A program made the translations under genes and the position numbers. Of a stretch of 64,000 nt of DNA, positions 1 to 64,000 are shown piece after piece (within the stretch, counting starts at the first letter, position 1; every line of letters begins with the position of its first letter). The notes beneath the pieces are model-generated. The model saw only the letters and a program-made list of their open reading frames with translations. It had not been told where the DNA came from and searched no databases. The stretch comes from Hemiscyllium ocellatum (Eukaryota). Location of the stretch: assembly GCF_020745735.1 (NCBI RefSeq), contig NC_083419.1:73734096-73798095 (forward strand), written 5' to 3'.

Positions 1-339
1 CAGAAGTGAGATGGGTGGCTTGCTGCTGGCACATAGAAACAGGAAGTAGTGTGCCAGCTGAGAATGATACACCAGGCGTTACTTTCTGTAATATCAGCAC
101 AAACAGTCTTCCTACCTCTGAGGGTGAACACACACTGGCAGTGTCAAGAACAAACGGACAGATTGCTTTTGGTCTCAACATTGTATTCAATTCCATTCCC
201 ATTTTCCAGGATTAAACAGAAGAGACAAAAGATTATTTTAGCTAGAGTAAATTATCTGTCAGAGAGATAAGAAGAGTTACCATCGGGTGGAAGGAGCTAA
301 ATGACAATATGAAGTTTCACTCATAAACCTATGTTTAAA

Positions 340-1010
340 AGTAGAAAGCTTGAGGGAAGTTAATAAGTAAATGTAAGAGACAGCATTCATTAAAAGTTGG
401 AATTGTAAGGTTTAAGCAATAAAATTCAGCATGGCTTTTGTGGAAGTGATATCATGTCGGAAGTGGAGCGTGCTCTTCCAGCACCACTAATCCAGAATCT
501 GGTTTCCAGCATCTGCCGTCATTGTCTTTCCCTCATATCGGAAGTGGTTGATTCTGTTTTGCGGAGAGGCAATAAGATGTGTCATCGGGTGTAAAAAAAG
601 GTGTATGTAATGCTTCTTGACTTCAATCAGGTTTTTGACCAGATTTTGCATCTTCAATATGGTAAGGATTCATGGGATCTGGTGCAGTTTGTCAAATGCA
701 TCGAAGGTTTATTTGTTGGCAGAAGGTAATGGTTGAAGGTAGTCATTGTGAAGATATCTTGTGTCCAGTGGCTTACTATTTGACTTGGTGCTGGATCCTT
801 TGCTATTTGCAGCGTATATGAACAGTCTAGTCAACAATGTAGCAATTTTGATCAGTAAGTTCAAAGATGAGGTGAAAAACGTTTGGTTTTGCAATTAATG
901 AGGAGGAAAGTTAGTGTGACATCGATGACCTTGCCTGTTAGAGAGAAAAATTGAAAACAGAACATTATATCCTAAAGTCTGTGAAGTAAAGCATTTTCAA
1001 GTCTAACAAA
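340..1010 (+). mobile_element. Degraded CR1-type LINE reverse transcriptase fragments
   Basis: Decayed RT motif remnants (gacttcaatcaggtttttgac, D-F-x-K-A-F-D-like; gtaagttcaaagatga, SKFADD-like) resembling the other CR1 copies in the window. Confidence 0.55.
467..532 (+). mobile_element. Short PLE 3'-end insertion with 15-bp TSD
   Basis: Same tail family as 53284-53438; flanked by TCATGTCGGAAGTGG (452-466) and TCATATCGGAAGTGG (533-547). Confidence 0.7.
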
Positions 1011-1084
1011 TTAAGCGAATATACGATGCATTGTTGGAATCTACACATAAAAAGGATAAGCAATCTTCTGTTGTGCATATCCAC

Positions 1085-1395
1085 ATTCCTGCCTCAGGTG
1101 ACTGACTGCGCGGAGTTCGCACGTTCCCCCCGTGTGTGCGTGGGTTTCCTCCGGGTGCTCTGGTTTCCTTCCACAGTCCAAAGATGTGCGGGTCAGGTGA
1201 GTTGGCCACGCTAAATTGCCCGTAGTGTTAGGTAAGGGGGAAATGTAGGAGTATGGGTGGGTTGCGCTTCAACGGGTCGGTGTGGACTTGTTGGTCAGAA
1301 GGGCCTGTTTCCACACTAAGTAATCTAATCTAATCTAATCTAATCTAATCTAATCTAATCTAATCTAATCTAATCTAATCTAACCTAATCTAATC
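1085..1395 (+). mobile_element. HE1/V-SINE-like tRNA-derived SINE, 5'-truncated
   Basis: V-SINE core gtgggtttcctccgggtgctctggtttcc; CR1-like 3' end gaagggcctgtttccacact; (TAATC)n tail. Confidence 0.85.
1319..1395 (+). repeat. (TAATC)n SINE tail microsatellite
   Basis: About 15 tandem TAATC units. Confidence 0.95.
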
Positions 1396-2079
1396 ATGGA
1401 GTGGGGGGTTGAAGTTATAGTCTGGAGATATTGTGGCTAGACCATAAATTCAGGAAACTCGGGTCTGAGCCCACAGTGCTGCCACATCAAGTCGTGAATT
1501 AAAGTTGATAATAAAACAACTCATTGAAGGAATAAGCTCCACAGATATCCCCGTGCTCTGCTTTGGATAGCACAACATATCAGCGCAAACGTTAAGGCTG
1601 AAGCAATCACAGCAATCTTCAGCCAGAATTGCCAATTGTCTGATCCATCTTGACATCTTCCATAGATCACCAATATTACAGATACCTGTCTTCAGGGCAT
1701 TCGCTTCTCTCCATGTGAAATCAAGACACTGTCGGGCGGTGGGCACTGGTTACTGCAAATGCTATGGAGCCTGACAAAATTCTGGCAATAATACTGATGG
1801 CTCGTGCTAGCCAAGCACTCCCAGTACAGCTACAACACTGGCATGGACAATGTGGAAAATATGCCAGGCACGTCCTGTGTACAGAAAATAGGTCAAACCA
1901 CCCTGGGAAATTACTGCTCCATCAGTCCATGCTCAATCATGAGTTAGGTGTAGGAAGGTGCTTTCAACAGTGCTGTCAAGCAGTACTGGCTCTGTAATAA
2001 CCTGCTCGGTGGCATAAAATGTGGGTTACGCAAGGCATTCTCAGCTCATGACTGAATTACAGACTTGATTTAAACATGG

Positions 2080-2305
2080 CTTAAAAATGTGTTCCTGGAA
2101 AAGCGCAGCAGGTCAGCAGCATCAAAGGAGCAGGAGAATCAACGTTTCAGCCATAAGCTCTTCTGAAGCCTGATTCCTGAAGAAGGGCTTATGCCCGAAA
2201 CGTTGATCCTCCTACTCCTTTGATGCTGCCTGACCTGCTGCACTTTTCCAGCAACACATTTTTAAGTTCTGATCTCAAGCATCTGCGGTCCTCACTTTCT
2301 CCTAG
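2080..2305. mobile_element. Fold-back PLE-end insertion with 15-bp TSD
   Basis: Left arm is the reverse complement of the right arm; TSD TTGATTTAAACATGG at 2065-2079 and 2306-2320. Confidence 0.85.
2173..2208 (+). ncRNA. Minimal type I hammerhead ribozyme motif (PLE-associated)
   Basis: attc CTGAAGA a GGGC ttat GCCC GAAAC GTT gatc: CUGANGA core, 4-bp stem II, GAAA, palindromic ACGT stem III. Confidence 0.75.
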
Positions 2306-2505
2306 TTGATTTAAACATGGACAAAGAACTGAATTCTAGAAATGAGGGGAGATTGGCAGCCCATCACATTAAGGTCACATTCGACTGAGTGTGACATAAT
2401 GGAGTCTTATAGGAGAAAGTAAGGACTGCAGATGCTGGAGATCAGAGCTGAAAATCTGTTGCTGGTTAAAGCGCAGCAGGACAGGCAGCATCCAAGAAAC
2501 AGGAA

Positions 2506-2541
2506 ATTTGACGTTTCGGGCAAAAGCCCTTCATCAGGAAT
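2506..2541 (-). ncRNA. Minimal type I hammerhead ribozyme motif
   Basis: Minus strand reads attc CTGATGA a GGGC tttt GCCC GAAAC GTC aaat. Confidence 0.8.
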
Positions 2542-2561
2542 TCGACGTTTCCGGTAAAAGC

Positions 2562-2597
2562 CCTCCTGATGAAGGGCTTTTGCCCGAAACGTCGAAT
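2562..2597 (+). ncRNA. Minimal type I hammerhead ribozyme motif
   Basis: CTGATGA (2566-2572) a GGGC tttt GCCC GAAAC GTC gaat; 5' strand of stem I is altered at the fold-back junction. Confidence 0.8.
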
Positions 2598-3401
2598 TTC
2601 CTGTTCCTTGGATGCTGCCTGACCTGCTGCGCTTTAACCAGCAACACATTTTCAGCTATAACGGAGTCTTAGCAAAACTGGATTCAATGGGTATCAGGTG
2701 ACAAACTCCCTGCTGCCTGCAGTCAGACCTCACACATTGGAAGGTGGCTCTGCTTGTTAGAGGGCAGTCGTCTCAGCCAAAGCAAATCTCTGTTGGAGTT
2801 CATAAAGAAAGTGTCCTTAGCCCAATCATGTTCAGCTGCTTCAGCAATGACTTTCCCTCCATCAGAAGGTCAGAAGTGAAAACTGCATTGATCTAGCATT
2901 TTTTTTTGTGACTGCTCAGTCCACATTCAAACGCAACAAAATCTGGACAACTTCCAGACTTGAGCTGACAAGTGGCAAATAGCATTCACACCACAAAACT
3001 GCGAGACAATGACCATTGACAATAAGAGACAATCTAACCAAAACTCCTTAATATTCAATAGTGTTGCCATCACTGAATCCCTCACCATCGACATCCTGGG
3101 TTTTATTCTTCTGAAATATTGAGCTGGACACTCCATATAAATAAAATGGTTGTAAGAGCAGGCCAGAGGCTAGGAATACTGCAGAGAGTAACTCACCCTC
3201 TTGACTTGCAAAGCCAATCGAATGTCTAAAAGACAGAAATCAGGAAGGAAATAGCACAGCTCGACCTTTGACTGGATAGGAGCACCTTCAACTGCACTCA
3301 AGAAGCTAGGCATTGTCCAGGACAAAGCATCCCACTTGATCAGCAGCACATCCACAAGCGTCCATTGCCTCCAAATCTGATGCTTAGTACCTGCCGTATG
3401 C

Positions 3402-3492
3402 TGAAAAATGTGCAGCTGAAAAGCGCAGCAGGTCAGGTATCATCCAAGGAGCAGGAGAATCAACGTTTCGGGCATAAGCCCTTCTTCAGGCA
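3402..3492 (-). mobile_element. 91-bp hammerhead-bearing PLE-end insertion with 14-bp TSD
   Basis: TACCTGCCGTATGC at 3388-3401 and 3493-3506; minus strand CTGAAGA a GGGC ttat GCCC GAAAC GTT gatt. Confidence 0.85.
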
Positions 3493-4137
3493 TACCTGCC
3501 GTATGCACTATCTAAAATACTGCACTACTGTAACTTAGCCACTTCCTTACACAGTACCTTCCCACTACCACTTGCATCTCGATGGATAAAAACAACAGAT
3601 ACATGGGAACAACACCAGTGTAGGCTCCTCTCTAAACCACTCGGCATCCTGACATGGAAATATATCATCGATCCTTTACTGTAACTGGGTCAAAATCTGG
3701 AATTCCCTTCCTCAGGACATTTTGGAACATGTTATTTCAGAAAGGCAGCTTTCTGCCATCTTTAGAAGGACACCTACTGACAACTAAAAGCAACCACTGT
3801 GTTCCATGAGTCAATAAAAAAAATCATTGAAGCTAACATGACAGTTTGATAAAGTGGTTGAGGAGGCATGATGCGTATGTAATAAGCAATCAAAAGGTTT
3901 GGAGTAAAATTCCAGAATCAGTCCCTACCATGGTAACTTCAATTAATGAAAGAGTATGAAATGAAATTGCTAGAGAAACGAATGATAATCACAGACCTAC
4001 CAAAGGTTTGATGCATGTTACATGGTTCAGTATTGTCCTTCAGAGGATGACGTCTGACCTTCCTACCTGGCCTGCCCTACCTGTCCAACAAAAAGGCGAT
4101 GGTTCCTTTCATGTGACGAACCTGACTAAGAAACCCA

Positions 4138-4355
4138 TCTGGAGAAAATGAGGACTGCAGGTGCTGGAGATCAGAGTTGAGAGTGTAGTGCTGGAAACGC
4201 ACAGCAGGTCAGGCAGCATCTAAGGAGCAGGAGAATCAACGTTCCAGGCATAACAGCTTCGTCAGGTATCTTAATGAAGGTATTATGCCCGAAACGTCGA
4301 TTCTCCTGTTCCTTGGATGCTGCCTGACCTGCTGTACTTTTCCAGCACTAGTCTC
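4138..4355. mobile_element. Older fold-back PLE-end insertion with degenerate hammerheads
   Basis: Inverted arms meet at decayed cores (ttaatgaaggtattatgcccgaaacgtcg); possible eroded TSD 4124-4137 / 4356-4369 (11 of 14 match). Confidence 0.75.
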
Positions 4356-6669
4356 GACTGAGAAGCCAATTAGTTGTAATAAAGCTTATTAAGAAAGATC
4401 AACCATAATTAGCCGAGCAAGATGGCAGGCCTTAAAAAAGGTAGCTGATGACCACCTTTTTGGGATATGTGACTAACATTTTCATAATTGAATGAAGAAT
4501 TCAAAAAATGCAAATTACGGTGAGTCAGGCTGTTCAGACAGAGTCTGATACATATTTTAGATTGGTGATTGGATGCAAAGTCTCCTGCTATGTTGTTGTG
4601 AACAACAAGAGAGTTCTTGCCAGAATTGCACTCCAATATTTGTTTATGATGTAAAGTGTCAGATTTATTGCATTTCTGTTTGTGACCGCTTTCTGTGCAT
4701 TTCCAACATTAGGATCATAGTGATGATATCACGAGACCAGTATGCCCAAACTTCAGTTTGATGTTGAATGGCCAGGGTTTGGAATACCATCGTTTGCCCA
4801 GGGTGAAATTAGAATTTAAAGAAATCCTGGAATTGGAAAGAAAGCCAAATGGTGGCCATTAACCCAACACAATGGAAAAATACAAAAACAGCTGGTTCAC
4901 GAATGACAAGGCATCTGTCAACTTTACATGGTCTGGCCGACATGAGATTCCAGACTTACTGTGTTCTGCAGTGGCTTTAGCAAGCTATGCAATGGGCAAA
5001 TGGGGATAGGGACTCATTGCTGACCCTTACCATTAAGTAATACGTGTATCAAAACCTCGCAACAGCTATATGAATTAAATGTAATTGTTGCGGCAGTTCC
5101 TGATGTCATTTCAATTATTTCACGTGAACATTCTAAATTTTCAGAATTTTCAGAACTGAATTGTTAAACTAAATAAAAGATTTAAATTGATAATCTTTCA
5201 GAAATAAATAAAATCTGTTGCAACTCTCTTCATAAATTTGTATTCACTTCTGCAAATGGTCAACATTCTTAAAATAAACTTGTTTCGATTTGAAACTTAC
5301 CAATAAATCACTTTGTTCATCTGGCTTTGCTGCCATCATCACTTCCTTGAAGCCAATTTAGCATTTATGTAAATAAACACATTAATAGAATTCTCAGAAT
5401 AGACTACAGAACCAAAAAACCCGAATTTACATTCCCCACAAGCACAGCACATGAATTGTGGAAAAAATGCAAATAACTCAATGGACTTTTAGTACATAAG
5501 TTGTATGATCGTTGAATGACAGAAATATCAATTGTCCTGTTTAGTCAAAAAAACTATAATTAAGAGATACATTGGCACAACTAATATTTCTATCTCTCTT
5601 TTTTCTCTCTTCCCCTCCTGCCTTCCCCTTTTTTTCTTCATAGCTGATGCCTTGTTTTGCCTCTCCACAATCAGACAATGTTTTCCTCAATAACATGAAG
5701 CCAACACCTCACCAACATATCCTGTCAGCCAAATACGTCCATTTCTTTTGAGAGATTTGAGTCAGTACAACCAGATTTTCTCAAAAATCTGTCTGAGTAT
5801 TGAGTGATCTGGAAATGCTTGATCGGAATGACGCTGCAAGACTTTACTGTGATGGTGTTTTCATTGTATCTCAGCAGTATTATTCTTGGCTGAGGAATGT
5901 GTAATGCTTCAGTGCAATGCTTGTTTAGTATATAATTAACTTTTGCTGCACATCTCATGGAATGTTTAATACTGTTGACGGCGATTTATTCTGTATGAAC
6001 TTTGCGTTGTACCTACTCTGGGAGGGTATTTTTCGGGAATCCTGGATGCAGCTCTACTCTGTGTCTGAACCAAAGTATATTTAACATAATTGCATTGGAC
6101 AGTACAATATAGAGGGAGATTTACCCAGCACATTACATGAGCTGTACAATCACAGAAAACATTTGATGTAGCCGTGTAAAGGGGCTTGGACTCCTACCCA
6201 CTGTCTTTCTGATTTTGAATTGCTTGATACCAGAATAAAAAGGGAACCACACTATGCATCGCAACTTCGTTGTACAAGGAAATTTTCATTTACAGGCACA
6301 GACATACACACACACATTAGCAAATCATCTCTGAGCAACCCTTGCAGTGTTTAATGGATGAGTACTGAGAGAGCTTTAATATGCAATGTGTGTGTATTCC
6401 ATGCAACACATGCCAACAGTGAGTTTGATATGGTAGTTGAAATGTAGTTTAGATCTGTCTTTAACCTTTTCTGTGACAATCATGGTTGTGTTTGACAAAT
6501 ATTCAATAAAACTGGTGGACTCTATGACTATAAATGCAGTCACTGCATTCGAAGCAGAATGCAATGCCGTCAAACAGTGAGAAAGATGATCCCTGTTTTT
6601 TTTCATGATTAGGACGGATTGAAGCAGCTGGGCTTCAAACATGAAATAGACGCTAATTTAGATGAGGCC

Positions 6670-7860
6670 TATATAATTCTGAAAAGACTAACTTAGAGCA
6701 AAGGTCAATGATAGGGTACCAGAAGCAGTCTGTTCAGCCAATGGTGTTTGGTCTTCTAAACAATGACATCATGGCTGAATTGATAATCCTTCACCTCCAC
6801 TTTCCAGCGTTTTAACTGTAAGCATTGATTCAATTACCAAATCAAAACCTGTCCATTTCAGCCTTCAAAATACTGAATGACTCAGCCTCGACAGTCTTCT
6901 GTGGAAACAAATTCCACAGATTCACTGCATTCTAGGAGACAAAATTCTGTTCTGCCCGAAATTTGTGACCTCTAATTCAGAGATTCTACTCCCTGGTCAG
7001 AATCTCTCCCACAAGGGGAAACAACATTTCTGCATTTACACCATCAAGTTTCCTGAAAATAATAGATGTTTCAGAATGTCACTACTGAATTTTCTATGTT
7101 CCATTGAGTATAGGCCCAAACGACTCAATCTCTACTCTCAAGACAATCCCTCCATCCTCAGGATCAGTGAGCTAAACATCGTGTGGATTGTTTCACATTC
7201 CAGTGTACCTTTTCTTTGGTATGAGTCCAAAGAACAATTCACAGTATTCCAGCTGTAGTAAGAATAGAGTTTTGTTTTCAGTTTTAACAAACATTATAGT
7301 CATACAAATATCCAAAACAGAAACAGAACCTTCAGTCCAACTGCACGGACCAGACATCCCAATCTGACTGAGTACCATTTGCCAAACATTTGGCCAATCT
7401 TTCCCTAAATGTTACCTGTTCATACACCCATCCAGGTGCCTGTAAAATGCAGTAATTGAACCCACCTCCACCAATACCACTGGCAGCTTTTTCCAGTCAC
7501 ACACGTGAAAAGGTTACCCCTCAGGTTCTTTTCAAACGGTTCTCCTCTCATCTTAATCTGCTGTCTTCTCGTTTTGGACTCTCCCACTCGAGGAAAAAGG
7601 CCTTGGTTATTCACCATATCAATGCCCCGCATGATTTTATAGGTCTTATTCAGACTACTCCTCAGCCTCCTTTCCTCTTGCTGCAGGAAAAAGAAAAGCC
7701 TCGGCCTATTCAGCCTCACCTTACACCTTAAACACTCCAGTTCCAGCATCATTCTTGGAAATCCTTTCTACACCCTCTCAAGTTTCACAAAATCATTCAT
7801 AGAAATGTTCAGCCAGATTTGTCTAAACGTGGCCTCACAAATGTTCTGTACAGCTGAGAC
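6670..7860 (-). mobile_element. CR1-type LINE 3' fragments
   Basis: Minus ORF 7420-7752 contains KTYKIMRGID...LFPRVGESKTR, typical of the CR1 ORF2 C-terminus. Confidence 0.7.
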
Positions 7861-8084
7861 GTGACATCTCGACTCCTCCACTTAATGTTATGACCAATGA
7901 AGGAAAGCATGCAAAACACTACCTTCCCCATCCTGTGTACCTACAACTCCACTTCCAAGGAATGATGCATCTGCACCCTTTGGTTTCTTGGCTCAGCAAC
8001 ACTCCCCAAGGCCGAGCCATTAATTGTATAAGTCCTGCCCTGGTTTGCCTTACAAAAATGCAACACTTCACATTTATTTAATAA

Positions 8085-9350
8085 AGCATGGGTTCATGAA
8101 AGGCAGGTCATGGCTAACTGATTTATTGGAATTCTTTGAGGTCATAATGAGTGTGGTAGACAATGGGGAACTGTTGAACGTGGTGTATCTGGATTTCTAA
8201 AAGGCTTTGAGCAAGGTACTCCACAAAAGGCTACTGCATAAGGTAAAGATGCACCGTGTTACGGGCAATGCATTAACATGGACAGAAGATTGGTTAACTA
8301 ACAGAATTCAAAAATTGGGGATATATAGGCGTTTTTTTTCTGGTTGGCAATCAGTGGCTAGTGATGTGTCTCAGGGATTAGTGTTGGGACTGCAATTGTT
8401 TACAATTCAGATAGGTTGCTTTGAGTTAGAGACCCAAGTGTAGAGTGTTGTAGTTCGCAGAAGACACTTAAATGAGTGATAGAGCGAAGTGTGCAGAAGG
8501 ATATAGACAGGTTAAGGGAGTGCGCAAGGGTCTGGCAGATGGAGTATAATGTTAGTAAACATGACGTCATCCATTTGGTAGGAATAATATCAAAGTGGAC
8601 TACTTTAAAATAATGAAAAGTTGCAGAATGCTGTTGTGCAGAGAGACCTGGGTGTTCTTGTGCATGAAACACAGAAGTATTGTTTGCAAGTACAGTATCT
8701 AATTAGGAAGACAAATGAAATAATGTCCTTCATTGCCAGTGGATACAGTTTAAAATTAGGACTTCCTGCTGCAGCTGTCTCGGGCGCCGATGTGGCCACG
8801 CCTGGAGTACTCTGTACACTTTTCATCTCCTTACATGAGATGGCCCTGGGGTGGGATTTGCGAAGGAGGTCGACCATGTTGATTCTGAAAATGAGGCGGT
8901 TAGTTTATGAGGAGAGATTGAGCAGACTGGGAATATACTCATTGGAATTTAGAAGGATAGGGGAGTGGGATTGTAAAATTATAAATGGGATAGATAAGAC
9001 AGAAACAGGGAGACTGTTTCCACTGATGGGTGAAATTAGAACTACAGGGCATAGCCTCAAAATGAGGGCAGCAGATTTAGGACTGAGTTGTGGATGAACG
9101 TCTTCACTCAAAGGGTTGTGAATCTGTAGAATTCCCTGCCTAGTGAAGCAGCTGAAGCTAACCTGTTGAATGTTTGAAAGGTGAAGATAGATTTTTGAAC
9201 AGTAAAGGAATGAAGGGTTATAGTGAGCGGGTGGGTACGTGGAGCCTCAGTCCATTGAAATATGACCCATGATGTTATTTGAAAGGCAGAGCAGACTCAT
9301 GGGGTCAGATCGTATTTCTTATGTTCGAATGTTGTTGTGTTCTAACAGGC
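8085..9350 (+). mobile_element. CR1-type LINE, 5'-truncated RT C-terminus and 3' UTR
   Basis: QRDLGVLVH, YEERLSRLGIYSLEFRR motifs (ORF 8621-9097); ends in ttcttatgttc-type tail. Confidence 0.85.
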
Positions 9351-9489
9351 CTCTAATCCAAATTGTAATGCTCTCTGACTACTAAATAAAAACTGAAATA
9401 ACTGTGGATGTTGTGTATCAGAAACAAAAACAGAAATTGCTGGATATGCTCACAAGATCTGGCAGCATCTCTGGCGTGAAAGGCTCACC

Positions 9490-11235
9490 AGTTTATGGTT
9501 GTCTGGCTTTACCATACAACTTTCTTCAATAATGCCACCACAATATTTACTCTCCAGACTTCTGACATCTCATCTATGATTATCAACGATACAAATATCT
9601 CAGCAAGGGGTCCAGGAATCTCTTCCCTAGCTTCCCACAAAGTTCTGGGAAATACCTAATCAGGTCTCCTGGATTTATTTCCATTCTTCTGATTTAAGTT
9701 CTCCAACACCTCCTCTTCTGTAAGATGAACTCATTTTAAGATTTCATTATTTATTTCCTAATCTCCTTAGCTCCCATGCTCCTATCTACTGTAAATATTG
9801 ATGCAAAATATTTCCTTAGTTTCTCAGCCATCTCCTGTGTTTCCACACATAGAAAGCCATGTTGATCTTTAACGGGTTAGATTCTCTCCTTAGTTATTCT
9901 TTCAAACTTAACATAATTTTAGAATCTTTTTGGATTCTTCTTAGTTCTATTTGCCAATGCAATTTCATGTCCCTCTTGTGCCCTCATGATTTCCTGTTTA
10001 AGTATACTCCTACTGCCCTTATACCCTTCTCAGTATTCACTTGATCCCAGCTGTCTATATCTGACGTATGTCCCGTTCATTTTCTGGACAGGAGTATCAA
10101 TTTTCCTTGTCATCGAGCTTTTCCCATGCCTTGCTCTTCACACAAGTGGGAACATACCATCACTGAACTCTCATTGTCTCATCCTTAAAGGCCTCTCACT
10201 TGTCAACAGCCCCTTTACCTGTGAATAACCTCCCCCAACCAACTTCTCAAATTCTAATATCATTCAAAGTGGCCAGACTCCAATATGGAACATTCATTTT
10301 TGAATAAGTTCTATCCTTTCTCATCATTATTATTAAACAAATAGAATTATGATCACTTTCCCTGAAGCGTGCCCCTATGATCACCTCAGTCACTTGCCAT
10401 GCCTTGGTTCCCAACAGAAGGTCAAGTATTGTGCACTCTCTAGTAGGTGCATCAACTGATTAAATAACAAATTTTTCTTGTACACACTTAACCGATTTCT
10501 CCCCATTCCAAGATCTTAAAACTATCCCAAACTCTGTTTGGAAAGTTAAAATTCCCTACTATCCTCCTTTTTTCTTACAGATAGCTGTGACCACCTTTCA
10601 TCTGCGCGTGTGAATTTCCCACTGATTATGAGGAGAGCCATTTTCCAATCCCAGCAAGGTCATCACCTCTTTCTTATATTTAAGTTTCATCCATATAACT
10701 TCACTGGGCAATCTCCAAGGAATATCCTCTCTACATCCAGCCATAATCTTCTGACTAACCAAAAATACCACTCCTCCTCTCTTGCTCCCCTGTCCATACA
10801 TTCTATCGTATCTATATCCTGGAACATTAAGCTGCCAGTCCTGTTCATCACTGAGCCACGTTTCCCTAATGGTAATGATATCCTTGTCCCACATTCCAAT
10901 CTATGCCCCAAGTTCATCTGTCTCACATGTCAGGCCTCTAGCATCGAAGTAAATGCAATTTCGAAGTCTTACCTCGCTCTTGCCAAAATGTTGTCTGCCT
11001 TGACTCTTATATTTGCTGACCTCATCTCACCTCAAAAATTTTTCTTTTCTCACTATCTTGTTGGTTCCCAACACCTCTCTTACTAGTTTAAAACCTTCAG
11101 CATACTGCTAGCAAATTGGTCCCCTTCCAATTCAGGTCCCTCTTATACAGGTCATTTCCATCCCTGAAGATATCCCAATGATTGGAAAATGGGAAACCTA
11201 ACGCCTGCAGCAGCTCCTCAGCCACACATTCGCTG
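9490..11235 (-). mobile_element. CR1-type LINE fragment: ORF1 esterase end plus APE endonuclease region
   Basis: DIITIRETWL...WQLNVPGYR (APE-like) in ORFs 10598-10926; GGVVFLV motif. Confidence 0.8.
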
Positions 11236-11349
11236 ATCTATCTGACTGTTTGTACTCTCAATATTCCATTAGTTTTTAAACAAACCCCAACATGACATTT
11301 GCCATCCTTACTGACAGTTGAAATTAAAAGCTAACTTTTTTGTGGTTCG

Positions 11350-12000
11350 GACATGCAGTCTCCCTGTAGATTTCTGAATTCAATCTCTATGTCTATAATA
11401 CTCAGCGTCTCTATCTTGCCCGTTAAAATGCATAATTTCACGGTTTATGTCTGTTCGCATTTATTTCATCCACATTACATTATTATGCAAAGCTCCTTGT
11501 TCACTCACTTGTCCTATCTGTATCCCTCCGAAAACATCTTTTTATGTCATACTCACCACTTGCCTCCTCTCCAATTTTTGTGTCATTCGCAAACTTGCCT
11601 ACAATATATTCACTTTGCTCATCAAAGTCATCAAAATATTTTGTAACTTTTTGTGTCCCCAGAACAGATTTATGTGGTACTCCAAAGATTGGCATCCTGA
11701 AAAATAAAACTCTTAATCAAACTTTTCGGATTGGGATTTCAAAAATACTCTGTCCATGTTAATACAGTATCTCCAAAGCCACGGGCTCCTTTCTTATTCA
11801 GTAATCTTCTGCATGGGTGCTATCAAACACCTTCAGAAAATCAAAACATATTACAATCACGGTTTCCTCCATTTTATCAAATAATTTCAATACATTTATC
11901 AGGCAAGATTTCCATTTTGTAAAGCCATTCTCAGTTTTCTGCTGTAACATCCTTTTTAAAAGACTCCACCATTTTTTCAATAAATGATGTTAAACTAATT
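11350..12000 (-). mobile_element. CR1-type RT fragments
   Basis: GVPHKSVLG, VGKFANDTKIG, DFLKVFD motifs in minus ORFs. Confidence 0.7.
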
Positions 12001-12309
12001 AGTCTCTGTCAATCTTTTTTGAACCTTAACCGTTTTCGAGTGAAGGTGTTGGTTGAAGGATCTACTTTCAGCCCTCACTTCCACCTGCTGGAGAAGCACT
12101 GTCATTGCATCTACTGTGAAAATCTCAACAAAATGTATCTGACGTTCATCTATTGAGAAAGCAATTCCACAAATGTTCTAGATCATCACCTTCTGCTGGC
12201 GTTCCCAGATTTTACGAAGCAACTCATTGAAAGTCAACAGCATTAAACCAAGATCAATATTTGAGCAAAAATATCTCAATTCCTGGCCACGTATTTTTGT
12301 TCACCTCTT

Positions 12310-15300
12310 TTTAGGACATTAGCTTCGACAATGTGGAGTCTGTGTGGGTGGAACTATGAAATACCAAGGGACAAAAACATTAGTGGGTGTCATACACAGA
12401 CCCTCAGACTGCAGTGGTCATGTTGGAATATCAGTAAACAGGAAATTAGCCAAGCATGTGATATGGAGAAATCGGTGATCATGGGTGATTTTAATCTGCA
12501 TCTAAATCGGACAAACCAAATTAGCCACAATGTCTACGAGGGGGAATTCCTGGCCTACATATGGTATGGCTTTCTTAACCAACATGTGGATGAACCAACT
12601 GGAGGTCAGGCCATCTGAGACAGGATACTGTGTAATGAGAAGGGAAGCATTGCCAATCTAGCTGCGTGAGACTCCTTGGAGATGAGTGACCATGACACGA
12701 TACAATTTTTTTATCAAGACGGAGAGTGAGCTAGCTGATTTGGAGACTAGGGTGCTGAATTTTAATAAAGGAAACGATGAAGATATATAAGGCATGAGTG
12801 AGTGTTGATAGATTAATGGAAGTTGCTTAAAGGTGTGACAGTAAATAGGCATTGGCAAATATTCAAGGAAATCATGTGGGAGCTGCAACAACTATTTATT
12901 CCTGTCTGGAACAAAAGCAAAATGGGTAACAGGGTCAATCCATGGCTTATAAAGGAAAATAGATAGTATCCAATTGAAGGAAGAAGCATAGAGATTGGCA
13001 AAGAAAAATAATAGGTCTGATGTTTGAGAGGAGTTTCGAATTCAGCAAAGAAGGACCAAGGGATTGATTAAGATGGGAAAAACACAGTACAAAAGAAAGT
13101 AAGCTTGCAGGGAACATGAAGACTGACGCTACAAGATTCTACAGTATGTGAAGAGAAATAGATTGGTGAAGACAAATGTAGGTCCCTACAGAAGGAAATG
13201 GGGAAATGTATATCAAAGAGCAAAGAAACAGCTTAGCAACTGAATACATACTTTAGTTCTGTCTTCACAAAATATGACAGTTGTACAGGAGGTTGGTGAG
13301 GCTGCAGTTGGGGCATTGTGTTCTGTTTTGGTCACCTTGGTCGTGGAAAGATGTTATTAAACTGGAAAGAGTGCAGAAGAAATTTATCAGGATGTTGTTA
13401 AGACTCAATGATCTGAGTTAAAAGGAGAGGCTGAACAAGCTAGAACTTCTTGTCTCGGCAGCCTAGGAGACTGAGAGGGGATCTTACAAAACTGTACAAA
13501 ATCATGAGAGGCAAGCACCAGTCTTTTTTTCCAGGGTTGGGGAATCAATGATTAGATGGCATTAGTTTAAGGTGAGAGGGGAAAAGTATAAAAGGGAACC
13601 GGAGGGGCAATTTGAATACACAGAGGCTGGCACGTATATACAATGAGCTGCCAGCAGAAATGGTTGAGGTGGGTATGCTAACAACATTTAAAGGCATTTT
13701 GACAAATGCATGGATAGGAAAGGGTTAGAATGATGTGGACCAAATGCATGGAAGTGGGGTTAGCATGGGTGGACATTTTGGTCAGTATGGACCAGTTTGG
13801 GCTAAACGAGTTCTCTGACTCGAAGATACAAATAAAGTACCAGAAATCCTGGAAAACGCAGGATTTAGTGAGAGGGAAGAACTGAGGGAGATCAATATTA
13901 GTAGAGAAATGGTGTTGGGAAATTGAGGGGATTGAACCCGATAAATCTTCAGGGCCTGATAAATCCACATCCCAGAGTACTTAAGGAAATGGTTCTAGAA
14001 ATAGTGGATGCTTTGGTTGTCAGGATTCTTTAGATTTTGGTACAGTCCTTGTAGATTGGAGGGCAGCTACTGCTACTCCAACACTCAGAAAGAGAGATAC
14101 AGAAAAAAAACAGGCAATTATAGACCAGTAAGCTTCAGATCAGCTGTAGGGAAAATTATCAAATCCTTTATCAAGTACTTTATGGCAGAGCATTGAGAAA
14201 GCCGTGGCAAGATCAAACAGAGTCAGCATGGATTTATGGAGGGGAAATCATGCTTGCCAAATCTATTGGAATTCTGTGAAGATGTAACTATCAGAGTTGA
14301 AAAAGGGGCACTGGCCAATATGGTGTATTTCGGCTTTCATAAAGTGTTTGACACTGTCCCACTTAAGACATCACTGTATAGTATTAAAGTGCATAGGATT
14401 TGGGTAGGTGTAGTGAGATTGATAGAAAACTGATCGGCAGAGAGGAAACAGAGTAGAGCTTAAGAGGTCCGTTTCAAATTGGCAGCCAGTAGCTAGTGGG
14501 GTGCCACAGGGACCCAAGCTATTAACAATATATATTAATGTTTTGGATGAAGTAATACAATGTAACATCTCAAGGCTTGCAGATACCAATCTGGGAGGGT
14601 GAACTGTAACGAGGATGCAGCGACCCTATGGGATGATCTGGACAGATGGGGTGAGCGGGCAAATCAATGGCAGATGCATTTACTTTGGATAAATGTCAAG
14701 TCATTGATTTTGGAGACAAAAGAAAGGTGGCGGATTACTGCCTGACTGGCTGTAAATTGGGAGAGGGGAGTGTGCTGCAGGGCCCACATGTCCTTGAGCA
14801 CCAGTCGCTGAAGGTAGTCATGCAGGTGCAGCAGGCAGAAAAGATGGCAAATGCTATATTGGCCTTCATTGTGAGATGTTTCAAGTACAGGAGCAGGGAT
14901 GTGTTGTTACATTTATGCAGAGCCTTGGTGAGGCCGCACCTCAAACACTGTGTGCAGTTTTGGTCCCCTTTTCTGAGGAAGGATGTTCTTGCTTGGATGT
15001 TGGATCTAACATACGAGGACAAATTGACGAGCTTAGGATTGTATTCGTTGGAGTTTAAACGAATGGGAGGGGATCTCATTCTAACAGGATGAGACAGGGT
15101 AGATATAGGAAGGATGCACTTGATGGTGGGTGTGTCTAGAATCAGGGGACGCAGACTGAAGATTTGAGTTGGATCATTTAGGACAGAGACGAGGGAAACA
15201 TTTCTTCACCCAAAGAGTGATAAGACTGTGGAATTTATTATCACCGAAATTAGTTGATGCCAAAACATTGAATGTATTGAAGATGTGGCTCAATATAGCA

Positions 15301-15430
15301 TTTAAGGCAAATGACTTCAAAGGGGAGTGAGCAGGATGAGGTTATTGAGTTGGACCATGAGCCAAGATCATGATAATGGCAGAGCAGGCTCAAATGGCTG
15401 AATGGCCTCGTCCTGCTCCTATCTTCCATG
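12310..15430 (+). mobile_element. Stacked CR1-type LINE ORF2 fragments
   Basis: VIMGDFN (APE), GNYRPVS, GKSCLPNLLEF, VRPHLKHCVQFWSP motifs; two separate 3' ends near 13810 and 15430. Confidence 0.8.
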
Positions 15431-15639
15431 TTTAAGAGGATATTGCCCTGAGAAAACCATGGATATTATTATTACTTTCCCATTTACCTCAAAATATCAC
15501 TCATAACCCCACCTGAAAAATAATGTGGAGACATTACCTCTCAAATTTCAATGACACATTGCCTCCCAAGAGTCAATATGTGATGATTGAAATACAGCTT
15601 TGCTCATTCTTAACACAAGATGTCATTTTGTTCTGTGAT

Positions 15640-15865
15640 TGTTTGTGTGTATGTCTGTGTGTGGAGCTGTGTGTCTGTGTGTGTTTGTCTGTGTATGTAT
15701 GTGTCTGCATTTGTGTGGTTGTATGTGTGTATGAGGGTCTGTGTGTGGGGTGTGTGCATATCTGTGTCTGTGTGTGTGTGTCTCTGTGTGGGAGGGTGTC
15801 TGTGTTTGTGTGCGTGTGTGTATGTGTGCATGTACATTTCTGTGTCTGTGGCCATGTGAAGCACA
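15640..15865. repeat. Imperfect (TG)n-rich microsatellite
   Basis: Alternating TG/TC dinucleotide run. Confidence 0.9.
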
Positions 15866-16564
15866 TGATATTTCCTTGAAACTACTTTCTTTGTCAGAGG
15901 CCACCAGCATGCTTCAGTTGCTGGAAGGTGCTCTAATGTATTTCAGATTGCTTGCCTCCATGCAAAGTAACTTTATTGCTTGAGGAAAAGACTTAAGAGA
16001 CAGCTTCTATCATCAATTTCACACTAACAACTACAGAGTGTCATTATGAGTTATTGCCTTTAGTTTTAGTGTCTAAGATGATGCTTGGTCACCCTGACAG
16101 ATCATGTCAAACCAATGGAAATCTTCCCATTAATTTCTCTCAGCCAATAGGGACTCTCTCCATGTATAGTCGATGTTGAGGGCTGTCATACCATTCTTCA
16201 GCATTCCTGAAGCGGACCCTTTGGTCCATCACGAGCTGCCTGGCTGTAGGAATCTCACCATGCAGGAAGTAAATTCACAAGTCACATGCTTCCATTCTGT
16301 CGACATGCCCAAGACACACCTGTTGGATGATTTCGGAACTCTCCATTTGAGAGGACACAGAGTTCAATAATTTGTCATGTCGCCTCCAAAATCTCAGCAT
16401 TCCAACTGAGATACCCTCACCCACATTCAATTAAACCCAACAACCCCTGCAAGTCTCCATACAACAGACTTTTCACTCCCCCCTCTGCATGTTCTAGGAC
16501 CACAAAACTCCTTGCAAGTGCATCTGTACCTCTCAGATTACTTCAGACCAGACCAGACAACCGA

Positions 16565-16705
16565 GGGAAAAGGAGAAAGAGAGGACTGCAACGCAGAGTC
16601 ACAAAGTGTGGCGCTGGAAAAGCACAGCGGGTCAGGCAGCATATCCAAGAGGTAGGAGAGTCAACATTTCGGGCATAAGGCTTACATGGAGTGTCCTGTC
16701 CGAAA
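16565..16705 (-). mobile_element. Degraded PLE 3'-end copy
   Basis: aggactgc...gctggaaaagcacagc...ggcagcat...tttcgggcataag; same family as 3402-3492. Confidence 0.7.
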
Positions 16706-16709
16706 CACC

Positions 16710-19700
16710 GACTTTTCGGTCAGAAGTGAAGACTATTGGTGTGACAAGGTTTGCTGTTGGAACTGGGCAATAAAAATCAATAACTTAGTCACCATTCTAA
16801 TAGAGCGCAATAATTCAACATTCTTGTGAATGGATTATCTCATTTTCTAAATAAATACAACAACCATTCACAGTGCTATGTGAATCATGAAAAAATTGGA
16901 AAACATTAACGGATAGATAACAAGGTCATAAAGCCACCAGTTGAAACAGGAGAATAAATCAAATAATTCAGATAAGCAAGTTAAAACAGAATTATCAGAG
17001 ACCATATTTGATTGAATGGCTCAGACAAAACAAGAGCAGGTGGAGAACTAATGAAAGATGAAAAACGGAAACAATTGCATTGAAAAACATACACAGAAGT
17101 AGAATCTGAGTGCATTCCCAAATGTTACTAACTTAAACATAGCGTCTTAATGAGGAAATGGAAACCATCACATATTCAGGCAGATGGGAAAGTGGGAGAA
17201 ATTCATTACCAGGAGCTTATAGAAAGGAGGTGAGGCAGGTAGCACATGAGCTACCTGAGGGTCATTATGGGAGTGAGAAGTACTCCCGCCAAAAATGCAA
17301 AAACATTTTTACTGGGCTGGACTGCATAAAGATGGAGTTGAAAATTGCCAGAAATCTCATACATGTCATGCAACCGGAAAACCTCAAGCAGTAATAAAAC
17401 CAACACCTTTAATACCCATCCCTGCATTGAAGGAACCTTTTACAAGTGTCTTAATTGATTGAGTAGGACACCTACATTAAGCAAAAAAGTGGGAAACAAC
17501 ATTTATTAACAATAATAGATGAGTCCATAAGATTTGCTGAGGCAATTCCATTTGTGCAATACCACTGCTAGAAGGATTGTAAAAGAGTTACCGCAATGTT
17601 TAACTAAACAAAGACTACCCAGAGAGATACGATCTGATCAAGGGTCAAATTTTACATCAAAGGTTTGTATGGAAGGGTAGCTTAGGAATAAAACAATTCA
17701 ATTCTCCTGTTTCCCAACAAGGATGGCATGGAGTGTTAGAAAGGTGGCATCAAACTTCACAGTCCATTAGCAAATTTGGAGAAGACCATATTGAGGGCTT
17801 ATTGTCAAGACAATTAAACCAACTGGATAAAGAAATTCCGTTTTAACATCTTGCCAATAGGGATGTACAAAAAGAATCTGCCTCATTCCGTCCATTTGAA
17901 TGATTGTTGTGGCATGACTGGAAATAAATAAGGAGAAATTAGTGAGTCAGAGTTCAGCTACTACTCACTAAAACTGTGTTTCAAATTTTAGGGAATGATT
18001 AAGTTGTGTGGGGGAGTTGGCTAGATGTCAACTAAAAGTAGCACAGCATGTGATGAAGCAGGAAGCAGACAAGAGATCGAAAATCTGCAATTTTGTGAAC
18101 AGAGATAAAGTGTTAGTGTTACTTCCAGTGAGAGGGGAATCTTCACAAACAAGATTTAGTGGAAGTAAGTTGAGTGAGATGAATTATTTAATAAAGAGTG
18201 CAGATAGAAAGAAATCTCACACAATGACCTGTGAATGTGCACAATGGGTATTTTGGTAATGTGACCAAGTTGTTCCTTTATCAAGGTTAGGTTGTCATTG
18301 TTTTTTTCTCTCCTGGAGGTCATAAAAACACAGGTTCGGAAAAGTCTCATTTTGGAAAGATTTTAGGGCCAATTTGATAATAGCTAAGATATACTGCCTC
18401 AGATTGAAGGTGTTCAAGTTTTAAAAAACACATGTATAATGAAAGGAGAGCGGCCAGTTCTCTCAGCTCAGCTTTCTCTTGTTTGCCTTTTTTTAGCACT
18501 AGTGTGAAGAAAGGCTGCTGGAGCCAAAGAAGCAGCTTTATGCTGGTAAGCTCTCTCAACCGTCTATCTTGTGATAATTATTAGATTAGATTACTTACAA
18601 TGTGGAAACAGTCCCTTCGGCCTGACACGTCCACACCGACCCTCCGAAGAGCAACCCACCCAGATCCATTCCCCTACATTTAGCCTAACCAATGCAGCTA
18701 ACACTACGGGCAATTTAGCATGGCCAATTCACCTAATCTGCACATCTTTGGACTGTCGGAGGAAACCGGAGCACCCGGAGGAAACCCGCGCAGACATGGA
18801 CAGAATATGCAGACTCCACACAGACGTTTGCCCGAGGCAGGAATTGAACCCAGGTCCCTGGCATTTTGAGGCAGCAATGCTAACCAGTGAGCCAACATGC
18901 TGCCCACAGTTGTGTTTGATTTGACCTTTTGCACCAAGGGGTGTTTATAGGAATTTTGTAAATATCTTGGAACAGATAAACTGTCAGGTTTTAAGATGGG
19001 ATAAGTTATTCCGTATTCTGTTTTCTGTTCTTTGTGTTTCATTCAGTAATCTTGTAAATAAGTCCTGTTTGGTTTAAAATGAGTTGTTTTGATCAGCTGA
19101 TTCTCTCCTTGAATATCCACTGTACACCTTCTCAAAACAACTAGCATAATTCGGGTCTGGTCTACCATCTTGAAACGTTTTGAGGGGACTGGCCTGGTCC
19201 ATAACAACTGAGAAGGAAAGTAAAATGAGAATATGTTACTGGATACACACAGAGTGACGAAGTGAGTTCAGAGGACTCTGAATTGGACTTTCCTCATTTT
19301 AAAATGGACAATGAGGACGTTCTCAGAATTTGGTATAAATTATTGAGATACCTTCCCCAGTAAATCAAAATGATCTGAAAGAGTTATTACTATTGCATGG
19401 TGAGATGTGTGCAAATAAGCTGGGAAGTACTAAGTTAATTATGCATGATACAGATATAGGAAATGCTGTTCCAACTAAGCAATGTCCTTATAGATTTAAA
19501 CCAAAAAAGTTGGTATCGGTTCAAAGACAACTTGAATGCATGTTCCAAAATAAAGCATCAAAGTGAGTTACAGTAACTGGAGCTCAGTCATAGTAATGGT
19601 GCCACAACCAGATGATTCTATGCAGATTATTGCAAAGTGAATGCAGTTGCAGAGTCTGATTCATATCCGATTCCTCAATGAGAAGCCTGTATTGAAAAGG

Positions 19701-19815
19701 TAGAACAAGCAACGTATATTTGGAATCGCTCAGAGGATACTGGCAGGTACCTTTATCCGCAGGAGTGAAGACAATTTTGGCTTTTGGCTTTACCAACTTA
19801 AAGTCCTCGAGTGAC
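16710..19815 (+). mobile_element. Decayed Ty3/Gypsy LTR retrotransposon pieces (integrase, LTR-like segment, RT N-part)
   Basis: Integrase-like YRKEVRQVAHELPEGH, EEPFT.VLID, IRSDQGSNFTS, LERWHQT; RT-like HD.D.GNAVP.KQ.PYR and SNWSS.IVMVP near 19440-19620; many stops. Confidence 0.75.
18581..18908 (-). mobile_element. HE1/V-SINE-like SINE, near full length
   Basis: tRNA-like head with A box (tggctcactggttagc) and B box (ggttcaattcc), V core, (TAATC)n tail. Confidence 0.9.
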
Positions 19816-22800
19816 AGAATCATAGAGGTGTACAGTATGGAGTCTGACCCTTCGGTCCAACCCGTCCTTTCCGAACAGATATCCAAACCTAAACTATGAC
19901 CAGCTGCTAGCACGCTGCCTATATCCCTTCAAAATCTTCCTATCATATACCCATCCAGATGCATTTTAAATGTTGCAATTGTACCATCCTCCTCCACTTC
20001 CACTTGCTGCTCACTCCATACACGTATCACCCTCTGTATGAAAACAGTTGCCCCTTAGGTGTCATTTATATCTTTCCCTCTCAGTCTAAACCTATGCCCT
20101 CTAATTCCCCAACCACAGGGAAAAGATGTTGCCTATTTATCCTATCCATGCCCCTCATGATTTTGCAAATCTCTATAAGGTCACCACTCAACCTCCGAAG
20201 CTCCAGGGAAAGGAGCCCCAGCCTGTTCAGCCTCTTCCCTTAGCTCAAATCCTCCAACCCTGGCAACATCCTTGTTAATCTTTTCTGAACCATTTCAAGT
20301 TCCACGACAGCTTTCTGATAGGAAGGAGACCCGAATTGCTCACAATATTCCAACAGTGGCCTAACCAGTGCCCTGTATAGCCACAACATGACCTCCCAAC
20401 TCCTATACTCAATGCTCTGACCAATAAATACAAGCATACTCAATCCTTCTTCACTATCCTGTCTTCCTGAGACTCCACTCCCAAGTAACTATGAACCTGC
20501 ACTCCAAGGTCTCTTTGATCAACAACACTCCCCAGGACCTTACCAGGAACTGCGTAAGTCCAGCCCTGATTTGTCTTTCCAAATGCATCACCTCGCATTT
20601 ATCTGAATTAAACTCTATTACCAACCTTTGGCCCATTGGCCCATCTAGTCAAGATCCTGTTGTACTCTGAGGTAACCTTCTTCACTGTCTACTGTACCAA
20701 AAATGTTGGTATTATCCGCAAATTTGCTACATACGCCTTCTATGTTCACATCCAAATTTTGCATATAAATGATGAAAAGCAGTGTACCCAGCACCGATCC
20801 TTGTGGAACACCACTGGTCACAGACCTCCAGTCTAAAAATCAACTCACCACCACTAACACCCTCTCTCTTCTACCTTCAAGCCAGTTTTGCATCCACATG
20901 GCTAGTTCTCCCTGTATTCCATGAGATCTAACCTTGCTAGCCAGTCTCCCGTGAGGAACCTTGTCGAATGCCTTACTTAGATTCATGTAAATCACGTCCA
21001 TCGCTCTGCCTCACTAATTCTGTTTGTTACTTATTCAATAAACTCAATCAAGTTCATAAGACATGATTTCCACGCACAAAACCATGACGACTATCCCTAA
21101 TCAGTCTTTGCCTTTCCAAATACATGTAAATCTTATCCCTCAGGATTCCCTCCAACTGCAACGTGCCCACCAATGATGTCAGGCTCACTGAGCTATAGTA
21201 CCCTGGCCTGTCCTTACCAACGTTCTTAAAGAGTGGCACCACGTTAGCCAACCTGCTGTCTTCCCACATCTCACCTGTGACTATCGATGATACAAATATC
21301 TCAGTAATAGGCCCAACAATCTCTTCCCTAACTTCCCACAGAGTTCAAGGTACACCATACCAGCTCCTGAGGATTTACCGAACTTTCTGTGTTTTAAGAC
21401 ATCCAGCACCTCCTCCTCTGTAATCTGGGCATTTTTCAAGATGTCACTATATATTTCCCCACATTCTATTTCTTCCATGTCGTTCTCCACAGTAAATTTT
21501 AATGCATCCTTTAATATCTCCCCCATATCATGCAATTCGACACATCGGCAGCCTTGTTGATCCTTGAAGGGCCCTATTGTCTCCCTAGTTATCCCTTTAT
21601 CCTCAACGTAACCCAATTTTCCAAAGTTATCTCATGCCCCTTTTTGCCCTCCTGATTTTCCTCTTACTCCTACTGCCTTTCTACTCAAAGGATTCACTCG
21701 ATCAATTCTGTCTATACCTTTCATATGCTTCCTTCTTTTTCTTGACCAAACCCACAATTATTCTCGTCATCCAGCATTCTTCACACCTACCAGCCTTGCC
21801 TTTCACCCAACAGGAACACACTGTCTCATTATCTCATTTTTGAAAACTTCTTCATTTTCCAGCAATTCCTTAACCTGCAAAAATCTGCACCCAATCACCT
21901 TTTCAAAGTTTTTAACTAATACTGCCAAAATTGTCCTTTATCCAATTTAGAATTTTAACAGTTAGATTCTGTCTATCCTTTTCCATCACCATTTAAAAAA
22001 TTTAGAATTATGGTCCTATGTTGCTAGCCATGCCCTGAGTTAATCTGCCTCCCCTGCTACGCCCCTTGCATTGAAGTAAATGCAGGATGATTTATCAGTC
22101 CTAATTCGTTCTCTGCTTTGTCCCTGCCTGCCCTGACGGTTTGACTTGCTCCTCTTCCCAACTGTAGTAGTCTCAGATTGATCTCTTTCCTCACTATCTC
22201 CCTGGACTCTACAGCGCGCCCCCCCCCACCCCCAACCTTACTACTTTAAATCCTCCCAAGCAGCTGAAGCAATCTCCCTGTCAGTTTATTACTCCCTTCA
22301 AATTCAGGTGCAATCCATCCTTCTTGTATAGATCACTTCTACCCAAGAGTAGCTTCCAATGATCTAAAATTGGAACCCTTCTCCCATATAGCAACTCCTC
22401 AGCTACACATTCATCTTGGACACTGCCCTCCCTCCCCTTCCTGGGCCACTCCATCTCCATCAACAGTGACCAACTCAACACTGACATCTTCTACAAACCC
22501 ACTGGCTCAGACAGCTAAACAAGGACAGAATCCCCCGATCTTCACTTCCACCCCACCAACCTCCAGATACATTGCATTAACCTCTGCCATTTCTGCCACC
22601 TATAAATGGACACCAGAAACAGAGATATATTTCCCTCCAAACCCTTATCTGCCTTCTGTAAAGACTATTCCCTCTGCAATTCCTTTGTCAGGTCCATACC
22701 CCACTAACCCACTCTCCCCTCCCGACACCTTCCACTGACACCACATGAATCGCAGAACCCGTGCCCCCAACTTCTCACTTCCGTCAAATGCCCCAACGAA

Positions 22801-24200
22801 ACCTTCCACATCGATCAGAACTTTCGCTGCACTTCCACACGTGTCATTTATTGAATCCGTTGCTCCTGATGCAGTCTCTACTACATCAGTGATACAGGAC
22901 GCCTACTTGCTGAGTGCTTCAGAGAACATCTCCGGGATGCCCACATCAAACATTTTCCAAACCCTGTGGCTGAAAACCACAACTCTCCCTCCCATTCCAC
23001 CGAGGACATGTAGGTCCTGGGCCTCATCTATCAGGAAACACTAACCACCCAACGCCTGGAGGGAGAATGCCTCACATTCTGCCTTGAGGCACTGCAACCA
23101 CATGCTGTCAATGTGCATTTCACCAGTTCCGTCACTTCTGCTCTCCCTCACCATCCGACACAATCCCAGGCACAACTTTCCAAGTCGGGACCACCCTCAT
23201 GACCTGTCCTACCTGTCCATCTTCCTTCCCACCAATCCACTTCACTCAAACCTCCAACCTTTCACCTTTACCCCAACTCCATCCACCCAATGCTCTCTCA
23301 TCTAACTTTCCTAGGCCCATCCCCCCCTCCCATTTATTCCTCCACACCCTTGGCTCACAGCCTTATTCCTGATGAAGGACCTTTTCCTAAAATGTTGATT
23401 CTCCTGCTGCTCAAATGCTGCCTGACCTGTTTTGCTTTTCCAGCACCACATTCTCGACTCTGATCTCCAACATCTGCAGTCTTCACTTCTTCCCAGACGT
23501 TCATGTGCTGGATCCTCCTATTTCTAGCCTCACTAGCTCACAGCATCGGCTATAATCCAGATATTACTACCCGTCAGGACTTCCATTTAAAATTCCTGCC
23601 TAACTTTCTGTATCCTCGCTTCAGAATGTCATCCTTTTTCCTTCCTGTGTCATTCGTTCCAACGTGCGCAGTGACCTGCTGCTAGTCCCACTGCCCTTTG
23701 AGAATATTCTGCCTTGATCCTGGAAACAAGAAGTCAATACACCATTCTGATTTCTCACTGCTGGCCGCAGAAACATCTGTCTGTGTCTCTGAGTATAGAG
23801 TCCCCTCTCACAATTGATCGCTTGGTACCTAACGTACTCCTTGTTACATTAGAGCCTGTCTCGGTCCTAGAAACCTGGCTGTTCATGCTGCGTTCCCATG
23901 AAGGCAATGACCCCCCCTACATTTTCCAAAATAACATACTTGTTTGAGAGGGGTTTAGCCACAGGAGACTCCTGCACTACCTGCCTCATTCTCCTGCTTT
24001 TCTTGGCTGGAATACATCCACCTGACTGTATCTGCGTTTTTGTTCCCCTTCCTATAAACTACCATCTGTCAGATACCCCTAACTCCTGCAAATTCCTCAG
24101 TGCCTCAAACTGCCGCTCCAACTGATTGAAGTGATGTGATACGGTTCGGAACCAAACACAATTACTGCTGACACAACCATCAGTAATAAGGAAATTATCT
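19816..24200 (-). mobile_element. Near full-length decayed CR1 LINE (ORF1 with SGNH-esterase-like part plus ORF2), interrupted by a PLE
   Basis: 3' UTR at 19816; RT motifs LVRPLLEYCEQF, WEDSRLANVVPLFK; ORF1 GRSDLYKKDGLHLN at 22281-22400; ORF1 N-part 23500-24150; 5' UTR may extend to ~24990. Confidence 0.8.
22418..23493 (+). mobile_element. Penelope-like element, internally deleted (RT C-terminus, GIY-YIG endonuclease, hammerhead-bearing end)
   Basis: LPFLGHSISINSDQLNTDIFYKPT; VIY*IRCS*CSLYYISDTGRLLAECFREH (GIY-YIG-like); degenerate CTGATGA core at 23369-23375 followed by the same tail as the short inserts. Confidence 0.85.
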
Positions 24201-24463
24201 AATCTCAACCAGCCGACGGGAAGAGCACATCTCTCGGCTAAATGCCATCTTTATACCTTAACAATCTACAGAATATAGCACAGTCTTATGCTCTAGAAAC
24301 ACTGATCCAGCCTAACTTACTATCAAAGATTCATATTATTAAATTTTAATCAAAGAACAGATCTCAAAACAATACCAAAAAATAACCCATTGCACTCGCT
24401 ATTAAAAATGACAGCAATATTACACTTAAAAATCAAGAATTTACCTGTTTCTGCGCTCTTCGG

Positions 24464-24770
24464 ATTAGATTACTTACAGTGTGGAAACAGGCCCTTCGGC
24501 CCAACAAGTCCACACCAACTCTCCGAACAGCAACCCACTCAGACCCATTCTTCTACATTTACGCTTCACCTAGCACTGCAGTGAATTTAGCATGGCCAAT
24601 TCACCTAACCAGCACATTTTTGGACTGTGGGATGAAACCGGAGCACCCTGAGGAAACCCAGGCAGACACGGAGAGGATGTGCAAACTCCACACAAGCAGT
24701 TGCCCGAGGCGGGAATTGAACCCTGGTCTCTGGCGGTGTGAGGCAGTAGTGCTAAGCACTGTGCCGCCCA
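24464..24770 (-). mobile_element. HE1/V-SINE-like SINE
   Basis: A/B-box head, V core, (TAATC)n tail. Confidence 0.9.
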
Positions 24771-26177
24771 TTATGTTCCTCCAATGTCAGCTGTGAATTT
24801 CGCTGTTTGTTAATTGTTCTTCAACGCACTCCGAAGTCCGGAAATACTTGAACTCAAACAACAAAGGCATTAACTGTGCCGATTCACGGCTGTGTCAGAC
24901 AGCAGTGTAGGTTTCTTCCTCCCTCTCTGTCTCTCCTTGACAAAATGGTCGCTATCTTTGTTCTCTTCCTCCTTTTTAAAGTACCATTATTTTGATTTAT
25001 TTCTCCCAAACTTCCAAAATAATACAACAGCTTAAGAACAGTAATTACTGCTTGTTGAATTTGAGGAACTCACTTCCAACATCGAAAATACCACAAACGC
25101 CAGCAGGACTTACACCCAAAACTTTTTCCCATCCTCCCTCTTGGATTACCCAAATCCTGATAGCTGTTACTAGATTTCCATGTCAGTCCTTCTCACTCAC
25201 AATAAATTAGTTTTCCCTGTTTCAGTTTGGTTACTTGTCTTCTAATCCTTTTGAGTGCAAGGCAGAAATCTTTTAGCAACATTTCGGTTTTGTTCCGTTC
25301 TATAGCAATAATTCACTATCTTCTTTTTTAAATCCTTTCTACCTCTCTAATGGCTACATTGGTCACCTTCAGTTATGAGGAATATTTGTCCCTATTCTCT
25401 GAGCCCATCTTATTCCAAACTGGTTGAATGTCAGAGAGGTCAGGGAGTCATTCACCCCTAGACTTACACTGCTAAGGAAATCCCACACTTCAGTCAGGTT
25501 TTTTTCTTGTTTCTCACCAGTTATTACTAAAGATACTGAAACTTGACACCCCCAGTCCATTTCGACTTTTAACCAAAATATCAAACCTGTCTCACACAGG
25601 TTAATTAACCTGAGCAGAAGCAAACGCAGTGAACATGGCTTAGGCCTGGATGTAGTTAACAACAAAATCTCATTTCTGTAGTTCCTTTTGAATACATTGG
25701 TTTCTCCGCAGGTGGAATGAGTGAGCAAACCCTTCTTACAGATAAATGGCCTCTCTATCGTGTTAACTCACTGATGTTTGATGTCAGATGATTGACTGAA
25801 CGTTGTCTTGCAGTAATTGCACCTGAAAATTTTCTCTTCACTGTCAACATGTTGATGGAACATCAGTTCCCTGGAATTTTTAAAGCACTTCCCACAGTTT
25901 GGACATTTCAAAGACCTGGTCTCAGTGTGAACTCACTGGCCTCCCATTAGGGCAGAAGAGTGAGCAAATCCCTCCCGAAACACAGTCCAACGAAAAGTTC
26001 TCACACCTATGTGAAATTACCAGTGTTTCTGCACAAAGGATAAGGTACAGAATGCTTTCTCACTCAGCTGGTGTGCAGTGAGTTGAAATGATTGTCTGAA
26101 CTTAATGCCACAGTGAGAACTCCTGAATGACTCTCCTCCGTTCGAATACGTCAATAGCACATCAGTTGCCCACAATT

Positions 26178-27975
26178 TAGAACATATAGAACATAGAACA
26201 TAGAAGGATACAGCGCAGTACCGGCCCTTCGGCCCTCGATGTTGCGCCGACCGAATCCTACCTAACCTATACTAGCCCAATAACTTCCAAATGCCTATCC
26301 AATGCCCGCTTAAATGACCATAAAGAAGAAGAGTTCACCACTGATACGGGCAGGGCATTCCATGAACTCACAACCCGCTGTGTGAAGAATCTACCCCTAA
26401 CATCTGTCCTATACCTACCACCCCTTAATTTAAAGCTATGTCCCCTAGTAACACCTGACTCCATTAGCGGTAAAAGGTTCTTAGTATCTACCCTATCTAA
26501 ACCCCTAATCATCTTATACACTTCTATCAGATCTCCCCTAAACCTTCTCTTCTCCAATGAGAACAGCCCCAAGTGCCTCAGCCTTTCCTCATAAGATTTT
26601 CCTACCATTCCAGGCAACATCCTGGTAAACCTCCTCTGCACTCGTTCTAAAGCTTCCACATCCTTCCTATAGTATGGCGACCAAAACTGCACACAATACT
26701 CCAGATGAGGCCTCACCAGAGTCTTATACAACTGCAACATGACCTCAGGACTCCGGAACTCAATTCCTCTGCCAATAAAGCCCAGTACACCATATGCCTT
26801 CCTCACAGCACTATTTACCTGGGTGGCAACTTTCAGAGATCTGTGTACATGGACACCAAGATCCCTCTGCTCATCCACACTACCAAGTAGCCTACCATTA
26901 GCCCAGTAATCCATCATCTTGTTATTCCTACCAAAGTGAACGACTTCGCACTTAGCTACATTGAATTCCATTTGCCACATTTCCGCCCAGCTCTGCAACT
27001 TATCTATATCCCGCTGTAACCTACCACTTCCTTCCTCACTATCCACAACTCCACCGACTTTTGTGTCATCCGCAAACTTGCTTACCCAGCTTTCAAGTCC
27101 TTCCTCTAGATCATTTATAAAGATAACAAAAAGCAATGGTCCCAAAACAGATCCTTGTGGTACACCGCTAGTAACTGCGCTCCAAGATGAACATAATCCA
27201 TCAACTACTACCCTCTGTCTCCTTCCAGCCAGCCAATTCCTAATCCAAACCTCTAATGTATCCTCAATGCCATACCTCCGAAGTTTTAGCATTAGCCTAC
27301 CATGGGGAACCTTATCGAACGCCTTACTAAAATCCATATACACAACATCTACTGCTTTACCCTCGTCCACTTCCTTAGTCACCTTCTCAAAGAACTCAAT
27401 AAGGTTTGTGAGGCACGACCTGCCCTTCACAAAACCATGCTGGCTATCCCTGATCACGTTATTCCTACCCAGATGTTCATAAATCTTATCCCTTACCATT
27501 CTCTCTAAGACTTTGCCCACCACTGAAGTCAGACTCACTGGCCTATAGTTACTAGGGCTATCCCTACTCCCTTTCTTGAACAATGGGACCACATTCGCTA
27601 TCCTCCAGTCCTCTGGTACTATTCCCGTTGACAATGACGACATAAAAATCCAGGCCAATGACTCTGCTATCTCCTCCCTAGCTTCCCATAGGATCCTGGG
27701 GTAAATGCCATCAGGCCCAGGAGACTTATCTATATTCATCCTTTCCAATATTCCCAAAACCTCTTCCCTGCATATTTCCAGGGCATCCATTCTAATTATT
27801 TGTGATTCCATATTCACATCAGCAACAGTGTCCTGTTCCTGAGTGAATACTGATGAAAAGTACTGATTTAATGTCTCTCCAATCTCCTCCGCCTCCACAC
27901 ACAACTTCCCACTACTATCCTTGACTGGACCGATACCTACCCTAGTCATTCTTTTATTCTTGACATACCTATAGA
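26178..27975 (-). mobile_element. Young 5'-truncated CR1-type LINE
   Basis: (ATGTTCT)n-type tail at 26178-26205, 3' hairpin GGGCCGAAGGGCC, uninterrupted RT reading frame; TAGA shared at both junctions. Confidence 0.95.
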
Positions 27976-27997
27976 GTATTTCTATGGCATTTACCAC
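26267..27997 (-). CDS. CR1 LINE ORF2 reverse transcriptase, open 576-aa frame lacking the APE domain
   Basis: KSPGPDGI, NYRPVSLTS, YMDFSKAFDKVPH, GVPQGSVLGPLLF, FADD motifs; the first ~7 codons come from flanking ZNF sequence. Confidence 0.85.
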   Translation of the reverse strand: MVNAIEILYRYVKNKRMTRVGIGPVKDSSGKLCVEAEEIGETLNQYFSSVFTQEQDTVADVNMESQIIRMDALEICREEVLGILERMNIDKSPGPDGIYPRILWEAREEIAESLAWIFMSSLSTGIVPEDWRIANVVPLFKKGSRDSPSNYRPVSLTSVVGKVLERMVRDKIYEHLGRNNVIRDSQHGFVKGRSCLTNLIEFFEKVTKEVDEGKAVDVVYMDFSKAFDKVPHGRLMLKLRRYGIEDTLEVWIRNWLAGRRQRVVVDGLCSSWSAVTSGVPQGSVLGPLLFVIFINDLEEGLESWVSKFADDTKVGGVVDSEEGSGRLQRDIDKLQSWAEMWQMEFNVAKCEVVHFGRNNKMMDYWANGRLLGSVDEQRDLGVHVHRSLKVATQVNSAVRKAYGVLGFIGRGIEFRSPEVMLQLYKTLVRPHLEYCVQFWSPYYRKDVEALERVQRRFTRMLPGMVGKSYEERLRHLGLFSLEKRRFRGDLIEVYKMIRGLDRVDTKNLLPLMESGVTRGHSFKLRGGRYRTDVRGRFFTQRVVSSWNALPVSVVNSSSLWSFKRALDRHLEVIGLV

Positions 27998-28479
27998 AGT
28001 CCGTCATTTACAACATTATTTTATCTGTGTGAACTCAATGGTCTGCCTGCAATTGAGAAGACTGAGTGAACCTCTTCCCACACTTGGAGCAGATGAATGG
28101 CGTTTCCTCAATGTGAGTACGTTGATGAATTTCCAGTTGAGGTGGGGATTTGAATCCCTCTTCACAGTTCTCATATCTTCATACTTTCTCCCCAGCGTGA
28201 CTGTAATTATGTCTTGACAGTTCAGATTATTTCATGCACGCACCGGACAGGTACACTGTTCCTCCTCACTGTGATTGGTGTCTTCTTCCAAGTTCAGAAT
28301 CCAACAATATTCCGATCATTAAAAAAAACAATCTTTCCAATTCTAATATGATACCTAGCTCTATTTCCTGACCACAGACTGACCCCTTCACATAATCTGT
28401 GAAACTAATTAAAGAGAAGGAAAGTGAGTGAGAGAAGACCACCATCTGACTGAATGGCCATCACTGAGACCTGGCAACT

Positions 28480-28840
28480 GGATGAGGTTCTAGCGGATTC
28501 CTGAAGAGGGCGCTCGGTGTCTACCCCAAAGGACACCATTGTGCAGGCGTTGGATTGAGCACGTTGGAGCATGCGCAGATTGACTGAAGGCCCCCTTTTC
28601 AGTCATTGGATAATGGCGGGGAGGGGGTGGCCCCGGAGGTATAATGGATCATATATGGGGAAGTAAGGTAATCTGTCTTGGTAATATCCAATAAAGGCTC
28701 CGCGAAACAAATAAGAATTAGCGGCTTCCGCGATTTCAGCCCTCATTTTAATTCACAGGACCAGGGCCTAGGCCGTGGCGGCCATCTTGTTTGGACCCTT
28801 CTGCTATTTAAACCAAACACATAGAAAAACTCACCTTGCC
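28480..28840. promoter_or_regulatory. CpG-enriched promoter-like segment upstream of the ZNF pseudo-exon
   Basis: NRF1-like GAGCATGCGCAG (~28567), YY1-like GGCGGCCATCTTG (~28778), CTCF half-site AGAGGGCGC (~28505); minus-strand donor AG|GTGAGT at 28834 and acceptor tttcacag at 28397. Confidence 0.45.
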
Positions 28841-28959
28841 TCGTAATCTGTTAAAGTATGCGTGACAGAGGACTCCCAAATTCCACTATTTAAAAAATAA
28901 ATCAAATTTATTTAATCCTAAACGTGAATATTAAATAAAAGTGAACATTTAAATGAACA

Positions 28960-31085
28960 TTTTAATTGGGGAAAATGAAATTATGACACGATCAGACAGG
29001 AATTGGGAAGTTTAAACTGGGAGCAATTGTTCCACAGAAAGGGCACCGCAGACATGTGGAGACTATTTAAGGAGCAGTTGTTTCAAGCGATGCATGAATT
29101 TGTTCCTCTGAGACAAGTAAGAAAGGGTAAGATTAAGGAACCTTGAATGACGAGGACAGAGGGGCTTCTCATCAAAAGAAATTGGGCAGCTTACATTAGG
29201 TGGAGGAGGCAAGGATCTAGCACAGCTTTAGAGGCTTGCTAGAAAGGAGCTCAGAAATGGACTGAGGAGAGCCAGAAGGGAGCACGAAAAAGAATTGCCA
29301 GGAAGGATTAGGGAGAACCCAAAGGCATTTTACTTAATGTGAGGAATAGAGAATAATCAGGGACAGGTTAGAGCCAATCAGGGATAGCGTAGGGAACTTA
29401 TGAGTGGAGTCTGACCACTTAGGGGAAGCCCGAAAAGAGTTCGTTTTTTTTTTGCTTTGCTTTTCACTAAGGAAAGGGACCTTGTTGGGAATGAGAACAT
29501 TGAGGAGCTGGGATACAGGCTGGAACTGATCAAGATTGATGTGGTCGATGAGCTGGAAATTTTGGCAAACATTAAGATTGATATGTCCCCAGGGCCAGAC
29601 CAGATTTATCCGAGGCTCCTCTGGGAAACAAGAAAGGAGGTTGTTAAGCCGCTGGTGAGGATATTTGCCTCCTCACTCTCCACAGGAGGCGGAGGAGGAT
29701 TGGAAGGAGGCGAATGTTGTTCCTTATTTCAAGAAGGGTAATAGAGACATCCCTGGCAATTAGAGACCAGTCAGTCTTACGTCTGTGGTCAGCAAGGTTT
29801 TGGAAAGAAGTCTGAGGGATAGAATTTATGACTATTTAAAAAGCATAGCGTGATTAAAGGCAGTCAGCATGGTTTTCTGAGGTGCAGGTCATGCCTCACA
29901 AATCATATTGAGTTCTTTGTGGATGTGACAAGACAGATAGATGAAGGTCGAGCAGTGGATGTGGTGCATGTGGACTTCAGCAAGGCATTTGATAGGGTTC
30001 CCCATGGAAGGCTCATTCATTAAGTCAGGAGGTGTGGATTACAGGGAGATTTGGCTATTTGGATTCAGAATTGGTTAGCTGATAGAAGGCAGAGAGTGGG
30101 TGCAGATGAAAATGTCTGACTGGTGGTCAATTTTGAGTGTTGTCCCGCAGGGCTTTGTTCTTGGGTCTCTGCTCTTTGTAGTTTTTATAAATGACTTGGG
30201 TGAGGAGATTGAGGGATGGGTTATTAAATTTGCAGATGGCACATAAGTTGGAGGTGCCGTTGATAGCATCGAGAGCCATTGCAGGCTGCAGCGCAACATA
30301 GACAGGATGCAGAGTTGGGCTGAGAAATGGCAGATGAATTCAACCTGCATAAAAGCGAAATGATGCAATTTGAAAGGTTGAACTCGAATGCTGAATGTAG
30401 GATTAAAGGCAGGATTCTTGGCAGTGTGGGGGAACAGAGGGATATGGGTGTTCAAGTACATAGCTCCCCAAATTTGCTACCCAAGTGGGTTGTTAAGAAA
30501 GCATATGGTGTTTTAGCTTTCATTAACAGGGTGATCAAGTCCCCGGTGAGACCACACTTGGAATATTGTCTCCAGTTCTGGTTGCCCTCCTACAGGAAAG
30601 ATACAGAGACTTTGGAGAGGGTGCAAAGAAGGTTTACCAGGATGCTGCCTGGACTGGAGGGCTTGCGTTATGAAGAGAGATTGACGAAGCTCAGACTTTT
30701 CTCTCTGGAGAGAAGGAGGAAGAGAGGAGACCTGGTCGAGATATACAAGGTAATGAGAGTAAGAGTTAGAGTCAATAGCCAGAGACTTTTCCCCAGGACA
30801 GGATTGACTGGCACGAAGAGTCATAGTTTTAAATTATTAGGAGAAAGGTTAAAATGGTTGTCAGAGTAGGGTCTTTATGCAGAGAGTTGTGAATGCATGG
30901 AATGCGTTGCCAGCTGTGGTGGTGGAAGCACAGTCATCAGGGACAATTAAGCGACTACTGGACATGTACATGGATAACAGTGAATTGAGGGGTGCATAAG
31001 TTAATTTATTTTATTTTACATTAGGATTAGACCTTGGCAAAACATCGTAGGACAAAGGACCTGATCTGTACTGTACTGTTCTATG
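28960..31085 (+). mobile_element. CR1-type LINE, 5'-truncated and decayed
   Basis: SPGPDQIYPRLLWE, VRPHLEYCLQFW, RLTKLRLFSLERRR motifs; ttctatgt tail at ~31085. Confidence 0.9.
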
Positions 31086-31552
31086 TAAACAACAGCTATT
31101 TACAACTCTGAACCTCATTTCTCTTTAATATCTTTTCTTCTATATCCAACTCTATACTGATCGAATGAACCCCAATTAAAATTTGCAACATATTAATTTT
31201 CAAAACCAGACAGCGGCTGCCGTCTCCAGTGACTATCTTCCTGTTTGTAGATCTCCCTGGGTCGTCTTCGGAATTCTGCTGCAAGGGTGAAAAAAGTACC
31301 TTTGATTGAAAGTGTTTTGAATGGCACTCTCTCTCTACCTCTCTCTCGCTAACTCTCAAAATGCTGACGGTTGATACCCTAAATATTGGATCAACTCACT
31401 GGTTCGAAGTTGTCAACATTGTACAATTCAAATTCCGTTGGGTTTTAGTATATTGGGGCATAATTGAAACTGCCTGGTTGAATTCAATTGGTGGCCAAAC
31501 TGCTGAGGTATCTAGATTACAACCAAATGTTAAATATTTTCTATTTTCCAGT

Positions 31553-34500
31553 ACACTGTCAGAGGGTCAGTACTGAGGGAGTGCCACACTGTCAGAGGGT
31601 AAGTAATGCGGGAGTGCTGCGCTGACAGAGGGTCAGTACTGAGGGAGTGCTGCTCTGGTCGGGGGTTGAGTTCTGAGTGAGCGGTGCATTCTCAGAGGGT
31701 TAGAACTGAGGGAGCGCTACACTGTAAGAATGTCTGAACTAAAGTGTGTTGCACTGTCAGAGAGCTGCACTGTCAAAGGGTCAGTACTGAGGGTGCACCG
31801 CACTGCTGCACGGTGGGTATGTGGACAGTGCCACATTTTCAGAGGGTCAGCAATGAGGGATCACTGCGCTGTCAGAGGGTCAGTACTGAGGGAACGCTGC
31901 ACAGTCGGAGGGCCAGTACCAAGGCAACACCACACTGTCAGAGGGTCAGGACTGAGAAAATGCTGTTGTGTCAGAGCATCAATTCTGAGGAAGTGCTGCA
32001 GTGTCACAGGATCAGTACTGAGGGAGTGCTGCACTGTCAGAGGTGAGTGCTGACGGAGGGCTGCACTGTCAGAGGGTCAGTACTAAGGGAGTGCTGCACT
32101 GTCAGAGGGTCAGTATTGAGGGTGTGCTGCACTGTTAGAGGATCAGTACTGAGGGTGTGCTGCGCTGTCAGAGGGTCAGTACTGAGGGAGTGCTGCAATG
32201 CCAGATAGTCAGCACTGACGGATCACTGCGCAGTCAGAAGGTCAGTACTGAGGGAGTGCTGCACTGTCAGAGGTGAGTACTGACGGAGGGCTGCACTGTA
32301 AGAGGGTCAGTACTAAGTGAGTGCTGCACTGTCAGAGGGTCAGTATTGAGGGCGTGCTGCACTGTTAGAGGATCAGTACTGAGGGTGTGCTGCACTGTCA
32401 GGGGGTCAGAACTGAGGGACTGCACACTGTGAAGAGAGCACTGAGGGAGCAATGTACTGTCATGTGGTCAGTAATGATGGAGTGCTGCACTGTCAGAGGT
32501 TCAATACTGAGGGAATGCTGCACTGTCAGAGGGTCAGTACTAAGGGAGCGCTGCACTGATAAAGGGTCAGTACTGAGGGAGTACTGCACTGTCAGAGTGT
32601 GAGTACTGAGGGAGTGCTGCACTTTCAGGGGGTCAACACAGACGGCGTGATGAACTGTCGGAGGGTCAGTGCTGAGGGAGCACTTCACTGTCAGAGTGTC
32701 AATAGTGAGCAAGTGCTTCACTGTCAGAGTGTCAGTACTGAGGGAGTGCTACTCTCTGAGAGAATCAGTACTGACGGAGTGATGTACTGTGAGAGAGCAC
32801 TGAGGGAGCAGTGCACTATCAGCGGGTCAGTACTGAGGGAGTGCTGCACTGTCAGACAGTCAGTCCTGAGAAAATGTTGTTGTGTCAAAGCATAATTTCT
32901 CAGGGAGTGCTGCAGTGTCAATGGATCAGTACTGAGGGAGCGCCACACTGTCAGAGGGTCAGTACTGCGGGAGTGCTGCACTGTCAGAGGGTCAGTACTG
33001 AGGGGTCACTGCGCTGTCAGAGGGTCAGTACGGAGGGAGTGCTGCACTGTCAGAGGATGAGTACTGACGGAATGCTGCATTGTCAGAAGGTCAGTACTGA
33101 GGGAGTGCTGCACTGTCAGAGGGTCAGTACTGAGGGAGTGCTGCACTGTCAGAAGGTCAGTACTGAGGGAGTGCTGCACTGTCATAGTGTCACCAATGAG
33201 ACGGTGCTGCACTGTTAGAGGGTCAGTGTTGATGGAGAGCTGCACTGTCAAAGTGTCAGTACTAAGGGAGTGCTGCACTGTTAGAGGATCAGTATGGAGG
33301 GTGTGCTGCAATGTCATGGGTCAGTACTGAGGGAGTGCTGCACTGTCAGAGGGTCAGTACTGAGGGTGTGCTGCACTGTCAGAGGGTCAGTACCGATTGA
33401 ATGTTGCACTGTCAGAGGGTCAGTATGAGGTGAGTGCTGCACTGTCAGAGGGTCAGTATGGGGGGGTGTGCTGCACTGTCAGAGGGTCAGTACTGGGGGA
33501 GTGCTGCACTGTCAGTGGTCCGTACTGAGGGATTGCTGAATTGCCAGAGAGTCAATCCTGATGGGTCATCGCACTGTCGGACAGACAGTAGTCAGGGAAT
33601 GCTGCATTACCAAAGTGTCAGTACGGACGGAGCACCATACTATCCGAGATTCAGTCCAGACGGAGTACTACACTGTGAAAGAGTCAGTACTGAGGGAGTG
33701 CTACACTGGAAGAGCACTGAAGGATCACTGTACTGTCAGAGAGTCTGTAATGAGGGAGAACTGCACTGTCACAGAGTCTGTAATGAGGGAGAGCTGCACT
33801 GTCAGATGGTGAGTACTGAGGGAGTGCTGCATTATCAGAGGTCAATACTGAAGGAGCGCTGCACTGTCATAGGGTCAGTGCAGAGGGAGTGCTAAACTGT
33901 GAAGAGAGCACTGAGGGAGCACTACACTGTAAGTGGGACATTGCTGAGGGAGTGCTGCACAATCAGAGCGTCAGTACAGGGGGAATTCTACACTGTGAGT
34001 GAGTCAGCACTGAGGGATTTCTACCCTGTGAGAGAGCACTGAGGGAGCAGTGCACTGTCGGAGGGTCAGTACCGAGGGAGCGCTGCACTGTCAGAGGGTC
34101 AGTACTAAGGGAGTCTGCAATGTCAGAGGATCAGTATGGAGGGTGTACTGCGCTGTCAGTTGGTCACTACTGAGGGATTGCTGAATTGCCGGATAGTCAG
34201 TACTGATAGATCACCGCACTGTCGGACAGACAGTAGTCAGGGAATGCCGCATTACCAGAGTGTCAGTATGGGCTGAGCACCACACTGCCAGAGGTTTCAG
34301 TCCAGACGGAGTGTTAGGCTGTGAAATAGTCTGTACTGAGGGAGTGCTACAATGTGAGAGAGCACTGAGGGATCACTGTACGGACAGAGGGTCTGTAATG
34401 AGGAGAACAGCATTGTCAGAGAGTCTGGAATGAGGGAGAGCTGCACTGTCAGAGGATCAGTACTGAGGGAGTGCTGCATTATCAGAGGTGAGTACTAAAG

Positions 34501-37500
34501 GAGTGCTGCACTGTCAGAGGGTCAGTGCAGAGGGAGTGCTACACTGTGAAGACAGAAATGAGGGAGAACTACACTGTAAGTAGGACAGTTACTGAGGGAG
34601 TGCTGCACTATCAGAGGGTCAGAACTGAAGGATTGTTACACTGTGAGAGAGTCAGCACTGAGGGCGTGCTACACTGTAAGAGAGCACTGAGGGAGCATTG
34701 CAATGTCGCAGGGTCAGTACTGAGGGAGAGCTGCACTGTTGGAGGGTAAGTACTGAGGGAGTGCTGCACTGTCAAAGGGTCAGTACTGAGGGAGTGATAC
34801 ACTGTCAAAGGGTCAGCACTGAGGCAGCGCCGCACTGTCAGAGAGTCATTACGTCGGGATTGCTGCACTGTGAGAGGGTCAGTATGGAGGGTGTGCTCGA
34901 CTGTTAGAGTATCAGTACTGAGGGAGTGCTGCACTATCAGAGGGTCAGTACGGAGGGAGTGGTACACTATGAGCCAGTCAGCACTGACGGAATGTTACAC
35001 TGTGTGGGAGCACTGAGGAAGAAGGGCGCTGTCGGAGGGTCAGTACTGAGGGAGTGCTGCACTGTCAGAGGGTCAGCACTGAGGTTTTGCAGCACTGTCA
35101 GGGAGTCAGCACTGAGGAAGCGCCGCACTGTCAGAGAATCATTACGTCGGGAGTGCTGCATTGTTAATGACTCAGTACTGAGGGAGTGCCGCACTATCAG
35201 AGGGTCAGTACTGAGGGAGTGCTGCACTGTCAGAGAGTCAGTACTGAGTGTGTGCATCATTGTCAGCGAGTCAGTGCTGAGGGAATGCTGCACTGTCAGA
35301 GTGTCAGTACTGAGTGAGTGCATCACTGTCAGAGGGTCAGGAGTGAAGGAGTGCATCACTGTCAAAAGGTCAGTACTGAGTGTGTGCATCATTGTCAAAG
35401 GGTCAGTATGGAGAGAGTGCAGCATTGTCGGAGGGTCAGGACAGAGGAATTGCTGTGCATTGAGAGGGTCCAAAATGATGAAGTGCACATTCTCTGAGCA
35501 TCATTAAAAGTGGCTAGCCATGCTGTGAGACGGTTACTACTGAGGGAGCGCTGCACTGTGAAAAGGTTAGAACTAAGGGAGCACCGCGCAGTGAGTGGGT
35601 CAGTACCGAGGGATCAATGCGCTGTGAGGGGTTCAGTACCGAGGGAGCACCACGCTACGTGTCGACAGTACTGCGAGAGTGCTACATTGCTAAACGGTCA
35701 GGACAAAGGCATTGCTGGACTATCACAGATGCAGGATCGAGGCAGTGCAGCACGGTCAGAGTGTCAGTACCGAGGGAGTGCTGCCCTGTCAGGGCATGTG
35801 TATTGAGGGAGCATCTCATTGTCAGGGGGTCAGGACTGAGCATGTGCTGCACTGTCAGTGGGTCAGTACTGAGGGAGTGCTACACTGTGAGAGTCAGTAC
35901 TGAGGGAGTGATACACTGTCGGAGAGCACTGAGGGAGTGGTGCATTATCAGAGGGTCAGTACTGAGGGAGTGCTGCACTGTCAAGCAGTCAGAACTGAGA
36001 AAATGCTGTTGTGTGGAAGCATGATTTCCGAGGGAGTGCTGCAGTGTCAAAGGATCAGTACTGAGGGAGTGTCACACTGTCAGAGGTTCAGTAATATGGG
36101 AGTGCTGCACTGTCAGAGCGTCAGCATTGAGGGGTCACTGTGCTGTCAGAGGGTCAGTACTGAGGGAGTGCTGCACTGTCAGAGGGTCAGTATGGGGGAG
36201 TGCTGCACTGTCAGAGGGTCAGTACTGAAGGAGTGCTGCACTATCAGAAGGTCAATACTGAGGGAGTGCTGCGCTGTCAGAAGGTCAGTATGGAGGGTGT
36301 GCTGCACTGTCAGAGGCTCAGTACTGAGGGATTGCAGAACTGTCAGATAGTCAGTCTTGATGGATCACCACACTGTCGGACAGACAGTAGTCACGGAATG
36401 CTGCATTACCAGAGTGTCAGTAAGGACGGAGCACCACAATGTCAGAGGTTCAGTCCAGACTGAGTGCTACACTGTGAAAGAGTCAGTACTGAGGGAGTGC
36501 TACGCTGGGAAAGCACTGAGAGAGTGCTGAACTGTCAGAGGGTCAGCATTGAGGGGTCACTGTGCTGTCTGAGGGTCAGTATTGAGGGAGTGCTGCAGTA
36601 TCAGAGGTCAGTACTAAGGGAGCATTGCACTGTAAGTGGGTCTGTAATGAGGGAGTGCTGCACTATCAGAGTGTCAGAACTGAAGGAGTGTTACACTGTG
36701 AGAGAGTCAGCACTGAGGGAGTGCTATACTGTGAGAGAGCACTGAGGGAGCAGTGCACTGTCGCAGGGTCAGTACTGAGGGTGTGCTGCACTGTCAGAGG
36801 GTCAGTACTGAGGGAGTGCTGCACTATCAGAGGGTCAATACTGAGGGAGTGGTACACTGACAAAGAGTCAGCACTGAGGCAGCGCCGCACTGTCAGAGAG
36901 TCATTACGTCGGGATTGCTTCACTGTGAGAGGGTCAGTATGGAGGGTGTGCTGCACTGTTAGAGTATCAGTACTAAGGGAGTGCTGCACTATCAGAGTGT
37001 CAGTATGGAGGGAGTGGTACACTAAGAGCCATTCAGCACTGACGGAATGCTACACTGTGAGGGAGCACTGAGGAAGAAGTGCGCTGTCGGAGGGTCAGTA
37101 CTGAGGGAGTGCTGCACTGTCAGAGGGTCAGCACTGAGGAAGCGCCGCACTGTCAGAGAGTCATTACATCGGGAGTGCTGCACTGTCAAATACTCAGTAC
37201 TGAGGAAGTGCCGCACTATCAGAGGGTCAATACTGAGGGAGCGCTGCACTGTCAGAATGTCAGTACTGAGGGAGTGCTGCACTGTCAGACGGTCAGTATG
37301 GGGGTATGCTGCACTGTCAGAGGGTCAGTACTGAGGGAGTGTTGCACTATTAGAAGGTCAATACTGAGGGAGTGCTGCACTGACAGAGTGTCAGTATGGA
37401 GGGTGTGCTGCACTGTCAGAGGCTCAGTACTGAGGGAGGTCTGCACTGTCAGAGGGTCAGCACTGAGGAAGCGCCGCACTGTCAGAGAGTCATTACGTCG

Positions 37501-40155
37501 GGAGTGCTGCACTGTCAAAGACTCAGTACTGAGGGAGTGCCGCACTATCAGAGGGTCAGTACTGAGGGAGCGCTGCACTGTCAGAGGGTCAGTACTGAGG
37601 GAGTGCTGCACTGTCAGACGGTCAGTATGGGGGTATGCTGCACTGTCAGAGGGTCAGTACTGAGGGAGTGCTGCACTATTAGAAGGTCAATACTGAGGGA
37701 GTGCTGCGCTGTCAGATTGTCAGTATGGAGGGTGTGCTGCACTGTCAGAGGCTCAGTACTGAGGGAGGGCTGCACTGTCAGAGGGACAGTACTGAGGGAT
37801 TGCTAAATTGCCAGATAGTCAGTCCTGATGGATCACCGCATTGTCGGACAGACAGTAGTGAGGAAATGATGCATTATCAGAGTGTCAGTATGGACGGAGC
37901 ACCACAATGTCAGAGGTTCAGTCCAGACTGAGTGCTACACTGTGAAAGAGTCAGTACTGAGGGAGTGCTACACTGGGAGAGCACTGAGGGATCTCTGCAC
38001 TGTCATAGAGTCTGTAATGAGGGAGTGCTGCACTGTCAGAAGGTCAGTACTGAGGGAGTGCTGCATCATCAGAGGTCAGTACCGAGGGATCAATGCGCTG
38101 TGAGGGGTTCAGTACTGAGGGAGCACCAAGCTATGTGACGGACAGTCAGTACATTGCTAAATGGTCAGGACAAAGGCATTGTTGGACTATCAGCGATGCA
38201 GGATCGAGGCAGTGCAGCACGGTCAGAATGTCAGTACCAAGGGAGTGCTGCCCTGACAGGGCATGTGTATTGAGTGAGCAGCATATTGTCAGAGGATCAG
38301 GACTGAGCATGAGCTGCACTGTCAGTGGGTCAGTACTGAGGGAGTGCTACACTGTCAGAGAGCACTGAGGGAGCAGTGCACTATCAGAGGGTCATTACTG
38401 AGGGAGTGCTGCATTGTCAGGCAGTCAGAACTGAGAAAATGCTGTTGTGTGGAAGCATCATTTCCGAGGGAGTGCTGCAGTGACGAACAATCAGTACTGA
38501 GGGAGTGCCACACTGTCAGATTTTCAGTACTGTGGGAGTGCTGCACTGTCAGAGGGTCAGCATTAAGGTGCCATTGTGCTGTCTGAGGGTCAGTATTGAG
38601 GGAATGCTGCATTATCATCGATCAGTACTAAGGGAGCACTGCACTGTAAGTGGGTCTGTAATGAGGGAGTGCTGCATTGTCAGAGTGTCATTACTGAGGG
38701 AGTACTACACTGTGAGAGAGTCAACACTGAGGGAGATCTACAATGTGAAAAGAGCACTGAGGGAGCACTAGAATGTCAGAGGATCAGTGCTGAGTGTGTG
38801 CTGCACTGTAAGAGGGTCAGTACTGAGAAAATGACGTTGTGTCAGAGCATCATTTCTGAGGGAGTGCTGTAATGTCAAAGGATCAGTACTGCGGGAGTGC
38901 TGCAATGTCAGAGAGTGAGAACTGTGGGATCACTGCGCTGTCAGAGGGTCAGTACTGAGGGAGTGCTGCACTGTCAGAGGGTCAGTACTGTGGGAGTGCT
39001 GCAATGTCAGAGAGTCAGCACTGTGGGATCACTTCGCTGTCAGAGGGTCAGTACTAAGGGTGTGCTGCACTCTCAGTGGGTGATTATGGGGGGCGTGCTG
39101 CACTGTCAGAGGGTCAGTGCTGAGGGAGTGCTGCACTGTCAGAGGGTCAATGCTGATGGAATGCAGCACTGTCAGAGGATCAGTATGGAGGGTGTGCTGC
39201 ACTGTTAGAGGATCAGTACTGAGGGTGTGCTGCACTGTCCGAGGATCAGTACTGAGGGAGTGCTGCACTGTCAGAGGGTAAGCATGCGGGTGTGCTGCAC
39301 TGTCAGAGGGTTAGTACTGTGGAGTGCTGCACTGTCAGAGGGTCAATGCTGAGGGAGTGCTGCACTTTCAGTGGGTCAGTATGGGGTTGCGCTGCACTGT
39401 CAGAGGGTCAGTGTGGGGGGTGCGCTGCACTGTCAGAGTGCCAGTACTGAGGGAGTGCTGCACTGTCAGAGGGTCAATACTGAGAGAGAGCTGCATCATC
39501 AGAGGTCAGTACTGAGGGAGTGCTGCACTGTCAGAGGGTCAATACTGAGGGAGAGCTGCATCATCAGAGGTCAGTACTGAGGGAGTGCTGCACTGTCAGA
39601 GGGTCAGTACTGAGAGAGTGCTGCATCATCAGAGGTCAGTACTGAGGGAGTGCTGCACTGTCAGAGGGTCAGTACTGAGGGAGAGCTGCACTGTCAGAGG
39701 GTCAGTAATGAGAGAGTGCTGCACTGTCAGAGGGTCAGTACTACGGGAGTGCTGCACTGTCGGGTCTGCACTGAAGGATCATTGCGCTGTCAGAGGGTCA
39801 GTACTTAGGGAGTGCTACACTGTCAGATGGTGAGTAGTGAGGGTGTGCTGCACTGTCAGACGGTCAGTACTGAGGGAGTGCGGCACTCTCAGAGGGTCAG
39901 TACTGAGGGAGTGCTGCTCTGTTAAGGGGTCTGTAATGAGGGATTGCCGCAATGTCAGAGGTTCAATATGGGGGCTGTGCTGCACTGTCAGAGGGTCATT
40001 ACTGAGGGAATGCTGCATTGTTGGAAGTCAGTTCTGATAGAGTGGCACACTGTTAGAAGGTCATAACTGAGGGAGCAGTGCACTGTCAGTGCAACAGTCT
40101 GGGGGAAACCTGCATTGTAAAAGAGTCAGTACTGATTGAATGCCACACTATCAGA
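31553..40155. repeat. 33-bp tandem minisatellite/satellite, ~8.6 kb (~260 units)
   Basis: Consensus GTCAGTACTGAGGGAGTGCTGCACTGTCAGAGG, with diverged variants and multi-unit blocks that recur. Confidence 0.95.
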
Positions 40156-40789
40156 TGGCCTAACTTCTGCTCCCATGTCTAGTAGTCTAAGAGGAATATG
40201 TGAAATTGTTCAGTACATTTTTGCCTCTCATTCGTACAACCCCTGCTCAGCAATTCCCACGTCCAGATTCCAGAGACTGTGTTCAAACAGTCTTCAATTG
40301 GTTATTGAACCTGAAGAGATTCCACCCTCTTTTCCCAGGGTTAGAGCTTTTGTTTTGCGTGTCTGACCTGCCAGCTCAAAGGGATATTTTCATGCCGCAG
40401 GGCTGAGGTTTATTCCTCGGCTTCCATGTACTCATTCCGAATGAATCCCACTAAACCACACTCAGCACGGTCGTGTGTTCATTATTTCTGATCTTCCCAA
40501 GTTAATCCACGCCCAGACTGACATCCCACACTTCTCCAACTTGCATCACAGGCTATTTGCCTGGGAGAGAGGAGTGCCAAGAGAGGAAATGAAGATCTGA
40601 AAGGACTTTACAGTGACATTACGGGTAAACTGATAATGACAGAAAGAGTAGGTTGTGGAACACAGTGACAAGTTGTGCATGGACTCAGAGGCTACAGTGA
40701 ATGGATGCATTATGTCGGTGCTCATTGGGACAGGATTGATATGAAATCGTGGAGATGCTCTGTGATACAATTAAATGAATCAGCATATC

Positions 40790-40823
<34 letters not shown>

Positions 40824-40829
40824 TGGTTC

Positions 40830-41860
40830 TGAGTGGTGTGGCCTTCTTAAAACCCGATAAATGTCCAAAGACGGTAGAAATGTATCTCAGTTTACCGAAC
40901 GAGTGATGGAGGAAGTAGCAAGTACACTTGCAAACATTTTCAAATCCCCTCCGACCACAGGAGAGGTGTCGTCGGACTGACCATGTGGTACTGTTATTCA
41001 AGAAGGAGCATGTGATATACTAGGCAACTATAGGCCAGTCAGGCTAATATCGTGGGTGGGACATCTGATGGAAGCAATTTTGGGAAATAGAATTAATCAG
41101 CATTTAAAGAGACTGGAGTTTATGAAGAACAGTCAGAATGGTTCTATAAAGGGGAGCTCAGGTCTGACCAACGGGATTGCATTTTTTTAGGAGGTGACCA
41201 GGCCCAGGTGTGCAAATAAGGTCAATAATTTCCTGTTGTCTTGGAGGCCAGTAAGGCATTTACCAGGACCCATGCTGGAAATTGATGGTGAACGTAAAAA
41301 CGTAAGATCCAAGGAATTTAGCAGATAATGCTGAGTGGCAGGAAACAGACAGTGATGATCCAGTTGGCAATCTCTGTCTGTTCATGTCTCACAGAAGTTA
41401 CTGTTGGGGGTCTTGCTGATGTGGCTGAGAGACAAGTTTTAGATTTGAAAGGTGGAGGGTTAATCATTGGGTTCATGAACGATCTGAAGATTGGTGTGGT
41501 GATAAATACTGAGGAAGATAGCCTTAGGTTACAGAAGGATGGAGATGGCCTTGTCAGATGGACTGATCAGTGGAAATGGGTGAGGTGCCTGAAGACTGGA
41601 GGGTGATTAATGATGTGCCATTATTGAAGTAAGGCTAGAAGGAATAACCATTGAACTATGGAGCTGTGAGCCTGATGGCAGTGGTGGGTAAGCTGTTGGA
41701 GGGCATTCTGAGAGACAAGTTACATGCATTTGGAAAAGCAAGAATTGATTAGGCATGGTCAGCAAGGCTTGTGGAAATCGTTTGTCTAACTTCATTGAGT
41801 TTTTGAAGCGTTGACCGAAAAGATGGATGAGAAGTTTTCACATGGGAGACTGCTTAGTAA
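40830..41860 (+). mobile_element. Degraded CR1 RT fragments
   Basis: ggcaactataggccagtcagg (GNYRPV) and related motifs. Confidence 0.65.
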
Positions 41861-41891
41861 AAGGTTAGATGACATGACACCCAGGGAGAGA

Positions 41892-42196
41892 GGACAGCGC
41901 GGTGCCTCAGTGGTTACCACTGCTTCCTCACAGCACCAAGGACGCAACTTTGATCCGAGCTCCGACGACTGTCTTTGTGGAGTTTACAAATTCTCCCTGT
42001 AACTGTGCGTTTCTTCTGGGTGCTCCGGTTTCTACCAACTATCCAAAGATGTGCAGCTTAGGTGGGGTGGCCATGGGAAATGCAGAATTACTGGGATAGA
42101 ATAGAGAGTGGGAGTGTAGATGGGATGGTTTTCAGATGGTTGGTGTGGACCTGATGGACTGAATGGCTTGATTTTACACTGTAGGAATTCTATGAT
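41892..42196 (+). mobile_element. Older HE1/V-SINE-like SINE
   Basis: cggtgcctcagtggtta head, V core ctgggtgctccggtttc, ttctatgatt tail. Confidence 0.8.
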
Positions 42197-42834
42197 TAAT
42201 CCTGAGACCCAATAATGTCTGAGGACCAGGGCTCCAATCTTGGACTGCACTGGATGCGAGTCCTTACAGTCTGAAGGGGTTTGTAGATGAACGTTGTGTG
42301 AAGGGTGGGCTAGGCTGTATTCTGAGGTGTTGAGGGTGTGAATGTTTTAAGGAGGTATTGTCTGAGGGACGCTGGGGTTAAACACAATAGAGTGGTGCTT
42401 TCCGAGGTATGAGGGAGCACTATCTGACGGTACAAGGTGCAGAATTTCGAAAGGTACAGATACACCTCCCTGATCATTTCCTCAGGGTCCGCACGGAAAG
42501 CTGATTTTGTAATTTGGGTTGGAGGCTCTTTTTAGAAGGTTCAGATCTTTTTAAACAATCAGTGAAAGATAACATCACCATGTGTCTTCAAAATGGATTG
42601 GAGGAAAACTGTTGTCAATCTATGGTCACTTGTTGCTTGGAGATGCTTCATAAAAACAGGCACCCAAACAGAACAACGCCATCGATGCAAGAAGTGGTGC
42701 ACGGGAAGATCCAACAAGTCATTTGCAGTTGCTGTCTGTCTGCCTAGAGCAGTCATCATTCGAGATCAGGGTACAATCCCATGAGAAATAATCTCTCCAT
42801 CATACCTTCCTCCACATTTGTACAGTAATTGTGG

Positions 42835-43110
42835 TTTGTGTGTGTTTCTCTGAGAGAGAGAGAGACAGAGAGTGAGTGTCTGTCCGTGTGCATGAGAGAG
42901 AGAGTGCATGTGTCTGTATCTCTGTATGTCTGCATGTGTGAGAGAGGGATTATGTGTTTGTGTATGTGTCTGTCTGAGTGTGTGTTTGTGTGTGTGTGAG
43001 AGAGAGAGGAATATGTGTGTGTTTGAGTGAGTGAGCATGTGTTTGAAAGAGAGAGTGTGTGTTTGTGTGCATGTGTTTGAGGGAGTGTGTATGTGTGTGT
43101 GTTTGAGGGA
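42835..43110. repeat. Compound (TG)n/(GA)n microsatellite
   Basis: Direct inspection. Confidence 0.9.
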
Positions 43111-43399
43111 GTGTGGTGTGAACTAGCCAGTCTTATGGTGTGCCCAGCTCCTGTTTCAGGTGAATTTGTCCTTGTGTCTCCAAAGACACAAAATCTGTAA
43201 CGGTGGCTGAACTGGGGTAAAGAGAGTATTGTTCATTCCAGTGGGAATTCATCCAGTAAACCTTCTCTGAACTGTTCCTCACACGTTAACATCCCTCTCG
43301 CAGTACAGTGACCAATCCTGCACACAGTGCTTCAGCTGCAACCCAACGTAATGTCACCGTAGACTTACCAGAGCATGGGGCATCTCCTCATTAGAAAGC

Positions 43400-43552
43400 G
43401 GTGTCTGGATCAGAGGGTCAGCATGGCCCCAGCTGAGGGGAGATGTTGGCAAGGAGAGTCTTTCAGGGTAACCCCAGCTGGTGTGGGAAGTGAACCCATG
43501 CTGTTGGTTTTACTCTGCATTGCAAACCGACTGTTTAACCAACTGAGATAAC
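43400..43552 (-). mobile_element. Second tRNA-derived SINE family fragment
   Basis: Minus strand tatctcagttggttaaa...ggtttgcaatgcagag...gggttcacttccc (A/B-box-like head). Confidence 0.6.
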
Positions 43553-44161
43553 TTACTTCACTCCAGGGGCATACCCTGTATAATCCAATCAGAGCCAGCC
43601 TGCACCTCAATAGGAGCCAGGAACAAGGCCATTCGGCACCACTTTAACCCAGAAGGGAGAGCACAGGAAGCTGATGAAGGAAACAAGCCCCTCCCGCGTG
43701 GCCTTCTGAAATGGAGCTGGAGGACAGAGCATATCTGGCCAGCTGTTTGCTTCGCCGGAACTGGCCTGCTCCACCTTACATTGAGAACCTGGAGATTTCA
43801 CTTCTCACTCAGAGGCTGCAACTCCAATCCAGATTGGTTCCCTCGGTGACTCACGGAAGAGTGCAGCACTCTACAGATCAGGCCCTTGTATAGTTATAAT
43901 CTCCAGTGTGGGGACCAAGAGCTGTGAGATAGCATTAAGAATATAACACCATCCGAAATAAGAACACGAGGAGGACATTCAGCCCCTCCAGCCTGCTCTG
44001 CTATTCAATACGATCATGGATGATTTAGCATTTGATTTGGGAGCTGAAACCAGTACAATACAAAGACAGAGAAAACAAATTATTCTGCCATGAGGAATCA
44101 TCAGAGAGAATGAACATATATATACACACACACACTGACACACACGAACTGTGGGATTCAG

Positions 44162-44194
44162 GTTGTCCATGGCAACTTTACCACAAGGGGGCGT
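44162..44194 (+). promoter_or_regulatory. Adjacent RFX X-box and CTCF motifs
   Basis: GTTGTCCATGGCAAC (44162-44176) and CCACAAGGGGGCGT (44181-44194). Confidence 0.45.
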
Positions 44195-44454
44195 TGTCTA
44201 CACTGAGGAGAGACAAAGGTGCAAAATGCTCGAGAGGGGGCAGCTGCACAGTCTGATCCCAACGATTTCACTGCTTCCCACTCCCATGACTGCTTTCATG
44301 TCCATTTCTGTGTTCCCAGTTCACTGTCCCACGTCATTCCTTCAATTCCTATCTCTCAACATATTTCAAATTTCTGCCCTATTGACATTTCCCTGTAGAT
44401 TCCCTTCCTACAACACTCTGCCCCTTTGTCACCGCACCATGTTTTTCAGGAATC

Positions 44455-44650
44455 CTTTTTTTTTTAAAGATATTTTTATTAGAAATTTAATCTTTTGACA
44501 GATTTACAAAAATAAACAGAACTTTCAAGCACAAACATTAATATAAAAATAGATCTTAAATATATAATCATCAAAATTCAAAGGAATGATACTAAAGAAG
44601 AAAGAAAAACAATGAAACTCAGTTAACTACTAATCTAATCAATCTTCCAC
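44455..44650 (-). mobile_element. Polyadenylated retroposon 3' end (L1/Tx1-like)
   Basis: Minus strand AATAAA followed by a poly(A) run; AT-rich 3' UTR-like body. Confidence 0.6.
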
Positions 44651-44795
44651 AAAACCAACTCCTTGCTCATCTCTCTCTGCATCTTTCTCTCAGCTCTGTG
44701 GGATCTTGTTATTCTTGTCTGTACAACATTCTCACTGCATCGCAGCAGCTCCCCCCATCCCCCACTCTTTCAGCTCTATCTCTCTGCTGTTGCAA

Positions 44796-44800
<5 letters not shown>

Positions 44801-44868
<68 letters not shown>
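44801..44868. repeat. Perfect (CT)n microsatellite, ~34 units
   Basis: Direct inspection. Confidence 0.97.
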
Positions 44869-44871
<3 letters not shown>

Positions 44872-46011
44872 CTATGTCTCTCCCTGGGATTTCTCTCTTG
44901 CTGTCTGTCTGACCTTCTGTCCCTGTCTTTGCCTCCCCTTTTTCTCCTTGTATCTGTCTGACATTGCATTTATCTTCCTCGGATTTTACTCTCTTTTTCT
45001 CTCCCCCCCTCTCTCTTGCTCTCTTTCAGTTCTTCTCACTTTACTTCCCCCCACCCCCCCCGTCTGCCTGTCTTTCTCGTGTATTCTCCCTCCCTCTCAC
45101 TGTCTGTCTATTCCTCTCTCTTTCTCTCCTGTAGTTTCTCTCTATCTTTCTCCCTAGACTCCTGTCCCAGTAACTGGGGAAGTGACATTGGGAAGAGTTT
45201 GCCTCTGTGCCGCTGGATGCTATACAGTTAATGCAGGGTGATCCAACTTTTCCTGGTCTCTGCTGGGTTTTACACAGACGGTGGGGACAAGGTGAGTGTA
45301 AGGGACTTAAAGTACTTTTCTCATTGAGTCTGAAGTCGAGGAAAAGAGAAGGGGAGGGTGACAAAAAGAGAGAGCGGGAGACATGGAGAGAATGGGGGTG
45401 GAGAAAGTGAGGAGAGAGAGATGGGCAGTGAGAGACAGGGAGACGGAGAGAGTGAGGGAAGGACGGAGTGAGAGAGACAGGGAGAGAGAGAAGGACACAT
45501 ATGGAGGGAGAAGGACAGTGTGTGTGACTGGGGAAAGTTGCAAAGTGGGATCTAGTTGTGCATTACAGCAATCAGTCAAAAGGCGAGTTAGTCTCTGCAC
45601 CATGTTCTCCAGCCCAGGGGCTGTGAGCCTGCATGGGAAAGGAGGAGAGTGGGAGACAAGGGGGGATTGGGACAGTCAGAGACAGGGGGAGTGTTTGGGG
45701 ATTTGGGGTTGGTGAGAAAGGATGGGTTGTTGTCAGAGAGAGATGGAGGGAGGGATCGCATATGATGCAAAGTCTGAGACAGCGTGGAGAACAGGCGTCC
45801 ACAGAAAGGAGAGTCAATGAGGCCATTCAGCGGCCAATTCCTGACGTCCCTGAATAGGACCAGGATCATTTAATGTGGAAGGGGCGATAATGGGCAGAAA
45901 GGACTCTATTTGTGATGCAAACCTTCTGTAATTCTGGGAATGGGATCTTGCTGTATATTAAAACACTCACAGGCCAGTCAGTCAACCCAGACCCATTTAC
46001 CTGTATGAGAA

Positions 46012-46140
46012 AGTGAGGACTGCAGATGTTGGAGAGTCAGTGTTACAAAGTGTGGAGATGGGGAAGCTCACCAGGTTAGGCAGGAGAGTCGATGGTTCAG
46101 GCCGGGCCTGCTGTGCTTTTCCAGCTCCACACTTTTCCAC
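46012..46140. mobile_element. Degraded fold-back PLE-end insertion
   Basis: gagaaagtgaggactgcagatg... then the inverse arm cctgctgtgcttttccagctccacac. Confidence 0.6.
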
Positions 46141-47328
46141 TCAATTCCCTCTGCCACACGGAGTGGGGCTCACAGCAACGATGGGGTGGGGCAGCAAAAT
46201 ATTCGAGGGGGCACAGTTAGTGAGGCAGTTACTTGGGAGGGAAGATATTTGGGGAAGGGGATAAATTTGAGAGGAGTGTGAAAATGTGCGGCAAAATATT
46301 TTGAGTGTGTTGAAAATTGGGTGAGCACTTTCAGGTCTGAAATAGGGAAATAAAAGAGAAAGGGAGGTGAGAAAAAGAGGGAGAGATGGAGAGAGTTAGG
46401 ATGGAGATGGGGGATGAAAGAATGTTGGGCAGAAAGAGACAGGGAGAGGGAGACAGTGAGAAAAAAGGCAGAGTCTGAGAGAGAGAGAGGGAGACAGAGA
46501 GACAGGCAGAGAGCGAAGGACAGAGAGAGGGAAGAAGGGTTGTCAGACTGAGACAAAGAGGAGTTAAAGCATGGGGAGACTGAAGGGGTGACTCTCATTA
46601 TTCCAGTTAGTTACAGCTCTCTCTCTCTCTCTCTCTATCAATAGTTTTCCACATTCACTCTCTCCCATGCTTCTGGGGTTTACTTCCGCCTGACTTTCTA
46701 TCTCTCCCTCTTTCCCCACCACCCCACCCCCACCCCTCCCCCTCCCTCTCTCTCTCTGGTTCTGTCTTTGGGTTTGCAAACCTGCTTTCTTTCTGTCTGT
46801 CTCTTGTCATGCTGGTCTCAGATGGCCTCCAGAAGATTGAAGACATCAGTCTTTGTTCATTTTGTTCATTTCTGGATGCTTTTCCAGAAAGTTCTGTAGT
46901 TCTGGCCAATTAGGAGAATCGGTTAATAGTTTGAAGCACTTCCAACCATTTGGATGGATTGTTGCTGTTAGTTTCTTTGTGTAGCAGGACCCGGTGCCTT
47001 CCTTTGTCGGCCCTCCTTTGTTTTGTGGAGACGTTCTTCGGTATATCTCTGCCCAGGAGAACTGTTGCCTTTTACATTATGCTGATGACATGACCGCTTG
47101 GCTGCTGTGTTTGCACTGTGCCTGGTGTGTGGGTTTTGTGATTTGGGAGATTTACTTGGCCAATATACCTTGGCTGTCTATCTGTGTTTTAGCCAGGAGG
47201 TTGTGACATTTCCCCCAACTCATCGACTTAGATGGAAAGAAGCTTATACAATGAATTGCAATGTTATACAATGCTTATACAATGCCATTGTCAGAGTATC
47301 CAACTGTCTGACCAAAAGCAATGATGTA

Positions 47329-47949
47329 TGTTATAAATAAGAAACGTAGTTTTCTGCAGGCGATATAGAAATGTAATTGTTGTAAGTGCGAGTGGAGTAT
47401 AATTTCTGTAGATAGGTGAGGTGTGAGACATTATACAAACGGTCATGGAATTCTTGTAACATGTAGTATACTTAAGGCTGACACTTTAATGAATAAAGGG
47501 GGTCTTTTAAATAAGTAGTTTTAAAGAAAATAGTTTTAAGCTAGGAAATAACTATGGAGTATTGTAGCTGACCACAAAAGAAGAAGTAAGGGTATTTTCA
47601 CAATAAAGCTTATAGTAGCAGAACAAGGAAAGCAGACATCCAAGGACACGGACAGCCTGGTACATAGATAAGGAAAGAGAAAAACAAGTGAAGTAATTAT
47701 CTTCAGGTTAGTCTCAAGTAAAGGCCAAATAAGGGAATGAAATGAAATAAATGATTATGATAGGGTACGAATCGGGAAAGGGGATGTGAGCCTGCAACAC
47801 ACAAACTGTATAAAAATGATTGCATAACTGATATCTTTGCACTTTTTGCCAGGCTAGCTGGATACCCGGACTTGCAAGTTCTTAATAAATTTACCTTGTT
47901 TCCATGGCTTTGTCTCCGGCTGATTTATAAGTGAGTTTTGTTTCTAACA
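47329..47949 (+). mobile_element. ERV LTR1
   Basis: TGTTATAAA...TTTCTAACA ends, TATAAAA 47809, AATAAA 47884, followed by a PBS. Confidence 0.75.
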
Positions 47950-47952
47950 ATT

Positions 47953-47971
47953 TGGGGGCCTCGACCGGGAT
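47953..47971 (+). other. Primer binding site, tRNA-Pro-like
   Basis: TGGGGGCCTCGACCGGGAT versus canonical Pro PBS TGGGGGCTCGTCCGGGAT. Confidence 0.85.
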
Positions 47972-48448
47972 ACAAAACTCCGACCACTCAACACTCTTGG
48001 GATGAGGTGGGGAGGTGCACCTCGCCGATGTCGGCGATCTCCTACACACTTGTTTGCCACCTGCGGTTTGGGTGAGTAGGATCCGGACGGGCAGCCCTGG
48101 AAACAAGGAGGGGTTTTGCAGTGACAATAAGAGCTGTGGGGTTTTGCAGTGACCAAAAGAGCTGCAGATATTGCCGCACAGGTTAGGAGCCAGCTGCGAC
48201 CAGGTAACTCTGTACACAGACCAAGGTAAGAAAATTCACCTTTAAGTATTACCTTGGTGGTCAGGATAACCTTAAATGGTCGGGAACGTATGAAAAGTAT
48301 GGGGAATTGGCAAAATCTGAATTAAAGCATATGTTAATGGACAACAGCCCGTGTCAGATGGGCTAGTCGGCGAAGGGCTACTGAGAGTGCACTTCGTAAC
48401 TAACTTATGGCCAGACGTCTAGAAAAATAGTCAAAAGTTAGAAGACTT

Positions 48449-48598
48449 NNNNNNNNNNNNNNNNNNNNNNNNNNNNNNNNNNNNNNNNNNNNNNNNNNNN
48501 NNNNNNNNNNNNNNNNNNNNNNNNNNNNNNNNNNNNNNNNNNNNNNNNNNNNNNNNNNNNNNNNNNNNNNNNNNNNNNNNNNNNNNNNNNNNNNNNNN
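48449..48598. other. Assembly gap (150 N)
   Basis: N run inside the ERV leader. Confidence 1.
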
Positions 48599-48789
48599 AA
48601 ATTTTAACCCTTTGTGATCTGGTTTGAATGCACATTTGTTTGTTGATGATTGAATGTTAACAGTTGAAGTCTCAAAAAGCATATAATTGGTCAAATTAAT
48701 CAGACGAGTACGGTGTCTAGTCAGGACACTGAAGGGGGTGTGGAAGAAGGTGACACAGGACCTCATTAAGATTAATTAAATTAACAACA

Positions 48790-49865
48790 ATGGGACGCAC
48801 GGGGAATTGCCTGTGTAACGATGATCTGTAAATAATGTTAAAGTGGAATATATTTCGCCCGATAGTCTTTGGGGAGAATGTTGGGTAATTTGGAACACCA
48901 CTCCAGCACGCGGGAGAAAGATAAGACTACAATGATAAAATATTGTTGTTTCGTTTGGACTAGAGAAAGTATTAAGGCGTCTGTTTTTTTTGGCCAAGTA
49001 TGGGTCCAATGTGGATTGGCTGTATCAAGATTTTAATATATATGTCAATCGAAAAGAACCTACAATCAAGAAGAGTCCGATTATGCGGCTTGTTGGATAG
49101 GGAGCGCAGGAGTAAAATTATGTTGCATGAATACGGAGGACTCATGGAAAGAACAAAAGAAAAGAATGAAAAAGTGAAGCCACAATGGGATCCCTTAATG
49201 TGTTTGCCGCTATCGTATACTACTCCCCAGAAAGAGCCTACAGCTCCCGAAGTAGAACCGAGTCCAGACATAGAAAGGGGAATGGACTCTGAACTAAAAG
49301 ATGCAGAACCTAGGGGGCTCACAATCACTCGAGCCACCACACGTAAAGGGAGGGCAGAGATAATGGAAAATGTAAAATTCTGTCCCTTACGTGAGGTTCC
49401 GATTGGGGAAGGTACAATCGGATATATAAATGCTCCCTTAACTGGCAGTGAAGTTCGGGTCTTTAAAAAGGAAATGAAAAGTTTAACATAAATTCTCAAA
49501 TGTTGATCCTCAATTGGGAAAATAATAACAGAGAAGATACGGAGTCAATGCGAGATCTCCGAGAAATGGTAATATTAGGAATTAAAGAGGCGACACCAAG
49601 ATCACAAAACTTTGTTAAGGCCTTTGAAGTATGGCAAGAGAAGGATGAAACCCCTTCTGCATTTCTTCAAAGGCTCAAATAGGCCACAAGGAAGTATTCG
49701 GGAATGGATCCCGATAATCAGGTTGCACAGGGACTCTTAAAGGTCCAATGTTTAACCAAATCATGGCCAGACATTCAAAAGAAACTAGAGAAATTAGAGG
49801 GATGGAGTGAAAAACCAATAGAAGAACTGCTACGTGACGCACAGATCGTGTATGTAAAAAGGGAA
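48790..49865 (+). pseudogene. gag: Class I (gamma/epsilon-like) ERV gag, copy 1, frameshifted
   Basis: MG start; MIKYCCFVW (MA-like); PTAP; PLREVP...GYINAPLTGSEVR; QEKDETPSAFLQRL (major-homology-region-like); KSWPDIQKKLEK. Confidence 0.85.
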
Positions 49866-49870
49866 GGCTG

Positions 49871-50305
49871 GCAGCTTTACAGAATCGAATGGCTTGAGAC
49901 TATCTTTTGGCCGAAAATGGGGGAACCGGTGCTCTGATTGGTAAGGAATGCTGCATCCCAGACACTTATTCCAGAGTGGAAGAAATAGTAAAGAAAAAGA
50001 TAAACAATATGAACTCCGAAAAGAAGAAGGACGGGATGGGGATGGGGTAACTGGAGATTGACCGGATGGGAAAATGGTTAGTGAATTTAGGCATTTATGT
50101 GCTAGTAATAATTGTAGGTTTGTTGATAGAGTTTAATATGTTAAAATGGATAATGAATAAGCTGGTTTATGTGCTAGTAATAATTGTAGGTTTGTTGATA
50201 GAGTTTAATATGTTAAAATGGATAATGAATAAGCTGGTAATGTCTTTGGAAGGACAACAACCAATCATGGTACAAACTAAAAGGACAGAAATGACTAGAT
50301 TGTGA
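49871..50305 (+). pseudogene. env: ERV env transmembrane-subunit remnant
   Basis: LQNRMA*DYLLAENGG (immunosuppressive-domain-like), GALIGKECC (CX6CC with the first Cys lost), hydrophobic membrane span. Confidence 0.85.
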
Positions 50306-50365
50306 ACATCGGCACAATAGGGTGAAAAGAGGGCAGAAAATAAGATTGCAAAAACAACAAATAGT

Positions 50366-50382
50366 AAAAAAAAATGGGGGAG
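50366..50382 (+). other. Polypurine tract
   Basis: AAAAAAAAATGGGGGAG immediately before the TG of LTR2. Confidence 0.85.
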
Positions 50383-50383
50383 C

Positions 50384-50987
50384 TGTTAGAAATGAGTTAT
50401 AGTGTTGTTTTTGAAGATATAGTAAAAGCATGCAGAAAAGGGGTACAGCAAGAGAACTATTAACTCTGTAGGCAGTTAGCGACTTTTCAGTGTATAATTG
50501 TGGTTAGTAGAATACTAACTTTGGTGTGTAATTACTATAACAAAAAATTCTTTTTGTAAAATGATGCTTTCAACAAAAAGCTGGGATAACCAAAATGCTT
50601 GAGCTTTACACAATGATACAAGTTAATGAAATGTCCTAGGATGGAATGCACCAGCAAAATTGATACAAAATGTTAAATTAGATCTTGACAAAATAAATGT
50701 ATATGTCAGCATTTACAGAAAGGAAGGTTGCCAACCTGGGGAAGGGGGAGGTAATAACGGTGGGGCACAGCTGGGCAGTGGTATGACACAGTAAGAGAGA
50801 TTGGGTAAGTAGGGGTCTGGAAAGATGACCTCACTCAGCTCAAAGGGTATAACTGTACACTAACCTAAGTTCTAAATTGCTCATTTGCTTATGCAATTGA
50901 CACCTTTACTTGCAAGTTCGTAATAAATTGTTCTTGCTTCCATGGCTTTGTCTCCAACTGATTTATAAGTGATTTCTGTTTCTAACA
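50384..50987 (+). mobile_element. ERV LTR2 (604 bp)
   Basis: TGTTAGAAA...TTTCTAACA 9-bp inverted termini, AATAAA 50922, preceded by a PPT and followed by a PBS. Confidence 0.9.
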
Positions 50988-50990
50988 AAT

Positions 50991-51009
50991 TGGGGGCCTT
51001 GTCCGAGAT
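50991..51009 (+). other. Primer binding site, tRNA-Pro-like
   Basis: TGGGGGCCTTGTCCGAGAT. Confidence 0.8.
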
Positions 51010-51098
51010 CCAAAACTCCGACCGCTCGACACTCTTGGGATGACGGTGGAGGTGCACCTCGCCCATCGTCACAAGAGTGTCAAGCGGTCGTGTTTTGG

Positions 51099-51115
51099 AT
51101 CCCGGATGAGCCCCA
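51099..51115 (-). other. Primer binding site, tRNA-Pro-like (inverted element)
   Basis: Minus strand TGGGGCTCATCCGGGAT. Confidence 0.85.
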
Positions 51116-51120
51116 AAATC

Positions 51121-51722
51121 TGTTACAAACAAAATTCAATGAAATTTAGACGAGACCTCCAAAACTGGAAACAAGACAATTTATTATGAACTTGCAAGTA
51201 AGGGCTTCACTTGCATAAGCAAATAATCAAATTAGAGCTTAGGTTAGTGTACGGTTATACCCTTTGAGCTGAGTGAGGTCATCTCTCCAGACTCCTAATT
51301 ACCCAATCTCTCTTATTTTTCCAGACCACTGCCCAGCTGCGCTCCACCCTTATTACTTCCCCCGTCCCCAAGTTGGCAAACTTCCTTTCTGTAAATGCTG
51401 ACACACACATTTATTTGTCAAGATCTGATTTAACATTTTGTACCAATTCTGCTGGTACATTCAATCCTCGGCCATTTCATTACCTTGTATCATTTTGTAC
51501 AGCTCAAGCATTTTGGTTATCCCAGCTTTTTGCTGAAAGCTCAATTTTACAAAAAAAACTTTTTGTTATAGTAATTACACACCAAAGTTAGTATTCTATT
51601 CACCACAATTATACACTGAAAAGTCTTTAAATACCTGCAGGGTTAATAGTTCTCTTGCTGTACCCCTTTTCTGCATGCTTTCTCTATATCTGCAAAAACA
51701 ACACTTTACCCCATTTCTAACA
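51121..51722 (-). mobile_element. ERV LTR3, inverted
   Basis: Colinear reverse complement of LTR2 over U3; termini TGTTAGAAA and TTTGTAACA. Confidence 0.9.
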
Positions 51723-52007
51723 ATTTCAGTACGAGAAGTACAGGGGAATTGGCAACTTTCAAAAAAAAAGAAAATAAAGATCTTTAATTGGCTAGACTAA
51801 TCTAACAAGAAAGGTGTCTAACTGATTCGATCACCCAGCCTTAGACCTGTTGTTAAGAAGGGAACCCCCCACACAGAGATCCGGACCCTGAAGCGGGTGT
51901 GGAAAAAGATAACACCGAACCTCAGAGAGGTTAATTAAAATTATATAAAGAAACAGAAGAGTATTAAAATTGGAAATAAAAATGTCAATTTAAATGCACA
52001 ACAAGAC

Positions 52008-52830
52008 ATGAGACAGATATCTGAAGACTATATCCTAATGAACAGTCCTTTAGGAAAGATGCTAAGATATTGGCAATACAATCCTCGGATGCGAAGAGAA
52101 GACAAAAAACAAATGATAAAATTTTGTTGCTTTGAGTGGACTAAGGAAGGCATGAAAGCCCCAAATGTATTTTGGCCTAAATATGTGTCAGACGAGGATT
52201 GGTTATGTCAAGAATTAAATATATATGTAAATAGGAAACATAACTCCTCCAATAAAGAATCTGAGTACTCCGCCTGTTGGGCAGGGAGCCCGAAAATTCT
52301 AATTCTGAAAAAGTCAGAAATGGAATAAGGCAATGAGGAAACAAAGGATTCCCACTGGGATCCTTTGTCATGTTTACCCCCTCCCGTATATAACAATGAT
52401 AATAATGGCCCATCATTTCCCTCTCCCACAGCACCCCCTCCGGTACAAGAACCTGAAAAAGATCCAGGGGAAGACCTTTCCTTGAGTCCGATTAGAAGGA
52501 GATCAGCAGTAAAAAGAAGGGAAGAGGGGGACTTAAGCGGGGCATCGATACAAATATATCCCCTTAGAGAAGTACCCGTCGGTAATGACGAAATTTGATA
52601 TGTTAATGCAACGCTGACTAGTAGTGAAGTTAGGTTTTTTAAAAGAGAAATTAAAAGTCTGATTGAAGATCCAGTAGGATTGGCAAAACAGTTGGATCAA
52701 CTCCTGGGGTCGAATTTGTATACTTGGTGTGAATTGATGAGTATTATGGGATACTATTTTCAGGGGAAGAAAGGGGTATGATTAGAAGAGCTGCGCTTAG
52801 GGAATGGGAAAAGAGACACCCTGTGCCACG
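52008..52830 (+). pseudogene. gag: Class I ERV gag, copy 2 (MA to N-terminal CA), truncated
   Basis: SPLGKMLRYW...MIKFCCFEW...FWPKY; PPPVY and PTAPP late-domain motifs; YPLREVP...LTSSEVRFFKREIKSL. Confidence 0.85.
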
Positions 52831-52879
52831 AAGGAGTAGGAAAATGAAAGCTTGAGTTTTCAAATAAACCCCTCAGACT

Positions 52880-53540
52880 ATATCCTGGTGTCATGTGAGT
52901 ATTGACCTTACTCAACCCAGTCCAAAGCTAGCACCTCCATATCATGGTTTTATTGATTAGCCAATTTTCTCTCCAAGCAAATAAATTGTCCTAACCCCAT
53001 GTGCATTTGTCTTGCATATTAATCTTTTGTCAAGCATGTTATGCATTGCCTTCTTGAAGTCCAGATATAATGCATCTTTCCGATCCCGTTTATTCAACTT
53101 TTTTTGTCACATTTTTTAATTAGAAAATATTAGAAAAATCATTCAAACATGATTTATCCTTAATAAAATCATGTCGACTTTGACGGATTGTGGTTTTACT
53201 TTCAAAGTCTCCTGTTGTTAATTCTTTAATAAAAGATTCGATCAATTTGTCTTTAGTCCCAATCGTTTGCTCATACTTTTCCATTCTGGATTAGTGGTAT
53301 TGGAATAGCACAGCATTTCAGGCAGCATCCAAGGAGCAGTGAAATTTTGCTGTTCCTTGGATGCTGCCTGAACTGCTGTGCTCTTCCGGCACCACTAATC
53401 CAGAAACGCTTTCCAGCATCTGCAGTCAATGTTTTTACCTCATACCTTTCCACTCCCGAGTGAAGTTGGTTATTCTAAGTTCCTCCCTTTCCATAACCTC
53501 GACAGCCCATTTCAATTCCTGTGAAATAGGCACGAGCCTG
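52880..53540 (-). mobile_element. Degraded CR1 RT fragment
   Basis: Minus-strand DFKKA-like motif (gccttcttgaagtcc) and related motifs. Confidence 0.6.
53284..53438. mobile_element. Fold-back PLE-end insertion lacking the hammerhead core, 14-bp TSD
   Basis: Near-perfect inverted arms centred ~53343; TSD CTCATACTTTTCCA (53270-53283) and CTCATACCTTTCCA (53439-53452). Confidence 0.8.
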
Positions 53541-53814
53541 TAAACGATTGGCTCCAATTGCTATATAAGTGGCATGAGTGGCTGATTGGACTCATTCTGT
53601 TCCTGTTTTACACACACGATTGGCCAAATGCCCTCCTGGTATTCCGACACTACAGTTTCGATGGCTTGCATGTCCTGTGCCTGCTCCTGACTAAGCCGCT
53701 CAAGATCTCAATGCCCTCATCCTATTGCTCAATGACAAGTTTGGGGACTGATGGAATCTCCCTTCTGTTTTGCTACGTTTTGAATGCTGAATTGTGCAGG
53801 CAGGTTGCGTTGCC

Positions 53815-53928
53815 CACCATGGATAGCTCAGTGGTTAGCACTGTTGCCTCCCAACACCAGAGATCTGGGTTCAATTTCTGTCTCGGGTCACTGTTTGTGT
53901 GGAGTTTGCACATTCTCTCTGTGCCTGC
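53815..53928 (+). mobile_element. HE1-like SINE 5' fragment
   Basis: tagctcagtggttagc A box, ggttcaattt B box, gtgtggagtttgcac core. Confidence 0.8.
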
Positions 53929-54999
53929 AAACAACAGCATAGGCTACATAAATCTTTAAACCATATATTGTAATGAATTAGTAGAGTAAATATCACACTT
54001 TAACACTACAGTCACTGACTACAGCCCTGCATCTTTCAACAAGATCTTCACCAGAAAGCGTGCGAGCTGCCTGACCACGTGATGCCGATGCGGAATTCCG
54101 GTTCTCTCCAAGATATTCCCCTCCCTGTTTGAAATAAAGTTCCTTCCTACAAATCCCAATTCAGGCTCAGTGTCAATGCTTGCAGAGCGGATTACGTTCC
54201 TGCTTTAGCTGAATACACTGAGGGTGCATTTGGCAGACAGAGGGATCCTGAGACTGGGATTTGCTGTTCAGCTGGTGCCAGAGACTGTCTCCCACAACAG
54301 TGAACTGGAGCTCGCTTTATAAAGAAAGGGACACAATTCACTAATTATGTTGCAGAGAAATTGCATTTTATAAACACACCTTATTGGATGACTGCCTGTA
54401 TATTGAATGGAGGATCAAAATTGAAGGACCAAAGCGAATACAGTAGTTCCTATTTTATATGTTGCGATGTTTAAACATATTAAACGAAATGAATACTGTG
54501 GGGAATACTGAATTGAGGAGATTTTCAACATGAACTAGAATAGAGGATACTCAGTGTGTTGAATGACCTACTACTTTCCCGAAGTTTCTGTGCAGTCTTT
54601 GGAAAGCTCTGTAAATGTTACCACCAGCTCTCAGATGTTAGGAAGGAGGTCTCTGCAGGGTCAACAGGATAGTGTTTCCCGATTGAAGAGTGTATCCCAT
54701 CTCTGCAAGTCTGGAGTCACGTTTAGGCCAGATCAGGAAAGCACAGAATATTCACTTCCTGAAAGTACATTGAGGAAGGAAACTGGTGTTTACAATCGAC
54801 ATTGGCTTCAGGGTCACTGTTAATGACTCCAGGCTTTACATTTCGATATTTTATTAATCATAACTTCCACCAGCTTCCAGAGCATTAGCATGGTGTGGAT
54901 TAGTAATCCACTGTCATTTCCACAACAGCACTATCTCCACATGGGGACCCATCTGAAACCACACTGAGCTGGTCATTTCTGTGCTGCTTGACAGCTCTG

Positions 55000-55745
55000 C
55001 CAAATGGAACTCCCACCAATGTGACTCTCGCGACGGGACTCAGGGCGTTGTAAATGGTCAGACTGTAGTTATTGCCTTGTCATGGGATTGGACATAGCTG
55101 AGTAATTTTCCACATTGCCAGGGAGATGTCAGAGTTGGAGCTTGAATGAAACGGCTTCCACAAGGACACGGCGTGTTCTGCAGCACAAGTCTTCAGTCCT
55201 ATTGCAGGAATAGTGTTAGCGCCCATTGCCTTTGTCGTATCTACTGTGTTCAGCTGTTTCTTCACGTCACATACAGCGAATAAGATTGATTAAAGATTGG
55301 CATCTGTGATTCTGGCTAGGGTGAGGTGGATCATCAACTCAACACTTCTGGCTGAGGACAGTGCAGATAAAACAACCATGTCTTTTACATTGATTTACAG
55401 GGTTATCCCGTTATTTAGGGTGGCGATATTTATGGAGTCCTCTCCTCCTGTGAGTTGTTTAATAGTCCATCGACATTTATGTCTGGATGTGGCAGCACTG
55501 CAGATCTTCGATCTGGTCCGTTAGTCTTGGGATCACTTTGCCCTCTGAATTAGATGTTAGTCCTGCTGTTTCGAATGTAACCAGTCAAGTGCCGTAGCTT
55601 TAATGAATTGTCATCAGGTTTAGGTACACATGGTTCTGACCCTATCATGTTCACCCACACTCGTCGCTGAACCACAGATCAGCTTGATGGTAATGGTAGG
55701 CTGAGGGATTATCCTGGGAAAAATGTTACCGATTGTAGTTGAATA
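55000..55745 (-). mobile_element. Degraded L2-type LINE fragments
   Basis: Reverse-complement similarity to the 1470-2050 LINE (KAMGANTIPAIGLKTCA, KAMGPD.IP-like). Confidence 0.6.
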
Positions 55746-56660
55746 CAATTCTGCTGTCACGCCTCCAATTTATTACTTTACTCAAACCCTATAACATATG
55801 CATCTGAATCTTTTCAATCCCCCTATGCCATCTTCTGTGTTTGATGTGAATGTGTTCTCCTCTGTTTCTCTCCCTGACCTTGATTAAGAGCTCTGCAGCG
55901 TCAGTGGTGCCAGCCTTAAGAAGTTTCACATCAAAGAATTTGTGCACCTTTCATTATCGGTCACTTCCCAATGCACGGCGTGTTCGACAGGGCGTTTGAG
56001 CAGCTTTAACAACCGTCTATGGAACTTATTCAAAAACAGAAATTGCTGATGAAACTCAGCAGATCTGGCAGCATCTTGTGGAGTGAAAGCAGAGTTAATC
56101 ATTCAGGGCCAGTGATCCTTTTACAAAGCTCCCATTTTCTCCAGCAATTTTTGCATTTTCATTTCCAGTATCCATAGTAATTTGTTTAATTGAATTTTCT
56201 TCTGAGACTATTCATTTCCCGAGAAACTCAACAGGTCTGACATTATCTGCAGAGACAGAGAAACAGAGCCAGCGTTTCAAGTCCAGTATGACAGTTCTTC
56301 AGAACTGAAAAGGATTGGAAAATGAGTTTTATAATCCGTTGACAGATGTGGGGAGTGGGTTGACGGATAAAAGTGCGTGTAGCAAAAGATAAACATGCTT
56401 TTAGAAGTGGTGAACTAGAAGATCACGAGAAATAGCTTTAAATTAAGCTGAGAATGGAGAAAAGGGGTTATCTCCATTGAGTGAAAGGTAAAGAAGATAC
56501 AACCACATAAGGTCATAGGGAGGCAAGGAGGGAGAATTTATGGAAACAGGAGAACAGTTACAATTGTGTCAGACTGCGAAGTTATGAAATTGTTCATTAA
56601 CTCCTACAGAATGTAATGTACAAAAGTATAAAGTGAGTTGTCACTTGAGCTCGGGCTGTA
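55540..56660 (+). repeat. Local duplication copy A (paralogous to ~59190-60510)
   Basis: Same order of LINE fragment, unique spacer and two PLE ends, alignable by eye. Confidence 0.75.
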
Positions 56661-57350
56661 CTTCCTTGGAACATTGCAGCAGCCTAGTGCCGAAATGCTG
56701 GCATGAGAGGGGAAAACCAACAAGAAGGTCAGGGTTATTTCTACAGAAAGAGTGGGAGTTTTCCTCAACGCAATCTCTGTGTGGTTTTGCCAATATAGAG
56801 AGACTGCGTTGTGAGCAGCAATGATAGGAGACAAGATTGAAAGTTTACAAGTGAAATGCTGTTTCACCCAGAAGGTATGTTTCGGGCCTTGGACAGTGTG
56901 GAGGGAAGAGGTGAATGGATAAATGTTGCAGCTTCTGCAATTGCATGGGAAGGTGCCATGAGGGAGTGGGGAAGTGTTCGGAGTGATGGAGGGTGACACA
57001 GAGGGAATGGCCCCAGTGAAATACTGACAGTGGGCGGCAAGGGAAGGTGTTTTTGATGGTGCTGTCCTGCTGGAGATGGTGGAAATGGCATAAGATGATT
57101 ATGTGAATGTGAATTCTAGTGCAGACGAAGTGTTGTCAAGGAGGGAATCTAACATTGTTTTGGGATGGAGGGGACGGATTGAGGATCATACCGTGGGCGA
57201 TGTGACAGTGACAGCTGAAGGCTCTGATCACCAGAATTAGGGGATTTCTGGTTTGAAGGAAAATGAGCTCATGTTAGACGCAGCTCACAGGAATGTGGCA
57301 TCATGAAACAGAAATGACAGAGATGCAGAAACTTGGAGAATAAAGTCAGC
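56200..57350 (-). mobile_element. Penelope-like element 3' part (second family) with degenerate hammerhead
   Basis: ORF 56604-56999 HGTFPCNCRSC...GPKHTFWVKQHFTC (pre-GIY-YIG zinc-knuckle-like); minus CTGAAGA...GAAAC at 56271-56302. Confidence 0.8.
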
Positions 57351-58009
57351 CTCCGCTGATCATGTGTTCAGCCACATGCAGAAGTTCCCCCGAATGATTG
57401 AAAAGAACTAGGCACCTAAATTGAGGATTTCTGCCTCACATCTGGTCTGAAGCGGAATGTAAAAATAGACCCAGATGAAGGCCAGTGAGCGTACGTGAGC
57501 AGATATTCAAGCAGATATCCCAAACCGCTCAGTAATTATTGCTTCTGTTCAAAAGAAGAACTCGATAAGGATGTGAACCACCCATGGTTGACAAAAGTTC
57601 TCAAGGATACTATTGATGAGCATTAGTGGAGGGCCAGATTTATAATTTTTTTTTCAGGGACCATGCGCTGATGTTAGGCATGAATTTCAGCTGTGCTTCC
57701 TGATTTACCCCGCAGAAAACACTGCCATTGTTACTCCATCCTCTTCCCTACTCGTCTCTCCTTCCTGATTCTAGGTTCTTCCTCTCAAATTACAGTGTGC
57801 ATTCTCTCACATGATGGTCCCTACCCACTTCACCTGAAACTCTTTGATCACGTCTACCTACTCTGCTGTAGCATCAAGCTGCGTTTTGTGCTGCCACTTT
57901 GCCTCTGGTCTCAGTGTGGCTCAGCCTCTCCATTCATGCTGTTTTACACCTCCCACTCACATTTCATCCTGGAAAGTTTCCTTCTTTGAGTAAACATTAC
58001 TGAAAACAC

Positions 58010-58243
58010 CTATCCTCCTTTGCATCGAATTCACACTGTGATCCAAATTCCAAAACGTATACTCAGCTTTCATCTCACTCTGCTAAAGGTCAACGCTGAC
58101 TGTGTGGTACAAGAATTCCCCTTCTTATATGGTTCAGAACAGAGATGTGCTTTCGCCGTAGAGATCATCACCCCATTTGGACGAAGCAAATCAGGTGTTT
58201 GACCTCTTATTGGTAGTCGTAAGCGTTTCCTCCTGCCTTAGTA
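58010..58243 (-). pseudogene. Possible decayed Ig C1-set constant-domain exon
   Basis: Acceptor ttttctccatgttacag, donor ATAG|GT; fragments LICFV, NGVMIST...EPYKKGNSCTTQSALTFSRV and AEYTF..LDHS across frameshifts. Confidence 0.35.
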
Positions 58244-58399
58244 CTGTAACATGGAGAAAAACAAATCACAGTATGAAGCTTGGGCTGAGTGTTATTCACC
58301 TGTCATTTGAATACTATCTCAAATTTGCACTGGTTATCTTTAAATGATTGTTCGTGAAGTTAGTCTCAGATAGTGTGTAGGAGGTTGAGGGATGGCATT

Positions 58400-58760
58400 G
58401 TAGAAGTTTATGAAATCATTAGAGGCTTGAATTGAGTGACCAGCCAAGGTCGTTTCCACTGGATGGGGAGTTCAACCATCGAAGGTATAGGTTTAAGGTG
58501 AAAGAGGGAAGATTTGAAATGGACGAAGGTTCAATGCTTTCACACAGATGGTGATGAGTGTAAATGGAATGAGCTGTCAGAGGAAGAGTGGGAGATACAA
58601 GTACAGCTATAGCATTTAAAACTCATTAGGACAAACATATGAATGGGAAAGATTTGGAGGCATATGGACAAAATGCAATCAGATATTAATAGCTTAGTTT
58701 CGAAAACCAGGTCAGCATGGACAAGCTGGACCAAAGGGTCTGTTTGTGCACGATATGACT
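58400..58760 (+). mobile_element. CR1 3'-end fragment
   Basis: ggtttaaggtgaaagagg...ggaccaaagggtctgtt 3' UTR pattern. Confidence 0.7.
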
Positions 58761-59189
58761 GTATCAATCTAGAAACCGAGGAAAAGGGGAGAAAAGACAT
58801 GATGCAGTTAATTGGCACAAAATACAAAAACAAACAGCACGAGCTTTTCAGCGCATATATAAAAAGTTCAAGATGAGTGTGTAACCTTAGGTGAAATTAA
58901 GTAGGAAAGTATATTGAGGATAATTGGATGGTGTGACTGAAGAATTGGCTACAGGGAGCAGACAGATAATTTACACCCATATTTTACATCTTTCCTCACA
59001 GGGGAAGGCACGGTATGTATTTCAATGAGGTAGACAAAATGGTAATAGGAGGGAAGTTCTTGAAACGTCTCGAACAAAAGGAACAATGATTTTTTTTTTA
59101 CCAGATAAGACTAAGGGTAGACAGGTCAGCAATAATGCATAGCTGGTTTTAAAAAAAATGGTCACAGTCTTGGGATCATGGTGTCCTCT

Positions 59190-60510
59190 CCATCAGATGT
59201 TAGTTCTGCTGTTTATTAATGTAAGCAGTAAGTGCGGTAGCTTGAATGGGTTGTCATCAGGTTCCGGTAGACACGGTTCTGACAGTGGCATGTTCACCCA
59301 CACTCATCACTGAATCGGAGATCGGCTTTATGGTAATGGTAGACTGAGAGATTACATTGTGGTTGAATATAATTCTGCTGCTGCTGCTACTACAGCTGCA
59401 ATGATTTGCAGCATTACATGAATGCCCAGTTTGAGCTGCAATATCTGCAATACAATTCTGCTGCCTGTCCTCAATTCGCACGGGGACCCGGTCACCCTTC
59501 TCCCCTGTACACAGTGCCCTATCCAGGTTTCTGATGTGGGAACGCTTCCTTTTTTTAAATTCTCATCCTGTTTGGGTATTTTCATGATGCCATGCCTCCA
59601 ATTTGTCACATTCCTCAAAAGCATTTGACGTTTTCACCTGAATCTCTTCCCCTCTGGTAATGCCATCTTCTGTTTAAACCAATGTATTTCCCTCTGTTTC
59701 TCTCCATGACCATGATTAAGAGCTCTGTAGTGTCGGTGCTGACAGCCTTATGTAGTTTCAGAACAAATAAATTTGTATACCTTGCATTATCATTCCCTTC
59801 CCGGTGTATGGCGCCCCCTGTTGGACCGGGCGTGTGAGCAGCTTTGATGCACATGTTTGAAACTTGTTCAAAAACAGAAATTGCTGAAGACACTGACAAG
59901 TCTGACAGCATCTGTGGAGTAAAAGCAGAGTTAATCTTTTGGGTTCTGTGACCGCTCCTCAAAGCACCCAGTAAGTCCAAACATTTTTGTTGTTGTTTCT
60001 GATTTCCTGTATCCAATGATCTTTGCTATATTGAAAATGTGTTCTGCAACTTTTCAATTTTTGGAAGAACTCAGTGGGTCTGGCAACATCTTCAGAGACA
60101 GAGAAACAATGTCAATGCTTCAAGTCCAGTGTAAATCCTCTTCAGAAGTGTAAAGGATTGGAAATGAGCGTTTTTGTATATTGGCAGAGGTGGGAAAGCG
60201 TGTTTGGAGGCCAATGGGAAAGACAAATGGGCTTGAAATTCTGGTGAAAGCGACACAGATATATAACGTGTGTAAATTAATGTGTAAATATTAGAAATTG
60301 ATTTTCTCTGGTAAATGCAACATAAACAAGATACGAACTTACAGAGCCCAGGAGGGAGAGTGTACGGAAAATGGAGAACAGCCACAACGCTTTCAGGTTG
60401 TGAATTTATGGAATTGAATATTAACTCCTACAGACTGTAACGTACCAAAGTGTAAAGTGAGGTGTTACTCGAGCTTGGGTTGTGATTCATTGGAACATTG
60501 CAGCAACCTG
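59190..60510 (+). repeat. Local duplication copy B (paralogous to ~55540-56660)
   Basis: Shared anchors e.g. gattaagagctctg, ttcaaaaacagaaattgctga, gaaactca/gaagaactca, ttaactcctacaga. Confidence 0.75.
59811..59824 (-). promoter_or_regulatory. CTCF motif
   Basis: Minus strand CCAACAGGGGGCGC matches the CTCF core. Confidence 0.5.
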
Positions 60511-60517
60511 CATTTTC

Positions 60518-60800
60518 TTAGAATCCCTACAGTGTGAAAACAGGCCCAACAGGTTTATACTGACCCTCCAAAGAGTATGTGAACCAATCCCATTCTCTAC
60601 CCTAATACTATACATAGACCCTTGACTATTGCACCTAACATCAACATCCCTGAAAAAAAACCGGCAATTCAGCATGACCAGTTCACCTAACATGCACACT
60701 TTGAACTGTGACAGAAATCTAGAACACCCAGAGGAAATCGAACCCAGTTCCGTGATGCTGTGAGACAGCAGTGCAAACCACTGAGCCACCGTACCACCCA
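60518..60800 (-). mobile_element. HE1/V-SINE-like SINE, older, internally deleted
   Basis: Head ggtggctcagtggtttgcactgctgtctcacagc; CR1-like tail. Confidence 0.8.
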
Positions 60801-60984
60801 GGATCGAAATGTTATAAGGCAACAACTCTATACGAGCAGAAATAAAGCCATTCGGACCATCAAGTCTGCTCCGCCATTCGATCACGACTGACAGATTTTC
60901 AACCCCACTTTCCTGCTTCCTCTCAGTAATCTTTGATCCCCTTGTCAATCAAAACTTATCTGAGTCTGTTTTAAATGCACTAAC

Positions 60985-63790
60985 TAGAACATTGAACATA
61001 GAACAGTTCAGCGCAGAACAGGCTCTTTGGGCCACGATGATGTCCCGAGATTTAACCCTAATGTAAAATGTAGTAATTTAACCTACGCACCCCTCAAATC
61101 ACTGCTATCTATGTGCATGATCAACAGTCACTTAAATGTCCCCAATGACGTTGCTTCCACCACCAAAGCTAGCAATGCATTCCATGCATTCACAACTCTC
61201 TGCATAAAGAACCTACCAAAGGACGTCTCCCTTTGACCTTCCTCCTAATATCTTCAAACGATGACTTTTCGTATTAGTAAATCCTGCCCTGGGGAAAAAT
61301 CTCTGGGTATTGACTCTATCTATTCCTCACATTATTTTGTACACCTTGCTCAGCTCTCCTCTCTCCTCCTTGTGTCCAGAGAGAAAGATCCAAGCTCGTT
61401 CAACCTTTCTTCCTAAAGCAAGTCTTTCAATCCAGGCAGCATCCTGGTAAACCTTCTTTGCGCCCTTTCCAAAGCCTCTGAGCTCTCCAATAGTAGCACG
61501 TCCACAACTGGACACAATATTCCAAGTGTGTTCTCACCAGGACTTGTAGAGCTGCAGCAAAACCTCACGGCTCTTAAACTCGATCCCCCTATTAATGAAA
61601 GCCGAAACACCATATGCTTTCTTGACACCCTATCCACTTGGGTGGCAACTTTGAGGGATCTATGCACTTGCACACCCAGATCCCTCTGTTCCTCCACATT
61701 GCCAAGAATCCTGTCTATAATGCTATATTCAAGATTCGAATTTGACCTTCCAAAATGCATCCCTTTTCATTTATCCAGGTTGAACTCCATCTGCCATTTC
61801 TCAGCCTAGCTCTGCATCTTGTCTATGGTACACGGCAGCATACAGTAGCCCTCTATACTATCAACGTCACCTCCAACCTTTGTGTCATCAGCAAAGTTAC
61901 TAACCCACACTCAAACAAGTCATTTATAAAATCTACAAAGAGCAGAGGCTCAAGAACACAGCCCTGTGAGATCCATCTCAACACTGCCTACCAAGCAGAA
62001 TCCTTTCCATCTATAACCACTGAATGCCCTCTGCCAAACAGCCAATTCTGAATCCAGATAACCAAATCTCCCTGTACCCCATACTTCCTGACTTTATGAA
62101 TAAGTCTTCCATGGGGAACCCTTACAAATAACTTGCTGAAGTCCTCATGCACCAAATCCACTGCTCGACCGTTGTTGACCTGTCTTGATACGTCCTCAAA
62201 GAAATCAATAGGATTTGTGAGGCATGACCTGCCCCCATGAAGCCATGCTGACTGCCTTTAATCACACAATGCTTTGCCAAATAGTAGTAAATCCTATCCC
62301 TCAGAATTCTTTCCAAACTTTGCTGACCACATACGTAAGACTGACTGGTCTCTAATTGCCAAGGATTTCCCTATTACTCCTCTTGAAATAAGGAACAACA
62401 TTCGCCTCCTTCCAATGCTCCAGTACGACTCCTGTAGAGAGTGAGGGGGCAAATAGCATCTCCAGCTGCTTAGCAACCTCCTTTCTTGCTTCCCGGAGCA
62501 GTCTATGATAAATCTGGTCTGGCCCTGGGGACGACTCTGTCTTAATGTTTTCCAAAATTGCTAGCACATCAACTTCATCAATCTTGATCTGGTCAAGACT
62601 GATCTGTCCCAGCTCCTCTAAGTTTCATTGACAACAAGTTCCATTTGCTTGTTGAAAATTGAAGCAAAAAAACTCATTTAGGTCTTTCCCTATCTGCTCA
62701 GACTCCACGCATAAGTTCCCTAACCTATCCCTGATCGGCGCTACCTTCTCCCTGATTATTCTCTTATTCCTCACGTATGCAAAAAATGCCTTTGGATTCT
62801 CCCTCATCCTTCCTGCCAAGCCTTTTTTGTGCGCCATCAGGGCTCGCCTCAGTCCATTTCTGAGCTCCTTTCTAGCAAGCCTGTAATCCTCTAAAACTGT
62901 GCTAGATCCTTGCTTCCTCCATTTTACATAAGCTGCCTGCTTCCTTTTTATGAGACGTTCCTCTGTTCTCGTCATTCAAAGTTCCTTAATCTTACCCCTT
63001 CTTACCTGTCTCAGAGGAACAAATTTGTGTATCACTCGCAACAACTACTCCTTAAACAGTCTCCACTTATCTGCTTTGCCCTTTCTGTGGAAGAATTGCT
63101 CCCAGTCTGTACTTCCCAACACCTGTCTGATAGCGTCATAATTTCCTTTTCCACAATTAAATATCTTCCCTCGGAAGCTGCTCCTTTCACTCTCGCAGAC
63201 TATGCTACATTTGAGGCAGTTGTGATCATTTTCACCAAAGTGGTCTCCTACCGTGAGTTCTGACACCTGTCCTGGCTTGTTGCCGAGCACCAAATCCAAA
63301 ATAGCCTCTCCCCTCGTCGGTCTGTACATATACTGAGCTGAAAATGTGTTGCTGGTTAAAGCACAGCAGGTTAGGCAGCATCCAAGGAACAGGAAATTCG
63401 ACGTTTCTGGCCAGAGCCCTTCATCAGGTTCTGATATACTGAGCAAGGAAACCCTCCTGAACACACCTGACAAAAACGGATTCATCCACACCATCTGCGC
63501 CTTAGGAGGTTCCAGTCGATTTTGGAAAAGTTGAAATCACCCATAACTATAATCCTACTACTTTTGCATTTTTCCAGAATCTGCCTGCCTATGAGATCTT
63601 CAGTCTCTCTCCTGTTATTAGGTGGTCTATAGAAAATCCCCAAATGTGGTAACTGTTCCCTTGCTGTTCCTAGCTTCCACCCATACTGACTCAGTAGACA
63701 AACCTTCCTCAACAACCTTCATTTCTGTAGCTGTGACGCACTCTCTGATTAACAATTCACACCCCCTCCTAATTTTCCACCCACGCTATT
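60985..63790 (-). mobile_element. CR1-type LINE ORF2 (APE to RT), decayed
   Basis: IVMGDFN, AILDLVLGN, SSPGPDQI, MDFSK-like and RRFTRMLPGL motifs in minus ORFs. Confidence 0.9.
63339..63433 (-). mobile_element. 95-bp hammerhead-bearing PLE-end insertion inside CR1, 11-bp TSD
   Basis: ATATACTGAGC at 63328-63338 and 63434-63444; minus CTGATGA a GGGC tctg GCCA GAAAC GTC gaat; removing it restores CR1 ...FLAQYMYRPTRGEAILDL. Confidence 0.9.
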
Positions 63791-63795
63791 CTTTT

Positions 63796-64000
63796 TTAGA
63801 TTTGATTAGATTAGATTACTTACAGTGTAGAAACAGGCCCTTCGGCCAAACAAGTCCACACCAACACTCCATAGTGCAACCCACCCAAAACCATTCCCCT
63901 ACAATTACCCCTTCACCTAACACTACGGGCAATTTAGCATGGTCAATTCACTTAATCTGCACATTTTTGGATTATGGGAGGAAACCGGAGCACCCGGAGG
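63796..64000 (-). mobile_element. HE1/V-SINE-like SINE (runs off the window end)
   Basis: (TAATC)n tail, ggcccttcggcc, ggaggaaaccggagcacccggagg core. Confidence 0.9.

Follow-up and report, generated by a model that had tools for sequence, protein, structure and literature searches.

The window, the whole 64,000-nucleotide stretch of Hemiscyllium ocellatum DNA that was analysed, contains a composite of broken endogenous retroviruses between positions 47329 and 52838. The composite opens on the left with LTR1 (47329..47949, plus strand), which belongs to subfamily A in U3, R and U5, is 88-93% identical to the A copies L122, L123 and L130 and starts where the TG of A copies lines up. Its U3 gave no alignment to the U3 of the two LTRs further to the right, LTR2 and LTR3. 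A PBS, an A leader and a broken A gag follow (47950..49866, plus strand, 85-92% identical to the A copies L122, L123 and L131); this piece includes the native hairpin of the copy-1 A leader (48009-48026) and a stretch of Ns (48449-48598). The A gag is joined through a 3-base overlap (49864-49866) to the 3' end of a B1 env with its PPT (49864..50383, plus strand), and among 40 scored genome matches the window alone spans this join. A perfect 72-bp tandem duplication is also present in the env remnant (50094-50238, 100% match); contigs of three sequencing runs carry it, and it is much younger than the rest of the locus.

The env piece leads into LTR2 (50384..50987, plus strand), a chimeric 3' LTR with a B1-type U3 up to ~50905, a shared R at 50908-50931 and an A-type U5; no second chimera of this kind was seen among the best 40 scored matches. 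Next come an A-type PBS and 5' leader (50988..51045, plus strand), assigned by diagnostic columns, and a native 18-nt imperfect hairpin (51046..51063) with a 12-bp palindrome at 51049-51060. At 51063/51064 the sequence folds back. It continues on the minus strand with an inverted A-type 5' leader (51064..51098; 9 A, 0 B and 1 other diagnostic columns after the PBS), an inverted PBS with a B-type spacer, which is the site of the A-to-B switch (51099..51120), and LTR3, B1-type throughout, with a U3 sister to that of LTR2 (51121..51722). Three PPT-side bases, AAT on the LTR strand, lie past the TG terminus (51723..51725, minus strand), and a B2 3' leader with a broken gag then runs on the plus strand until it is cut off at 52838 (51726..52838, 85-88% identical to L124-L126 and L132). 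The rest of the elements, including a right-hand LTR, is absent from the window and from the next 10 kb, and there is no target duplication around the composite. Neither of the window's two gag stretches matched a Pfam family. The locus is neutral debris, with no intact coding and no known function.

Elsewhere the window holds an 8.6-kb tandem array (31552-40135, period 33, ~261 copies, 71% matches) and a LINE-type RT frame of 578 aa (26193-28003, PF00078). The LINE-type RT region is 99.4% identical over 1783 bp to an insertion within the ERV copy L126, which indicates that this element was recently active.

Related retroviral pieces number in the hundreds in the 3.98-Gb host genome (423 and 663 first-look candidates). 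The best 40 of these were scored per search, and the comparison copies used throughout, being best matches, are biased to young copies. Natural two-LTR copies encode a gamma-type env (PF00429, TLV_coat, in L122) and an MLV-like integrase tail (PF18697, MLVIN_C, in L125), and their RT is 49-76% identical to bird, snake, catshark and ray proteins. By its env and its integrase C-terminus the family is a class I (gamma-like) endogenous retrovirus; we presume a possible link to the HERV-I-related group and a PBS that is possibly of the tRNA-Pro type. In integrated copies a 4-bp target duplication comes before the initial TG (7 of the 12 pairs listed, with 14 tried). Three subfamilies are involved at the locus: A, the type of LTR1; B1, which supplies the U3 of both arms of the inverted repeat; and B2, which carries gag 2. 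B2 and B1 have the same U5 lineage and U3s that are only 73-76% alike, and gag 2 with its leader falls in the B2 clade with support of 95/97.

Several further features of the family were observed. Besides LTR1 and arm 1, 5 of 35 A copies have a PBS one base longer at the column scored. A 29-bp repeat of the subfamily-A leader has grown to more than 40 copies in L015:1800-3150, with 2-9 in other copies. Near-identical proviral copies at different contigs or positions (L002/L003, L009/L010, L059/L060, L068/L070/L071 and L170-L173) suggest segmental duplication or unplaced haplotigs. One B1 provirus (L121/L043, G000:C190:22322200-22330500) continues from its 3' LTR into a PBS and at least 199 bp of leader and is a natural three-LTR-type tandem.

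Self-BLAST of the window returned an inverted match over 50384-51722 with 86.2% identity across 1350 columns, made of a left arm of 671 bp and a right arm of 668 bp. Arm-against-arm identity is 84-96% in U3 windows and just 32/50 in the U5 window (50933-50978). The preliminary description of this DNA had reported the repeat and had placed its axis on the perfect 12-bp palindrome; the 12-mer does recur in the copy-1 leader, at 48012, its only other occurrence in the window, and the mirror axis can be refined to the native 18-nt hairpin at 51046-51063. The repeat is confirmed as real. A 170-bp contig from run X1 crosses its centre (51017-51186) with 0 differences, and a contig from run X14, which is another sample and study, covers 49808-50062 with 0 differences and bridges the gag/env join at 49866. 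Among the pieces listed from the sequencing runs no contig bridges the join at 51722, and none of those listed for run X5 (organism B) crosses any join. A chimeric fold-back read or collapsed repeats could in principle have produced such a structure in the assembly, the more so in a high-copy family with hundreds of first-look candidates, and run X1 possibly comes from the assembly's own sample. But the arms differ by 14%, with private changes on both sides, which argues against a fold-back read, and with unaltered contigs over the centre and the gag/env join we regard an artefact as extremely improbable.

The arms were compared with other copies to find their origin. In a tree of 44 B1 U3 sequences the two arm U3s are sisters with support of 92/90, which is below the starred level and under 95, for two arms that are both long-branched. 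Four columns are common to both arms and present in 0 of the 42 other copies. Four or more such private shared columns are reached by only 6 of 946 U3 pairs; apart from the two arms, these comprise four 5'/3' LTR pairs and one near-duplicate. Both arms, moreover, carry one mosaic subfamily profile along the whole U3. To judge from the tree and these columns, the arm U3s are sister copies of one subfamily-B1 LTR. In raw distance the arms lie 0.109 apart and each is closer to other copies (0.092 and 0.071); their U3 branch lengths are 0.073 and 0.054, against a median of 0.022 in a comparison set biased to young copies. All pieces of the composite have similar branch lengths, 0.035-0.095. Mutation raised specifically in the inverted repeat found no support, the flanking env and gag pieces being equally long-branched. 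There was also no sign of gene conversion of the inner arm-2 U3, where differences number 30/300 distally and 26/216 proximally with the same subfamily states, a test limited by the fact that all four shared private columns fall within the distal 300 bp of U3.

The sequence before LTR2 is env and PPT continuous with B1 3' LTRs, so LTR2 is a 3' LTR and not a 5' end. Downstream of U3, 35 R-U5-PBS-leader columns separate the subfamilies in a reference of 26 A and 17 B copies. Arm 1 has 30 A, 2 B and 3 other states at these columns, and arm 2 has 25 B up to the PBS, followed by 9 A and 1 other. Arm 1 thus switches from B to A in R and arm 2 in the PBS, and both leaders are A-type. It would seem, on these columns, that a single A patch running through R, U5, PBS and leader and back to the PBS bridges the two B1 U3s. 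The switch points coincide with runs conserved between A and B, in R, in the PBS (50998-51011 in arm-1 coordinates) and in the hairpin, which is one of seven such runs. The preliminary description was right that two subfamilies contribute and that the arms differ in U5 and PBS spelling. Its reading of the arms as two different proviral 5' ends does not survive: the left LTR is a 3' LTR, both leaders are of the A type, and the U3s turn out to be sister copies, the outcome that it had itself set against that reading. Nor do LTR3 and its leader belong with the family that carries gag 2, LTR3 being B1, the flipped leader A and the leader of gag 2 B2.

The patch has no private column in common with LTR1, and their distance of 0.115 is only the fifth of 36 rows; on this comparison LTR1 is no more than a possible donor. 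No A leader was found on the 29 best B-type 5' ends, and no A/B chimeric family that could be a ready source of either arm was found among the best 40 scored of several hundred candidates. The arm chimeras, the gag/env join and the right join were each found in no other copy among those screened, and none of 50 distinct leader palindromes in the sampled loci is mirrored. Other copies broken at the palindrome were not seen among 85 mismatch-tolerant genome matches, a search that recovered the window as control. The exact mirrored-leader pattern had 0 genome matches, a weak result as the pattern is unable to match the window itself. The composite is a one-off: the copies screened contain no other like it.

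In intact A copies the 12-mer lies within an 18-nt imperfect hairpin, and this allows the turn to be placed. At 51061 the window has G, the base natively found downstream in 27 of 35 A copies. A symmetric crossover would need the complementary letter upstream, and none of the 35 A copies and none of 83 other genome matches has it there. The plus strand is therefore native to 51063 and the inverted part begins at 51064. The turn would then lie at the base of the native hairpin and outside the 12-bp palindrome, which fits fold-back priming, though one rare transversion could imitate the signal at 51061. The turn is indeed at the leader palindrome, in that the hairpin at the axis holds it, and the crossover inside the 12-mer that had been proposed is contradicted by the native base at 51061. 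As in known fold-backs, a short interrupted inverted repeat was already present where the junction lies, and the native strand continues to the end of that repeat. The second arm, though, does not copy the first throughout: the U3s and the leaders agree in origin but the U5s and PBS spacers differ, so extra switches are needed.

The palindrome had also been proposed as a dimer-linkage site. Among the A copies, a sample skewed by the search motif, 32 of 35 preserve its hexamer, as do 16 of 20 B copies; a 10-bp core survives unbroken in 31 of the A and 10 of the B copies. In predicted folds of single copies, the openness of the central 4 bases places them in the top 8% (A) and 16% (B) of 4-mers, and the predictions are divided between a tetraloop hairpin and an open loop, the local tetraloop hairpin having a probability >0.5 in only 7/35 A and 4/20 B copies. 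For the copy-1 18-mer the predicted self-duplex is at -34.5 kcal/mol versus -8.8 for the hairpin. A transcript across the centre is predicted to form a long hairpin (-185.6 kcal/mol, z -21). The expected family-wide conservation was borne out, while looping is predicted only as an open centre, with the local hairpin in a minority of copies. The suggested likeness to the HIV-1 DIS applies to the hexamer, which is a DIS variant, and is otherwise loose, the palindrome being longer and nearer in size to MLV SL-A/SL-B. With its core in both subfamilies and possibly looped out in the predictions, the palindrome is a fair dimer-linkage candidate only. A fold-back at a hairpin requires no dimer.

The right end of LTR3 bears on how the inverted arm was joined to what follows. 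In 3' LTRs of the family the G-run of the PPT is followed by three bases, mostly AAT, and then TG; this AAT-TG order is seen in 7 of 10 LTRs classed as having a PPT, and in 1 of the 20 others, an LTR in which a PPT can be recognised by eye. In the window the CA of LTR3 is followed by ATT at 51723-51725, the complement of the PPT-side bases. Matches to 3' LTRs extend over these positions, and a run contig joins 50373 to 51724 in opposite strands. Intact leaders at the join begin with GG (24/26) or AG (2/26), and AT was found in 0/26. The U3 end of LTR3 can be read as unprocessed, keeping the bases that integrase removes, a reading of 2-3 bases in DNA that is 6-9% diverged. The junction had been set exactly at the TG terminus of LTR3; it is near it, but LTR homology reaches 51725, 3 bases beyond. 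That leader resumes after 51722 and enters gag holds true, with a weak resemblance to the copy-1 leader at 48288-48314. The B2 leader resumes 490-988 bases past the hairpin position (26 of 32 rows with measurable distance). The PPT complement and the target leader have a short TTC(C) in common, and this overlap would permit a purely chromosomal jump with nearly the same letters. In reverse transcription, R is the place of the first transfer, the PBS of the second, and the PPT edge is the plus-strand start; plus-strand strong-stop DNA is limited by the PPT edge and the PBS. The B part of arm 2 spans the PPT edge to the PBS and so matches these limits.

The preliminary description had explained the locus by an integrase-type flip, in which provirus B autointegrated and then recombined with element A in the 12-bp palindrome. 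The order of env-LTR, inverted leader-LTR and leader-gag does resemble an inversion circle as drawn in the available text of PMC7197481; such a circle would have sister LTRs, two inverted LTRs from one cDNA agree with the sister U3s (their U5s differ), and the palindrome sits at the axis. Autointegrants are, however, defined in the accessible part of PMC2644782 by a processed U3 end that has lost its terminal bases. Here CA is not joined directly to the target, and the target is not the element's own internal DNA: the LTR is B1, and neither the flipped A leader nor the joined B2 leader is the LTR's own. With the PPT-side bases retained and a leader of another subfamily joined to them, the join is not that of an autointegration. 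The arm on the left is, besides, a 3' LTR, and judging by position 51061 the break did not fall within the 12-mer. This explanation is largely refuted and, as a whole, very unlikely. Integration of the whole composite as one U3-U3 molecule was rejected separately: the sequence to the left of LTR1 is something other than B leader, and no duplication is seen there.

The source of each piece and the place of each join are established by these comparisons, and from them we infer a chain of template switches, independent of integrase, with a U-turn at the hairpin and the likely involvement of an unintegrated cDNA end. A plus-sense strand leaving the B1 3' LTR would have switched in the shared R to an A-type U5-PBS-leader. 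It would then have passed the 18-nt hairpin to 51063, where its 3' end may have folded back and primed inverted synthesis or, in a variant, paired in antiparallel on a second hairpin copy. At the PBS it would have switched to a B1 template spanning exactly the PBS to the PPT cleavage edge. This template may have been plus-strand strong-stop DNA, or else the left end of an unintegrated cDNA, and would have shared its source with LTR2. Finally, the unprocessed end might have reached a B2 leader, at a point ~0.5-1 kb further downstream than the hairpin, either by end-joining or by a jump across 3-4 overlapping bases. The sister U3s, the switches in the conserved R, PBS and hairpin runs, the base at 51061, the unprocessed end, the uniqueness of the composite and the similar branch lengths of all its pieces point this way, and we consider this chain slightly better than an even prospect. 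Against it stand the modest U3 clade with its long branches and closer raw distances to other copies, an A patch with no private column shared with LTR1, the absence of the 51722 join from the contig pieces listed, and four switches among three subfamilies, unparsimonious as a single event, whose order and number are unreadable from one locus.

The main rival has the same switches made wholly on chromosomal templates, by fork stalling/MMBIR or an ODIRA-like fold-back. A three-LTR tandem (B1 env-LTR-PBS-leader-B2 gag) would break in the leader, take an A patch from a nearby A LTR, fold back at the hairpin, copy a B1 LTR from the sister chromatid into the PPT edge and jump forward by microhomology. 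Local templates alone would explain the sister U3s and the plus orientation of gag 2, a natural env-LTR-PBS-leader tandem is present at C190, homology between A and B is simply strongest in R, PBS and hairpin, and short overlaps occur at other joins too, as in the 3 bases at 49864-49866. The left half of the locus, to which this comparison is confined by the cut at 52838, has a chimeric inner LTR, outer and inner LTRs that are unlike and no target duplication, which the available text of PMC1950507 gives as signs of genomic recombination. Yet chance would have to put the exit from the template within ~3-5 bases of where the LTR ends, although U3, PPT and env together offer more than 1 kb; in addition, the commoner PPT spelling demands one extra inserted base, and the A patch is not specifically sister to LTR1. 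We judge this origin possible, though somewhat unlikely.

The inner joins all fall on landmarks of reverse transcription (R, PBS, PPT edge and the palindromic leader hairpin) and the pieces are of similar age, which could also be explained if A and B RNAs had been packaged together and RT had made the U-turn inside the particle, at their dimer-linkage palindrome, followed by integration and trimming by deletion. Palindromic dimer sites do mediate recombination in MLV, as reviewed in the accessible part of PMC5874298. But with two B1 U3s that have different U5s, three A 5' leaders and one B2 leader, the locus needs a larger number of templates than a pair of co-packaged RNAs provides, which argues against this origin. 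Moreover, the near-identical outer LTRs and flanking target duplication required for an origin in reverse transcription, according to the available text of PMC1950507, are not found, and the 50 leader palindromes and 85 pattern matches held no second case. An in-particle origin is accordingly quite unlikely. It is also unlikely, if slightly less so, that the locus preserves a reverse-transcription U-turn in the fuller sense, with priming at a dimer-linkage hairpin, second-strand transfer to the plus strong-stop DNA of another subfamily and capture of an unprocessed end.

As it stands, this is a single decayed rearrangement of little significance, and its value is as a readable record. The joins on R, PBS, PPT edge and leader palindrome point to a U3 overhang of 3 bases in this ERV family and to where its dimer-linkage site may be, and the locus teaches that end processing should be checked before an LTR end joined to internal sequence is called autointegration. 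If the U-turn reading were true, the locus would reveal where an uncharacterised class I retrovirus, probably of cartilaginous fish, has its dimer-linkage site, and would show a route from dimer sites to head-to-head LTR hairpins, which could give double-stranded RNA against two ERV subfamilies. If fold-backs at leader palindromes recur across ERV families, dimer sites would be mappable from genomes alone.

In the open-access literature we found no report of a head-to-head ERV LTR-PBS-leader fold-back, nor of an ERV that combines these features, each of which is known by itself: inversions by fold-back, three-LTR elements of chimeric make-up, and inversion circles. The relatives of the family among class I ERVs of cartilaginous fish, birds and reptiles share the TLV_coat env and the MLVIN_C integrase tail. 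A self-complementary leader motif just past the PBS is also found in MLV (SL-A/SL-B) and HIV-1 (DIS), according to the available text of PMC5874298; the palindrome in the window is nearer to the 10 and 16 nt of SL-A and SL-B, whereas HIV-1 exposes a 6-mer only, and dimerisation is here only predicted. Fold-back inverted duplications primed at short interrupted inverted repeats have been modelled by ODIRA, nick fold-back and MMBIR/FoSTeS (PMC4689423, in the part available). At the present locus, by contrast, a retroviral leader hairpin serves as the repeat, paralogous subfamilies alternate along the arms, and a reverse-transcription boundary lies at the far end. The left half, with its chimeric inner LTR between env-PPT and PBS-leader, resembles the three-LTR complexes of Sabot and Schulman 2007 (PMC1950507), which in the accessible text are head-to-tail; the locus adds an inverted LTR and a fold-back. 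The inversion circles of autointegration, already described (PMC7197481 and PMC7215508, in the parts available), share with it a 3' LTR, an inverted 5' part with its U3 end on internal sequence and sister LTRs. As far as the available texts of PMC2644782 and PMC7197481 describe them, they differ from the locus in that here the U3 end would be unprocessed, the joined leader comes from another subfamily, the U5 end is not directly joined to the inverted segment and the whole is chromosomal.
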